From Wickerhamiella versatilis (Eukaryota), in contig JAQOWU010000001.1 in the NCBI GenBank assembly GCA_030867685.1, positions 62,001 to 126,000 on the forward strand: DNA of 64,000 nucleotides, written 5' to 3'. The notes beneath the pieces were generated by a model, which saw only the letters and a list, made by a program, of their open reading frames with translations, had not been told where the DNA came from and did not search any database. Positions 1 to 64,000 of the stretch are shown piece after piece; positions within the stretch are counted from its first letter, which is position 1; each line of letters begins with the position of its first letter. A program made the translations under genes and the position numbers.

Positions 1-721
1 CGAAAGGGAAAATTTTGGATTCTGCGGGCTTTGACAGAGCGTATTGAGCAGAAATTGTCATAACAGGGTCTATCTCGATGGCTGTGACATCAAAACCACG
101 AGAAACGGCATCAGACGCAAGACGACCAAGACCAGCACCAGGTACAAGAAGTTTGCATCGCGGTGGCAGATTCTTCCAGAAAACTTCGTATAGGGCTTCT
201 CTGCAAGTTGAATCGGAGCTCCAATCTCGGACAAAAGCGTTGAGTGTATTTATTCCGACATAGGGGTTCGTTGGTCTCAAGGAGACTCGTCGCAATGCGA
301 ATTCAGTTGATGAAATTCCATATTTATCTCCTGAAAACCGAGTTAATTTTTGAAGGAACTGGGCATTTTCTTCTGTCGCCAGATATTCTACTTCCTTGTA
401 CCTACGATATGTAGGAATAGCTGCTTGCTGTTGCTCCCGAGTTAGATTGAAGAATAATCTTTTCTTACGATTTATTATTGCCTTGAAACCAGAAGTATAG
501 CCGTCAATACTCACGATTGCGTCCAAAACCGTACTATGTACAGGACGAGAATTGAGGTAAGATTTCGGCATCGCCAAACAAGCACAAGAGACAGAGAAAA
601 CGATGCTGGCTAGTGAAATACCAAAATTTCCAGTATAAATGGAGATGCCTACACAAATAACACAAACAAGCGTAACTGTTATCACCTTCCGATCATTCGG
701 ATCGGTTATTAATGCATACAT
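1..721 (-). CDS. N2227/carnosine N-methyltransferase-family SAM-dependent methyltransferase with hydrophobic N-terminus (YMR209C-like); 3' end lies outside the window
   Basis: Hand-translated open minus-strand frame from ATG at 721 (in-frame TGA at 736-734 upstream) to the window edge: MYALITDPNDRKVITVTLVCVICVGISIY...NAFVRDWSSD...LLVPGAGLGRLA...GFDVTAIE. RDWS and LVPGAGLGRLA are N2227-family motifs. Not in the ORF track because no stop lies in the window. Confidence 0.85.
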   Translation of the reverse strand, partial: MYALITDPNDRKVITVTLVCVICVGISIYTGNFGISLASIVFSVSCACLAMPKSYLNSRPVHSTVLDAIVSIDGYTSGFKAIINRKKRLFFNLTREQQQAAIPTYRRYKEVEYLATEENAQFLQKLTRFSGDKYGISSTEFALRRVSLRPTNPYVGINTLNAFVRDWSSDSTCREALYEVFWKNLPPRCKLLVPGAGLGRLASDAVSRGFDVTAIEIDPVMTISAQYALSKPAESKIFPF

Positions 722-1870
722 AATTTGCTCCACTCAAATTTCTAGTTTCCTATATATGTCTTCTTTGTCACCAGGACTACATTATTAAGTTCTTCATCCA
801 TGTGTCTCTTATTCTTGTTCCATTTCATTACTCATGACTATCTACAACCTTGATACGTACTATTGGACGAATAGGTTACAGTAGGGATAGTTTCACAATG
901 GTGCTCAAAATCCTTTAAACGTCTAAATCATCAACCATATAGTTAGAATCATCGGTATTCAGCAATTAATTGAAATTTACTCTGGCTATCACACCGCTTT
1001 AACATCAGTATATGACTGTTATACACAGTCCACTATGCCTGTTGGTGCCTGTTCATATACGCCTGTATTCGTTCTTTGCCTGTGTGCAGCCATGTTGGTG
1101 CCTGTGACATTCCAACACCGGCTGCGTTACTGTAACAGGCGTCCCGAGTCATTATGTAAATCATTATATTGTATTGTCCAATGATATTATTGTGTGATTG
1201 TGTCCAATGGTAATTGTTATATGTGTGATGTAATCCATGTTTGATTGTGATTTATATTTTGATTGTAGCAAATATTAGAAAGTAAATACATTTTAATTTT
1301 ATATTGCAATAAAATCGCTTATAATTGGTTATTTTGATGGGTTAATCGATTTTTAATTGGCTGATATTGCTATTTTCTAATTGGTCCAAATATGTTGCTA
1401 TATTTTAACCGCGTATGGTTGAATACTCGCATATTTGTACATTTTGTTGGTAACCTACCGAGTATCTCTCGAGAAGTGGTTGTCTGTATATTTTTCGCAT
1501 GTAATAGTTCCGTAGAAGTCAATTTTAAGTATATATTAGAATTTTGTTGTTAGAATTTTGTTGAAATGATGCCCTGTTCTGTTCTGTCTCAATATTTAAC
1601 TACTACCAGTGTTACTAGAATCGTTAACCTATGTATCATCTGTATCTTGCTTGTCTAGCTGTCGGTCTGGTAGATATCAGGTATGTCAGTGATAGAAAAT
1701 TATGATGCCTAAATTAGCGGTATAACTTTATAATTTTTGTCTGGGTAATATATTATTTATAGAACAAAAAGGAAGAGAATGAATCATGAATCATAACGAT
1801 TCAATGCGATATAATAAGAGAAGATAATAAGAGAAGACGACAAGGTAACTCGGAGAAATGGTCCCCTGCA
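722..1870. other. AT-rich intergenic segment with short direct repeats
   Basis: 27 G+C in 120 nt at 1261-1380. Repeats: TGTTGGTGCCTGT at 1040-1052 and 1093-1105; TTAGAATTTTGTTG x2 at 1536-1563; ATAATAAGAGAAG x2 at 1811-1836. Confidence 0.8.
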
Positions 1871-1927
1871 TCAGTGGTCAACCCGCACGCAGACAGCACA
1901 AGAAGCTGCCACCGATTACTAAACATC

Positions 1928-2527
1928 ATGCCTGTGTATGTCTATAGTACTGGGGAACTACGAGAACTGAGCCACTCAGAACTTGTTGCACCACCATCAT
2001 TCAAATGGAACGACATCAAGAAGGCGGACGAGATAGCCGAACCATTCTACGGAGCCGGTAGTGGTCAACGTGCTCGCCGTCGGTCATCTCACAACCAGCA
2101 GAGGCCTCCTCGTCCACCCGTGATGCCCAAAGCACAAATTCCACTAGCTCAACGCCGCGAGCTATTCGGGGATAATAAAAACATCGCCACAGCGGGCGAC
2201 GAGAACGGGGACGATGATGATACTCCGCCCGATGACGAACTGGCAGCGAAGTATCTTCTTCCTCAGAAACACGCAAAGACACTCGAGCAGCAAAAGGATG
2301 CTGATGGACACTATGATGCTGATGGGAATCCTGTAGTACCGTTGAAGTATGCAGCTGCACTTGCGGCATCGATGCATACAGAATCGGGCACAGGTGGAGG
2401 CTCGGCTGTTGCTGATGAAGACGATGGAGACTGGATTAGTGTAACACACCAACCGAAGAACCGCAAAAAAAGTTTTGGAAGCAGGAACAGAGGATCATTT
2501 TCGCGCTGGCGCAAAACCGAGATTTAG
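1928..2527 (+). CDS. CAF20: Caf20/p20-like eIF4E-binding protein (putative)
   Basis: First ATG at 1928. N-terminal YSTGELREL resembles the 4E-binding motif; RRRSSH, DNKNI and DGDW resemble short Caf20 motifs; disordered, acidic composition. Confidence 0.55.
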   Translation: MPVYVYSTGELRELSHSELVAPPSFKWNDIKKADEIAEPFYGAGSGQRARRRSSHNQQRPPRPPVMPKAQIPLAQRRELFGDNKNIATAGDENGDDDDTPPDDELAAKYLLPQKHAKTLEQQKDADGHYDADGNPVVPLKYAAALAASMHTESGTGGGSAVADEDDGDWISVTHQPKNRKKSFGSRNRGSFSRWRKTEI

Positions 2528-2681
2528 TCTATATTCATAGGACCTAGTAGCAATTAGCGATCTCCAAATTTGGTCGAAAGAGAAACGACTTACTTTGTTC
2601 TAGTCATATACTTGTATCATCTGTTTTTTTGATTGACATAAATACGTTTAAGACCGATATGGTATCGAGTCGAAATTTGTC

Positions 2682-3680
2682 ATGTGGCGAATTGATTGGC
2701 CGTGTAGGATAGGCACTAGCCGTTGGATGACCCGCTGGGCATCTACTTCGCCACAATCGACAAAAGTACGCAATATTCTACGCAGACAAGTGCTACAGAC
2801 GCCTTCCAACGTATTGCCCTGTATCGCCGCCTCTCGCTGTGATCAATATAACCTTGCCAAAGTAGTATCATCAGTGACAGGCGAAGGTATATTCGCTCGT
2901 CTATTAGAGGGAAATGAATTTGCGCATTTCAAATACACGAATAATAGCGATATACTGGTTCTGGCTAACGGGTCGTTAGTGGCTTGGGGTGTCGACGAAG
3001 CTGAAGTTCTCCAGAAAGTATTGCCCCTCTTGAAGAGTGCAGAGATATCACCGAGCAACCAACCACCAGAAACTGAAGACATGGACTTTGTAGAGGAAGA
3101 AACACCAGCCAACGTGCGTAGTGGCATGATCGGCGATGTAATATATGTACACGGCCCATCTATTGAAAGTCGGACAATGGACAAACTGGCATTCAGCAGC
3201 GGATTGGCGCGACACACAAAGTTGTCTAGCATAGAGCTAGAAGCAGAACAGCTTATACAACAAGTTCGAGTGATCAGTTCTCAAATGGCCGCAGGCAAAG
3301 AAACAAGCATGAGGCAGAAAGATGTCGGAAAAATTACGGGAAGACTCTTGCAATTGAGAGGTGCGCTCAACCTGTACTCCCAAATAAGGGAGACTCCAGA
3401 TCTTTACTGGTCAGCACCGGAACAAGAGACACTATTTGAGCTTATCAGCCGGAAATTGGACATAGAACCTCGTGTTGAGATACTGAACAAGAAGTTAGAC
3501 TATGTTGCAGAAATGGTAGGTATTTTGCGAGGGCACCTATCAGAGAAGAATTCAGTGCGTTTAGAGTGGATGATAATCGTTCTCATAATGATTGAAGTCG
3601 GTATCGAGATACGAAGACTAATTTTCGAGGATGCCCTAGAAACAGCAACATTGGAAACAGATAACAAAACTGCAGCATAG
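2682..3680 (+). CDS. MRX10: RMD1/sif2 (DUF155) family protein, probably mitochondrial (Mrx10/RMND1-like)
   Basis: Arg-rich presequence-like N-terminus; GSLVAWG, ETPDLYW, LDIEPRVEILNKKLDY; C-terminal TM LEWMIIVLIMIEV. Confidence 0.8.
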   Translation: MWRIDWPCRIGTSRWMTRWASTSPQSTKVRNILRRQVLQTPSNVLPCIAASRCDQYNLAKVVSSVTGEGIFARLLEGNEFAHFKYTNNSDILVLANGSLVAWGVDEAEVLQKVLPLLKSAEISPSNQPPETEDMDFVEEETPANVRSGMIGDVIYVHGPSIESRTMDKLAFSSGLARHTKLSSIELEAEQLIQQVRVISSQMAAGKETSMRQKDVGKITGRLLQLRGALNLYSQIRETPDLYWSAPEQETLFELISRKLDIEPRVEILNKKLDYVAEMVGILRGHLSEKNSVRLEWMIIVLIMIEVGIEIRRLIFEDALETATLETDNKTAA

Positions 3681-3825
3681 CATAGAGTAGACAAGGAAGT
3701 CAAGACAATCACCTTCATAGAGAAGCCCAAGTTGTTTTAATCAAATTTACTACGAATACATATACTTTTTTACTTTTCCACATTATGCGACGATAACTAT
3801 AACTCTTTAATCTCTCATTGTAAAA

Positions 3826-6042
3826 CTATAGGGTCAATTTTCCACGTCCACCAGAATCGTCTATGTGCAAATGTCCTACTACTTCCACCAAATTTTTAGC
3901 ACCGTCAGGTTTATTCGGGCCCTTGGGGTGGCGCATGTCGGAGCGTTGCCGCTTAACCAAGTCAGCAACCGAAGGGGTACGACTACGTTCGACACTGAAG
4001 ATAGACTTTATAGACATTTTGCGAGAACTTACGGTGTCCCCTGATATCGAACGTTTGCGCTGCCTCGGCAAAGTTGATTCATCTACAGCGGATAGAGGTG
4101 ATGGTAAAACCTCATCCTCGGATTCCATAGCAGGGATGGTATTCCCTGAAGGAGACTGAGACTCTGAACGAGACCAAGAAAGTTCAATGGCGCATTGAGG
4201 TTCCACTGAACCAAACTCTGGAGACTCTTGGGAGGTATTAGCGATAGCAATACCTATATCAGTATGAGGCGGATATTGAATACCCGGCAACCAACGCCTC
4301 TGGGATACTCGGCGGGTGATTACACTCAGAGCCTCTCTATGAAGATGGGTCTTACCAGTTGACTTTGATATGGCAAGAATTGTAGCCTGAACTAAACTTA
4401 TAAGTTCGGTTCCCATCGCACTAGATTTATCGCCTGACATCTCTTTTTCGAGTCCAGTGTGCTGTGAGCTTGCTAATAAGCTGAGCATGTTACCTGAAGC
4501 ATCACCCAACAAATTTACCAGGGCCAACAGACAATAGAATATCGCAACATAATTAGCGGGTCCAATATCATCCCTCTCTGCAGTGCTAATCATATCACGG
4601 AGCCCCTTTGGCCACAACTCCCGGTGCGACTTTGTAGCAAATTCCACAAAAGCAACCACATAAAAAGTCAAAATCTGTGTAGATTCGTGAGAAAGAAGCC
4701 AGTAGGTATTGTCCCATACGTCAAAGGTTAGTTTATGGGTACCTCCTTTGACAGCATTCAAAATCTCAAGTATATTTTGCAAGTCACTCACAATGACACC
4801 TGGATGATGAGTTTTCATATTCTTAGGGGCCTGATAACCGGACAGAATAACTCCAATCATATCACCAAGTTGACCTGGAAAAACATTTAAGGCAGCTAGA
4901 CTGCCAATATTATTTCTCAAAGATCCCAACAATTCACGGACCTGTGGCTGAACATCTGTTTTCCAGGAGTGTGTTATTAGACGGTGTTGAGTGTCCAAGA
5001 GCAAGCGAAGAACGTCGAATACAGGAAGTCCACGTTCGGAGGCGTCAGATTGGAACATTGACTCAAGTAAGAAAGATATTTCTTTTTGATGATCAATATC
5101 TTCAACCTCAAGATTCTGAAAGCCACTAACAAGCGTTTTGACAATCACAAACCTTAGCTGAATTTCACACCAGCTTGCTACCGATTCCACGAGCGCTGAA
5201 CGCCATGAAATTGTTCTCTGTGAGCCTGTACTCGATTGTATACATCTAAGTACAGTCGCACATGCACGACTAACTTGTTCGCTGGATGGCGTATCAAATG
5301 CAGATCGCAATCCCCTAAGAGCGCGAAATCCTAAACCCTCATCCTCACGGTCCTGTCCTGGTAATCTTGTCTGAGTTCTCGCTAGCCGATATTGGTCACT
5401 TAGCTGCTGATTGAATCTATCAAATACATCACCATCGTCGTCAGCGGGAATATTTTCAAAAAGGGCTGGAAGAACTTGATCAAGTGCTTTTCTTCCTACC
5501 GACGTGGCCAAGATTGTGCTTCTTGTGACAGAATTCACAGCATTGACAGCCGCCAGTCTAACTTCTGTATTGACGACGCCACGTACTGGAAGACATAGTC
5601 TAACGAATTGCGAAATGACGTCCATGTAGAGAGTCGCGAGATCTTCATCACTATTGAACCCGATGGAGTTAAAGTTCTCATTGAAAGAGATTAATATACC
5701 GGCTGCCGCATCTACAAGGCTGTGATCACCTGTACTCAACCCAGCAGATACACATGCTAGGGCATCGCTAGCAAAAAGAGCTAAATGCCGGTTGCAACGA
5801 ACAACTAGAGCCTGCATTATGAGCAGTGTCACACTAGTATGTCCAATCTTTCCTCTTCTGGGATATGAGTGTGCTTTTTCATTGAGTATAGTGGACGCTC
5901 GGACTATTTTATGGGGATGGGAATCCAGTCTGAACATGAGCATAGAAAGCTCACTAGGCAGTGGCTTCATATGATCAACAGCTCTACCAGTCGGGTAGCA
6001 GCTTTTGATCGCCTTCTTGATGTCACCCCTCATTGCATCCAT
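3826..6042 (-). CDS. EFR3: Efr3, plasma-membrane PI4-kinase scaffold
   Basis: N-terminal IKSCYP...KPLPSELSMLMF...HKIVRA pattern, helical-repeat body, basic RTPSVADL tail. First ATG at 6042 (alternative 6033); the track start is non-ATG. Confidence 0.8.
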   Translation of the reverse strand: MDAMRGDIKKAIKSCYPTGRAVDHMKPLPSELSMLMFRLDSHPHKIVRASTILNEKAHSYPRRGKIGHTSVTLLIMQALVVRCNRHLALFASDALACVSAGLSTGDHSLVDAAAGILISFNENFNSIGFNSDEDLATLYMDVISQFVRLCLPVRGVVNTEVRLAAVNAVNSVTRSTILATSVGRKALDQVLPALFENIPADDDGDVFDRFNQQLSDQYRLARTQTRLPGQDREDEGLGFRALRGLRSAFDTPSSEQVSRACATVLRCIQSSTGSQRTISWRSALVESVASWCEIQLRFVIVKTLVSGFQNLEVEDIDHQKEISFLLESMFQSDASERGLPVFDVLRLLLDTQHRLITHSWKTDVQPQVRELLGSLRNNIGSLAALNVFPGQLGDMIGVILSGYQAPKNMKTHHPGVIVSDLQNILEILNAVKGGTHKLTFDVWDNTYWLLSHESTQILTFYVVAFVEFATKSHRELWPKGLRDMISTAERDDIGPANYVAIFYCLLALVNLLGDASGNMLSLLASSQHTGLEKEMSGDKSSAMGTELISLVQATILAISKSTGKTHLHREALSVITRRVSQRRWLPGIQYPPHTDIGIAIANTSQESPEFGSVEPQCAIELSWSRSESQSPSGNTIPAMESEDEVLPSPLSAVDESTLPRQRKRSISGDTVSSRKMSIKSIFSVERSRTPSVADLVKRQRSDMRHPKGPNKPDGAKNLVEVVGHLHIDDSGGRGKLTL

Positions 6043-6136
6043 GCGATGTAGGGGGCACCGGCAAAGCCAAATTTGCTGAGTAAAAAGGGCGATGGATGGG
6101 AGCCTTTCCAAAAATTACCGACAAGCTTTTGTCCGA

Positions 6137-6217
6137 CTAAATTCACTTAGGTTAGAGCGTTATGAAATAATCGCGATCCATTGAAAACACGTTAGGGTAT
6201 TGTTCTGTTAGACTTAC
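6137..6217 (-). other. Candidate 5'UTR intron of EFR3
   Basis: Minus strand: GTAAGT at 6217-6212, CTAAC at 6155-6151, acceptor AAG ending 6146 or TAG ending 6137. Confidence 0.35.
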
Positions 6218-6591
6218 CGAGCTTGGAATGTGCAGTACTTGAAGGGGTAGGGTAGTTGGACCGCGCCTCGAATCGTATTTCTACCAGACCAAAAACTCTA
6301 AAATATATGTGTATAATTATTTTCTCCCCCTTTATTTGATCTTTTTGATTGCTATGATGATTCTAAAAAGGAAAGATAAAAAGGTGACAACACGCGATCT
6401 AATAAAAAGCATAAATGGCTAGCTGGAACGCGTCTTATTAGCTTTAGTTTATGGTACTTTCTTACACACTACCATTAATGACGCAAAGACCACTCAGGTT
6501 CTAAATGCCGGATGGTCAACTAGATCGTAATATAATTAGTCACACGATAACACCTTTGATCCCCTTAGGTAGTCCGCATCGCAGGAGGACA

Positions 6592-8850
6592 ATGAAATTC
6601 AGCAGTTCGCTGCAATTCAATGCGGTACCTGAATGGAGGTCACATTATATCGACTATGAGGGGCTGAAGAAACTGATATATCAGCTCGAGCGTGATGCTT
6701 TGCCTCATCAGGGTGGTGATGAGGAAGAGGCGACAGGACTTGTAACCCGAGATGCCGAGGCAGTATTCAGAGAGGTTGTTAATAGGGAAGTCTACAAGGT
6801 TAACAGCTTTTTTTCAAAAAAGGAAGCCGAGGCACACGACGAGAATGATAGCTTACGCATGGAAGTCCACGATTTTGAATCAGAAGACCTGGCAATTCAA
6901 GATCAATCATTTAGAGACAGTCAAGATGGCGGATTCTCCAGTGATGAAGATGAGCCCCCCTCGGCTCAGCCAACACAGCGGCGCCGGCGGCTATCTTTGC
7001 GGCGACTGGATATTAACAATCAAGAACATGATTTCCGGCGTATGACCCTTCGCAAGCGGATCGTTCGGCACTATGTAACATTAGTTGAACTACTGAATTT
7101 CGCGGACCTGAATCGTACTGGTCTGAGAAAAGCTTTGAAGAAGTTCGATAAGGTCATGGGTGCATCTTTACTTCCCGTGTACACTTCAGAAATTTTGGAA
7201 AAAGTACATGCGTTTAGCATACGAACACATGAACGCTTGAATTCACGTATTGAGTGGCTTGTTGGTACATATGCAAAATTATGTTTCGAGGGTGACTTTG
7301 ACAAGGCACAGGAAACTTTGAAGGGGTATTTACGTGAACACGTGATTTATGAGCGTAACACAGTTTGGCGTGACCTCATTGCCCTTGAGCATAGGAATCA
7401 AGGCGTTAATGCTGAAGTAGAGAGGTCTCCTTCGTCGCAAATAAGTGCTTTGAAGACGAAAATACTCTGGCTCTCAATTGCATTTGGCTCGTTCGCTCTT
7501 CTATTACTTATCCCAACTTTCAAGTCATTAGCCCAGTCAAGATGCTTTGCGGTGGTTGTTTTGGCAAGTATCTTATGGGCAACTGAAGCTCTTCCCTTGT
7601 TTGTTACGGGACTGTTGGTCCCATTCCTCGTAATTATACTGCAAATTCCCATGAATGCTGATGGCGAGCAGCTGAGTGCTCCAGACGCGGCAACTTTTGT
7701 GTTTTCTCAAATGTGGTCGCCAGTGATTACCATACTTGTGGGTGGATTTACACTGGCAGCAGCGCTATCTAAATACGGCTTGGCGAAAGAGCTTGCAACA
7801 GCAGTACTCTCACGAGTCGGCCATACTCCTGGAAGCATCGCGCTAGCTCTAATGCTGGTGGCTGCTTTCATGTGTATGTGGATCTCAAATGTGGCAGCAC
7901 CTGTTTTGGTGTATTCAGTTGCGACTCCGGTATTGCGCACTGTGCCCACAGGTGATCCATTCGGCAAAGCGCTGGTACTGGGTGTTGCGCTTGCATCAGA
8001 TATTGGTGGAATTCTGTCTCCAATTTCTTCCCCACAAAACATAATCGCGTTGCAAAACATGGAGCCTGAGGCATCTTGGTTACAATGGTTTACCGTTGCT
8101 CTGCCGGTAGGGTTCTGCTCCATTCTCGGTATTTGGATGATGCTTATGGCCACATTTCCCCCGTCAGCTCAAGCAAAGTCCATGGCTAAGATTCGGCATC
8201 ATCATGACCCGTTTAACCGGATGCAGTGGTTTGTGGTAATCACGACTCTTGTCACCATAATTTTGTGGTGTCTTAATGCAAATCTCACTCCTTATACTGG
8301 TGGAATGGGGGTGCTTGCTCTAGTTCCTGTTGTTCTATTGTTTGGATGTGGTGCCCTAACGCAAGCAGATTTTAATAATTTCCTTTGGACAATTGTTGCA
8401 CTTGCGATGGGCGGGGTGGTTCTTGGGAAGGCTGTGGAATCCTGTGGATTGCTGGCATCAGCAGCGACTGCGGTTCAAGCCCAAATTCAGGACCTTAGCC
8501 TTTTCGCAGTGGTATGCCTTGTGGGATTTCTCATCCTCGTTGTAGCATCTTTTGTATCCCATACAGTCGCAGCTCTAATAGTTATTCCGCTCGTGCGATC
8601 AATTGGGGAGCAGCTGGATGATGGACACCCTAGATTGCTAGTAATGCTGTCCGCCATGATATGTTCGGCGGCGATGGCCCTACCAACGTCTGGACTTCCT
8701 AATGTCACAGCGGTATGCATGGTTGATGAATTTGGTAGCCCCTATTTGACTGCAGTCGATTTCATTACCCGGGGAGTGCCGGCGTCTCTTCTCAGCTTTG
8801 CTATCATCGTCGTTTTGGGCTTTGTGTTGTGTGTCTTTGTTGGCTTTTAA
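6592..8850 (+). CDS. PHO91: SPX-domain low-affinity phosphate transporter (Pho91/Pho87 family)
   Basis: MKFSSSLQFNAVPEW...YEGLKKLIY SPX start at ATG 6592; LNRTGLRKALKKFDK; SLC13-type membrane domain with SPISSPQN and PTSGLPN. Confidence 0.9.
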   Translation: MKFSSSLQFNAVPEWRSHYIDYEGLKKLIYQLERDALPHQGGDEEEATGLVTRDAEAVFREVVNREVYKVNSFFSKKEAEAHDENDSLRMEVHDFESEDLAIQDQSFRDSQDGGFSSDEDEPPSAQPTQRRRRLSLRRLDINNQEHDFRRMTLRKRIVRHYVTLVELLNFADLNRTGLRKALKKFDKVMGASLLPVYTSEILEKVHAFSIRTHERLNSRIEWLVGTYAKLCFEGDFDKAQETLKGYLREHVIYERNTVWRDLIALEHRNQGVNAEVERSPSSQISALKTKILWLSIAFGSFALLLLIPTFKSLAQSRCFAVVVLASILWATEALPLFVTGLLVPFLVIILQIPMNADGEQLSAPDAATFVFSQMWSPVITILVGGFTLAAALSKYGLAKELATAVLSRVGHTPGSIALALMLVAAFMCMWISNVAAPVLVYSVATPVLRTVPTGDPFGKALVLGVALASDIGGILSPISSPQNIIALQNMEPEASWLQWFTVALPVGFCSILGIWMMLMATFPPSAQAKSMAKIRHHHDPFNRMQWFVVITTLVTIILWCLNANLTPYTGGMGVLALVPVVLLFGCGALTQADFNNFLWTIVALAMGGVVLGKAVESCGLLASAATAVQAQIQDLSLFAVVCLVGFLILVVASFVSHTVAALIVIPLVRSIGEQLDDGHPRLLVMLSAMICSAAMALPTSGLPNVTAVCMVDEFGSPYLTAVDFITRGVPASLLSFAIIVVLGFVLCVFVGF

Positions 8851-8999
8851 CCTGCTTATTTTCTGAATAACCTGCTAGTTTTTATTTAGATCAAAACTAA
8901 GCGCTAGGCCAAGTAATTGTAAAATATTGCAGTGATTCGGTTTTCTTAATGCGGCTACAACTGCTAAGCTGCTATAGTATTACAGACAGATTGGCAGGT

Positions 9000-9443
9000 C
9001 TAGATATCATCGATGTTAAGTTCCTCGTCCTCATCCTCATCATCATCGTTGTCGAACTCGAAGTTGCATTCATCATCGGAGCCAAACTTGTCACCTTCAG
9101 CGATGTTGGTGTTCTCCGGCAACTCACCCTGTGCCTTTAGCGCCCGGGCTTCATCAGGATGATACTTAAGGATTACATCGGCCTGCTCAGGCTGGAACTC
9201 ACGGATGGACAGGAGAACTATATCTTGCTGCGAAATCCAAACCTTCTTGCGCATCTTACCACGAATGTGGGCGTGCCTTTGTTGGCCATCGAAACATTGG
9301 CACTCGACCCGTCCCGAACCAAGCATCTTCGTAACTTGAGCATACTCCTGCCCTTCATCACGAAGCTGAAGCTCTCTCTTGAAGCCGGTGTCGTTCTTTC
9401 CGCGGCGGCGATTCTTACCTCCCTTTCCTTTAGCCTTGGGCAT
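9000..9443 (-). CDS. TIF11: Translation initiation factor eIF1A
   Basis: [41 protein letters not shown], acidic tail ending IDDI. Confidence 0.97.
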
Positions 9444-9993
9444 GGTAAGACCTAGACTGAAAAAAGATTACTAACATTGAGTGGCACCTTGATATGTAAA
9501 TTGAATTTCCAGGATAGTCAGACAACGCTGGAACAGCGGCATACATAGACATTTATAGCTCCATTCTCCCAATAATAAGTTCAAATTCATAGGTAGGATG
9601 TCAGAAAAGGGGATCTGCCCCGGGAAGGAGTCAAGTGTCCTGACCGGATATTAGTTACTTAAAAAAGGTGAAGACTAGAGCTTAAATGGTCACAATTCAT
9701 ATTGATTTTAGACTTCAGCAAAATTTGGAGTTTGCAAGTTCAGAAAAAGCGTATAATTATATAACTAGTCGTATTTAACAACGAATATATGCCTCCGCCT
9801 TATCGTGGAGAAATAACGTAATGATTACATGATCACCACATTAGTAACACATGGCCACACTCTGCCATGTGCTCGTTCTGCCCAATTGTTAACTTTGGGA
9901 GGAAAAGAGCGTCGTAATTTTACTTCTTAACAACACTTGTGATCCGAGCGGCCTATACACAAGACTTCTCGACCGTTGGGGCCCGAATACGAA

Positions 9994-11475
9994 ATGCAGT
10001 GTTTTGCGCCCGTGTTTCAATCGGATTTACCCCCACCAAAGCCATGTAGCGACCTTTTATTTTCGCCTTTGTTGTCACCTCACAATTTGCTGTATGACGG
10101 GGCTCCCGACGTTGTCAGTAGATACCCCTACCCACAGCGAGTCCCAATAGAAACAACCCTGACCTTGGACCGACGCGTCCAAGCTCGCATCACGCAAAAC
10201 TCTGAGATGGACACCGTGCTAGCGGATGTTGTGCCGCGCCAGTTTGCTGTAAAATTATTGTATACTTTCGATGCAGCACTGGAACACAAATTCTTAGCTA
10301 GACCAGCCGGTGGTCTCGAGGCGCGTATAGATGAGGAAGCTGGCCTTGGGCTTGTGGAAGTTTCGCAATGTGTTGAAGCGGTTCTAGAAACATCACCTGA
10401 GCTCAGCCAACTTGTTAGATCCTCTGATGTTGCAGTTTATTCGCGTGATTTTGCTGAGGAGGATGCCCCACTAATGACCCATGGACGTCTGTCTGATCTC
10501 ACAGCTGTGAGTGGTCACGCAGCATTTGCTATTGGAAAAATTTGTAAATCACGTCTTTGGAGCGATCAATTGGAGATACAGCTGCATTTTGCACGTCTTG
10601 AAGAGCGCAAACGACCTCGTCATGATCATGATCAGCTGCAAGCAGACTACCCTGCAAAAAGGATATCCATGTTCCCACCCTCATCACCTCCACCACCCCC
10701 ATCCACCCGAACACAATTGGCAGGCCATCCTCATATTGGTGGAGGACCTACCTCAACACGACTTTTTGCTGCCGGTAAGTCCCAGTCAGTCCAAGCCCCC
10801 TTACAACTATCGGTAGACCTAGCTCCAGAGGAACTCGGGGCTATAAACGTGCCACAGCGCGAATCAAGCTGTTTGCAATTAAGAGGGGCTAAAAACCGAC
10901 ATCGTTTATTGCAAAGTCTCCAAGATGGCGAGGTGCCTCAGTACTGCGCCAACTGCGGGGCTGTCCGGACATCAACTTGGCGAAGATCTGAAATTCGTGG
11001 GGCTATGTTGACCCTCTGTAATGCATGTGGAATTTACTTCCGCACTAAAGGAGTCATGAGACCCGAGAAGCTTTGGGATAAACCCGAGCGTACAAAAGAA
11101 GCAACGCCAAAATCACCCAAAGACACGGATTCTAGTAATGACCAAGACTCACCAGAACCAGCGTCAGACCCTCCATCGCTGGATCCACCATCTTTAACCA
11201 CGCCATCGTCTCCGCAAAATCAGGAGTCCAGTAGTGATATGACGATTCCATCCACGCCGCCGAGGCAAAGCAGGAACAAGGAAAACGTCCCTCCTTCAGA
11301 GAAAACACCTAATTCAGTGCGCAAATTTATGCATCAGTTCGTATTTCCGGCATCTGATTCCTTGGATATATTCCTGGCCACTCCAACGAGAAAACCGCAA
11401 TCGTCGCATCTATCGTCTTCACCGCCTCCGAGTAACCGTTTAGGTCATTTTGGTGAACATATATCCCTTGATTAA
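9994..11475 (+). CDS. Ams2/Spt21-family protein: Ams2_SPT21 N-terminal domain plus GATA zinc finger
   Basis: VKLLYTFD...KFLAR...SPEL...VYSRDF N-terminal domain; GATA finger CANCGAVRTSTWRR...LCNACGIYF; S/P-rich tail containing KEN. First ATG at 9994. Confidence 0.8.
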   Translation: MQCFAPVFQSDLPPPKPCSDLLFSPLLSPHNLLYDGAPDVVSRYPYPQRVPIETTLTLDRRVQARITQNSEMDTVLADVVPRQFAVKLLYTFDAALEHKFLARPAGGLEARIDEEAGLGLVEVSQCVEAVLETSPELSQLVRSSDVAVYSRDFAEEDAPLMTHGRLSDLTAVSGHAAFAIGKICKSRLWSDQLEIQLHFARLEERKRPRHDHDQLQADYPAKRISMFPPSSPPPPPSTRTQLAGHPHIGGGPTSTRLFAAGKSQSVQAPLQLSVDLAPEELGAINVPQRESSCLQLRGAKNRHRLLQSLQDGEVPQYCANCGAVRTSTWRRSEIRGAMLTLCNACGIYFRTKGVMRPEKLWDKPERTKEATPKSPKDTDSSNDQDSPEPASDPPSLDPPSLTTPSSPQNQESSSDMTIPSTPPRQSRNKENVPPSEKTPNSVRKFMHQFVFPASDSLDIFLATPTRKPQSSHLSSSPPPSNRLGHFGEHISLD

Positions 11476-11618
11476 CTTATTTACCTATCTAGAGAAAAAA
11501 AAATTGATTTTCGAATAGACATAGCCTGGGGATGTAATGGCGATGCAACCATAATTGCAGCCTCGATACCCTTGCCTTAATACCTTACTTCATCATTACA
11601 TACGTCCTTTCCTATCGT

Positions 11619-14600
11619 ATGTCCTATCCCCAATTCAATCGAAATCCACAGGCAAAAAAGATAGAGAATCTCTATCTCGGCCGAATTCGTCAATTTACCG
11701 ACAATGGTGGCCAGTATCATGACCTGAACCTTTCAGCTCACTATGATCGGGTGAGGTCTGGTGAAGGTGTCAATCTCGAGGTTTGGTCGGTCCCAGATCA
11801 ACAAAGACCGCTATTTAAGGAGGCAATGTCTGCTGCTAAGTGGAGTCCAACCCAAATAGGTGAAAATTTCGGTCCTTCTTGGTCAACACATTGGTTCAAG
11901 GTGGTCATTCGGGTCCCAGCTGTCTGGGCAACCGAATTTAAGGAGAAGCCATTGTTTGACTTTGACTCAAGTGATGAGGGATTTATTTATCTCGAGGATG
12001 GTACTCCGGTGGTTGGCCTTAGTGGTGAGCATAGCCGTACTGAGTGGATCCTACCCTCACAGTGGATCGATGGGGAGGAGCACACTTTCTACATCGAGAC
12101 AGCATGCAATAATATAACAGGAAATGGGTCCCCACCAGATCCAAACCGAACATTTCGTTTAAATCGGGCCGATTTAGTCGTGCCCAACCAGTTAGCCCGG
12201 GCCCTAAACATCGACTTTTGGATAATTGGAGATGCCGCTCGCGAGTTCCCAACTTCGAGCTGGCAACGGCACCATGCACGGAGAATTTTAAATCGTATTA
12301 TCAATACGTTCGATGGAACCGATAAGGGGATTGCGCGAGGCAGGGAGATCGCCCAGGAGTACATTGGTATAGTGGATACTCCTGGCATATTCAACCACAA
12401 TGACGATACACAGGGACTTGTTTATGCAGTAGGCAATTGTCATATTGATACTGCTTGGCTTTGGCCCTATGCAGAGACTCGGCGAAAAATTGCCAGGTCG
12501 TGGGCATCACAGGTGGACTTGCTCGAGAGATACCCAGAGTATGTCTTCGCCGCAAGCCAAGCAGTTCAATTTCAATGGCTTAAGGAGGATTATCCAGGAT
12601 TATTTTCTCGGGTTAAGAAGGCTATAAGCCGTGGCCGATTCGTGCCAATTGGCGGTTCTTGGGTCGAGTGTGACACGAATATGCCAGGCGGCGAAGCCTT
12701 GGCGCGACAAATGATCCTGGGTCAGAGATTTTTTGAACAAGAGTTTGGGGTGAGATCCGAAGTGTTCTGGCTACCGGACACATTTGGATATAGTCCTCAG
12801 CTTCCGCAGATTTGCAGGCTGGCCGGGATGCAGTATTTCTTGACACAGAAGCTGAGCTGGAATAATATCAATGTTTTTCCACATAGCACCTTCAACTGGG
12901 TTGGTATCGACACTTCTCAAGTTATCTGTCACATGCCACCAGCAAATACCTACACGGCACAGGCACACTTCGGCGACGTTAAAAGGTCATTGGAACAACA
13001 CAAAAATTTGGATGCGGACCATCATAGCTTGATGCTTTATGGCCACGGAGATGGTGGTGGAGGACCCACCGCAGAAATGATTGAGAAGCTTCGAAGATGC
13101 CGTGGCCTTTCGGACACCGTTGATATGCTGCCCAGTGTCAGACAAGGACAAACCCCTAACGGATTTTTCGCAAAGGTTCTTGAAGCCACTGATGGTGGAT
13201 CCACCCTCCCATCGTGGGTGGGTGAGCTTTATCTCGAATACCACAGAGGAACTTATACAACGCAGGCAGCCATTAAATGGGGTAATCGGCGTTGTGAAGC
13301 CTTGCTCTATGATCTGGAGATGCTAGCCACAGCAGCATCCCTAGTATCACCGAAGAAGTATTTGTATCCATTTGAGGAAATTGATCACCTTTGGGAGCTT
13401 GTATGTCTCAATCAATTCCACGATGTTCTTCCTGGCTCAGGTATTCAAATGATATATGAGGATGCCCGAAGGATTCATAGAGATGTGCTTGTAAAGGGAG
13501 AAGAGCTGGCAAAAGATGCACTATATGCCCTTGGATACGGTCCTGGTGAGGATAACCTGTGGATGGTCGATCAATTGCCGCAGGACATAGCTAAAATTAC
13601 AGCCCATAGACAGGATGAAAAGGCATATCTCGAAAATAGCTATCTCAAGGTCTCATTCACAGACGGGAAGCTGGAGAGTATATATGACAAGAAAGCCGAC
13701 CGCGAGGTTTTGACTGGCACAGGTAATCAGCTGTTCCTGTTGGAGGACCAGCCAATGAATTTCCCCGCATGGGATACCGAGCAATATGCAACTGAGAAGC
13801 GTCGCAATCTTCACCCTGTGGACTGGAAGAGCACTAGCACAACGGTAGAGACGTGGTACAAATTCAGCAAATCTCAATTGCAGCAAACAATCAAGCTCAA
13901 TGGTGAAGTGGTCGAAGTCGAGACGAAGGTTGACTGGCACGAGACATATCAATTCCTAAAGGTGGAGTTCCCGGTAGATGTTATCAGCGACCATGCATCG
14001 TATGAAACACAGTTTGGCTTCCATCGTCGACCAACCCACTACAATACCTCTTGGGATGCGGCAAAGTTCGAGGTTTGTGCGCATCGCTTTGCGGATCTTA
14101 GTGACTGGGAATATGGTGTTGCGTTGTTGAATGACTGCAAATATGGATATTTGGTCCATGGATCAACCCTCCAACTTAGCCTTCTCCGTGCACCTAAGTC
14201 GCCAGATGCCACAGCTGATATGGGCACGCATACTTTCAAATACGGACTCCTGCCCCATCGTGGTCCTCTAAGTCCTCATGTTGTAAAAGCCGCTCGCTTT
14301 TTTAGCCACCAGCCCCGGAGGGTACGTGGAAGTGGAATCTCACCACATGTTGTGCGATTACAGGGCAGCCCGGCAATCTTCATTTCTGCGGTTAAGCGTG
14401 CAGATGGAGACCGTAGTTCTGACAGTAAAAGTATTGTTGTTCGAGTCTACGAGTCTATGGGTGGAAGAGCCAAAGGAAAGCTGACATCTCGGTTGCCTGT
14501 GAAGAGAGCGAAACAGGTCAGTTTACTAGAGGACGAATTGAGAGATACAGACGTTTTAACAGACGCTAACGGTGAAGATACTATTGAGATTTCCCTAAGG

Positions 14601-14639
14601 CCCTTCGAAGTACAGACATGGCTGCTAACATTGCAGTAA
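11619..14639 (+). CDS. AMS1: Vacuolar alpha-mannosidase, GH38
   Basis: GNCHIDTAWLWP, WLPDTFGYS, GHGDGGGGPT, LNQFHDVLPGS. Confidence 0.97.
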   Translation: MSYPQFNRNPQAKKIENLYLGRIRQFTDNGGQYHDLNLSAHYDRVRSGEGVNLEVWSVPDQQRPLFKEAMSAAKWSPTQIGENFGPSWSTHWFKVVIRVPAVWATEFKEKPLFDFDSSDEGFIYLEDGTPVVGLSGEHSRTEWILPSQWIDGEEHTFYIETACNNITGNGSPPDPNRTFRLNRADLVVPNQLARALNIDFWIIGDAAREFPTSSWQRHHARRILNRIINTFDGTDKGIARGREIAQEYIGIVDTPGIFNHNDDTQGLVYAVGNCHIDTAWLWPYAETRRKIARSWASQVDLLERYPEYVFAASQAVQFQWLKEDYPGLFSRVKKAISRGRFVPIGGSWVECDTNMPGGEALARQMILGQRFFEQEFGVRSEVFWLPDTFGYSPQLPQICRLAGMQYFLTQKLSWNNINVFPHSTFNWVGIDTSQVICHMPPANTYTAQAHFGDVKRSLEQHKNLDADHHSLMLYGHGDGGGGPTAEMIEKLRRCRGLSDTVDMLPSVRQGQTPNGFFAKVLEATDGGSTLPSWVGELYLEYHRGTYTTQAAIKWGNRRCEALLYDLEMLATAASLVSPKKYLYPFEEIDHLWELVCLNQFHDVLPGSGIQMIYEDARRIHRDVLVKGEELAKDALYALGYGPGEDNLWMVDQLPQDIAKITAHRQDEKAYLENSYLKVSFTDGKLESIYDKKADREVLTGTGNQLFLLEDQPMNFPAWDTEQYATEKRRNLHPVDWKSTSTTVETWYKFSKSQLQQTIKLNGEVVEVETKVDWHETYQFLKVEFPVDVISDHASYETQFGFHRRPTHYNTSWDAAKFEVCAHRFADLSDWEYGVALLNDCKYGYLVHGSTLQLSLLRAPKSPDATADMGTHTFKYGLLPHRGPLSPHVVKAARFFSHQPRRVRGSGISPHVVRLQGSPAIFISAVKRADGDRSSDSKSIVVRVYESMGGRAKGKLTSRLPVKRAKQVSLLEDELRDTDVLTDANGEDTIEISLRPFEVQTWLLTLQ

Positions 14640-14705
14640 GATACAAATAAATAAGTAAGTTAGTATACAATGTTATTACATAATACCATCACGCTGTTGT
14701 GATGA

Positions 14706-15755
14706 ATGGCGGCAGAATATGAGGAAGGAGACAAATATCTGGTAACATTGCGGACGCCAAGACTTCGCTATGAAGTTGCACACATACTTGGTGACACGGA
14801 AATTCCATTCATGGGAGTCTTACAGGGCGAGAATGCTGATACAAGGGATACATGTCCAACCAGACGTGTCCACGAGCTTTACACGCGTTTTGGCCCCCAT
14901 GTGGACCCAGAGAGGGGCGGAATAAAGGAGGTTGTAATTGGGGGTACGTCAATGCCTACAAAGTATGCGAGTCCTTTTCCAGCAGAAGTGGCCAGGGAGC
15001 ACACAATCGCTATTTGTGATAAATGTTTGGAATACTTCACCTCGGAATTCGTGCTTTCGCGACACAGTGATAAGTGCATACAGAGCCATCCGCCTGGTCG
15101 AGAGATATACCGCGATGACAATTTGTCCATGTGGGAAGTCGACGGTTGCGTTGCGTCACTGTACTGCCAAAGTCTTTGTCTATTGGCAAAGCTCTTTCTC
15201 GATTCCAAGTCTGTATTTAATGATGTTGAGCCCTTTATGTTTTACGTAGCAACCCGAGAAGATCATGATGGTGCCCATTTTGTGGGATATTTCAGCAAAC
15301 AAAAAATATTTGCCAGTGTTGAACCGGCACAGCATCCAATCATGAATGTGTCGTGTATAATGGCTTTACCTGCAGCTCAAGGGCGTGGCTGGGGACAGTT
15401 CCTAATATCCTTTTCATACCTTCTAACTCGTAGACAGCAGACAACAGGAACACCTGAGCGGCCACTAAGCCGTCTAGGCCTGCTTGCCTATGAAAACTAC
15501 TGGCGGTTGCAGATGTGCTATTCTCTATCCAAAGGCGATAAGGCAATTTCGATAAAAGCACTTAGTGCGTCTACCGGTATGACCCCAGATGATTGTGTGT
15601 ATGCGCTTGAACTGCTTGGGTGGTTCAGGCCTGAATTTGGTGGTATCGTTGTTGACTGGCGGGACCTGGAACGCCGTATCAAGGTTTGGGAAGCACGAAA
15701 GCCTGTATTGGTTAAAGAGAATCTGCTTATTTGGGCACCTCAACCTGCCTGGTAA
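14706..15755 (+). CDS. MYST histone acetyltransferase, short Sas3-like form
   Basis: C2HC finger CDKCLEY...RH, HPPGREIYRD, CQSLCLLAKLFLDSK, acetyl-CoA loop QGRGWG, catalytic GTPERPLS. Confidence 0.85.
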   Translation: MAAEYEEGDKYLVTLRTPRLRYEVAHILGDTEIPFMGVLQGENADTRDTCPTRRVHELYTRFGPHVDPERGGIKEVVIGGTSMPTKYASPFPAEVAREHTIAICDKCLEYFTSEFVLSRHSDKCIQSHPPGREIYRDDNLSMWEVDGCVASLYCQSLCLLAKLFLDSKSVFNDVEPFMFYVATREDHDGAHFVGYFSKQKIFASVEPAQHPIMNVSCIMALPAAQGRGWGQFLISFSYLLTRRQQTTGTPERPLSRLGLLAYENYWRLQMCYSLSKGDKAISIKALSASTGMTPDDCVYALELLGWFRPEFGGIVVDWRDLERRIKVWEARKPVLVKENLLIWAPQPAW

Positions 15756-15851
15756 TAAAAAAAATACAATGGTTTATGTACAACTAATAATTAATATTCT
15801 TCTATGAAGTACAACGGTGACTATTATTAATAATAAGAATCTATCCAAAAA

Positions 15852-16307
15852 ATGGCCGACCAAGACATCAAGTATCTGAAGATTGCCTTGGAGGAGGCAA
15901 AAAAGAGTGCAGCGACTGGTGGAGTGCCGATTGGTGCGGTTCTCGTAGCTGCCAATGGTACAATTCTCGGTCAAGGCTACAATCAGCGTGTTCAGAAACA
16001 ATCTGCGATATTGCATGCGGAGACTTCTGCATTAGAGAATGCCGGAAGACTACCGGCAACCGCTTACAAGGGTGCCACAATGTACACTACTCTCAGTCCG
16101 TGTGATATGTGCACAGGGGCGTGTCTACTTTATGGTATTCCACGGGTCGTCATTGGGGAGAATCGCACATTTGTCGGAGGCGAGGCGCAACTCAAGAATC
16201 GTGAGGTGGAGTTAGTGAATATAGATGATTCTGAATGCTATGAAGTAATGCAAAAATTCATTCGAGAAAGCCCTCAGATCTGGAACGAGGATATTGGAGT
16301 GGAGTAA
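15852..16307 (+). CDS. FCY1: Cytosine deaminase
   Basis: GGVPIG, HAE and SPCDMC zinc motifs, C-terminal WNEDIG. Confidence 0.95.
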   Translation: MADQDIKYLKIALEEAKKSAATGGVPIGAVLVAANGTILGQGYNQRVQKQSAILHAETSALENAGRLPATAYKGATMYTTLSPCDMCTGACLLYGIPRVVIGENRTFVGGEAQLKNREVELVNIDDSECYEVMQKFIRESPQIWNEDIGVE

Positions 16308-16765
16308 TAAACCACTTAGTACCATGTGAGCTTATTGAAACCGGAGAGTAAGACGTAAATTACATTTTTTTTTCCTGAGGGTGTATCCGTATGTGCTTGT
16401 ACGTTAAAGAATACATAATGATTAAGAGGTCGGGGTGTAAGATAAGTGATGATCAGAACGTTTAATAGTGAAATCCACTGGTATTATTACCTTTGGCATC
16501 TTCGAAGACTTAGAAGCTAATCTTATATATGTAAGGTTGTCGTGGTGACAACAGCGTCGATGCTCTAAAAAAAGTCGATTCCTCAGATGATGATCCCCAC
16601 CAATTTCCATTTGCTAGTAACTATAATTTGAACCAATTTTTTCCGCAAAACCCTTTTTCACCCGTAGAATATCTAGGATTGCAAATTCGGGCAATTGCTG
16701 CTTAGCTTACAGACTTAAATAATAGATGCTGACTGAGCTTACGACTCAGATATCGTCATAACGCC

Positions 16766-18019
16766 ATGAATCATGGTCCGCCATCGGACGGAGGAGGTGG
16801 CGAAGATGAGCAGCAAACAGGAAATGGTCGCCACTTTGCACCTCCTCTGAGGTTCTATTCTATAATGATTAATGCGCATCCGATCCATGGGGAGGGAGGT
16901 GAATCGGAACAACCCCTGGAAGGTAGGTCCGTCGTGCACATTTTCTTTGAGCGAAATGCTTTCGACGACATCAACTTCCGTAAGGCTAGTGCACGTGCTG
17001 TTCGTAGCTTGAAGCGAGTTCCCCTCGATCAAGTACAACAGTCCGACCGTGAATGTACAATATGCTATGAGCCTTTAACCGAGTGGGACGGGGTTGAGCG
17101 ACGCCCACAACCTGAGGAACAGGATGACAATCAAAACAACGCCAATGAAGGAGAAACTAACCAATCTGGGGAGGAGTCTATTGATGATCACTCACCTGTG
17201 GAAATGCCATGCGGCCATATATTCGGCATGAGCTGCCTTAGGGGATGGCTTAAGACAGCAAAATCATGCCCACTGTGCAGAAGAAAGGTTGAATCTCGTG
17301 GCGAATATCTCCAGATTCACGATACCCATAATCATGGTGGTGAAGAAGGAACCCCTGAGCCATTCCGTAATGAAGGGACCCAGAACACATTTGATCCAGC
17401 ACAAATGTCACCGGACTTCAGATCGCTGCGCGAAATGCAATGGGGATCCATCAGAAGACAAATCCAGGAAATGCCTGAGGATCAGCTGCCTCCAGTATTG
17501 AGGCAGTTTTTGGCTCGACAACACCAGGGCCAAGGAGAGCAAAATGGTGATCAACCTAGAAGTGAGAATGCGCAGGATGAAGGGGCTGAGACCACTGCAG
17601 GCCAGGATGGACAGAACCAGGATGAAACTGGTGCCAACTTCAGTGGAATGGGAGAACAACCCGAAATCGAGATGCAGATGCCGCCACCTTTCTTGCGAGG
17701 AATTATTCCGATTATGGTGCAGCAGGTCAGGGAAGCACTTGAGAGAAGCGGTCAGCCTGGAAGGCCATTCAGGTTCTCACCTTCGCCATCACCTGTGCCA
17801 TCGCCTGTCCCATCACCCTCACCTGCTTCCTCAACTTCACCAGAACAGCCATTACAGCCACAACAACAAGAGGAGAGTTCAGCCGCGCCGTCTGATTCTG
17901 AAAACACTGCCACAGATCGTTTTGATAGCAGTCAGGCCCAACATCCTGGTGATGAGCGTCGTCGTGGTCCTGAACGCCAGACACTCAGGCGTAGACATCC
18001 TTATACGCGGCCGTCATGA
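16766..18019 (+). CDS. SAN1: San1-like RING ubiquitin ligase
   Basis: RING split by an acidic insertion (CTICYE...HSPVEMPCGHIFGMSCLRGWL...CPLCR), disordered flanks, C-terminal RRRHPY (PY-NLS-like). Confidence 0.75.
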   Translation: MNHGPPSDGGGGEDEQQTGNGRHFAPPLRFYSIMINAHPIHGEGGESEQPLEGRSVVHIFFERNAFDDINFRKASARAVRSLKRVPLDQVQQSDRECTICYEPLTEWDGVERRPQPEEQDDNQNNANEGETNQSGEESIDDHSPVEMPCGHIFGMSCLRGWLKTAKSCPLCRRKVESRGEYLQIHDTHNHGGEEGTPEPFRNEGTQNTFDPAQMSPDFRSLREMQWGSIRRQIQEMPEDQLPPVLRQFLARQHQGQGEQNGDQPRSENAQDEGAETTAGQDGQNQDETGANFSGMGEQPEIEMQMPPPFLRGIIPIMVQQVREALERSGQPGRPFRFSPSPSPVPSPVPSPSPASSTSPEQPLQPQQQEESSAAPSDSENTATDRFDSSQAQHPGDERRRGPERQTLRRRHPYTRPS

Positions 18020-18299
18020 ATTATACTCTCAATTTATTTAACTGCATAGTGTATATTGCTACAAAATACCACAAATTGCCTTTATCAAATGTGTTAGAAT
18101 GTCACAAACAGAAAATGCTCCAGTGTAGCTTAGTGCGACACAACCCATAGGCTTTGAAAAGTATATGAATACTAGAAATTAGATTTTATATCGATATGCA
18201 ACCCACTTGCTCTGTGGCTTTTGTGATTTCACCGCTAGTTGTCGCCACTTCTCTTTTTGAAGGAGGGGAGGCGTTACTCTCTGTATTAATAATCAGTAA

Positions 18300-19565
18300 A
18301 TGGGCCAGATCCTTTCCAAGCCGGTCACGGAAAAGGTAAGTCTTTAGCCTCGTCCTAGAGATGCATTTATATTGCAACAGTCACTAACATATCAGGCCAC
18401 AGAAAGCGGTGAAGATGATGACCTCACCTATGGCGTTTCGTCAATGCAGGGTTGGCGGGTGTCGATGGAAGACGCGCATAGCGCAGTGCTGAAACTGCCT
18501 GGTGACCACAAAGCAGCTTTCTTTGCTGTTTTTGATGGGCATGGCGGCGAAAAAACAGCACAGTTTGCCGGTGAACGCACGTACGATCTTGTTGCTTCCT
18601 CTGAAGCTTTTGTAGAGCAAGACTATGCGCTTGCATTGCAAACAGGATTTCTTGCCACGGACAAAGCCATGATGGAAACAAGCGATGATTCCTCAGACAC
18701 CAGTGGCTGTGCTGCAACTGCTGCAATTGTGACACCTCAGAAGGTCACGTGTGCAAATGCTGGTGATAGCCGCACGGTGCTGGGTAGGCTTGGAACGGCA
18801 AAACCCCTCAGTTTCGACCACAAGCCTGACAACGAAGGTGAGCGCTCAAGGATATGTTCTGCTGGGGGCTTTGTCGACATGGGTAGGGTGAACGGAAATC
18901 TTGCCCTGTCTCGGGCCCTTGGTGATTTTAACTTCAAGCGCTCGAATGGTCTTGCACCCGAGCAGCAGGTGGTTACTGCATATCCAGACATTATAGAACA
19001 CGCCCTTGACGAAAAAGATGAGTTTCTCATTCTTGCCTGTGATGGTATCTGGGATTGTATGACCTCTCAAGAGGTCGTGGAATTTGTCCGCAGAGGCATC
19101 GCAGACAAGTTGTCACTCCCAGATATTTGTGAACTCTTAATGGAGGAATGCCTTGCTCCGGTAAGTGATATGTCCGGCGTTGGCTGTGATAATATGACCG
19201 TCTGCATTGTCGCTCTACTTCAGGGCAAGACAAAAGATGAGTGGTACAACGCCATAGCAAGCCGTGTTGAGCGTGGAGAAGGTCCTGTAGCGCAGCAGAC
19301 TTCGGAAGAAATCCGCACGCGGCACTCTCAGCGTCAGGCAGTTGACGCAGGAAGCGAAGACGAGGAGGTGGAACCTACCCCATCTCAGCTTATGATTCAA
19401 CAAATCTTTGGTGGTGGGGATGGTGTTCCACACCTCGACCCTGAAGCGACCTCCTTGCTCTCTCGCATTGGTATACGTTTCAACATGCATCCGCAAAATG
19501 CAGACGATGATGAGGTCGCGGAAGTTCACGAGGCTGCGGAAGTTCATGAGGCTGAGGGTGAGTAG
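18300..19565 (+). CDS. PTC2: Protein phosphatase 2C (Ptc2/Ptc3); exons 18300-18335 and 18396-19565
   Basis: Splicing restores the conserved MGQILSKPVTEK-ATESG start; MQGWRVSMEDAH, FDGHGG, LACDGIWD, GCDNMT. Confidence 0.93.
18336..18395 (+). other. Spliceosomal intron, 60 nt, phase 0
   Basis: GTAAGT donor, CACTAAC branch site 18382-18388, CAG acceptor; contains an in-frame TAG. Confidence 0.92.
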
Positions 19566-19919
19566 CTCTTTTGTAAAGGTATTAATAGTTTGTAGTGATT
19601 ATTGCAATGAGCGATTTGACTGAATCAGTCAGTATCTGTATCTGGCATCAAATTTTCGCAAATATATATAGTGGGCTATCGCAAATTAAAGCAGTATGTG
19701 CTGCGTATGGTAACACTCATTTAGTGCTTACGGGAAACTACAAAAGGTTCCGGGTCAAATAGAACAAATTTACTCTACTTCTTCTGCACAATTACATTTC
19801 CAGCCCTGAAGCAAATAGAAAATGGCCGTTATGTGGATTAATTAGACTTAGACATGCATGTCGTAGTTAATCTTTGTCATGAGATGAGCATATGTCAACG
19901 AAGGCAAAAAGATATGGTG

Positions 19920-20000
19920 TGGATCGGATGGGATTCGAACCCGGCATCTCATCCCCTTAAGGACAAGAAGGGTATGTAATATCCACTACGCCACTCACTC
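19920..20000 (-). pseudogene. Degenerate tRNA copy derived from the adjacent tRNA-Ala
   Basis: GAGTGAGTGGCGTAG matches the tRNA-Ala 5' end at 13/15; identical CCGGGTTCGAATCCC; ends ATCCA. Acceptor stem is broken and the anticodon arm is expanded. Confidence 0.75.
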
Positions 20001-20025
20001 GCGTACCAGAAGTACAAAAAAGCAA

Positions 20026-20098
20026 TGGATGAGACGGGATTCGAACCCGGGACCTTATCCTTGCGAAGGATACGTGATACCACCTACACCACTCACCC
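20026..20098 (-). tRNA. tRNA-Ala(CGC)
   Basis: 73 nt; acceptor GGGTGAG/CTCATCC with G3:U70; anticodon arm TATCC-TTCGCAA-GGATA; TTCGAAT T-loop (one C:U mismatch at the base of the T stem); T6 run at 20021-20016. Confidence 0.9.
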
Positions 20099-20855
20099 GA
20101 ACTTGCTCCCATAAAAGGGCGGTAGTGCAGTAATATAGCTTCGGCAATATATTGTTCGGCTTCTCTTCCCGGACATATTAGGGTAGCAACAACTTGCGGG
20201 GTACAAATAATAAACGAACTTATTAGTTTTGGGAGAGGTACACCACTTAACTATTATTCTTAATTTCCAGGTTTTATCAGTTTTCTATATCTTAGCTAGC
20301 CCACGGCATTATCAGCTTAACTCTGTAAAAATTTTCTTGTCAAAAAACTTATGGTGACCTCCGACGATGCAGATACCCAAACCCTTCGTGTTCCGGTTCC
20401 TAGCTCAATATGACACTTGAGGGATGATTTTGTATCCTTTGTTTTATCATTAGATAGCATTTGTACTTTTGGGATACTTCTGGCGCCTCAACTGGTGCAG
20501 GATTTATCAATAGCAGAAGACCCCCTGATATGAGCATGTCAGCAATCACTCGACCGTTGGTGTCTCAGAGGTCCATCTAGCGTGGCCGGCCACATATGTC
20601 AAGTAATTTGCGAATTATAGGCTAGTGGTTGTTCTGGATCTATTGTTAGGTTGAAATGTATGGTGTTACTGGATGGCCTATTGGGATTCGCTCCCTATAT
20701 TATCACCCCGAATATCACCTATACGAAGATTTCGAGCATACGCGCGTAACCCTTAGCCCTTAGTGAAGATCGGAATAGGTTTCATTGCGACTTACCGACT
20801 ATATAATAGAGCTCTGCTTATTGGGAGCGTATCAAATTCTAGAAGATTTTTTATC

Positions 20856-21368
20856 ATGGTGTCTGTTGATATTCTCTCGCTGGTCCAACGTATATGGGTA
20901 TGGGTGGTGTCTGTGCTCGTAATGTCGATGGTCGCAGCAGTGCGGAATGATATTTCCCAGAAGCGTGTTAGCTATATTGTTGCAGCTGGTGCAATTGGCA
21001 CCGGACTTAATATGTTTTGCTTTATTCCAATTGAATTCTTCGAGTTCGCAGGACGAAGATGGATCTTATTTGTTGCCGATACCATCAGCTACTTGCTGTT
21101 CTTTGCAGCTGCAGTAATTGCCTCCGATGATATTAAGACATGCGATGCAGTGGTAAACTCAGGTATTTTGACAGGTAATACGTGTAAAGTCCTTAGGGCT
21201 ACGACGGCATTTGCATGGGTTGGGTTTGCATTTTTGATTCTGCTTTCTATCTATGATCTTTATCTGGCAAAGAAGGGGGGGTCAGGCGTATTTGCAAAGA
21301 AACCAATTATCTCTCCCCTGGGAAAAAAGAGTGGACTCGGAACCAATGAGGAACCCAGCCAAGTTTGA
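20856..21368 (+). CDS. NCE102: Nce102-like MARVEL tetraspan protein
   Basis: ATG at 20856; four hydrophobic segments; RVSY motif; paired Cys in the second loop; C-terminal SQV as in Nce102. Could be a paralog. Confidence 0.7.
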   Translation: MVSVDILSLVQRIWVWVVSVLVMSMVAAVRNDISQKRVSYIVAAGAIGTGLNMFCFIPIEFFEFAGRRWILFVADTISYLLFFAAAVIASDDIKTCDAVVNSGILTGNTCKVLRATTAFAWVGFAFLILLSIYDLYLAKKGGSGVFAKKPIISPLGKKSGLGTNEEPSQV

Positions 21369-21614
21369 AAATGTTCTTTTTAATAATTCACTGTTCTTTT
21401 TTTTTCCCTAGTCCATTCCAATTTGATTCTATTATAGTTCCTACGTTAATTAGGCAGTTCACTTAAAGAATATTGTATAGTCGCATCATCGTTAACAGCG
21501 AGTGCAGTTAGCTATTGCCTGAATTCTTTCTCTAGGTTTGCATCGTACAAAGTAGTAAAGGCTAACAAAAATAATAAACTTTGTAGAAGAGAGGGCTAAT
21601 ACTATTCATTCTCG

Positions 21615-24600
21615 CTAATTCATTTCCATTGGCTCTGCATCATCAGCTTCTTCTTCGCGAGTTGACTGAGTAGGATTTTCTGGCTGTCCCGACGCATCCT
21701 GAGCCTCCTCAGAACCGTTCCTAGCATGATCCTCAGATTTGAGATCTTGGTGATCCTGCGGTTTGGTCTCGGCTATAGATTCAGACTCCCTCTCGCGTAG
21801 TGCGGTCTCGGCTTGAGCTAAGACTTCAGACCAGCGCTTCTTCCGTTCCTCGTGGGCTTCTTGGACCTTACCAGAATCCCGCTGTGACAAATGTGCGATG
21901 TAGTCCGCAGTTCCAGGTTCGAAGAATAGACGATAAGTTTCAAACGCAATACGCGCTTGAAGGTTTTGAGCCACCACAGTAAACGGATAGTCGTCTGGAA
22001 TATCTGCAGGAAGCGATCGCTGCAAGAGAGGTTTCCGGATAGCATCTAACGGCACACCCTCCGTCGGAACACTCAGCATATATGAGGTGACGTAGTATTC
22101 CCATTTTTGCTGTGCACTGTTCAATCCTTTCAGAGTGAGCTCATAAGTGCCGAGGCTTTGGAAATTCAGATTGTGTGAGTTGACATCCCAACTTATACGG
22201 AACATCGATTCCTCTACCCCAATGGCTTGCTTCACGCGCATCCTATATGCTATCTGGTGCTTCAGATCTGTCTCCTTCTCCAGTCGATCCTGCTGCCATG
22301 CTACAAGCATAGCCACACTGGCCTGATCTGTCACCAATGTGTGGACCTGCTTCAGCAGCGATTGAGTGACCTTATCAACAGTGTAGAGCTTGTATGCACG
22401 ATTTCGGTAGCCTTGCCTAAGAGCCTCCTCAAACCATTGAGGTTCAATTTCTTCTCCTAGTAACCGATAACACAAATCAAGGGTTTGCTCATAGCAACTA
22501 CTATTGGCATCATAAGCCAATCCCATGTCTTCTAGTTTTGTGTCATAAAGCTGGAGATCACGTGCAAACTGAGTGGAGTGCGCATTAGCAACATCCTTAT
22601 GAACGACGCTTTCGTAGCTTTTAATCTCAGCCAATCGTGAATAAAGCACGTTGAAGAGTCGCATGAACAGATACAATGTGGTATTTCCGAACATGCTGTA
22701 AGAGTCCCTTCGTCTCGGTGGTTCCTCTAAAGGCGGAACGACGTGCTCAAACCTCAACCAGGAGTCGTCAGGAGGGGGTGACGCCTTGCGAGAATCCGAA
22801 TCATTATTGGGAGAAATTTGAGGTCGTTCTTCGTTTTCCAAAAGGCCTAGCGCTTTTGTAACACTCTTTTCGGGTGGTTCTGTAACAGGATTAAAGAATT
22901 GAGGTACAAAGGACGCCAAAAATTGTCGCATCAGTTCACGATCGTGCGCACTCCATGGTCCTCTGTGCTCCAAGGCTTTGCACGCAAGTTTTATCACGTC
23001 GTGTAGTACCGCACCGTCCTGCACTTCATAAACAAGCTCATCCTTTGGAGGAGGCAGAGGGGCCTGAGTGCGTCTCTTGCCACTTTGCTCTGCTTTTACC
23101 GCCATAATTTCACCAATCAGAGATCTGGAGGTGAGTTGTTTACGGTCTTGCTGCTTGAAAGTGAGCCCAAGATGGTCCAAGGATTTATAAAAGGCTTTCG
23201 ACTCAGCTTCGCGCCAGACTTTATTCCATTCGCGATGAGCACGCTTCCATTCTTCATCCTTCTGCTTTAGTCTTCGTAGAACTATCGGAACTGCCACCGC
23301 GGGGTTTTCGTGAAGTGCTTGGATGACTTCCTTGCCGCTCTTCTTGTCATATATCTTATTGATGATCCGTTGATATATCTTGGTTTCATGGCCTAATCCT
23401 TCAGGTAGCTGGAATTCAGCTTGTTCCTCTGGGCTCATATTGGCGATTCTATTGGCTATTGTCTCCAGAATTTGAATCGTCCTCTGGTTTGCTCCGATGA
23501 AGTGATCATATTCATGGCGCTCTTCCTCAATACGGTACAATGCTTCTTCATATTGATTTTTGCGATGAGCTACATAACCTGAATCCTCTGATGCCCAGGT
23601 AGGATGACCTACCCATTCGTCATTTAGGACCTCCCAGCACAACTCATCCCGTCCACTACACGGCATGTATGTCTCTGCTTTGGGCAGTAACCGATAGCTA
23701 GGACCATACGATCGGCACTGAGACAAGTCAATAAGATGTTTACGATTCGCAACATTCTCAATACGAAGAGGGCGCCCTTCATATCCCACGAATCGCTTGA
23801 ACCAGTTCATTAGGTCTTCGTGTTGGCCGATGAAATTGTGGACCTGCTCCACCAGCGTATTCAAGTCAATTATACGCTGAGTAAATAAATTCAGAACCTT
23901 CAAAAATTCGTGATAAGTTGGTCGTGGCAGCACTTTTCGGGCCTTGTCGAAGAAAGCAATCTCATCGGCCAAGGCAACACCTTTGCGTTGCTGCTGTTGT
24001 TGAAGGGACTGAGGAGCTGGCACAAAAGAACCATCATCACCATGCTGGCTTGACTGGTGGCTTGAGCTTGCACGACTTCCTGGGAGACCTTGCGAGGTAC
24101 TCTGTTGGCCACTAGGAGCAGAGTTGGCTCGAGATGAAGGGGGACCAAAATTGCCCACGGGTGGAAGTCGAGTATCATCAGGAGATGGTGCGACAGCTTC
24201 AGGCAAAAAGTGCTTGAAATCTTCCAAGAGGTCTGGCGCATCTTTGAAGAGTACCGTGACTTGGCTGTACACCTCTGCGATTCGTAACTGCTCTCTCTGG
24301 TAGGTCTGAAGTATTTCGAGAAAGGCCTTATAAGTCTCAGGGCGATCCGCGAATCGATTCTTTATCTTGTTGACAAATGAGATGGCTTGATTAAACTCGA
24401 TAGGGCCACCACTTCGGGGAGGTGTTGCCTGGCTAACTGCCTGTGCGGGCTGGGGAGCTTGAGCAGGAGTTACCGGAGGGGGTTGTTGCTGTGGTTGTTG
24501 CTGCTGCTGCTGCTGCTCTTGCTGTTGCTGCTGCTGCTGCTGTTGCTGCTGTTGCTGCTGTTGCTGTTGTTGCTGCTGCTGTTGCTGTTGGGCACGCATT

Positions 24601-25772
24601 TGAGGTAGCGTTTGAGAGCCCATTGGAGTCGTTACTCGTATAGGATTCGGGTCATGGGGGTCTAGCGAGCACTCAATCCGATACCCTTCCGGTAGGAATG
24701 CATTAAACCCCTGGATGAGAGAAACATGGCCTCGGAACAGACTTGAAACTCTGTCAATCACTCCAGGCGTGTCGATGTTATGACTCTTGAAATCTTTCAT
24801 GATATCCAGGAAATGATTGTAAACGTCAGGCTGGTTCCGAAAATGCAACTTGACCTGGTCAAGATACGAAAGTGCATCGGTGACATTAAGTGGCCTGTAC
24901 TCTCCTGTATGTATGCCTTCTGACGATCCAGAAGGCGCGCTGCCTGGATGTGGAACGCCTGGAGGATGTTGAGGCCCTGGGGCTACAAAATTTAAGTGGG
25001 ACGGTTGCTGGCCAGCCCCATACTGGTACATGGGCATGTATTGCACGGGTGCACCCGGAATCTGCGACGGCTGCATCATCTGCATCTGTGGGGCTTGCTG
25101 CTGAGGGGGGGGCATTTGGCCCGAGGGTTGCACTGGCAGCTGAGTCTGATATGCTGAGTGCACAATCTGTTGCTGCTGTTGAGCCGGCTGAGATGGCTGA
25201 GCTGGCTGAGCTTGGGGTTGCATTTGTTGCTGCATGTGCTTAGCTTGATACTGTGGCACTCCTGGTTGCTGTCCCTGCTGCAGTGGGAAGGAGTTCGAAG
25301 GTTGCGATTGGAGAGGGAGACTAGGACCCTGCGGTTGTGGGGTTTGAGGGCCTGAACTTACCTGAGAGCTCATTTGCGAGCTCTGTGGGGCCGAGCTTGG
25401 CGGTGGATTTGTACCACTTCCGTGACTTACTGGCCTCACTTGTCCCTGGGGCGGTATATGAGGAACCTGTACTTGACTTGGATGGCCTTGAGGTACAGAT
25501 ATCGAAGGGGTAGGGCTAGCTGTCTCTTGCTTTACTTCGGGAAGAGCATAGCGGTTTATTGAAGGTAGCTGTATTCCATGGTTATGCTGACCTTGAGGTC
25601 CATGCTGGGGCTGGGGCTCGCCGGTGATAGGAGCCAAAGGATGTGACACTTGCGGCGACTGTGCTCCATTATTAGATCCTCCATTACCGGATACTATAGA
25701 AGAAGCAGGGGGGAGGCTTTGTCCGTTCTCTGAGCCCGTGTGCCGCGAGGTGTGCTCATTCCAGTTGGACAT
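21615..25772 (-). CDS. SIN3: Sin3 transcriptional corepressor
   Basis: PAH1 DALSYLDQVK, PAH2 AISFVNKIKNRF, PAH3, HID GPSYRLLPK...CSGRDELC, C-terminal YTVDK. First ATG at 25772. Confidence 0.96.
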   Translation of the reverse strand: MSNWNEHTSRHTGSENGQSLPPASSIVSGNGGSNNGAQSPQVSHPLAPITGEPQPQHGPQGQHNHGIQLPSINRYALPEVKQETASPTPSISVPQGHPSQVQVPHIPPQGQVRPVSHGSGTNPPPSSAPQSSQMSSQVSSGPQTPQPQGPSLPLQSQPSNSFPLQQGQQPGVPQYQAKHMQQQMQPQAQPAQPSQPAQQQQQIVHSAYQTQLPVQPSGQMPPPQQQAPQMQMMQPSQIPGAPVQYMPMYQYGAGQQPSHLNFVAPGPQHPPGVPHPGSAPSGSSEGIHTGEYRPLNVTDALSYLDQVKLHFRNQPDVYNHFLDIMKDFKSHNIDTPGVIDRVSSLFRGHVSLIQGFNAFLPEGYRIECSLDPHDPNPIRVTTPMGSQTLPQMRAQQQQQQQQQQQQQQQQQQQQQQQQEQQQQQQQPQQQPPPVTPAQAPQPAQAVSQATPPRSGGPIEFNQAISFVNKIKNRFADRPETYKAFLEILQTYQREQLRIAEVYSQVTVLFKDAPDLLEDFKHFLPEAVAPSPDDTRLPPVGNFGPPSSRANSAPSGQQSTSQGLPGSRASSSHQSSQHGDDGSFVPAPQSLQQQQQRKGVALADEIAFFDKARKVLPRPTYHEFLKVLNLFTQRIIDLNTLVEQVHNFIGQHEDLMNWFKRFVGYEGRPLRIENVANRKHLIDLSQCRSYGPSYRLLPKAETYMPCSGRDELCWEVLNDEWVGHPTWASEDSGYVAHRKNQYEEALYRIEEERHEYDHFIGANQRTIQILETIANRIANMSPEEQAEFQLPEGLGHETKIYQRIINKIYDKKSGKEVIQALHENPAVAVPIVLRRLKQKDEEWKRAHREWNKVWREAESKAFYKSLDHLGLTFKQQDRKQLTSRSLIGEIMAVKAEQSGKRRTQAPLPPPKDELVYEVQDGAVLHDVIKLACKALEHRGPWSAHDRELMRQFLASFVPQFFNPVTEPPEKSVTKALGLLENEERPQISPNNDSDSRKASPPPDDSWLRFEHVVPPLEEPPRRRDSYSMFGNTTLYLFMRLFNVLYSRLAEIKSYESVVHKDVANAHSTQFARDLQLYDTKLEDMGLAYDANSSCYEQTLDLCYRLLGEEIEPQWFEEALRQGYRNRAYKLYTVDKVTQSLLKQVHTLVTDQASVAMLVAWQQDRLEKETDLKHQIAYRMRVKQAIGVEESMFRISWDVNSHNLNFQSLGTYELTLKGLNSAQQKWEYYVTSYMLSVPTEGVPLDAIRKPLLQRSLPADIPDDYPFTVVAQNLQARIAFETYRLFFEPGTADYIAHLSQRDSGKVQEAHEERKKRWSEVLAQAETALRERESESIAETKPQDHQDLKSEDHARNGSEEAQDASGQPENPTQSTREEEADDAEPMEMN
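24483..24590 (-). repeat. CAG/CAA trinucleotide tract encoding polyglutamine in Sin3
   Basis: Interrupted (CTG/TTG)n on the + strand, between PAH1 and PAH2. Confidence 0.95.
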
Positions 25773-26489
25773 TTCACCAAACCAGAATACACTGCTGACT
25801 ACGCCGTTTGTCAGTGATCGTTGAACACATGATGGCCGACAAAACACGGGAATATCTACATAAACATCCTATGTGCCTTCGATTTTTATTTTATAGCGAA
25901 TGTGAGTTTTCGTCCTACTAAGGATAGCTGCCCGATCATTATGAACCTGATATGATATTTAACCCAATTTATGAATGCAATTTAGCTTACTTTTATTTAG
26001 ACATTTGTCTTGGAAATCCTTCAAATCACTCCAGCCTGAAAAGAGGAAAAAGTCAAGGATGCAATGATACCATTTTCTTGCAACGACACGAAGGCTTCTA
26101 TTGTCATGAAACACGACGACATTTACGAAACAAATTCACGATTTCTAATGCGAGCTAGGCCGTTGAGTCAAAAAGATAGGGACCAGATGGAATGGCAGAA
26201 TTCCCTAGTAAACTTTCAAGACTTCTGAAATCAAAAGATCGATTCATTAACCCGAGACTAGATAGTATCTGTTTATTTTACATTTTTGACGTTTAACAAA
26301 TACTGTAGCGACTAGTGCTAATTTATTCACAGGAATACATACATGTTTTCTTTTTTTTAAAAAAACTAGTCTCTCATAGCAACCATAGGTGGAAGGACAC
26401 TAACTCACTGAAGCGACGCCATGTAATACTTGGCACTCGCGTGGGAACCGCTGACACATAACCGAATAAGCAGTGCTTGTCAGGAAAAT

Positions 26490-26846
26490 ATGAATGCACC
26501 TGATCGGTTCGAGCTCTTCCTGCTGCCAGATGGTGTCTCCAAAGTTACGGTTTCGCCTGACCAGCGTATGCCAAATGCTGCGGTTATGAAATTTGAGCGC
26601 GAGGACCACACGCTGGGAAATCTACTCACACACCAATTAAACGAGGATCCCCGGGTAATTTATGCTGCCTACAAAGTTGAGCACCCACTTTTTGCGAATT
26701 TTGTGATGCGCATTCAGACGGAGGATGGATACACACCACGTGAAGCACTTAAGGCTGCGTGTAATAACCTCATCGGACATTTGGGAGTATTGACGCAGAA
26801 GTTTCGGTCTGAGTACGGTCTGAAGGCAATATTGGGCGAAGAGTAA
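26490..26846 (+). CDS. RPB11: RNA polymerase II subunit Rpb11
   Basis: MNAPDRFELFLL from ATG 26490; EDHTLGNLL; AAYKVEHP. Confidence 0.97.
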   Translation: MNAPDRFELFLLPDGVSKVTVSPDQRMPNAAVMKFEREDHTLGNLLTHQLNEDPRVIYAAYKVEHPLFANFVMRIQTEDGYTPREALKAACNNLIGHLGVLTQKFRSEYGLKAILGEE

Positions 26847-28895
26847 ATAAATATTTATTATTGCAAGGTACGCGTGTAGACAAAATTGCCCTTTTCTGAG
26901 ATTGTGTGAGACCAGCGGGGCATCGAGGCTGTGTTGAAAACTTCGAAATAATCACGATATAACTAACCACATCAACATGGATAAACGGTAAATACCAGTG
27001 TATTACTCTAGTTGAAATTAAAAAGCCGACATTTCCTAAGGCGACAAACAGCGGGTATAAGTTCATCCAGTCAGTATGCAACATAGATATTCGAATGCCA
27101 TAAGCGGCATTTCCAGTTCCAAAAAGAAAAGGCTTAAAATTGGCGTATGGTTGGATATGTAGCGTAGCTTTCTCGTGACATATGGTGGTTAAATTCGTAA
27201 GGAAGACTCCAGCGTGACATAACCTGATTACACGATAATTAGCGCGAATGAAGTACCTAATCCCGGTTTTCATTTTTTGTTTTCAAGTACATACTTAGGA
27301 ACCAAGTAAGCTATGGTGGAGTTTATATGAGACAGAAGCCACTGCCTCACTTTGAAAGGTCAAGGGAATATATAATTCACGTTAGATAGTAGAGCGGATA
27401 TGCATCACGGAAAAGCCCGAAAAGCACATATCCAACCCTGAATAAAAAACTGAGCTAGAGGTTAACCGCAGTGAAAGCAAGGTCAATAATCAACAGGATT
27501 TAATCCCACCCTTCCCCTACACAGTAGCGCCGTGGCATATTCTCGATCTTTAATGATGAGCCTCGTCTGCCGGGGGTACTAAAGTAATGCACGATTAACA
27601 ATCATATGTGCAGTATTTACACATTAATCTGCATGTGTCTTCCGGTAGAACTAGTTCCTCCGGCCATATTAGAACAAATTGAAAGTAGCTAATTAGAAAA
27701 ATACCGGACAGCAAATCGTATGTCGTAGTATGTCTGCATGAGACTATAAAGAACTATAGGGACACATCTCTGGCTTATGACAAGAATGAAGCTACAGAAA
27801 GGACTAGTATCTATGACCACATGATAGATCTTAAAATGTACACATATTTTGGCCGATCACATAACAAAATCGATAGCTCCGAACACAAGCATGAAAACTT
27901 TTATTCGGACTATACCACTTTAAAATTTACACTGAGACAAGTTCGAGAGGCAGAGTAGGAAACCATTCTAAGCATAAAAAATTATATCAAGCAATGGAAA
28001 GTCGAAAGATGCGGCGATTACTGTAACACTTGCGCCTCTCGGGTCCCGGCCGTGAAGCATTCCGCGATCTACACCGCATAACACTAACCCATATACGTAA
28101 ATCAACATGCGCTCACAGTCTTTTCACATTTTCTTGGAATAAAAGTAAAGCCGGATTCTGACGACGCAGGGAAAAACATTAAAACAACTAAAATGCGATA
28201 TTACGGCAAATATGTTTTTTATCGGGCATCGTTCATCAATTGACATATGCGTTATGCTCAGTTACTAACGGTCGGGTGAGACTCACCGATATCTTACGGT
28301 TTGTTTGCCTGGCACCAATCGATCGTAATAGAAGAAATAGCAAGCGTGGATCCAAGATTTTCAAGGAAATCTTCAACTAGTCTCAGGTAGTGAAATGGAC
28401 TGAATAAAAAGTACGCTATTTTTGTACGATTAATTCTCTACGTAAAAAAACAACAACCTCCGAATCTTTATCTTATATCTAGACTCATTGCTCAAAGATC
28501 GAAAAGGACAATCATGTCACGACGATGACGATTAAAACTTATGAATGCATGCTTATCTTGAGATCAACGCTTGTGCGCTTTGACACCTACCAGCGAACTA
28601 TTAATGTGGTGGAGGCGAAGAAGACGTATTTTCTAGCGAGTATTAGAGATGAAAGAAGAAATTTCGTTTCATTTATCTACAAATAAAAAACCTATTATCA
28701 ACTCAGACCCTGGTCGTGTCAAGTGCAGAATTTATAACGCAGATCACTGTGGATCGCTACCATGAGACACTGACACCTTTTACCTTAATTTTTTGATACA
28801 TAGGTCAAGAATGTCCAAAGAACTGTTTTTCCTTAATTCCAATTCAAGACCATCTGCCACAAAAAAAACCGTAGAACATTCCTGCAGATCGTTAG

Positions 28896-28919
28896 GTCAT
28901 CGTCATCGTCATCGTCATC
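28896..28919. repeat. (GTCATC)4 microsatellite
   Basis: Four perfect hexamer copies about 350 nt upstream of the adhesin-like ATG. Confidence 0.9.
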
Positions 28920-29264
28920 CATCGCGCGTCAATTTTCGAATAAGCACTTTTAGAACTGAGATCGACATAATATCCTAAAGACGAAAAACCTACACACACC
29001 ATTATATACCTAAGTGAGAAATATCCAAAGCGCTAGAAACTCGACTCCTTTTTATCTAATAACATTATATCTCGCGGTATGTAAATGTGTCAGCACGCAC
29101 GCACACGCGCACCCAACCCTAGTATTCAAGCGCATCCGACGTCTCTAGATGCACAAAACAGTGAATATGTAATAAATGGGCTAGGTCATACATCTGATGT
29201 ACAGAGCGTTTATATATATATCATCTCAGACATACCAGTTTAACCAGTAAACGTCGCAGGTAGT

Positions 29265-32200
29265 ATGGCCCAGATGTTACGAACCTTTGGCATGCTAGGT
29301 GCACTGGGAAGCACTTTAGCAGCCCAAGGATTCAGTCAAGCTGCATCTGATGGTGTGACATGCTATTCTACTTCAGTAGTCTCATCAGGCGGAGGGTGTA
29401 CTTGCACCTCAGGCCTTGGAGACACTGCGTCAAAACTAATTCAAGATACCCAAAGTTTGTTGAAGGATGCGTCGGCAGCAAGCGTCAGTAACCAGACTCT
29501 ACCATATCAACTTGCTGCTATCGCGTCAGGCATCGACGACTTTATGAAAGTTACAAGCGACGTTGATTGTCTCAGCGCCGAAGCTTCTAATGATTTGCTT
29601 GGCGAATTTGGTAATGTGATTGTAGGGTACACAAAGATACTCGACTCACTTGCCAGTCTTCCTGCTGAGGATTACGAATGGTGTAAGACATGGATTCCAT
29701 CAATCAACTCCGCAGACAAAGAATTAGACCAACTGATATCTAAATACAATTCCTGGCTCTCCCAGAATTCTTGCTGTGTTAATTGTGGTTCCGTTGCTGA
29801 AGTTAATGCTGACCTCCAACAGCTTAACTCAGTAGTAACAAAACTGGGAAGCGTATTCCAGGTATCGGTTGTTGAAATTGACTCGCTTACTGTTTGTAGC
29901 AATGGTAAGCCAGAATGTTCATCAACATCAACGATCATAGTACCTTATCCCTGCACACAGAGCACCACTGGTACAGTGCCACTGCCCAGCAGTACCATAT
30001 CTCCCTCGATACCCACAAGTAGATCACACTCCGGTAGTACCTTGTCTACAGGAAGCAAAAAGTCCTCTGTTGTTTCCTCTAAGATACCCTCGACAAGTTC
30101 ATCTATCCCATATACCCCGTCCTCTCTATCTTCTCGAAGCTCTACAGCTTCCAGTGGATCATCATCTGTCGGTCCTATTGGTCCTAGTGGCACCACTGCC
30201 TCTAGCAAGCCATCTAGCTCAGGCAGCTCGACTGTCTCTAGTGGCTCTTCTGTCTTTAGTGGATCTTCTGCCTCTAGCAAGCCAACAAGCTCAGGCAGCT
30301 CGACTGTCTCTAGTGGCTCTTCTGCCTCTAGCAAGCCAACAAGCTCCGGCAGCTCAACTGTCGGTCCTATTGGTCCTAGTGGCACCACTGTCTCTAGCAA
30401 GCCAACAAGCTCTGGCAGCTCGCCTGTCTCTAGTGGCACCACTGCCTCTAGCAAGCCAACTAGCTCGGGTAGCTCGCCTGTCTCTAGTGGCACCACTGCC
30501 TCTAGCAAGCCAACTAGCTCGGATAGCTCGACTGTCTCTAGTGGCTCTTCTGCCTCTAGTGCATCTTCTGCCTCTAGTGCATCTTCTGCCTCTAGTGGAT
30601 CTTCTGCCTCTAGCAAGCCAACAAGCTCCGGCAGCTCAACTGTCTCCAGTGTAACATCAACTGTCGGTCCTATTGGTCCTAGTGGCACCACTGCCTCTAG
30701 CAAGCCAACAAGCTCCGGCAGCTCAACTGTCGGTCCTATTGGTCCTAGTGGCACCACTGCCTCTAGCAAGCCATCTAGCTCAGGCAGCTCGACTGTCTCT
30801 AGTGGCTCTTCTGCCTCTAGTGGATCTTCTGCCTCTAGCAAGCCAACAAGCTCTGGCAGCTCGACTGTCTCTAGTGGCACCACTGCCTCTAGCAAGCCAT
30901 CTAGCTCAGGTAGCTCGCCTGTTCCTAGCAGCTCCGCTTCCTCTAGCAAGCCGGCTAGCTCAGGTAGCTCGACTGCCTCCAGTGTAACATCAACTGTCGG
31001 TCCTATTGGTCCTAGTGGCACCAATGCCTCTAGCAAGCCAACTAGCTCGGGTAGCTCGACTGTCTCTAGTGGATCTTCTGCCTCTAGCAAGCCAACAAGC
31101 TCGGGTAGCTCACCTGTTCCTAGTAGCTCTGCTTCCTCCAGCAAGCCAGCTAGCTCAGGCAGCTCGACTGTTCCTAGTAGCTCCGGGTCCTCTAGCAAGC
31201 CATCTAGCTCAGGTAGCTCGACTGTCTCTAGTGGCTCTTCTGCCTCTAGTGGATCTTCTGCCTCTAGCAAGCCAACAAGCTCCGGCAGCTCGCCTGTCTC
31301 TAGTGGCACCACTGCATCTAGCAAGCCAACAAGCTCGGGTAGCTTGACTGTCTCTAGTGGCTCTTCTGCCTCTAGCAAGCCAACAAGCTCTGGCAGCTCG
31401 ACTGTCTCTAGTGGCACCACTGCCTCTAGCAAGCCAACAAGCTCCGGCAGCTCGCCCGTCTCTAGTGGCTCTTCTGCCTCTAGCAAGCCAACTAGCTCGG
31501 GTAGCTCGACTGTCTCCAGTGTGACATCAACTGTCGGTCCTATTGGTCCTAGTGGCACCACTGCCTCTAGCAAGCCAACTAGCTCGGGTAGCTCGACTGT
31601 CTCCAGTGTGACATCAACTGTCGGTCCTATTGGTCCTAGTGGCACGACTGCCTCTAGCAAGCCAACCAGCTCTGGCAGCTCGACTGTCTCTAGTGGCTCT
31701 TCTGTCTCTAGCAAGCCAACAAGCTCTGGCAGCTCGACTGTCTCTAGTGGCTCTTCTGCCTCTAGTGGATCTTCTGCCTCTAGCAAGCCAACAAGCTCTG
31801 GCAGCTCGACTGTCTCCAGTGTAACATCAACTGTCGGTCCTATTGGTCCTAGTGGCACCACTGCCTCTAGCAAGCCAACCAGCTCGGGTAGCTCGACTGT
31901 CTCTAGTGGCTCTTCTGCCTCTAGCAAGCCAACAAGCTCTGGTAGCTCGCCTGTTCCTAGCAGCTCCGCTTCCTCTAGCAAGCCGGCTAGCTCAGGTAGC
32001 TCGACTGCCTCCAGTGTAACATCAACTGTCGGTCCTATTGGTCCTAGTGGCACCACTGCCTCTAGCAAGCCATCTAGCTCAGGCAGCTCGACTGTCTCTA
32101 GTGGCTCTTCTGCCTCTAGCAAGCCAACAAGCTCAGGCAGCTCACCTGTTTCTAGTGGCACCACTGCCTCTAGCAAGCCAACAAGCTCTGGTAGCTCGCC

Positions 32201-33206
32201 TGTTCCTAGCAGCTCCGCTTCCTCTAGCAAGCCAGCTAGCTCAGGCAGCTCGACTATTCATAGTAGTGGCTCAGTGTCTTCTTCCTCATCGAGTAAGTCT
32301 GTGGAGACTTCACCAACTAGGCCCTCATCAAGGAGCAGTTCGTCGTTCAGTTCCCCACTCTCTTCGGCTAGTGGATGCTCTTGCACCGTGGTCGGTAGTG
32401 ACCCAGTGGATGGTAGCTGCACGTCGACACTGTCTGATTCTGCTTTCGATAAATTGACGGATGCTAATGACAAGATTCAGAACTTGCTTGCGTCTGGTGT
32501 TAACCCTGATGATGTATCTCCGATTCTGTCCGCTGTGTCAGGTGAGATATCCGACGTGACTTCTTTGGTTGAGTCGGTGGACTGTGTCAGTACCGACGTT
32601 GGTCGCGAATTGCTCAGCCACCTGAGTGTGGTTCTAGGGTCTTACGTTGAGTTTACCACTCAGAGTGAGATAAAGTCTGTGTTTGGTCAGTGCCCTACTT
32701 GCTTTGACGAATACACTACCGTCGATAAGCAATTGTCATCGCTGATTGTACTTCTAGATGACAGATTCAAGAGCAAGCCGTGCTCAATTGACTGCAATGA
32801 AGTGGCTCTGGTCAATGGCTATATCAGTACACTTAATGACGTTGGTAAGGCAACTGGTGATAGCTTGGGCAAAGAAGTTATTTCGATCTCGAGCTTTTCT
32901 GTTTGTAAGTCTATCCCAAGCTCATGCTCTCAGTCTACCTGGACTTCAGTGATTCCGGTTCCCTGCACAGCCAGTTCGTTACTCACCGGAACGATTACAG
33001 CAACCGGCCAGGCCGAAGCTGCAGTTGAGCAGCTGGTAGGTACAAACAAATTACAAAGGCGTGCCGCACCTACTTCAGCGGTCTCAAGTACTTTGGGCAA
33101 TGTAACTAGCCGAGCTACCGTTCCTACGCAACAAGGCACAGGAAGCGCCCTGAAACCAATGGGAACCCTTGCTGCTGTTGGTTTCGTGATTGCAATGCTC
33201 ATTTAG
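29265..33206 (+). CDS. Secreted, probably GPI-anchored Ser/Thr-rich cell-wall (adhesin/mucin-like) protein with a duplicated Cys-rich domain
   Basis: Signal-peptide-like N-terminus, ~700-aa Ser-rich tandem repeats, terminal GTGSAL...LAAVGFVIAMLI GPI-like signal, two homologous Cys-rich domains. Confidence 0.88.
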   Translation: MAQMLRTFGMLGALGSTLAAQGFSQAASDGVTCYSTSVVSSGGGCTCTSGLGDTASKLIQDTQSLLKDASAASVSNQTLPYQLAAIASGIDDFMKVTSDVDCLSAEASNDLLGEFGNVIVGYTKILDSLASLPAEDYEWCKTWIPSINSADKELDQLISKYNSWLSQNSCCVNCGSVAEVNADLQQLNSVVTKLGSVFQVSVVEIDSLTVCSNGKPECSSTSTIIVPYPCTQSTTGTVPLPSSTISPSIPTSRSHSGSTLSTGSKKSSVVSSKIPSTSSSIPYTPSSLSSRSSTASSGSSSVGPIGPSGTTASSKPSSSGSSTVSSGSSVFSGSSASSKPTSSGSSTVSSGSSASSKPTSSGSSTVGPIGPSGTTVSSKPTSSGSSPVSSGTTASSKPTSSGSSPVSSGTTASSKPTSSDSSTVSSGSSASSASSASSASSASSGSSASSKPTSSGSSTVSSVTSTVGPIGPSGTTASSKPTSSGSSTVGPIGPSGTTASSKPSSSGSSTVSSGSSASSGSSASSKPTSSGSSTVSSGTTASSKPSSSGSSPVPSSSASSSKPASSGSSTASSVTSTVGPIGPSGTNASSKPTSSGSSTVSSGSSASSKPTSSGSSPVPSSSASSSKPASSGSSTVPSSSGSSSKPSSSGSSTVSSGSSASSGSSASSKPTSSGSSPVSSGTTASSKPTSSGSLTVSSGSSASSKPTSSGSSTVSSGTTASSKPTSSGSSPVSSGSSASSKPTSSGSSTVSSVTSTVGPIGPSGTTASSKPTSSGSSTVSSVTSTVGPIGPSGTTASSKPTSSGSSTVSSGSSVSSKPTSSGSSTVSSGSSASSGSSASSKPTSSGSSTVSSVTSTVGPIGPSGTTASSKPTSSGSSTVSSGSSASSKPTSSGSSPVPSSSASSSKPASSGSSTASSVTSTVGPIGPSGTTASSKPSSSGSSTVSSGSSASSKPTSSGSSPVSSGTTASSKPTSSGSSPVPSSSASSSKPASSGSSTIHSSGSVSSSSSSKSVETSPTRPSSRSSSSFSSPLSSASGCSCTVVGSDPVDGSCTSTLSDSAFDKLTDANDKIQNLLASGVNPDDVSPILSAVSGEISDVTSLVESVDCVSTDVGRELLSHLSVVLGSYVEFTTQSEIKSVFGQCPTCFDEYTTVDKQLSSLIVLLDDRFKSKPCSIDCNEVALVNGYISTLNDVGKATGDSLGKEVISISSFSVCKSIPSSCSQSTWTSVIPVPCTASSLLTGTITATGQAEAAVEQLVGTNKLQRRAAPTSAVSSTLGNVTSRATVPTQQGTGSALKPMGTLAAVGFVIAMLI
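30160..32260 (+). repeat. Intragenic modular minisatellite
   Basis: Core 54-nt unit SSKPTSSGSSTVSSG(S/T)(S/T)A, 18-nt SSGSSA extras, and nine copies of GGTCCTATTGGTCCTAGTGGC (GPIGPSG). Confidence 0.95.
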
Positions 33207-33469
33207 AAGCAATTCTGTGGAATTAATTTAGTATAATCAATAATAATAAGTTTTTTATGATCTGTTAAGTCATTTGTCTGAAAGAAATGATTCACTGTAC
33301 GGCAACAACATTCTGTTGTCCTCGTCATTGTCAATATCAGCGATGAGGTAATCTAGCTTGATCAGCTTGATCAGCGTCGGGAAGCGAAGTGAGAAGCTGA
33401 AATTATAAGGGCTGATATCACCTGTGGTATCTTGTGTAAGTCGTGGAGGCTGTATTATTCGATAAGAGG

Positions 33470-34852
33470 ATGTCCACAGTCTCCATGGATGATTCAATAG
33501 AAGACGTGGTTATGTTGGAGGAGGTTGGTCATTTAAATACTCGTAATGTGGAAACATCTAGGTCCCTGAGTATCGGTTTTTTGGATGGAATGGGCCTCGT
33601 ACTTGGATTACAGATAGGCTCTGGAATATTTACGACTCCTGGAGTTGTTTATGGCCATTGCAAGTCCAGTATTTCATCTTTGATTGTTTGGTTTGTTGCT
33701 GGTCTCCTTGCATGGAGCGGTGCAGCTTCTTATAGTGAGTTAGGGACAAGATTCCCTCGCAATGGTGGAACACAAACCTATCTTAGGGAGTTGTTTGGTA
33801 AATTCATTGCGTTTTTATATGCATGGAGTACCATCACGATCCTCAAACCTGGAAGCCAAGCCATAGTTGCCACTGTATTCGCAGAGTATTTTGCACGGCT
33901 TGTTGGAATGCAGAGCCACATAGCCGGGAAGCTTATTGCTAGCCTTACCGTAGTAATGATAACTTTTTTGCATATGCTAAGTCCAGCTGCAGGGGCAGGC
34001 GCTACTTACTTCTTCATGGTAACAAAATTTTTGATGCTTGGATTTATATTCGTACTTGCGATAATTTATGTAGCTAGGGCTCAGAAAATCGGTGCCTTGA
34101 TGCAAGAAAATTCTACGCATTGGAAGGGGTTACCCCTCGCGTTGTATGGCGCTCTATGGTCTTATGATGGCTGGGACAATTTGAATTTCGTGAGTGCTGA
34201 GATGAAGGATGCAAATCGCGATTTGCCTCGTGTTTTGAATACCGCGATGCCGTTATTGACAGTTCTTTATATTGTTGCAAATATATCATATTTTCTTGTA
34301 CTGAGTCGTAGCGACTTACTGGGAGAGGCAACAAATGCAGGTGTTTCCTCAGAATTGGCGTGGAAGGTAGCGGGAAAATGGGGTAGTCTGATCAGTGAAG
34401 TTGGTATTTCTTTATCTTGCATAGGATCAATAAATGCGCAGACATTTACCTCAGCACATCTAGTTGTGTCTGCTGCTAAGGAAGATCATCTCATACCCTC
34501 TATTTTTGGCTGGAGCTCACCTAGATTTGGAACTCCTATCGCAGCTCTCAGCTTGCAGGCGTTCTTAGCCGTGCTCTATTGCTGGGTGAGCGAGTTTCGA
34601 TCACTGGTGACATTTTATGGTGCCGTTGGGTATGCATTTTACATGTTAACAACATTTGGACTTGCTAGATACAAGATTGGACACTTGAAGGGCTCCGAGA
34701 ACTTCTTTGTTGTACCTCTTATCCTACCTATAATTTTCAGTGTTGCTGCTGCGTTCTTGATCGTAGTGACAGTTGTGGAAAAGCCTTTGGCTATGCTTGC
34801 GGCATTTGGTTTCATTGCAGCCGGTGCCCCATTTTATTATATTTTTGTCTGA
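33470..34852 (+). CDS. APC-superfamily, LAT-family amino acid transporter
   Basis: IGSGIFTTPG, YSELG, PRNGG, WSYDGWDNLN; many hydrophobic segments; first ATG at 33470. Confidence 0.88.
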   Translation: MSTVSMDDSIEDVVMLEEVGHLNTRNVETSRSLSIGFLDGMGLVLGLQIGSGIFTTPGVVYGHCKSSISSLIVWFVAGLLAWSGAASYSELGTRFPRNGGTQTYLRELFGKFIAFLYAWSTITILKPGSQAIVATVFAEYFARLVGMQSHIAGKLIASLTVVMITFLHMLSPAAGAGATYFFMVTKFLMLGFIFVLAIIYVARAQKIGALMQENSTHWKGLPLALYGALWSYDGWDNLNFVSAEMKDANRDLPRVLNTAMPLLTVLYIVANISYFLVLSRSDLLGEATNAGVSSELAWKVAGKWGSLISEVGISLSCIGSINAQTFTSAHLVVSAAKEDHLIPSIFGWSSPRFGTPIAALSLQAFLAVLYCWVSEFRSLVTFYGAVGYAFYMLTTFGLARYKIGHLKGSENFFVVPLILPIIFSVAAAFLIVVTVVEKPLAMLAAFGFIAAGAPFYYIFV

Positions 34853-35073
34853 AATTTTCATGCATTTCTGCCTGTATATGTTGCCATTAATTTTTTTTGT
34901 GAATACCACTCATGGTCACAGGTAATTTAATATCAATATCAATCAAAGCACTTTTTATGCCATGTTGATCTTGACAGTAACTTAAACTAGAGGGTAAAAT
35001 GTAAGAACTCGACACTCATCTATCTTTAATTTTCACATAATAGTCCATCTGACTAAGAGATCTTAGGGGTGAT

Positions 35074-37683
35074 ATGTTAGATCCTCCTGCCACTGTTGGC
35101 TTGGGAATCGCGAGGGATGACTCGTTTGATTTCAGCTCGCCGCGGCCTGTTAGTCGAGCGGTGGAATTTCCCTTTATGGTCTCCGAACACAACTTTGATA
35201 CTTCGCAGCTTGCGAGAGTTGCTGGTGACGCTGCTGATACAGCGGAACTTGAAGAAGTATGTCTTAAATTTGAAAAAGCAGAGGTTGTGTATATTCATGG
35301 ACTTCATGAAACTGGCTGGGCTGATGCCACCTTGTTGAAGAATGGCAGACGCGGATGGGTACCAATCAATTACTTTGTACACTACACTGATGTTGTAGCC
35401 CTCCCTCTGTTTGCGGCAGCGGCAAATTTTGTAGCTCGACCGCGTAGCTACCGTGATCGCACCACTTTTGACAAGACTTTCTCGCCTGCGGCTGTGAATG
35501 AAGTAGTTAATGGTGTACGGTCACTGTTGCAGGAAACGGGAACCCTGAATCGCGACTCGTCGATCACAAAACGTCATGAAACGATTAGAAAGGCCAGAAA
35601 AGCGTTACTTACAGAACTCGCTCACGTGGTATCTGTGGCTAAAGCTAATAAGTATTCAACTGATGAAGCGATAATCGAAAAAATTATGAGGGGAGTATTG
35701 CGAACAGTATTTCGAGCCACAATTCTTATAACTGCCTGGAAAGATTCAGGTGAAAATATTCCTGCTGATATCCATCAGGAAGATGAAGTGAGTCTGACCA
35801 GATTGAGTGGGTCTTCTGCGAGCACCCAATATTCTCTTGGAAGTACGGATTCTGATATACGCCTCCGATCTTTTCCGGATCATAAGGTCGTGCCTTCTGC
35901 GGAGAAGAGATTGAGAGAGGTGGATACTGCATTTCGCGACTACTTGTCGCAGTTTATTCCTCAGCTAACACCAAAACCAGAACAGGAGATTAGCCTATCT
36001 GTCTTGACGAACACAAGATACTGCATGCTTGCTTGCAGAGAGCTTCTAGTTGTAGTGGAAGCCACTTCGGATATTTTAAAGTACCATGATGAAGCGCTGG
36101 AGACCCTTAAGGACCGAATGTTTAGCCAGCTCAGACAGCTAGTGGGTGCTGCAAGACAAGTAGTTGCTGTAGCTGATGGTACTTCAGACCGGCAATTCTA
36201 TGCTGCTACAAGCAGACTCGCTTCAGAGGCCCATAAATGTATTGCACTAGCAGAGTCATGTACACATGCAGCTTCTGAGGTTCTGAAGAGCCACAAGGTT
36301 GAGTTGCCTCCGCGCAGTTATCCTATATTTGATGAAATTATGCCAAAAGAAAGGGAAATAAGGGAACCAAAGGAGCCGAAGGAGTTAAAGGAACCAAAAG
36401 AACCAAAGGCTGAACTTCACGCACAGACGATGAATCCAGCGACGGACCTAATTGTGAGGGATGGAAAAGTAAAAGGAGGGACCTTAGAAGCCCTCATTCA
36501 TTGGATTTGTGGGAATGATGTCTCGGAATTTGAGCGCAGCTCCTTTATACTTTCATTTCGTTTGTTTGCCTCCCCCATTGATGTGGCTTCATTACTTGTT
36601 GCTGAGGGAAATTCTGCTGCTATAGAATGTTGTCGTCTTTGGATTGAGTCGTTTTGGCGTGCAGGTGACGATGTTGCTCTTCCCATTTTAGAAAAACTTC
36701 ACGGATTAACCAAAATCATTGAAAAACGCAGAAATGCATCCTTGTCGCGTCAGCTAGTACCGAGAAGTCTAGATAAACCTATCACTGAGGCTAATATCAT
36801 AAGGGAAGGACCATATGAAAACATTTCTCAGCGTAGACGGTCTTCTCAGCAAAGCTGGAAGCGAGTGTTTAGTGGTGGGTCCTCTATTAATGTTGCAAGC
36901 GTAGGATCTAAGCTGCTGGATTTCGAACCTGAGGACATCGCTACTCAGTTGACACTTATGACACACGAAGTTTTCACCGCATTAAAACCAGACGAACTCC
37001 TGGATCAACGATTTGCATCTTCCAAGCGCCACCTAGGACTTGCTCCACATGTAGCCCAGTTAATTCTGGGTTCTAACCATCTTGCAGCATTTGTTGGTGA
37101 TACGGTTTTAACTACAGACGAGCAGGCTACGCTTCGCCATCGCAAGCATCTTCTTCGCTTCTGGCTTCGTGTTGCCAAAGCGTTGTACACTCAGGGAGAC
37201 TTGAATTGCGTTGTCACAATTATGCTTGCCTTACAGTCTCGTAAGATATTGCGCCTCCGCAAAGTCTGGGAGATGCTATCTCCGAAGTCGCTGGCCACTT
37301 TCGAGGAACTTGGTGTTTTAACTACGCCGGAAAGAAACTTCTCTACTTATAGAAGGGAGCAAAAGGCACTTTTGGCTGCTGAAAGGCCGTGTATCCCATA
37401 TATTGGATTGTTCTTGAGTGACTTGACTCTCCTAGACGAGGGAAATCCTCGCGATATCCCTCTGAGTCAAGAAAGAAAAGGTATAAACATCGACCGTTAT
37501 TTACGTTCTTGTAAGATTATTGCCACGCTGCAAAAATTCCAAGGACATGCCGTTTTGCGAGATCTTCAACCAAACAGCTCACTACAATCGTGGCTGCGAG
37601 CAGAAATGGCAAAGTCGTGGAATAACGCTTCGCGTGATACTGAAGAGCAATGGCGTAGGTCTATTCTTATAGAGCCCGCATGA
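35074..37683 (+). CDS. SH3-REM-CDC25 Ras-family GEF (Bud5-like)
   Basis: SH3 (GWADATLL...RGWVPINY), REM (VKGGTLEALI, SFRLF), CDC25 domain (IATQLT, NFSTYR, PCIPYIGLFLSDLT). Confidence 0.85.
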   Translation: MLDPPATVGLGIARDDSFDFSSPRPVSRAVEFPFMVSEHNFDTSQLARVAGDAADTAELEEVCLKFEKAEVVYIHGLHETGWADATLLKNGRRGWVPINYFVHYTDVVALPLFAAAANFVARPRSYRDRTTFDKTFSPAAVNEVVNGVRSLLQETGTLNRDSSITKRHETIRKARKALLTELAHVVSVAKANKYSTDEAIIEKIMRGVLRTVFRATILITAWKDSGENIPADIHQEDEVSLTRLSGSSASTQYSLGSTDSDIRLRSFPDHKVVPSAEKRLREVDTAFRDYLSQFIPQLTPKPEQEISLSVLTNTRYCMLACRELLVVVEATSDILKYHDEALETLKDRMFSQLRQLVGAARQVVAVADGTSDRQFYAATSRLASEAHKCIALAESCTHAASEVLKSHKVELPPRSYPIFDEIMPKEREIREPKEPKELKEPKEPKAELHAQTMNPATDLIVRDGKVKGGTLEALIHWICGNDVSEFERSSFILSFRLFASPIDVASLLVAEGNSAAIECCRLWIESFWRAGDDVALPILEKLHGLTKIIEKRRNASLSRQLVPRSLDKPITEANIIREGPYENISQRRRSSQQSWKRVFSGGSSINVASVGSKLLDFEPEDIATQLTLMTHEVFTALKPDELLDQRFASSKRHLGLAPHVAQLILGSNHLAAFVGDTVLTTDEQATLRHRKHLLRFWLRVAKALYTQGDLNCVVTIMLALQSRKILRLRKVWEMLSPKSLATFEELGVLTTPERNFSTYRREQKALLAAERPCIPYIGLFLSDLTLLDEGNPRDIPLSQERKGINIDRYLRSCKIIATLQKFQGHAVLRDLQPNSSLQSWLRAEMAKSWNNASRDTEEQWRRSILIEPA

Positions 37684-37796
37684 CCTTCTTACCGTTATAT
37701 GATTTTTTTTTGGATCCATAGTGGAGTCCTAAAGCCTGTCATTTAGTCATTCTATTTATCCTCTGCATTCCTTGTAGTTTATTAAAATAACAATAT

Positions 37797-39662
37797 TCAG
37801 CGCTTGCTATTGGCATCGTTGTTTGAATTACTATTATTATTGTTGTTCTCGAAATTATCTCCCTCCAAGATGTCCAAGTCCCGATATCTGTCTTCAAAGT
37901 CTTCCACATACGCGTCTGGTTCTTCTATCCAGCGCCAGTTCGAGAAAAGACGACCTTTGAGCGAATCTGGAATATTAGAAGGCGGAGAAATAATACAAAA
38001 CGCCATATAAAGCACCCAGGCGACAATGAAGCCAACAAAATAGTTCACATTATACAGGTAGACTGCACCTTTAGGCACACCGGTATGCTTCATTTGAGTA
38101 GTACGAACGGCATCAGCAAAACCAGGCATGTTAGGTACTAATGCAAGCAAGTAAGCTAGAACGCCTCTCCAGTTTATTCCAAACTTACCATACATGTACC
38201 GTGAATTGACAGTGCCATTATAAAGATCCATCAATTCCAACCTGCCGCGCCGAAGCCAAAAGTAGTCACATAGGATCACGCCAGAAATCGAGCTCAAAAA
38301 GACACTGTATGCAGATAGGTATGTGGTAAAATTATTGTTACTGCTGAAAAAGTTCCAGGGGCAAATACAAAGCCCAATCATTGCGCAGATATACTGTCCT
38401 CGTCGAATATTGACAAAACGAGGAAGTAATGCAGTGAGGTCAGTACCTGCACTGGCAGAATTAGCAACAATATTAGTTCCTATCTGCGCTATAGCGAATC
38501 CCAGAGCGAAAAAAAATACACCCGCACGATTGCCAGCAGTGGGCTCGTCTCTTACGAATTTCATCATGACAAGCAGTGGATTCCAGGCATTAGACGCATC
38601 CTCTTTACTGGTATAGCGTGACTGAAATGCTGAGGAGATAAGAATACCGATAAGTGAAGTAATACCAAATCCTATAGGGATAGGCAGAAATTGTGACCAC
38701 GTTGACTCTTTCGGGCTCGCGGCAAATCTTGAGAAATCAGTAGCATTCATAATTAATGCAGCATAATTAGAAATGGCAGACATCATAGCCTTTATGAATG
38801 TCCATCCAATAGTAGAGGTAGGTACATCTTTGGAGATTGGAGCATGAATGATACTACCCGCACCATCTGCTTTTATCAACATCCAAATCATCAACCCAAA
38901 TGCGGCAATGGGTGCTACTACGATCTTAACCGTGAAAAGATGACGTAGACTTTGGATGGGGAACCATAAGAAGGGAAGTTGAAACAACCAGGCTAAGAAA
39001 AAACTTAAAAATTCGAATGTGCTGAGATTCCCTCCGCTCAAATCTTTCACACCTGTCGACTTATTCACACCGATGTAATAGGTATGTTTTCCGAAAATAG
39101 ATACGAGAATCAGCTGTATGCATTGGCCAAGTATGTAGGACTGAGAACCCCACCAAATAATGGCCAAAACTACGCGATTTATAACTGGCCATAGCGATCC
39201 ATAGACACCCCATGACGCCCGCGTTCCCACAGGAAAGCTCACATGATAATGTGAACCAACCCGCTGGGCTGCAAGAATAAACAAGGCTGCAAAAGTATAT
39301 CCCAACCAAATGGCAATCCAGCAAAGCCACCATGAAAGTCCACCGTTGTCCTCACCAAGATAAGAACCAGCGATCTCCATAGTGTTAACGTTGATAGCAT
39401 CAGCAAACCAGAAATTGACGAAATTATACCATCTCCAGTTTCTGCGACGCTCTTCGACAGGCTTCAAATCTGGATTAAACAAAAATTGTTGGCTCATACT
39501 GAGTCCTCTAGTATCGCCGACCTCGAACCATTTTAACCAAGCTTTGAGACTGCCCTTATTTTCGGGAAGTGCTTTCCATGTCTTGTATTCTTTGTTCTGC
39601 ATCGTGCCCTCCTCAGGGATGGCAACGGCAGTAAATGGATCTAGATCCTTTTTATCTGACAT
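37797..39662 (-). CDS. NCS1 nucleobase permease (Fur4/Dal4/Fui1 family)
   Basis: LFNPDLKPVEERRRNW, HVSFPV..RASWG, NATDFSRFA, NIRRG, ICPWNF. Substrate cannot be resolved by eye. Confidence 0.93.
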   Translation of the reverse strand: MSDKKDLDPFTAVAIPEEGTMQNKEYKTWKALPENKGSLKAWLKWFEVGDTRGLSMSQQFLFNPDLKPVEERRRNWRWYNFVNFWFADAINVNTMEIAGSYLGEDNGGLSWWLCWIAIWLGYTFAALFILAAQRVGSHYHVSFPVGTRASWGVYGSLWPVINRVVLAIIWWGSQSYILGQCIQLILVSIFGKHTYYIGVNKSTGVKDLSGGNLSTFEFLSFFLAWLFQLPFLWFPIQSLRHLFTVKIVVAPIAAFGLMIWMLIKADGAGSIIHAPISKDVPTSTIGWTFIKAMMSAISNYAALIMNATDFSRFAASPKESTWSQFLPIPIGFGITSLIGILISSAFQSRYTSKEDASNAWNPLLVMMKFVRDEPTAGNRAGVFFFALGFAIAQIGTNIVANSASAGTDLTALLPRFVNIRRGQYICAMIGLCICPWNFFSSNNNFTTYLSAYSVFLSSISGVILCDYFWLRRGRLELMDLYNGTVNSRYMYGKFGINWRGVLAYLLALVPNMPGFADAVRTTQMKHTGVPKGAVYLYNVNYFVGFIVAWVLYMAFCIISPPSNIPDSLKGRLFSNWRWIEEPDAYVEDFEDRYRDLDILEGDNFENNNNNSNSNNDANSKR

Positions 39663-40158
39663 TTTTTGGATCGGGAACTTTTCGTTCTCTGGAAATGATA
39701 CGTGGCTCAGTATATTATCAAAAATGATCTGATGATAACTCGTACATCCCTGGACAAAACCCTAGCCTTGATTTGAAGATAGTCTGCCGCTAACTGCTTT
39801 TCTAATAACTGTAAGGGTACAATGTAGGGTTAGCACCGAATTGATACTTTCCCAGCAAAGGTATATTTTCGATTATAGCTCTATGTGGTTGCAAACAGTA
39901 CCTAGCTCTCTTCTCTGATGAAAATACCATCAAAATTTTCAGTGTATCGAGTAATACTATCGAGTAAGCCTAGCGAACAACCCTACCACGCAATCCAAAA
40001 AGAGACATACCGAGAAATTCCGGCCTTTTTGTCTGAACTCTGTTTTCTAGCGGCTACAGTATAAATATGGACAAAGTAATTCGTGAAATCTAGAAAGAAA
40101 TTACTATTCCTATAGTGCTCAACCTTATAATTACCTACCTCTAGTTTCTCAATAATTC

Positions 40159-40232
40159 GGTCTGGTAGCTCAGCTGGTTAGAGCGCATGACTGTTAATCA
40201 TGAGGTCGAGAGTTCAATCCTCTCCTGGACCG
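40159..40232 (+). tRNA. tRNA-Asn(GTT)
   Basis: 74 nt; acceptor GGTCTGG/CTGGACC; anticodon arm CATGA-CTGTTAA-TCATG; T arm GAGAG-TTCAATC-CTCTC; T7 terminator directly after. Confidence 0.96.
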
Positions 40233-40376
40233 TTTTTTTGTCATTTCTAATTTTTTTATAATCTGACTATTTTTTGCGGATTGTTTGATCCAATACTTTA
40301 TTTATTTACAGAATATTGAATTTTTTTTCATGTCTATCCTATATATGGGCATACCAAGCTAGAAAGTAGATTGTGA

Positions 40377-42692
40377 TTACCTCGCTGCTCGCTCATTCCC
40401 AATGAAGTTGATTGCTGAACCAGCCTTGAAAAATTCAATTTGGTCTTTTGACATCGTATGCCGTGCTTCAATATTGTATTGATCACCGCTGGGCTTGGTA
40501 ATACGTAGTGTCAAAGTGCCGCCATTAGCACCATCCTTGTCAATCATATCACGTAGATCTAGCGTCTCAATCAAATCATGGGAATTGATTTTGTCGTAGT
40601 CTACCGGGTTTGCGAATGTTAAAGGAAGCATTCCCTGTTTTTTAAGATTTGTCTCATGGATTCGGGCAAAAGACTTTGTGAGCACAAGACGCCCGCCCAA
40701 GAAACGTGGAGACAATGCCGCGTGTTCCCGTGCAGATCCTTCGCCATAATTGTCTTCAGCCACCACAGCCCAAGGAATACCTTCTGATTTCCAATGTATC
40801 ATCAAATCTGGTATCGTCATTTCACTTCCATCGAAATCACTTACCCTATTAGTTTTCCCCGTGTCGGCGTTAACAGCTCCAATTAGAGTGTTGTTAGAAA
40901 TATTTTCGAGATGACCCTTATACTTCAGCCAAGGCCCTGCAGCGCTGATGTGGTCAGTAGTACATTTTCCTTGGACTTTGAGCAAAACCCTGAGTATCAT
41001 TTCTTTTCCGTCCCAGGCTGGAAACGGTTCAAGAAGCTGGAGTCGGCTGGAAGTTGGGCTCACACTAACCTGAATAGAAGGATTCGGTTGCGGATCCCAT
41101 GGAGGGTAGAACTCTTTTCTATCTCCGGCCGTATAGCCACGTGGTGGAGACTCGTATCCTTCTGATGGAGGGCTGAACTTGAAGCCGTCTATGTCTTGGG
41201 TCTCGGGATTGAAGTTCGTGCGTCCAGCATATGCAAAAGCAGTTACTAGGTCAGGAGAAGTAAGGAAATTGAGCGTCTCTGGGTTTCCATCATTACGAGC
41301 CTTGAAGTTTCTATTGAAACTGGTAAAAATGGCATTTTTGCCCTTTACATCTTTCTCTCCTGAGCGGTCCCACTGGCCAATACACGGTCCACAGGCATTG
41401 GCCAGGATAACTGCTCCATTACGCTCAAAGGTCTCAATTAGTTGATCACGTTCCATTGTTGCTCGGATTTGCTCACTTCCTGGTGTGACAAAGAATGGAA
41501 CCTTCGGTTTTAGCCCGGCTGCCTCGGCCTGCTGCACCAGGGATGCCACACGAGTCATGTCTTGATAACTTGAATTTGTGCAAGATCCGATAAGTGCCGC
41601 ACTCAATTCCTGGGGAACATCATTCTCCTTAACAAACTCACCAAATTTAGACACTGGTGTGGACAGATCCGGGGTAAATGGACCATTAATATGCGGTTCC
41701 AGTTCGCTCAAATTAAGCTCAATAACATCATCGTACTCACAGCCAGTGTCTGCCGCTAAGTAATTTGTCGTTGCTTGAACCTCTGAAGCAAGCTCACCAA
41801 CGGGACCACGGTGTGTAGCGGTAAGATACCTCTCCATACCCCCTGTGAACGGAAACGTAGAAGTGGTTGCTCCAACTTCAGCGCCCATGTTGCATATTGT
41901 GGCCATTCCAGTAGCGGAGAGCGTCGGAACTCCATCACCGAAATACTCAATGATAAATCCGGTACCACCACGAACAGTGAGCTTGCCGGCCAAAGTAGTG
42001 ATTACATCTTTAGGCGAAGACCAGCCTTGCAAGTGTCCCGTAAGCTTTACACCTAATATTTTGGGCGCCTTGAGCTCCCACGGTGTTCCCGTGAGCGCAT
42101 CGACAGCGTCTGCACCTCCTACACCAATAGCCAGGGCCCCAAGGCCACCAGCATTTGGTGTATGACTGTCTGTACCCAGCATGAGAAGTCCTGGTGCACT
42201 AAAATTCTCGAGGACGATTTGATGAATGATTCCAGATCCTGGTCCCCAGAATTGTATACCATATTTTTCTCCGCAGCTTTTTAAGAAGTCAAATACTTCT
42301 CTATTAGTAGCAACAGCTCTGGAAAGGTCCTCCTCTGCACCATCTTTGCCCACGATAAGATGATCACAATGAATGCTGGCTGGGACATGCGTAGATGGCA
42401 TCCCGGCGGACATGAATTGCAGTAGTGCCATTTGGGCACTTGCATCTTGCATTGCAACCCTATCTGGCATAAGCTTAAGGTACGCTTCACCGCGAAGAGG
42501 CTCAGATATTTCCTCGGGGACAGCCAAATGAGCATAAAGATTTTTCTCAGCCAGAGTCATTGGGCGATTAAGCCGTGCTTTGACCACCTCTAGATTCTCT
42601 ACGAGCTTCTCATAAGGCGGTGTGCGACTTAAAAGACTTTTAGGGATGCGTGATCGAGCTGCAAAATGCACCCCACGATTCAACAAACCCAT
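40377..42692 (-). CDS. ACO2: Mitochondrial aconitase-family protein Aco2 (homocitrate dehydratase)
   Basis: DRVAMQDASAQMALLQF and ASIHCDHLI (Aco2-type), IGSCTNSSYQD, NACGPCIGQW; ATG at 42692. Confidence 0.92.
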   Translation of the reverse strand: MGLLNRGVHFAARSRIPKSLLSRTPPYEKLVENLEVVKARLNRPMTLAEKNLYAHLAVPEEISEPLRGEAYLKLMPDRVAMQDASAQMALLQFMSAGMPSTHVPASIHCDHLIVGKDGAEEDLSRAVATNREVFDFLKSCGEKYGIQFWGPGSGIIHQIVLENFSAPGLLMLGTDSHTPNAGGLGALAIGVGGADAVDALTGTPWELKAPKILGVKLTGHLQGWSSPKDVITTLAGKLTVRGGTGFIIEYFGDGVPTLSATGMATICNMGAEVGATTSTFPFTGGMERYLTATHRGPVGELASEVQATTNYLAADTGCEYDDVIELNLSELEPHINGPFTPDLSTPVSKFGEFVKENDVPQELSAALIGSCTNSSYQDMTRVASLVQQAEAAGLKPKVPFFVTPGSEQIRATMERDQLIETFERNGAVILANACGPCIGQWDRSGEKDVKGKNAIFTSFNRNFKARNDGNPETLNFLTSPDLVTAFAYAGRTNFNPETQDIDGFKFSPPSEGYESPPRGYTAGDRKEFYPPWDPQPNPSIQVSVSPTSSRLQLLEPFPAWDGKEMILRVLLKVQGKCTTDHISAAGPWLKYKGHLENISNNTLIGAVNADTGKTNRVSDFDGSEMTIPDLMIHWKSEGIPWAVVAEDNYGEGSAREHAALSPRFLGGRLVLTKSFARIHETNLKKQGMLPLTFANPVDYDKINSHDLIETLDLRDMIDKDGANGGTLTLRITKPSGDQYNIEARHTMSKDQIEFFKAGSAINFIGNERAAR

Positions 42693-42874
42693 TATGGATG
42701 GATGAGTCAATAAAAAAGGCCTAATGTCTACTGACGAAAGTCGTCAGCTATTATAAAGATAATGCTATTGGTTAGATCGGGGATGACAATATTAACAAGG
42801 CTAAGACCAAGTACCTATGTTTTACTTTATAGCGTGTCTCAGAGTAAGATGAGCAATATATATAATGGTAGTCA

Positions 42875-43780
42875 TTAAATATCCGCACCAGGCTTGAAAG
42901 TAAGTGGTTCCACCTTATCTCCTACACGAACGACGACATTTGTATCTCTGTGTATCAAACTCTCGCCAAAGGATGGTGGTCTCCCTTTTTCTAGGACCCT
43001 AAATTTTCCTAATGTACGAAGAGGCTCCTTGGATTTTCGGAATGTACCATCCACCAACTGTACAGTCGTCATAGAGCATCGCTCTACAGGACAAGCATTG
43101 TACCACTCATGGTCACCAATTTTTAGGAGTTTCCAATCGTCCTCAACCCAAGGCTCGTCGCTATCAACAACCACATTTGGCCGGAAATGCTCAGGAAGTA
43201 CCTGGAACTCTCCATCAGTAGAAGAATCTAGATGCTGCTGAAGAGCTTCAACACTGGCTGTTGTAATAAGGTGACAAGGATATATATCCTGGAACGAGGA
43301 TTGTATAACACGTGGCACTGACGCGGCAAAACTCTCATCCACATCGCTAGTGATTACACGCCGTACCTTTGGTGCTAGAAGAACTAAAGAAGAAGCGACT
43401 TTTTCCCCAACTACTTTACTGAAGAAGGACTTGATGTCGTACTTATCTGTAATGTTGGAGCTATCAACAACTTCACCCCATATTTCAACAGGAACACTTG
43501 GATCGTCCTTGAAAATATTACTTGGGTTCGCAGGAAGGCGAAGTTGTTGCCCATCATAGCTTATAATGATATGGTCGCCTTCAATAGCCGTATCAACCAG
43601 CACCAAGCGAGGATCTTGACGTTGGGTAAAAATACGGTATGGTGCACCATCTTTTTCAGGTGGTGACGCTAAAGTATACAAACGGTCATACTTAAAACCA
43701 TAACTATCAATCTCGCTCTCCTTCACTTCGATTCCCTTTAGGGATTTTACCGGATGAACAAATATCCGAGAGATGTGCAT
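42875..43780 (-). CDS. MOSC-domain (mARC/YcbX-like) protein
   Basis: IFVHPVKSLKG, YDRLY, FQDIYPCHL, FRPNVVV, EDDW, and RC carrying the conserved Cys. Confidence 0.88.
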   Translation of the reverse strand: MHISRIFVHPVKSLKGIEVKESEIDSYGFKYDRLYTLASPPEKDGAPYRIFTQRQDPRLVLVDTAIEGDHIIISYDGQQLRLPANPSNIFKDDPSVPVEIWGEVVDSSNITDKYDIKSFFSKVVGEKVASSLVLLAPKVRRVITSDVDESFAASVPRVIQSSFQDIYPCHLITTASVEALQQHLDSSTDGEFQVLPEHFRPNVVVDSDEPWVEDDWKLLKIGDHEWYNACPVERCSMTTVQLVDGTFRKSKEPLRTLGKFRVLEKGRPPSFGESLIHRDTNVVVRVGDKVEPLTFKPGADI

Positions 43781-43844
43781 GATTATTAAGTGTTATCAAG
43801 TTGCTAAACCTAGATAGATGATAGAGAACAAAAGATTTTTTATA

Positions 43845-44777
43845 CTATGTTGAGTTGGCCATTTCACTAAGCGGAATATCTTCTGGGGCCGTATAGTCTG
43901 CCTGGACGTCAACCCCGAAGTCTGAAACGTTCTCACCTTCATAATTTACCCAGCGATCCCACCTATAATACTCATGTTCGCGTGCTTTATCGGGGTCTGG
44001 AGGCCAGCGCTGAAGGACGGTGAATGCTTTAGGAAAATTGTGGCCATCCCCAGGTGCGTGGCCCCAGGGAAGTAGCCAGGTCCAGGGTGCTCCGAGACAC
44101 TCGTATATATTTTTCCAGGGGTTTATATCGAAAGGAAACACACATGACGGTCCCAATCTGCGGCGAGAAAGTATTCTTGCCCTTTCTTCCTCCCACTCCT
44201 CTATCTGTGTTTGGTTTGAAACTATGCCCCCAAGTACCCGAATAAAAAGAACACCAACACTGAATTCCACGAAAAGCAATGCAATTATGAGGAACACTCC
44301 AAGCCAAATGTCTCGCCGGGGAATTAGATATGCTGGTAGGTTCGAGGTCCAAATACTCCAATTCCACATGGTTGTTCGCAATAGGCCGTAGCCGTTGACT
44401 GCGCATACCCAGAATAAAAAGCGCACAAAATGGGGAGTATTGTTCCATCCAACACAGTTACGAGTCCATGGACAATGATGATCCATGCGTAAGACACACT
44501 GTTTACACTGCCTACAATGATGAGCTCGTTCTGGCTTCGGAGCCTTGCATTTAGCACACCATCCATCAAATTTTGTTTTTATGCTTTTTTGGGGGCTTCC
44601 TGGTGGCGTGAAAATGGCCTGCAAATACGATTCTGCCACCATCAGCATGCTTGCTACAAATAATAGCTTTTTGATCCTCGAATCATCCTTGAAAATAAGA
44701 AAGAAGGCTAAAGTACTGCATCCGGATATCAAGGCACACGGCACGATGATTCCAAGGCCCCATGGTGGGTTCTTCAT
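43845..44777 (-). CDS. PFA4: DHHC palmitoyltransferase Pfa4
   Basis: KPERAHHC..C..CVLRMDHHCPWT.NCVG.NN.PHF; NQTQIE.WE; FPFD; WPPD. Confidence 0.88.
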   Translation of the reverse strand: MKNPPWGLGIIVPCALISGCSTLAFFLIFKDDSRIKKLLFVASMLMVAESYLQAIFTPPGSPQKSIKTKFDGWCAKCKAPKPERAHHCRQCKQCVLRMDHHCPWTRNCVGWNNTPHFVRFLFWVCAVNGYGLLRTTMWNWSIWTSNLPAYLIPRRDIWLGVFLIIALLFVEFSVGVLFIRVLGGIVSNQTQIEEWEEERARILSRRRLGPSCVFPFDINPWKNIYECLGAPWTWLLPWGHAPGDGHNFPKAFTVLQRWPPDPDKAREHEYYRWDRWVNYEGENVSDFGVDVQADYTAPEDIPLSEMANST

Positions 44778-45165
44778 AGATACCAGTGGTGTCTATGTGT
44801 GCCGCCCTAACCGCAAACGTTCTTTAAAGTAGCTACAGACATAGAACCAGTCTCGTGGAAAATGGGTTTATGCAGGTGTATTGTGTTCTAATGTGTATGA
44901 AGTTCACTCTTGTACACTACATAATCTTCGTGGTTACTGAAAAGTTAAGATGTGTTCAATTGGAACACAAACTGTTCACATGAAACTCACTTCACCTCCT
45001 CAAAAACCTTTAAAATCAGGGTGTCTGAGAATTGCAAGGACAGCATGAATACAATCTCAAATACGAGCCAGCAACAGCAACGTTCCAATATATGTATCAC
45101 CTAACCCACGTGCACTTCCTCTCCTTGTATCTCCTTGTAGTATACTACGCTGTAGCGAAGCCTCA

Positions 45166-46929
45166 ATGGCCGGGAACAAGTTTCTAGCACATATACCCAA
45201 GCAAACGACAAGGCTAACCTTTGAGCCACACCTACATGTAAGCTTGAGAAGCAAGGCTTTACTGCGTAATGCTTCTTTGAACAAGGGATCTGCTTTCACC
45301 GCCAAGGAGCGAGAGCAATTCGATCTCGTGAGCTTGCTGCCACGCGTGGTAAATACACTTGAGGATCAGGTGAGTCGTGCTAGAAGTCAGTATTTGGCAT
45401 TAAAAAGTCCGATTCAACGCAACCAGTTCATGCAGTCGATGAAACGCCAGAATAAGACTCTTTACTTCGCCCTTCTTCAGAAGTATTTGAAGGAGATTAT
45501 GGGAATAATTTACACCCCTACTCAAGGTGAAGCGATTGAACATTATTCCCATCTCTTTAGAGAGCCTGAGGGTTGTTTTCTCAATATACATGATCCAGAG
45601 CGCATCTCACATCATCTCAGCCACTGGGGTGGTGCAGGGGACATCGACTACATAGTAGTGACTGATGCGGAGGGAATTCTTGGAATTGGTGATCAAGGTG
45701 TTGGTGGTGTTGGTATCTCTGTTGCCAAACTCAGCTTGATGACCGCATGTGGCGGTGTTCATCCTGACCGGGTCATTCCTGTAGTCCTTGATTGTGGTAC
45801 GAATAACGAAAAATTGCTCAAAGACCCATTGTACATGGGCAACCGACACCCTCGAATCCGTGGGAAGCAGTATGATGAATTTGTTGATAATTTTGTGAAG
45901 GTGGTCAAGAAGCAGTTTCCGGACGCTGTTCTTCATCTTGAGGATTTTGGCACTGCAAATGGATATAATATTCTCAATCGCTATAAGGATGAATTAACGG
46001 TTTGGGATGACGATATCCAAGGAACGGGTGCAGTTACCATGGCCACGTTGAAGGGTGCTCTTGGATCCATAAAAACAAACCTTCGTGATGCTACAATACT
46101 CATATATGGTGCGGGATCTGCTGGCATGGGAATTGCAGACCAGATTGTGGATAACTTGGTTACCTCAGAGGGATATAGCCTAGAAGAATCACGGTCGAAA
46201 GTGTTTCTGATGGATCGTGATGGTCTCATTACTCAAGGCATGAGTTTAAGACCAGGGCAGGAGCATTTTGCCAAGAATCCCCAGGATTTTCAGTCAGTGG
46301 ATACTAAGAGCTTGTATGAAGTCGTGAAGACCTTGAAACCGGATGTCCTTATCGGATGTTCTACTATAGCTGGCGCCTTCACTGAGCAAATAGTGAAAGA
46401 GATGGCTAGTCATGTTGAGAGACCAGTGATTTTACCATTATCAAATCCTACGCGCCTACATGAGGCATTCCCAGCTGATCTTATCAAATGGACAGATGGT
46501 AAAGTATTGGTAGCTACAGGATCACCGTTTGAGCCGGTTGACGGGCGTCCTATTTCAGAAAATAACAATTGTTTTATTTTCCCTGGGGTAGGATTCGGAG
46601 CGGTTGTGAGCCGTGCATCCAAGGTTTCCAAAGGTATGCTTGCTGCCGCTGTCGATGAACTTGCAGCGCAAAGTCCGGTGCAAAATGATCCAGAAGGAGC
46701 CCTCTTACCTGATGTTTCAGATATCAGGGAGATTTCAGCTAGGATCGCCAGTGCTGTTTTGAAACAAGCACAGAAGGAAGGTATTGCTCAAATCTCTGAA
46801 CGTGATGCCACGTACGTAGATGAACCTATTGAAATCCCGCAAGATGATGAGGAGCGTTTGGAATGGGTCAAGTCACAGATGTGGAAGCCCAAATACCGTC
46901 GTTACGTCAAGTCTGCCAGGTTCATTTGA
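45166..46929 (+). CDS. MAE1: Malic enzyme
   Basis: NKGSAFT, IIYTPT, ILGIGDQG, DDIQGTG, GAGSAG, PLSNPT, ENNNCFIFPG. Confidence 0.95.
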   Translation: MAGNKFLAHIPKQTTRLTFEPHLHVSLRSKALLRNASLNKGSAFTAKEREQFDLVSLLPRVVNTLEDQVSRARSQYLALKSPIQRNQFMQSMKRQNKTLYFALLQKYLKEIMGIIYTPTQGEAIEHYSHLFREPEGCFLNIHDPERISHHLSHWGGAGDIDYIVVTDAEGILGIGDQGVGGVGISVAKLSLMTACGGVHPDRVIPVVLDCGTNNEKLLKDPLYMGNRHPRIRGKQYDEFVDNFVKVVKKQFPDAVLHLEDFGTANGYNILNRYKDELTVWDDDIQGTGAVTMATLKGALGSIKTNLRDATILIYGAGSAGMGIADQIVDNLVTSEGYSLEESRSKVFLMDRDGLITQGMSLRPGQEHFAKNPQDFQSVDTKSLYEVVKTLKPDVLIGCSTIAGAFTEQIVKEMASHVERPVILPLSNPTRLHEAFPADLIKWTDGKVLVATGSPFEPVDGRPISENNNCFIFPGVGFGAVVSRASKVSKGMLAAAVDELAAQSPVQNDPEGALLPDVSDIREISARIASAVLKQAQKEGIAQISERDATYVDEPIEIPQDDEERLEWVKSQMWKPKYRRYVKSARFI

Positions 46930-47061
46930 TGGTGATCGTTCTGCTGATAGTCATTTCGAACGTCTTTTCTATCGCATGGGCTTAGGAAATTCTATAGCTA
47001 TATCGTTAAATCCATAAAAAATTGAGTGGCAGCAGTAATGTCAAGGAATCATAATGTAGTT

Positions 47062-48969
47062 CTATTTGGCGACTCGATCATATGAATACACCTGCCTACC
47101 GAACAGGCCACGATACAACCAGTCAAAGAACATGTGTAACCGCGAACGAGCAGAGACAGTTTCCGATAAGTAGACACCGCGCCACAGATACATAGCAACG
47201 ATTCCTCCACCGAAGTTGAACCCTACAGAGCTCTTTGTGTCAAAGACGGCAGCATTAGATATATATGCAAGCGAGCCCAGGTGATAGTAAGTAAAAGGTC
47301 GATATACGCATTGATCTATATCATTACCAGCAGCAGACTTCAAAACCATAGAGGGTCGCGCAACAGCAAGTCGATTGAGCTTGTTGCCCATGTAAATCCC
47401 CTGTTGACTTGCACGCTGAGCAGTGGCTGGCAAAGACGTGACCTTACTATCGACTTTTTGTAGCTCAGATCTTACAGTTTCGTAGGAAATTAATTCGCCG
47501 GGCTCATACCACCTATGAAGTTTGTCTCGCAGCTTGATGACATGCTGACGGACATGTGGGCAGTCTTTCGCGATTTGTAGAAGGGTTTTATCGACTGTAT
47601 CACGATCCATGTGTTGTCTCATCTCTCCGCTAAGGAGCTGTGACAGTTCCTCACAAAGGTTTGTTCGTAGGGTCGAGCAGTCACCTATTGCATAAACTTC
47701 ACCCGGTTTCGTACCAATAACGCGTAAATGCGAATCGGTTTCTATAGCACGACGGTTGTGCTGGGAGCTTGCGAGCTTGCTCATCACTCGCTTCACAAGT
47801 CGGGTTAGACCAACGCCAGTTGTCCACATGGTTAGCCCAGAGGGCAACTCATAAACTTGACGTTGACCATCAACATTTTTAGCGAAAATTACAGAGTCCC
47901 CGGTCACCTCCTGGACCCGGGAGTTCGTCTGCAGGTCAATTCCATCCTTCATAAAGCGCTTCATGGCGTATTCCGAGATACTTTCATCGTAAGTATTAAG
48001 AATAGCTGAACGGGATTGAATTACATGAACAGACGCCAGATTCACCAAGTGACGGGGGAAATATTTTGGTACATCTTCCTTGAGCAGATCGTAGATTTCT
48101 GCAGCGAGCTCGACCCCCGTGGGCCCCCCGCCGCAGACAACAAATGAAAGAAGACGACGGCGTTCAATGTCAGTAGTTGCCGGCAGAGATGCCTGCTCAA
48201 GATTTTGGCATATTTTCATACGAAGTTTTTGTGCATCCTCTGCTGTCTTGAACGGAAAACAGTGCTCAACCCCTGGGACGCTATGCGTATTTGCCGTGGC
48301 TCCTGAAGCTATAATGAGCTTGTCATATTTCACATAGAAATTCTCTGTATTAGGATCATTGCGGACCTCCACAAGCTTTTCATCGAATTCGACATCACTT
48401 GCTGCACCCTCCAGATAACGCCCCTCTTTTTTCCTGCACAGATCACGGATGGGCTCAACAAGGGAGTCTAGTGATAGTGTGCCAGTTGCTGCGGATGGTA
48501 GTAGAGGTGTGAATAGAAAGTGGTTGGTCGGGGAGATAACAGTGATATCATAGTTTCCTGGGTTGAGTGATTTCAAGAGAGAGACTGCTCCCCAGCCCGA
48601 TCCGAGAATGACGAGGCGAGGACGCTTTTCTCCCGAATTTCCCAATTCATCATCGTCCATGAAGGCATTAGCTATAGGTAGATTTTTTGGTCCTCCACGT
48701 TTAAGGTTCAGTGCGTCATCAGAGACGCTGCAAGAAATCTCAAGTGGTCCTTCCCGGTACGTGCTCGAATCGTATAAGAAGAAAGCTGCCAGGTAGATAG
48801 CCGGGATAGCAAGCCCAGCTCCGACACCAGTGAGCAATCCCTTGATAAACCTCATTCTCGGTTGTTTTTTCGGAGCAGCATCACCGCTATTGAATCTGCG
48901 TAAAGGCAGTCCACGGGTAAAAGCCACACGGTTCCTTAGTCCAGCCCCCAAACATCCTCGTGCAAACAT
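47062..48969 (-). CDS. Type II NAD(P)H:quinone oxidoreductase, long external NDE1/NDB-like type
   Basis: ILGSGWG and CGGGPTGVE Rossmann motifs, RGGPKNLPI, LPATAQRA.QQG, HLGSLAYI; presequence-like start at ATG 48969. Confidence 0.9.
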   Translation of the reverse strand: MFARGCLGAGLRNRVAFTRGLPLRRFNSGDAAPKKQPRMRFIKGLLTGVGAGLAIPAIYLAAFFLYDSSTYREGPLEISCSVSDDALNLKRGGPKNLPIANAFMDDDELGNSGEKRPRLVILGSGWGAVSLLKSLNPGNYDITVISPTNHFLFTPLLPSAATGTLSLDSLVEPIRDLCRKKEGRYLEGAASDVEFDEKLVEVRNDPNTENFYVKYDKLIIASGATANTHSVPGVEHCFPFKTAEDAQKLRMKICQNLEQASLPATTDIERRRLLSFVVCGGGPTGVELAAEIYDLLKEDVPKYFPRHLVNLASVHVIQSRSAILNTYDESISEYAMKRFMKDGIDLQTNSRVQEVTGDSVIFAKNVDGQRQVYELPSGLTMWTTGVGLTRLVKRVMSKLASSQHNRRAIETDSHLRVIGTKPGEVYAIGDCSTLRTNLCEELSQLLSGEMRQHMDRDTVDKTLLQIAKDCPHVRQHVIKLRDKLHRWYEPGELISYETVRSELQKVDSKVTSLPATAQRASQQGIYMGNKLNRLAVARPSMVLKSAAGNDIDQCVYRPFTYYHLGSLAYISNAAVFDTKSSVGFNFGGGIVAMYLWRGVYLSETVSARSRLHMFFDWLYRGLFGRQVYSYDRVAK

Positions 48970-49224
48970 TAAGAAGTTAGCTATGACTGCTATGGGTAAG
49001 GGCCAAACACACGAAATCTCCGATTGTCCGGCACTTCTCAAGAATTAGAAAAAGCAATCACTTTATGTACATTATTTCAATCATGATCATTCTATAACCA
49101 ATTCTGAAGGCTGACCAACTACTTTAGAAGATTCTGGCAAAAACCAATTCGTCTGACGTCTGTCGCAAAGCGTGCACAGTATAGATTAGTAATCTCATCC
49201 TTGCCACCAATCCAAGTGAGATAG

Positions 49225-50493
49225 ATGGGACTAAACAACCCGGTTCCGCGAGACCTGGGCAGCGAGGCCCGCAAGGCAGCTAAGATATTGACAAGTTTTG
49301 TTAAGCCGAACCAGATTGTGAATTATGAGGAGGTCATCCCTCCCCATGTTCTGCGTAATGCGAAGGGACTTGCAATCATTACTGTGATAAAGGCAGGCTT
49401 CTTGTTCAGTGGCCGTGCAGGCTCTGGTGTGATTGTTGCTCGCCTTTCTGACGGTACGTGGTCGCCGCCTTCTGCTATCATGACTGCTGGTGCCGGCGCT
49501 GGTGGCATGATAGGTGCCGAAATCACGGACTTTATTTTTGTATTGAACAACAAGGATGCAGTGAAGGCCTTTTCAAAATTCGGCTCAATCACTCTGGGAG
49601 GTAATATTGCTGTTGCGGCAGGACCCCTGGGCCGATCCGGAGAGGCAGCAGGGGCTGCTTCTACGGGTGGTATTGCAGCAATTTTCTCCTACGCCAAGAC
49701 CAAGGGGCTTTATGCAGGTGTATCGCTTGAGGGGTCTGTCCTCGTGGAACGCAAGGATGCCAATGCCAAATTCTATGGTGGGTCTCCCAGCGCAGAGGAT
49801 ATTCTTAGTGGCCGAATCCGGGCTCCCCGCTCAGTTGAGCCGCTATTCCGCATCCTGGATAGCAGAGCCTTCCGTTCAGATCTAGTCGATGATGACGACT
49901 TCAACTCCTCTATATACGACGATATGCCTTCCGTGGACGACTATGGGTCGACGAGAGGAAGCACCAGACGATCAGGCCGGTATCGTGACGACGAATACTA
50001 CAGCGACGATGAGGACGACTACGCACCTTCCCGCAGAGGCGGTGGTGGCGGTGGTGCGAAGCCCAGCCGTCGTTCTGGAAGATACGCCGAGGACGACTAT
50101 GATGACGATTACAGCGACGACGAAGACTATGGGTACTCGTCACGTAGCAGACGGGACAGGGATAGAGACACTTATCGCTCCAGGGATCGTTATGACCGCA
50201 GTGCGAGGTCGAGAAGAGACTACGATGATGAGGACGACGATTTGAGCGGCCGCATGGGTAGGACGCACATCAGTGAGCGCTCACCTCCTAAACCGAAGCC
50301 GCGTGCACCGCGGGGCGCAATGCAGGCAATTGCCTTATATACATTCAGTGGTGAGGAGTCTGGCGATCTCTCCTTCAGAAAAGGTGATGTCATTCATGTC
50401 ACAGCGAAGTCCGACTCGCAAGATGATTGGTGGACCGGTGAGCTTGATGGGCGGACCGGTATCTTCCCTGCTAACTATGTGGAACTCAGCTGA
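49225..50493 (+). CDS. YSC84: Ysc84/Lsb3 actin-binding SYLF-SH3 protein
   Basis: MGLNNPVPR, KAGFLFSGRAGSG, AGVSLEGS; C-terminal SH3 ALY...DWW.G...GIFPANYV. Confidence 0.93.
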   Translation: MGLNNPVPRDLGSEARKAAKILTSFVKPNQIVNYEEVIPPHVLRNAKGLAIITVIKAGFLFSGRAGSGVIVARLSDGTWSPPSAIMTAGAGAGGMIGAEITDFIFVLNNKDAVKAFSKFGSITLGGNIAVAAGPLGRSGEAAGAASTGGIAAIFSYAKTKGLYAGVSLEGSVLVERKDANAKFYGGSPSAEDILSGRIRAPRSVEPLFRILDSRAFRSDLVDDDDFNSSIYDDMPSVDDYGSTRGSTRRSGRYRDDEYYSDDEDDYAPSRRGGGGGGAKPSRRSGRYAEDDYDDDYSDDEDYGYSSRSRRDRDRDTYRSRDRYDRSARSRRDYDDEDDDLSGRMGRTHISERSPPKPKPRAPRGAMQAIALYTFSGEESGDLSFRKGDVIHVTAKSDSQDDWWTGELDGRTGIFPANYVELS

Positions 50494-51277
50494 TAAGTTG
50501 CTATATACCTCGATGGTATGTTGAAACTCTCTATGTATTATTGTATTACTATTCTAATACTTTTTTACCCGTCCCGCGACCAGTGATTTAGTAGAGAATT
50601 GAAGCTAGTCTAAGTTCTTTGCCAAAGGTAGGGGTGAATCTGGATAAAAGAATTGATGCTAGAAGTCACAGCAACTTCCATTCTACATAAGAAAAAAATA
50701 AATAAGTCATAGAGAAGCGGGTGGTTGGTGCCTAGCTACAGGTCTTGATTACGGAGCTGCAGCCTTTAATTATTCCGTTTAAGTTAACTGACAACGAGGT
50801 CTCTGTTGTAATAGATAGTGGATGAGGCCATGTGTAATTACTGTTGTTGCAGTCTACAGGCCCACTGTAGCTAGAATCAGGCGATTGGTGACTTTTCACC
50901 AATCATATGGTATGGGTGGGTTAAAAAAGGTTTCTGATTCCTGTTCGACCATTCGGGCAATTCAGGGAAACACCGTATATTCCAAAATAATCCGATGACT
51001 TGCCAATTTGGTTTCGTTTGCTGGTTTGGATTTTAAGTGATGGATAATTTCGCTAAACAGGCACGGCTAAAATATATATACAAATTTGCTACATATATGT
51101 ATTTCACAATCTCATAACTCCTTTCCCAGGTCCATTTACTTCATGTTGTTTTCTATAATTCGTCGAAATTAGTAGCCCTCGCCTAACCCTGCACAAGGAC
51201 GCCCCTAGCCCGACCCCACAGCAAGCCATAAGCCCTATAAACCGCCGTAATCTAAAATGTACGTCATATCATTGTAA

Positions 51278-52159
51278 ATGTCCGCTAACGAATCCAGCGC
51301 ATCACGAGCCATAGTTCCTCCTGCCCCATCTGCTCAAGACATTGCTGAAGCCAATGCTTCTGCCCCGCAACCCAGCACTAAGCCTAAGAATTTCCTTGAG
51401 CGCTTCAGCCTAAACGGCAAAGTAGCTATTGTTACTGGTGGTGCTCGTGGTCTAGGATACTCAATGGCTGAAGGACTCTGTAGTGTTGGTGCTGAGGCCA
51501 TTGTGATCCTTGATGTATCGATGGAGCTTGGACTCGACGCTGCCAAGCGGTTACACGAAGCCTACGGGGTAAAATCGCAATTCTACAAGGCAGATGTTCG
51601 TGACGAAACCAGTGTGAATGAGATCATGGACTCTGTTGCAGAGGAATTTGGCCATATCGACGTTGTGGTCAATTCTGCGGGAGTGGCCGATCTCGTACAT
51701 GCAGAGGACTATCCGGCCGACAAGTTTCGTCGTGTCGTGGACATCAATCTTAATGGTTCTTTTTTGGTCTCGCAAGCGGCTGCCCGCTACATGATTTCTC
51801 AAGGCACTGGTGGAACCATCGTTTTTATTGCTTCAATGTCAGGCCATATCGTCAATTGGCCCCAGCCGCAGTCTGCATATAATGCTTCCAAGGCTGGCGT
51901 TCGTCATCTGATGAAGTCGTTGGCTGCGGAGTGGGCCGTACATGGAATTCGATGTAACTCGATTTCCCCAGGATATATGGATACCGCCCTGAACCGGTCA
52001 TTCAAGGGCTTGTTTAATGACTGGAAGGGTAAGACACCCATGGGACGACTGGGCGATGTTGATGAATTGACGTGTGCATGTATTTACTTAGCGACCCCCG
52101 CGTCGTCCTATTGCACAGGTACTGATATTTTGATTGACGGAGGTTACACGATTATCTAG
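51278..52159 (+). CDS. Short-chain polyol dehydrogenase (D-arabinitol 2-dehydrogenase/sorbose reductase-like)
   Basis: TGGARGLG, SMSGHIVNWPQPQSAYNASK (YxxxK), ISPGYMDT; Asp after beta-2 suggests NAD(H). Confidence 0.85.
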   Translation: MSANESSASRAIVPPAPSAQDIAEANASAPQPSTKPKNFLERFSLNGKVAIVTGGARGLGYSMAEGLCSVGAEAIVILDVSMELGLDAAKRLHEAYGVKSQFYKADVRDETSVNEIMDSVAEEFGHIDVVVNSAGVADLVHAEDYPADKFRRVVDINLNGSFLVSQAAARYMISQGTGGTIVFIASMSGHIVNWPQPQSAYNASKAGVRHLMKSLAAEWAVHGIRCNSISPGYMDTALNRSFKGLFNDWKGKTPMGRLGDVDELTCACIYLATPASSYCTGTDILIDGGYTII

Positions 52160-52226
52160 ATTTGAAATATATAGCATAGTCAGTAAACCAACCTGGTTGG
52201 TTTGGGTATGATATGCGTTTTGTTGA

Positions 52227-53495
52227 TTAGATCTCGGATGACCATCTCTCGCTCGCGTCTTCATTAGCTTGTATAAGTGCACTGGCCATATCCATATCGG
52301 CAAGCTGGTGAAATGACATCGTTGAATCTTCGGGTAATGCATAAGGGTTACTGGTGGTACGGCTCGAGGGGAGTGCTCTCTTTCGGCGGCCTGGCTGCCC
52401 ACCTAGTTCATCCTCACCACGGCGTTTCGTTCCAGAACTAGGTGTGGAAGAAATGGCTGAGGCGTTGGATGCCTTCGCTCCGCATTCTGGACATGCGTCA
52501 ATTACTGAACACACAGTCTTTTTAATATTAGACCAATAATATTTCGAGGTGATGGCTGATGATGTGCGATTGATACCATTATGGTTCTCGCTATGTATTT
52601 TGCTAGCAAGCTGCTCCTGTCTTGCTACGTCCCACACCACTTCACGGTTACCATTACGAAGTATAAGCCTACCTTGATCAGAGACACTATATTTACATGC
52701 CGCTGCTCGCAACCGGCTCTTCTCGGCAGTGTCCGCATTTCTAGGGTATCTACCTGACCGAAGATAGTGCTCGAGCCTCTGGAACCGACGGGCGTCCGCT
52801 TCTGCAGACCGTACGGAAACATGAGGTAATTCTGCAGAGCTGTCCAGGTCATCAGAAGCCGTCTCTTCCAGTCCCTGGTCCATGAAATTCCGTGAATAAA
52901 TAAAGGCATCCACCCGCCGTGGTGGTGAGCTCTGAACGAACCCCGCACCTTTGATACGACCACACCTTTTATAACCAGAAGCCTCCAGCATCTTTATGAA
53001 TGGAAGGTTGGTGGCATAAACAAGATCGAAAATTCCTTGAGTGAATCCCAGCTTTAGGCTCCAATCAGCGAAACACGACATCAGCGCCTTTCCAATTCCC
53101 TTGCCTCTAATACCTGAGTTCACGAGAAATCCGCCACTCACCAAGTGGCCACTTCTTCCTGGGTAGCATTGCCGCATGTAAAATGCACCGAGACATTCTT
53201 TTTCCCAATGTGGACGCGTTTGTATTGTGGCACTCTCTCCTAAGAGCATAATTCCTGCAAGACCTCCACCGAACCAATAGTCTTGAAATGCCTCAATACG
53301 CATCTCAGTGTAGTAAGGCACGCCCTCACCTTTCTCAATTTCTAAATTGAATTCGTCACAGAGAAACGCCTGTAGCTCAAGCGGCACGTGCTCTGGCCCT
53401 GAAAAAGGGTATACCGTTGCCTTGGTCTCGCCATCATTTAGCAAAACGGTGCAGTGCTCAACGATGCCCATTTCGGGGCTATCGCGAGGACGCAT
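52227..53495 (-). CDS. SPT10: Spt10 histone-gene activator (GNAT plus H2C2 zinc domain)
   Basis: WEKECLGAFY..CYPGRSGH, RGKGIGK, H...H.GIN...YYW...C..C. Confidence 0.9.
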   Translation of the reverse strand: MRPRDSPEMGIVEHCTVLLNDGETKATVYPFSGPEHVPLELQAFLCDEFNLEIEKGEGVPYYTEMRIEAFQDYWFGGGLAGIMLLGESATIQTRPHWEKECLGAFYMRQCYPGRSGHLVSGGFLVNSGIRGKGIGKALMSCFADWSLKLGFTQGIFDLVYATNLPFIKMLEASGYKRCGRIKGAGFVQSSPPRRVDAFIYSRNFMDQGLEETASDDLDSSAELPHVSVRSAEADARRFQRLEHYLRSGRYPRNADTAEKSRLRAAACKYSVSDQGRLILRNGNREVVWDVARQEQLASKIHSENHNGINRTSSAITSKYYWSNIKKTVCSVIDACPECGAKASNASAISSTPSSGTKRRGEDELGGQPGRRKRALPSSRTTSNPYALPEDSTMSFHQLADMDMASALIQANEDASERWSSEI

Positions 53496-53891
53496 AAATA
53501 AATTAGTCCTGCTTGAATCTCGCGCTTCTCAACCCTTACCCTGCAATTTACGAAATTGAGCTAAAGTAGTATAGATATACGTGTATATAACTACCTCAAC
53601 ATAACTGCCAGGTATGACAAAGAACAATAGGTGGTATTCAGTTGCTTATAATTTGCGCCTCAATGCAATCCTAGTCCGTTAGATCGGAATCATGTGTGGT
53701 CCAAGACAATGACCTGATTAAAGGAGACATCTGGGCATTATTGCGCATTCCAAATAAATACTATAGCATTGAACCAGCAAAAAAGTGCTTATTTAAATCT
53801 TTTTCAGGATCGAAAACATCCTAGAATGGGTTATCGCATTCATTGGCGATGCGATAATATGATGCGATGATGATGATGTGATAATCAGTAA

Positions 53892-54731
53892 ATGGTAGTA
53901 GCTGCAGTGGGGCAACTCACGGCTGGGGCGAATCTAGCACGCAATGGCCTTGCTGCTAAACGGCTGATCTTGAGAGCAGCTGAATCTGGAGCCCGGGCAC
54001 TTTTCTTGCCGGAAGCTAGTGATTATATAGCTGGTTCCCCAGCGGAAAGCGTATCTCTGGCTAGAAACGTGGACGAATCTCCCTTCGTTACTGAGATTCG
54101 TAGAACTCTTAGAGACCTTGAAAATCCTTTATATGTGTCTGTTGGAGTTCATGAGCCAACAGAGCCACCCAGTGCGCGAATTCGAAATACACTGCTTTGG
54201 CTAGGCCCTGATGGGTCGATTCTTGCCCGCTATCAAAAGCGCCATTTGTTTGACGTTGACGTTCCAAACGGTCCAATTCTAAGAGAGTCAAAGTCTGTTG
54301 AGCCTGGTCCTGGCGTAGTGGACCCCATTGAGTCCCCGTTGGGCAAGCTGGGGCTTGCTATCTGCTACGATATCAGGTTCCCCGAAATGGCACAGGAACT
54401 CCGTACAAAAGGAGCCCAGATACTTCTGTTTCCTTCGGCTTTTACTGTGAAAACTGGCGAAGCTCACTGGCATATTTTAAACCAGGCACGAGCTATTGAC
54501 AATCAATGCTATGTGATTAGTGCTGCACAGGTGGGACAACATGACGAAACCGGCAAGCGGTTCAGCTATGGCCACACTCTGGTTGTTGATCCTTGGGGGA
54601 CCATAGTTGCAGAATCCACGCTAGATGGAGAGGACCTCATCACTGCTGATATTGATCTTTCCAAACTCGAGACGATACGCCAGAACATGCCCTTGTGGGA
54701 GCAGCGCAAGGAACTCGAAGAAAAGACATAA
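53892..54731 (+). CDS. NIT2: Nitrilase-family deaminated-glutathione amidase
   Basis: FLPEASDYI, YQKRHLFDVD, ICYDIRFPE, PSAFT.KTG.AHW. Confidence 0.9.
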   Translation: MVVAAVGQLTAGANLARNGLAAKRLILRAAESGARALFLPEASDYIAGSPAESVSLARNVDESPFVTEIRRTLRDLENPLYVSVGVHEPTEPPSARIRNTLLWLGPDGSILARYQKRHLFDVDVPNGPILRESKSVEPGPGVVDPIESPLGKLGLAICYDIRFPEMAQELRTKGAQILLFPSAFTVKTGEAHWHILNQARAIDNQCYVISAAQVGQHDETGKRFSYGHTLVVDPWGTIVAESTLDGEDLITADIDLSKLETIRQNMPLWEQRKELEEKT

Positions 54732-54844
54732 TGCAGGACGGCACCGATTAGCATCCCAGTCCATTATTCCTTCTCTTCTTTTCCCCTTCTTCCACAGTGA
54801 AGCTTTAAAACTTAGAATATAACTAACTATCAATAACACTTAGA

Positions 54845-56620
54845 TTAAAAGAGGTCGCTAATAACATCCTCGAGATCTTCGGTGAGATCTTCGGCCACAT
54901 CCCAGGCATTCATAGCGAGATGCTTGGCCTGGTCAAGGAGCGACTCGCCGATGTCGTCGTCACTATCATCCTCCTCCTCATCGGCTCTACCCTGGTTCCA
55001 GAAGAAAGAGATATCCTTGCCACCACCATTGTAAGCGAGTACGTTAGGCGAAGCATCATCGAGGTTGGAAATCTTATCCGGGGTACCGAAAGCGATGATG
55101 TCCTCCTTGAGCTCCTTAGGAGTGACGGCTCCGCGAACTGCATACTCAGAATCAGTGCTGGGCTGCAATGAGAGGAAGTAAGACAGAAGACCACAAATGT
55201 GCGGCGTAGCCATCGAAGTACCACTCATAACCTCAGTGGAGTCGGGACCGGAAATACCCACAGAAAGCACATTCACACCAGGGGCAAAGATGTCCACACA
55301 GCTACCGTAGTTAGAAAAGTATGCACGGTCATCACCAATTGTCGTGGCACCTACAGTCACAGGTTCACTTGCACCGGCTGGGGAAACGTAGCATGCATTT
55401 TGGTTCTCGTTACCAGCAGCAACAGCGAAGTGTACACCAGCCTGAGTAGCCGCATTTACAGCAAGGTCAAGACTGGGTGACTTACCACCACCAAGCGACA
55501 TGTTTGCAGTGGAGCCCTTGTACTTCTTATTCTTCTTCGACTCCTCGCGATGAGCCTGCACAGTCCATTCGACACCGGAAATGACATCTGACATAGTTCC
55601 ACTGCCGTCGGAACCGAGGACTTTAACGGCGACTACATTGGCGTTCTTCGCAACACCATACTTCTCACCCGCGATAGTGCCTGCACAGTGCGAGCCGTGG
55701 CCGAAAGTATCCTCATCGACGTCGCCGAAGGGAACCGTCTTACCCCAACGAGCACGTCCACCAAAGTCGTTGTGCTCAGTGTATACACCAGTGTCGATGA
55801 TGTATGAGGTAACATCCTCACCACCCTCATCGTCATAGATGTACTTGTTGAATGATCCGAGGGAGAGGGCCTTACGGTGTGAGAGACGGGCCAAACCCCA
55901 CGGGGCGCCATTCTCGGTGACAATGTGATCATCCTTATTGCCGCCAGATCCACCAAGAGTCCATACCTTCTGGTCACGCTCCGCGAACTCTACCTCCGGA
56001 AGCTCAGCCAGCTTCTCCGCCACACCAGGCAGCAGAGAACCGGCATAACCCTTGAGAGCAACACCATAGATCTGGTCCACGGTGTGCTTCGCCTCAGTCT
56101 TCAACAAGGGGTGCTCTGACGAGTCAGCCAAGAGGGTCTGGGCATGAGAGCTGCTGGCGTCAGCGAGCCAATTCATGTGCTGAGCAATTTGTTGGGGATC
56201 CACCTCATTCTTAAAGATGACGATGTATCTATCAGGAATTGGCTGCGCATTAGCAGCACTGAACACGGCACCGGATCCTTCAGAAGGGTTGGTGGCATGA
56301 TGAGCCTTCTTCATTCCCTTCTTTTCCGCGTGATGATTCCGGGAAACAGAACTCTCATGGCCACCAATACGCTTCTTGGAGTGGCAGCCTTTCTTCTTAT
56401 TGTGAGACTTCATCTTCTTCTTGCCAATGAAGAACTCGGGGTCAGAGGTAGTAGCATCGGACTTACTCCCACCATTCAATTCCTGGGTGGAGACAATCGA
56501 CTTGACCGTGCTGCGCGGGTCTACGCGCTCAATGTCTTCAAGACCTGAGAAATCGTGGGGAATGTAAAGTGCGCTGATGAACGGCAATGCCGCAAGAGTA
56601 ATAACGCCAGTGCGAACCAT
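54845..56620 (-). CDS. PRB1: Vacuolar subtilisin-like protease B
   Basis: Signal peptide, I9 prodomain, APWGLARLSHR, triad motifs IDTG / GHGSHCAG / SGTSMATP. Confidence 0.93.
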   Translation of the reverse strand: MVRTGVITLAALPFISALYIPHDFSGLEDIERVDPRSTVKSIVSTQELNGGSKSDATTSDPEFFIGKKKMKSHNKKKGCHSKKRIGGHESSVSRNHHAEKKGMKKAHHATNPSEGSGAVFSAANAQPIPDRYIVIFKNEVDPQQIAQHMNWLADASSSHAQTLLADSSEHPLLKTEAKHTVDQIYGVALKGYAGSLLPGVAEKLAELPEVEFAERDQKVWTLGGSGGNKDDHIVTENGAPWGLARLSHRKALSLGSFNKYIYDDEGGEDVTSYIIDTGVYTEHNDFGGRARWGKTVPFGDVDEDTFGHGSHCAGTIAGEKYGVAKNANVVAVKVLGSDGSGTMSDVISGVEWTVQAHREESKKNKKYKGSTANMSLGGGKSPSLDLAVNAATQAGVHFAVAAGNENQNACYVSPAGASEPVTVGATTIGDDRAYFSNYGSCVDIFAPGVNVLSVGISGPDSTEVMSGTSMATPHICGLLSYFLSLQPSTDSEYAVRGAVTPKELKEDIIAFGTPDKISNLDDASPNVLAYNGGGKDISFFWNQGRADEEEDDSDDDIGESLLDQAKHLAMNAWDVAEDLTEDLEDVISDLF

Positions 56621-57403
56621 TGGCGTGTTGTGTGGTGTTGTAGTTGAGGGGTACCGATAGGGGATTGCTGGATTGGGAGGTTATATACAGTTAAGGGAAG
56701 GAGCGGCAAGGGTACTTACTTATCGGGGCTGGGGCTTGGAGTCAAATACAGCGAAAATAGCGGTGTTTTGGAGATATAAAATGATAAAAATAGTTAAATA
56801 CAAGGAGAGTCATACCACTGCCTTTCGTGCAGCTCATTGGATACCGTCATGGCCGATTTAGCGGGATTATCTTCCGGTGGCGTTGCGCTATAATCAACTA
56901 TATTTACCTGCCCCAGAAATGCAATAGGCTATCAATTCATGTCAGTATATATGTTAAAGCCTGAAAGATTGTGATATGGCCAGCCACCAAATCTCTCCGT
57001 GATTGGGGGACAGAGTCCTGATCAGGACCCTTACCCTCACAGTCACGCAAGCTAGTCTGGTCCGATGTTGGTGGAGACAAACTCGCTTTTAGCCGTAAAT
57101 GAGCATTGCTAGCAGCAGTAAATATGCCAATAAATTAAGAAATATATTCCCCTACGTAACATATGGTAGGTATCCGCATGGCTAGTATGTATTCGCTTCT
57201 CCAAAACTATCTGGTATAATTCCACGTTTCCAGTGGATAAACTCCTATCTAATATAACGGTTTTTGCTGCTTGTTGCTTAAATATTTGGTATATACCGCA
57301 TTAATAGCAAAATAATGGCTAAAACTGTCGAAACGTTTCCAGGAGCACGATGTTAGCGCTCCATTACATAATTTGAACTCTACACTGGTGGTGGTGCGGG
57401 CAC

Positions 57404-60400
57404 ATGAATGGAAGGGGATTCAACATTGCTCACCAGAAGTTCAGTGTAGACATTGATATTGAAGCCCATGCAGTAAAGGGTCGGACGGTATTGACTCTCG
57501 TTCCGACGGACCCTGAGCTCCGCAGCGTGGTGCTGGACGCCCGCCGGATGCGCATATTGAGAGTACTTGTGGATGGGCACTCTGCAACATTTAGGCATTT
57601 GGATACATTAAACAATCCTCCAAATGCTCATATATCATGGAGTGCTCCACAAGCCCATCTCTATCGCTCAAAGCTCCAGGAGCACTTGAACCCCAATGGG
57701 CCGGGGGATCTGGTAGTTGAGCTACCGGGGGAAACGGTAGTGAAAGACGCAGAGGCTTCTGGTTTTATGGGAAATGCAGCTGGTGGTGATGAGAAGTCAT
57801 ATGAGGCCTTGACCGTGGAAATTGAATATGAAACACTTGGCCGGCCGGAGGGGTTGAACTTTGTGGGTGGAAGGGGATCGGGGATTCCCCGGTCTCATTG
57901 GCACGCTTATACGACCCAGTCACCAATAGGTCAGGCCACAAGCACATGGCTCCCTTGTGTTGATGGTTTGTGGTCGTTGTCTACCTGGGAGATGGAATTT
58001 GTCGTGCTCAAAGTTGTGGACGACTCAGATTCGGAGGATCTCGAACTTGTTGTTGTTGGTAATTCGACGCAACCTACCCAGGTTGCACATCCCACCGATC
58101 CTAAAAAGAAGCTCGTAAAGTTTGAAATGTTTAGCCCAGTGTCCTCCCAGCATATTGGGTTTGCGGTAGGTGCATTTGCCGCGGTGCAGCTCCAGGTGGG
58201 AACAGACCAGACCACTAACGAGAATGGACAGCAGAGCGAGCGCGCTGTTCCCATCACGGTATATTCCCTCCCAGACCGTCAGGGAGATGTGGGATATTCA
58301 TGTGGAATATTTCAAAAGGCAATGGATTTCTTCACGCGGGAGGTAGGAAGCTTCCCATTTCAAAGCTATAGTATTTGTTTTGTTAGTGAGATGCCATATG
58401 ATGTGGTGGACGCTATTTCACTTAATATCTGTTCAGACCGGCTATTATTTTCCTCACAGGCGATCGAGCCACTATTCGAAGAAGGAGAATTGCTAATACG
58501 GGGTTTGGCTGCCCAGTGGAGTGGAGTGAACATCGTCCCATATAACTGGTCGGATCTTTGGTTGACCGAAGGCATAGCTCTATTTATGACAAGAGCATTC
58601 ATTCGCCAGCTTATGGGCACAAACGAATTCCGGTATAGAATACGCAGAGCCAACGAAATGTTGGTGGATGAGGACATTGGCCGACCTGCACTTAGTGATG
58701 CAACTGCGTTTCAATTCCCCTTGATTCCGGACGACTTGAGCTTTATAAGGTTAAAAGCACCACTCATATTGTACATATTGGATCGGCGCCTCACAAAAAC
58801 TGACAGGTCGTTGGGAATTAAGCGAGTGTTGTCGAGACTGTTTCTCCAGGGCATGAGCGGTGAGTTGAGCGGTTGCATAAAGACCTACCATTTCCAGAAA
58901 TTATGCGAACGTGTGGCTCATCATCGCCTGGATACTTTTTTTTCTGAATGGATATACTCCGCCGGTTACCCGATCTTTAGAGTGACCCAACGATTTAACA
59001 AGAAGCGCATGTTCATTGAGATGGGCATAGGCCAGGTGCACTCGCGAGAGCTGCCGCCTGAAGTTTTGCGTGCTCCAGAATTTTTGGATAGGGCTGTGCA
59101 GACCATACTACATGATAGTCCAAAGGTCCCAGCAGTTTTTTTGGGGCCTATGACTATACGTATTCACGAAGCTGATGGTACCCCCTATGAACATGTTGTG
59201 CAACTCAAGGAATCATTCACAAAATTAGATATACAGTACAATACAAAGTACAAACGTCTGCGAAGAGCCCAGAAATTCCGCATTGGCGGTGATATCAAGT
59301 GTCTTGGTGATGTCTTGATGTCTGACAAGGACATTGACGAATGGAGGCTGAGTGACTGGGGTGAAGGAGATGAGGATGAGTATATGTTCAATGAGGCTTT
59401 TGAATGGCTTCGTGTTGATGCTGACTTCGAATGGCTTGGCCGTATGTTTGTAGGTCAGCCTGATTATATGTATGCTTCTCAACTTCAGCAGGATCGTGAT
59501 GTTGTGGCTCAGGTTGATGCAGTTGAGTATTTTGCCACCCAACCGCCTTCGCCGATATATTCGTCCATCCTAACGCGTACCCTTATGGATCGCCGCTACT
59601 ACTATGGTGTTCGGGTTCGCGCAGCACTGGGTCTCAGTAAATGTGCGACAGAGCACATCAACTTCCTAGGGAAATTCCATCTATTCAAATGTTTCCAGCA
59701 ATTGTTCTGTTTTGAAGACTCTCTTGTACCTCGGGCTAATGATTTTACAGATATCCCTCAGTATTTTGTCCAGAAGGCAATACCACAGGCGTTGGCGCTA
59801 ATAAGAGACCTGAACGGGCGGTGTCCACTAGATGTTGCTCAGTTTCTTCTCGACTTGATTCGCTATAATGAAAACAGTGGAAATCCCTATAGTGACAGCG
59901 CCTACCTAGCGTCACTTATTCGGGCAGTCGTGACCACCCTCAGGCCTCTGCAGCCGGAGGATATCGTCGACACAAATGATCCCCAAGTGCAAGCATTTGT
60001 TGCTCGAGTCACTGCCGAGATCGACAAGTGCCAGCGGTTAGATCGATGGCTTCCCTCTCGAAACTACCAGCTAATGACAACAGCCGTCGAGATGGATGAG
60101 GTACTCATAAGGTTGGGTTATGGCCGACCACGGTTCGATAAACTTGTACTCTCAACGCAACCAGGTTCGCCAACCCCGGTTCGCTTGGTATCATTCCAGA
60201 CTCTTTTGAACCTAGGCGGCTATCGTCGCGAGGCATTAATGAAATACGTCATCCAGACAGCTCTCTTAGATCAAGCAGCTGATATAAGACTTGGAATATT
60301 GCGTTGTCTTGCGACCATGTCGGGTGAAATTGCCCTTCATGGTGAGTATGCAGCAGCTGCACCCCAAAAGGCGGAGTCCGCGCAAGAGCTATTGCAACAA

Positions 60401-60742
60401 CGACAAGAGACCTTGGCTCGTGGGTCGGTAATCACTGCTATCCCGTTACTCCGCAAGGAGATGAACTCGAAAACAGCCCTCTCTCAAAACCTTTGGGTTG
60501 GTATACTTTCCCCATTGACCGGGGCTTATGAACGTCGGAGGCTGCTGGAGCTGTGCCTTGTGCTTTACGAACCCTCTAATTCTCTAATTGTCACGCTTCC
60601 AACGCCAAAGCTACACCGCCTGTCTATGAAACGCCGGCACGACTTCTACATGGTGGCGAAGTATCGCAGTGTTCTGAAAAAGCATCGATCGTCTCTTGTG
60701 CAGCATGATGATGCTCCAAAACTAAAACTGAAATTGAAATAG
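57404..60742 (+). CDS. TAF2: TFIID subunit Taf2
   Basis: Aminopeptidase-like fold motifs, GPMTIRIHEADGTPYEH, QYNTKYKR, QLQQDRDVVAQ. Confidence 0.95.
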   Translation: MNGRGFNIAHQKFSVDIDIEAHAVKGRTVLTLVPTDPELRSVVLDARRMRILRVLVDGHSATFRHLDTLNNPPNAHISWSAPQAHLYRSKLQEHLNPNGPGDLVVELPGETVVKDAEASGFMGNAAGGDEKSYEALTVEIEYETLGRPEGLNFVGGRGSGIPRSHWHAYTTQSPIGQATSTWLPCVDGLWSLSTWEMEFVVLKVVDDSDSEDLELVVVGNSTQPTQVAHPTDPKKKLVKFEMFSPVSSQHIGFAVGAFAAVQLQVGTDQTTNENGQQSERAVPITVYSLPDRQGDVGYSCGIFQKAMDFFTREVGSFPFQSYSICFVSEMPYDVVDAISLNICSDRLLFSSQAIEPLFEEGELLIRGLAAQWSGVNIVPYNWSDLWLTEGIALFMTRAFIRQLMGTNEFRYRIRRANEMLVDEDIGRPALSDATAFQFPLIPDDLSFIRLKAPLILYILDRRLTKTDRSLGIKRVLSRLFLQGMSGELSGCIKTYHFQKLCERVAHHRLDTFFSEWIYSAGYPIFRVTQRFNKKRMFIEMGIGQVHSRELPPEVLRAPEFLDRAVQTILHDSPKVPAVFLGPMTIRIHEADGTPYEHVVQLKESFTKLDIQYNTKYKRLRRAQKFRIGGDIKCLGDVLMSDKDIDEWRLSDWGEGDEDEYMFNEAFEWLRVDADFEWLGRMFVGQPDYMYASQLQQDRDVVAQVDAVEYFATQPPSPIYSSILTRTLMDRRYYYGVRVRAALGLSKCATEHINFLGKFHLFKCFQQLFCFEDSLVPRANDFTDIPQYFVQKAIPQALALIRDLNGRCPLDVAQFLLDLIRYNENSGNPYSDSAYLASLIRAVVTTLRPLQPEDIVDTNDPQVQAFVARVTAEIDKCQRLDRWLPSRNYQLMTTAVEMDEVLIRLGYGRPRFDKLVLSTQPGSPTPVRLVSFQTLLNLGGYRREALMKYVIQTALLDQAADIRLGILRCLATMSGEIALHGEYAAAAPQKAESAQELLQQRQETLARGSVITAIPLLRKEMNSKTALSQNLWVGILSPLTGAYERRRLLELCLVLYEPSNSLIVTLPTPKLHRLSMKRRHDFYMVAKYRSVLKKHRSSLVQHDDAPKLKLKLK

Positions 60743-60824
60743 GGGTTGAAAAAATAATAAAGAGTTGATACAAGAACTCCTAAGTCTTATCATTTACAGA
60801 GTATAATGCAATAATACAGTTAAA

Positions 60825-61679
60825 TCAACTAAGCCAAATCCAGCCGACGGTACCCGCTGCCATCATAGAGATTCCTGCCCACCATATGGTGTCATAGTTA
60901 GCAGAGTGCTGTCGTTTCGCGTCCGTTCGCGACCTGTTCTTCAATGCGCGGCGAACTTTGTTTCGCACACTCCTGTCATCAATACCGCGTCGCTTTTTAG
61001 ATGATGATGAGCCATCACCAGTAGGGTTCATTGTCTGGGTTGGCAGCATCTGCGGGGGCTTGTACACCAGATACATGGGCGCCATTGGTGTGCCATCAAA
61101 CTGATACAGATTAAGGCGGTATCGACCATAGTAATCATCTATAAGTACCTCATACTTCTGGTAAATCTCTTTCTGGTGATAACGGGTGTATTCTGCCTCC
61201 TCATTTGTTTGATTGCAGGGGTCAGATACCAGTTGGCGACCGTCAACTGCAAAAGGATTCAATATGAGTGAATTACTACTATTCACCTCATACGTGCCAT
61301 GCTGGAAGGTGAGGGCTGCCGACGGGCAGTCTGGTCTGCTTGGGTTTGAGGTGATTTGGTACAAAGCCTGTTCGAAATACCCGTCTTTCGTGAACGAAAA
61401 AGAGATCCCGGGAAGCGCCGGCTCGATAAGGAGCTCATCAACCGGATCATAAAAATCTGGTCCAGTGAGAACCATCTGGCTCTTGGACGTCCAGGTTCCT
61501 TCCAAATATTTTGGTTCACTCCAAGGTCCCAAATCAAAAGTGTACGAAGGTGTCTCCAGACCGGTTTGAGTTGCACTCAGCGTTTCTCCCGAAGTGTGAT
61601 CTGCCGCTGGTCCATTGCCAATCTGTTGGCCACCCGGTGCTTGGGCTGCTACAACAGCGAGGACTGCTAGGAGTCTCAT
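60825..61679 (-). CDS. ROT1: ER membrane chaperone Rot1
   Basis: Signal peptide from ATG 61679; GTWTSKS..V.TGP.FYDPVDELLIEP, FAVDGRQL.SDPC; C-terminal TM. Confidence 0.93.
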   Translation of the reverse strand: MRLLAVLAVVAAQAPGGQQIGNGPAADHTSGETLSATQTGLETPSYTFDLGPWSEPKYLEGTWTSKSQMVLTGPDFYDPVDELLIEPALPGISFSFTKDGYFEQALYQITSNPSRPDCPSAALTFQHGTYEVNSSNSLILNPFAVDGRQLVSDPCNQTNEEAEYTRYHQKEIYQKYEVLIDDYYGRYRLNLYQFDGTPMAPMYLVYKPPQMLPTQTMNPTGDGSSSSKKRRGIDDRSVRNKVRRALKNRSRTDAKRQHSANYDTIWWAGISMMAAGTVGWIWLS

Positions 61680-61957
61680 GAGCAAAGGAGTTCTACGTTA
61701 CTAAGCGGATAAATTTGGTAACTGTATATGCGCCAGGAGGCTTTGAGTATCCTAAACCGCGTATCAGATATATGCTGATACTTATAACGAGTATGTTTAA
61801 GAAAAAAGATATTCAGAATATTCTTTGAGGTCAAGCTAAACCCAAACGCGAAATTATAAAAAGATAAGAAATAGTATCTTTCAAGATCTAAAGTTTTTAA
61901 TTTTTTTTTCGAAATATTCTCGGAAAATAAAATTTATCACCTCATTATCATTAAAAT

Positions 61958-62977
61958 TTAATGTTCTGCATGCAGAAAGGACACCTTCGGCGGGTTTAGA
62001 TTAAATGGTGTGACTGGTGGACTTGCCTGTGATTGTGGTGAAGGCAATGTTGCTGCACTAGACGATGCAGACGCACAAGCGTAGTCGAAAGAAGCCTGTC
62101 GGCTGGACATAACCGAAGAAGGTGGAGTGAGAGGAGATGAGAACATCTGGTTTTGTGTTGTTGCGAGCTGCTCCTCCTCTCTGGCACATTTCTGGCGCAT
62201 CATGTATTGGTCGACGACCCGCGTAACCTGGTGATGCTCCATTGTGCCGAACTTCTCAGCCAATTTGCGAGGTGGATTTGTGACAAGGTCCACCAGCAGA
62301 CTGAGGCATGTGATTTCTTGGGGGGTTGTGACCTCACTAAATGGATCTGGGAGAACATTGAGGAGGTGCAAACTGAGTGCGTGCACACAGCGAGCGACCA
62401 TATAAGGATCCTCACCCACAAAATCCTTGTGGTAGAGGGTGATCTCCGCAATGTACCTGCCGAGATCCTCAAGTAGAGCCGACGACCCATTGCTCAACAG
62501 CAGAGATAGAAAAGTATCCACTGTGCAATGTGAGATATTCCAATCCAAAGTGTTCAGCATGTGTCCCTCCATCTGCACAAACATGTCCCCCGCGTAAGCC
62601 TTGCAACAAAGGTGCCTCAGCATCTGGATAGTAGGTACTCGTGATTTCTTGTCTTCGTACTTCGCGGCTATCCACAGAGCTGTGCAACCCATGAGCTGGA
62701 AATGTTTCCTAAACACTATACGGCGAGAGCAGTAGCGGTTTACGATGTTAACCGCAAGAAACAATGTCTGAGGCTGCAATCGGAGTCGTGTGTGGACGTC
62801 TATCATAAAATCAACCAACGTTGGCCACATCCTCCATTCAATCTCAGGTTGCATATCAATCATAACGGGTTCAGGACGGGTGGCTCGATCTTGTGCAATT
62901 ACATGCTCAAGGATCGACTGTCGATACTCTGTCGCGACCCGTCGCGACAGTTCACGCTCTGCCACTACCGTCTCCAT
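61958..62977 (-). CDS. G1/S cyclin (Cln1/Cln2/Ccn1-like)
   Basis: IDMQPEIEW.M cyclin box, RYCSRRIV...HFQL.GC.ALWIAAKYEDKK, PEST tail with SP/TP sites; tandem with ROT1 as CLN1 is in S. cerevisiae. Confidence 0.9.
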   Translation of the reverse strand: METVVAERELSRRVATEYRQSILEHVIAQDRATRPEPVMIDMQPEIEWRMWPTLVDFMIDVHTRLRLQPQTLFLAVNIVNRYCSRRIVFRKHFQLMGCTALWIAAKYEDKKSRVPTIQMLRHLCCKAYAGDMFVQMEGHMLNTLDWNISHCTVDTFLSLLLSNGSSALLEDLGRYIAEITLYHKDFVGEDPYMVARCVHALSLHLLNVLPDPFSEVTTPQEITCLSLLVDLVTNPPRKLAEKFGTMEHHQVTRVVDQYMMRQKCAREEEQLATTQNQMFSSPLTPPSSVMSSRQASFDYACASASSSAATLPSPQSQASPPVTPFNLNPPKVSFLHAEH

Positions 62978-63807
62978 AGCTTGTTTTTTCCAAGATGGGT
63001 AGTCTTCAGATCTTATAGTTACCTAACTCCATCCCTTTTCAGCCCCCTGCAGTCCTTCGAAATATTCAGGGTAAGGAGCAACTAAGTACATTTTGCATTC
63101 CGCACATTTCATAAAGCAAAAAGAAGTAAAAATTTGATTATGACATATAAAGAAGATATTAAGAGTATACAAAGAGTTTTTGAAGGCATATTTCGCGCCC
63201 AAACAGGTCAACGGCTTGACCGCGTTCAGGGCTGGGTTATGGGCAAGGTGATCAAGGGGACGTTCTCTGAGCTCTAACCGGAATCAAGGGACATGTGAAG
63301 GTATTTGTTACTTACATCTATAATTAATGAAGCAAATAAAATATTCGCCTGTGAAATATAGATATAGACGCCTTTGGTGTTCAAATTGGGCCCTGGCATC
63401 TTGAGCGTTGCCCTTACCCACCATACCACCTGTGTGTTGCCGTGGCTTCAGTGATTTTACCGGAAAATAAGTTGCACCCAGGCCAATAGTATTAATTACT
63501 CCCAGATACATTCAGGCTTGTCTGAGGGTTGTCTCACTCCTGCAGCGAGTCCTTTTTACCCCTCGCCCTCTTTGAGTCCCTAATTAGACTGCTGGATACA
63601 GCGGGGCTCTCTCGAAAAAGGACAATCGCGAATTATATACACCTATGCCATTGACGCAAAATTTAGTTGGTTCCTATTCTCTGTAGCAAGTGAATCTAGG
63701 ATAAATCTTTCAGCCGCGGAAAATCCCGAATAGCCTGTTCAGGCCGCCTGCGCCGAGGCGCATTACTCCTAACCCCGTGGTATGCATATTGGCATAGTGA
63801 GGTGTCG

Positions 63808-63874
63808 ACGCGTGAAATTGATCCTGAAACGGCAAAACTAGTTAATAGCATCTATTTGACAAAATAAAACGCGT
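63808..63874. promoter_or_regulatory. Pair of MCB-like ACGCGT elements
   Basis: ACGCGT at 63808-63813 and 63869-63874, upstream of the G1 cyclin. The target could instead be a gene outside the window. Confidence 0.4.
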
Positions 63875-64000
63875 CCTAGACTCTCTCATGTGACCCACAT
63901 TCTCCACTCCTTGCTTAACTCCTGTCATGAAGAATTAAATCACCTGACCCTTATTTGTCATCATTATAAGACATTGGACACGAGAGCTTCCGCTGTGCGG

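Follow-up and report, generated by a model that had tools for sequence, protein, structure and literature searches.

Homologous cysteine-rich domains, predicted to be helical bundles, at both ends of a Ser-rich stalk in a surface-type protein of Wickerhamiella versatilis

Described systems and the layout of the locus

Mp1p of Talaromyces marneffei comprises two homologous domains, a C-terminal Ser/Thr-rich region (residues 354-447 of 462) and a GPI signal, and belongs to a paralogue family within one genome (PMC4999278). The domains of Mp1p have a central cavity in which fatty acids bind (PMC12194118). HsbA, whose closest counterpart is Mp1p, is described as a bundle of five helices enclosing a hydrophobic cavity, and in A. 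oryzae it recruits the cutinase CutL1 (PMC13537970). Drechmeria g7941 (6zpp) represents a named 5-helix bundle effector family (PMC10462633). A typical GPI yeast adhesin runs from a signal through an N-terminal folded domain and Ser/Thr-rich repeats to a GPI signal, and the yeast adhesin heads covered in that review are N-terminal (PMC6023273). In MUC2 and VWF, Cys-rich ends enclose a glycosylated low-complexity middle, with disulphide polymerisation at both termini (bioRxiv 2020.03.08.982447).

The window analysed here, a 64,000-nucleotide stretch of W. versatilis contig JAQOWU010000001.1 (positions 62,001 to 126,000 of the forward strand, assembly GCA_030867685.1), encodes a 1313-residue protein in which a putative signal peptide, domain A, a stalk, domain B, an LQRR motif and a GPI-like tail follow one another, with all 22 Cys falling inside A and B:

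27460..29264, + strand: long intergenic region upstream of the ORF; RNA coverage begins near 29000 and climbs towards 29250
29265..33206, + strand: whole ORF, 1313 aa, putative secreted GPI-type surface protein (ORF list, layout)
29265..29324, + strand: probable signal peptide, residues 1-20 (by inspection; paralogues start similarly)
29361..29957, + strand: domain A, residues 33-231, predicted five-helix bundle, 11 Cys (alignment, AlphaFold2 model)
29682-29684, + strand: C140 of domain A, presumed unpaired Cys (co-varying Cys columns)
29958..32375, + strand: Ser-rich tandem-repeat stalk, residues 232-1037, 806 aa (repeat analysis)
32376..32969, + strand: domain B, residues 1038-1235, 11 Cys; modelled as a five-helix bundle that also has a first and a last beta strand (alignment, model)
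32382-32384, + strand: C1040 of domain B, presumed unpaired Cys (co-varying Cys columns)
33051..33062, + strand: LQRR, residues 1263-1266, Kex2-type L-x-x-R that follows domain B and precedes the anchor signal (motif)
33135..33203, + strand: GPI-anchor-like signal, residues 1291-1313, small residues, spacer and hydrophobic tail (pattern only)

The ORF at 29265-33206 is transcribed, reads covering its 5' part (to 30150) without joints in all four raw-read RNA runs under the same species label; its signal and GPI signal are putative, called from hydropathy and pattern. The stalk is 47% Ser and divides into 33 pieces, 18 of them units of the 18-aa base length and others variants of 22, 24 or 29 aa, with a GPIGP motif occurring nine times. 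Its repeats had been described as near-identical, which is roughly right, the DNA arrays matching at 58-94%.

The protein has the same order of parts as Flo11, the PA14/GLEYA-headed Flo/Epa proteins and the Als adhesins, including the Ser/Thr-rich tandem-repeat stalk typical of GPI adhesins, but it differs from them in a head predicted to be all-helical, in yielding no Flo11, PA14 or Als head in Pfam scans, and in carrying a second homologous folded domain at the anchor end. With Mp1p it shares two homologous domains, a Ser/Thr region, a putative GPI signal and paralogues in one genome; whereas both Mp1p domains lie ahead of the C-terminal Ser/Thr region and GPI signal, domain B here follows the 806-aa stalk. 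The likeness to MUC2 and VWF is one of layout only, Cys-rich ends round a low-complexity middle: Pfam detects no VWD, CysD or CTCK homology, the models are helical, and polymerisation would be hypothetical.

Duplication and predicted fold of domains A and B

A sequence-only reading had proposed that the two ends are old duplicates of one unrecognised domain, and the comparison bears this out. BLASTP aligns A and B colinearly with 53 of 187 residues identical (28%, E 9e-21), and the global score of 220 (Z 16.5; local Z 27.8) was reached by none of 2000 shuffles, so the non-significant self-alignment that was to count against the proposal did not materialise. Every motif pair it quoted is present in the alignment, and its Cys count was accurate, at 11 apiece with nine in register. 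Similarity between the A and B coding DNA is no longer detectable. The duplication is old, A copies and B copies from different genes forming separate starred clades in the tree. Between strains, domain A shows five missense and three silent differences, a small sample without sign of strong constraint.

Pfam scans placed neither domain in a described family, let alone one with this two-domain architecture: domain A matched nothing better than E 0.16 and domain B nothing, and scans extended to the full-length protein and to 15 aligned copies gave, as for the two domains, sub-threshold noise only. AlphaFold2 predicts a five-helix bundle for both A (pLDDT 78.4, pTM 0.73) and B (pLDDT 86.6, pTM 0.80), in keeping with the disulphide-rich helical bundle suggested earlier; the two models are not independent, because their input alignments overlap. 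Among 48,161 PDB representative chains, the best match to A was Afmp4p 5j5l (Z 13.3, rmsd 2.7, 143 of 152 residues aligned), followed by Mp1p LBD1 5ecf (Z 12.5), and the best match to B was 5ecf (Z 12.6, rmsd 2.9, 142 of 151 aligned), with 5ecf, 8paq, 5j5l, 6j6f and 6zpp filling ranks 1-4 and 6. Both models thus have the roughly 150-residue five-helix bundle and topology of the Mp1p/HsbA fold, and Mp1p LBD1/LBD2 (5ecf, 5e7x, 5fb7, 6j6f) and Aspergillus fumigatus Afmp4p (5j5k, 5j5l), secreted proteins with bundles of equal length, align with them end to end and almost without gaps (139-143 residues, rmsd 2.7-2.9) at Z 12.5-13.4, which is borderline, Z near 13 being where the tool sets its limit for helical bundles in general. 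Unrelated helical proteins follow closely, namely FANCI for A (Z 12.3) and a nucleoporin model for B (Z 12.1). In Foldseek, Mp1p headed the list for A (E 0.05) and, with B, came second (E 0.02) to the Pleurotus laccase small subunit 8paq, the Mp1p matches having probability 1.00; no match to either domain had E < 0.001. The laccase subunit and g7941, secreted fungal five-helix proteins that differ from the window protein in being small and single, match at Z 11.2-12.5 over 142-150 residues; we infer their grouping with Mp1p/HsbA from the shared structural match. The module also departs from Mp1p and Afmp4p in its 8-13% identity, with no match in sequence searches, in its 6-11 Cys per domain, in its chains of up to nine copies and in its LxxR cassette.

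Sequence comparison is less decisive. The proposed likeness to HsbA and Mp1p stands as the leading structural match of both models, but membership of the HsbA family PF12296 fails: at a cut-off of 33.5 bits neither A nor B matched, and nor did any of 15 aligned copies and 10 paralogues, while the positive controls L019 and L020 scored 47.6 and 42.1 bits, and the genome's six PF12296 loci (four above the cut-off) are all separate from the module family. Profile-profile alignment to HsbA scored 24.5 against block-shuffled control maxima of 26-29, and hhalign probabilities of 32% and 12% over 116-120 columns are likewise reached by block-shuffled controls. L018, an HsbA protein of this genome, aligns weakly but in register with the B copy of the paralogue L010 over about 120 residues, their Pro-Cys positions coinciding; the score of 97 was reached by none of 1000 block shuffles at block lengths 1, 7 and 14 and by five of 1000 at 21, but the pair was selected after 66 comparisons, and another pair, out of register, scores 92. 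The sequence evidence for homology to HsbA is only suggestive. The Cys-rich HsbA protein L019 was tried as a bridge to the module and found unsupported (hhalign E 0.19). A profile of the genome's HsbA proteins finds Afmp4p at 4e-12; PDB sequence searches with module-family profiles missed Mp1p and Afmp4p at E 10, and their matches, designed coiled coils and generic helices only, were discarded. The ESM Atlas gave nothing usable for A or a tandem-type copy. On balance, an Mp1p/HsbA-type fold by descent is probable.

The module family and its LxxR cassette

At least 31 copies of the module, in three clades, occur in 13 genes of this genome, where they form dumbbells or tandem arrays, make up free secreted proteins, or follow a GLEYA/PA14 or Flo11 head. 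The dumbbell described earlier is thus genuine in the window protein yet only part of the picture: A and B occur together in only two of the 13 genes, the second being a paralogue that repeats the A-stalk-B layout. Two paralogues, L009 and L010, bear true adhesin heads by Pfam (Flo11, PA14/GLEYA), as Flo-type adhesins do; in L010, which has B, lacks A and has an odd Cys total, eight tandem copies follow the Flo11 head, and the longest chain holds nine copies. L011 has two tandem-type copies and then a stalk, five proteins are free secreted single domains (L012 x3, L022 and L016), and in six genes the module is the only folded N-terminal part. The module is absent from four other GLEYA/Flo11 adhesin genes of the genome. 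Pfam hits to DUF3164, Lip_C and Tad5 on repeat proteins were dropped for want of a passing stretch.

Beyond this genome, homologue searches gave three matches among 2316 candidates, two among 7999 and none among 8000, the searches of longer proteins being weak evidence of absence, and all homologue matches look like the same species or near kin. One of four matches in a representative search with A alone, P0004, proved to be an unrelated repeat protein matched over 34 residues. A metagenome scan with domain B found none, and three 24-residue metagenome matches to a tandem copy were rejected (family profile E 4.4-7.2). Neither module nor layout turned up in listings of the openly accessible literature; the main text of PMC13376923 contains none of six adhesin terms, and these genes may figure among the gene families or xenologues tabulated with PMC13376923 and PMC12322030.

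An LxxR motif stands ahead of the anchor in all three genes that end in B and in P0003, and in none of 13 other tailed proteins, its L and R being invariant in the four tails; because B-cassette tails are homologous, this counts as one inherited feature rather than four events. LQRR at residues 1263-1266 fits the definition of a Kex2 substrate as KR, RR or LxxR in an exposed linker (PMC8528282), the genome has one Kex2-like gene, and Flo11 shedding is partly Kex2-dependent (PMC6308949). The association of B, LxxR and anchor suggests that the protein is shed, and the motif tilts the balance slightly towards cleavage at this site. Neither the LxxR motif nor the odd Cys count per domain had figured in the sequence-only reading.

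Candidate roles of the module

Our leading, still tentative, interpretation is that A and B are divergent, disulphide-clamped five-helix bundles of the Mp1p/Afmp4p/HsbA type, forming a mobile module of adhesin-type surface proteins that are shed in part and bind lipids or hydrophobic surfaces. The protein would be secreted, O-glycosylated along its stalk and GPI-anchored, and a Kex2-type cut after R1266 would release A-stalk-B from the anchor, at least partly. If fatty-acyl chains or hydrophobic surfaces are the target of each bundle, the anchored form would show A outward and the shed form would act as a two-ended tether; the protein may thereby link cells with oily surfaces or with one another. 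B would be a common C-terminal holdfast that also serves the GLEYA- and Flo11-headed paralogues. For lipid or hydrophobic binding itself the chances are about even: inward helix faces are aliphatic in 21 of 21 aligned copies, while inward aromatics at 31 positions (six in A, two to three in tandem copies) count against a lipid cavity, and the disulphides could keep the bundle from opening to admit a lipid. Such binding, if true, would define a new adhesin domain class missed by Pfam-based surveys and explain film or biofilm formation on oily substrates. In thirteen genes of one small genome a module predicted to be all-helical serves at one end or the other, forms arrays of up to eight, stands free or is combined with Flo11 and GLEYA heads, and the B-LxxR-GPI cassette offers a direct test case for programmed adhesin shedding; reach is limited by the narrow known distribution and the already known fold.

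The Cys counts raise a different prospect, that the module serves in adhesion between proteins or in cross-linking: A and B would meet head to tail, spare Cys would join chains, and shed chains would form matrix or cell bridges. Both A copies and all three cassette B copies have 11 Cys, co-varying columns leaving one unpaired in each, L010 has its odd total, and Aga1-Aga2 are disulphide-linked yeast adhesins (PMC6023273). Prediction of an A+B complex is weakly supportive, scoring 0.38 against 0.01 for the best of three controls, which were unrelated proteins rather than paralogues; the prediction came with no interface, contacts were at least 80% the same from run to run, and the partner pLDDT was 80. 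Of 78 solved complexes 51 reached the mark, as did 2 of 108 mismatches, but scores at or below 0.60 took in only five of the 78 solved complexes and all four passing mismatches (of 180). By the tool's own account, passes of this kind are wrong in more cases than they are right. Unpaired buried Cys are a common occurrence; the 15 aligned tandem and free copies, with 6 Cys in the tandem type, have none to spare, and the even 22 Cys of the whole protein could let A and B close a ring. Cross-linking is unlikely, if not strikingly so. Still less should be staked on its mucin-like extension, in which anchored, LxxR-cut A-stalk-B chains would join through A-B contacts and one spare Cys per end into a disulphide-linked, lipid-binding network with GLEYA and Flo11 heads plugged in via the B cassette, in effect a gel-forming-mucin-like protein built independently from a lipid-binding fold; odd Cys are compatible with such inter-chain bonds without proving them, and we consider this joint claim distinctly improbable.

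The Mp1p likeness could instead be convergent, or ligand binding lost, leaving a stiff, protease-resistant spacer or wall element while GLEYA and Flo11 heads bind where present. The eight tandem copies of L010 trail its Flo11 head in stalk fashion, no significant HsbA sequence link was found, and helical proteins of no relation come to less than 1 Z unit from the Mp1p-type matches; but a spacer leaves the five free single-domain proteins and the six genes with the module as sole folded N-terminal part unexplained, and the almost gapless end-to-end match to Mp1p-type chains also makes it an unlikely account. The module might also hold a secreted lipase, cutinase or laccase on the cell surface or a hydrophobic substrate. 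Such docking would follow the HsbA-CutL1 precedent and suit the free secreted copies and the laccase subunit's place at Foldseek rank 1 and wide-search rank 2 for B, but the adjoining genes encode a subunit of RNA polymerase and an amino-acid permease rather than a secreted hydrolase, and we rate docking as quite improbable. Chance similarity, an assembly artefact or a non-coding frame has negligible probability: in its favour is a stalk 620 aa shorter in another public assembly (P0010), but for the domains this reading is already refuted by an A/B Z above 16, by A and B being letter-for-letter the same in P0010, by the paralogue of the same A-stalk-B layout and by RNA reads in all four runs.

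Related domains at both ends of a serine-rich stalk

The two-ended domain pair is real, and it lies in an open reading frame flanked by ordinary yeast genes:

29265-33206, + strand: whole ORF, 1,313 aa
residues 33-231 of the 1,313-aa ORF: domain A
residues 1038-1235 of the 1,313-aa ORF: domain B

In BLASTP, 187 aligned columns of A and B were 28% identical (E 9e-21), and none of 2,000 shuffles reached the score of this self-alignment (Z 16.5 global, 27.8 local), bearing out the colinearity that the sequence-only reading had claimed. Its cysteine count also held: each domain has 11, nine of them in register, and the rest of the protein is Cys-free. The intervening stalk (806 aa, 47% Ser) repeats an 18-aa unit that also occurs in longer forms, and by pattern and hydropathy the termini look like a putative signal peptide and a putative GPI signal. 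P0010, a public protein, comes from the same gene: its two domains match exactly and its stalk is 620 residues shorter (relative to window 30250-32030), which reflects either a different allele or a collapse during assembly.

RNA data bear the gene out: in all four runs (two studies), reads covered 29000-30150 without joints. Normalised to the adjoining polymerase-subunit gene, domain A had read depths of 0.135, 0.038, 0.315 and 0.035 across the runs, with a ninefold spread inside one study. The 13 coding differences listed from RNA reads of one strain, beyond which there were five further differences, comprised eight missense and five silent changes, none at a cysteine and none gaining a stop; those listed in domain A (five missense, three silent) make no strong constraint visible. 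The leader at 28990-29264 holds six upstream ATGs, each closed by a short frame (1-52 aa), and a TATA-like run lies near 29211. Coverage in one run (X10) starts near 29000 and climbs near 29240, which suggests a minor long leader.

A mobile module and its C-terminal cassette

Searching the genome (9.88 Mb, eight contigs) with A, B, a free copy and the public protein P0003 recovered at least 31 full copies in 13 ORFs, a lower bound given that 31-32 candidates were scored per search. The domain is a mobile module, found in several layouts.

Layouts of module-bearing genes
Window protein: A-stalk-B
L009: GLEYA/PA14 head, Thr-rich repeats, A-stalk-B
L010: Flo11 head, eight tandem copies, stalk, B
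L011, L013, L014, L015, L017: one to four tandem copies, stalk, hydrophobic tail
L012 (three genes), L022, L016: free secreted single domain

A profile and a midpoint-rooted tree, built on 21 of the 31 copies, resolved group A (99/98), group B (97/98) and a tandem type (100/99). Window A is 62% identical to the A of L009 versus 28% to its own B, so the A/B split predates these genes and the duplication is old. Four other GLEYA or Flo11 genes of the genome lack the module. The free copies include three neighbouring genes encoding 229-232 aa (L012:2430-8273, + strand), whose products are the most convenient of the family for expression, and a B-like, long-branched copy with five cysteines that lacks four otherwise universal ones (L016:3754-4356, - strand). 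All four GLEYA adhesin genes found (L029, L030, L031 and L009) are 40-55 kb away from the beginning of a contig, and several module genes are also close to contig ends. Outside this genome the module was found only in close relatives and in P0003, in collections that, judging by the matches, hold few annotated yeasts, so its taxonomic range may extend further.

P0003 is itself a B cassette, 46% identical to its best counterpart in this genome. In it and in all three B-ending genes, a conserved linker (L-x-x-R, next A-x-P) and then an anchor signal come after B. The last 100 residues of 13 other tailed proteins (five tandem-type, four HsbA, four adhesins) contained no LxxR-type motif; because the cassette tails are homologous, LxxR counts as one conserved feature. 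Kex2 motifs are described as including LxxR and RR (PMC8528282), and shedding of Flo11 as partly Kex2-dependent (PMC6308949); the genome has a Kex2-like gene, so named from its domains. Cysteine columns co-vary pairwise, so that every A and every cassette B copy keeps a single cysteine without a partner; this is probably C140 in A and C1040 in B, as judged from the presence or absence of columns rather than from coordinates; tandem copies have an even number, six. The first proposal had named neither the linker nor the odd cysteine.

Typical yeast adhesins are described as having a single N-terminal folded domain (PMC6023273), whereas the window protein has one predicted at each stalk end. In Mp1p, as described (PMC4999278), two such domains already occur together with a GPI signal and a Ser/Thr region that sits at the C-terminal end. 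The novel elements are the Cys-clamped family as such, the way it is shuffled among proteins with Flo11 or GLEYA heads, runs of as many as eight copies and the B-LxxR-GPI cassette; the literature searches listed no description of the module.

Predicted fold and candidate function

AlphaFold2 models, which share alignment rows, predict five long helices in domain A (pLDDT 78.4, pTM 0.73) and in domain B (pLDDT 86.6, pTM 0.80), the latter with one strand at each end, in keeping with the helical bundle guessed earlier. Among 48,161 representative structures, the A model ranked Afmp4p first (Z 13.3, rmsd 2.7, 143/152 aligned), then Mp1p LBD1 (12.5) and FANCI (12.3), and the B model ranked 5ecf, 8paq, 5j5l and 6j6f first to fourth (Z 12.3-12.6), then a nucleoporin model (12.1) and 6zpp, where the tool warns that helical bundles below about 13 may share just a common arrangement. 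Foldseek ranked both models in agreement, with every E-value at or above 0.001. The suggested Mp1p/HsbA likeness drew predicted structural matches and no family assignment: the HsbA profile PF12296 scored no module copy tested, and by this sequence measure the module fails the family test. We consider it quite probable that the module nonetheless has the Mp1p/HsbA fold.

PF12296 scored six other loci of the genome (four above cut-off), and a profile of these found Afmp4p (E 4e-12), which module-family profiles did not at E 10. Profile comparison of module with HsbA was colinear and weak (probability 32%), a level that block-shuffled controls reached. The HsbA protein L018 and the B of L010 ran in register for about 120 residues, with their Pro-Cys dipeptides aligned, and outscored 59 background segments; this was the best of 66 pairs, and an out-of-register pair scored almost as high. 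L018 (799-1920, - strand), with a Gly-Ala run, a His-rich stalk and a Pro-Cys in register with that of the module family, is on sequence the best candidate bridge. The canonical HsbA protein L019 (1429-2010, + strand; 14 Cys, Cys-rich C-terminal end) showed no detectable link to the module.

Tentatively, and with a chance somewhat short of even, we propose that the window protein would be secreted, O-glycosylated and GPI-anchored, that its A and B bundles would bind acyl chains or hydrophobic surfaces by analogy with Mp1p domains, and that a cut after R1266 would free a two-ended tether; B would act as a shared C-terminal holdfast. Mp1p domains are reported to bind fatty acids through a central cavity (PMC12194118; PMC13537970). 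Inward helix faces are aliphatic in all 21 aligned copies, and A has more inward aromatics, which could fill a cavity.

A module that cross-links head to tail is unlikely, if the nearest competitor. The spare cysteine fits it, as does an A+B complex prediction scoring 0.38 against 0.01 for the best control (at least 80% of contacts agreeing between runs, partner pLDDT 80), above a mark that 51 of 78 solved complexes passed, against 2 of 108 mismatches; however, passing scores of 0.60 or below comprised only 5 of the 78 solved complexes yet all four passing mismatches. With unrelated proteins as controls, the prediction weakly supports A binding B. Slightly less likely again is an inert spacer or a convergent fold, for which the proximity of FANCI and the nucleoporin model speaks; against convergence and in favour of descent, the matched fungal chains, small and secreted, can be aligned with both models over their full length with hardly a gap, although the two models draw on shared alignment rows. 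An enzyme dock is improbable, and equally so a mucin-like polymer, an analogy that would be drawn from layout alone with the system outlined in bioRxiv 2020.03.08.982447.

Elsewhere in the window, a 199-aa ORF (1928-2527, + strand) had no Pfam match at E 1e-5. Across 26860-27460, reads form a long 3' tail of the RNA polymerase subunit gene, some ending in poly(A) at 26896 and at 27039; a 167-aa minus-strand ORF (26770-27273), with no Pfam match, looks spurious. Amid housekeeping genes, a 422-aa ORF (52227-53495, - strand) has integrase-type H2C2 zinc fingers as its sole Pfam matches.
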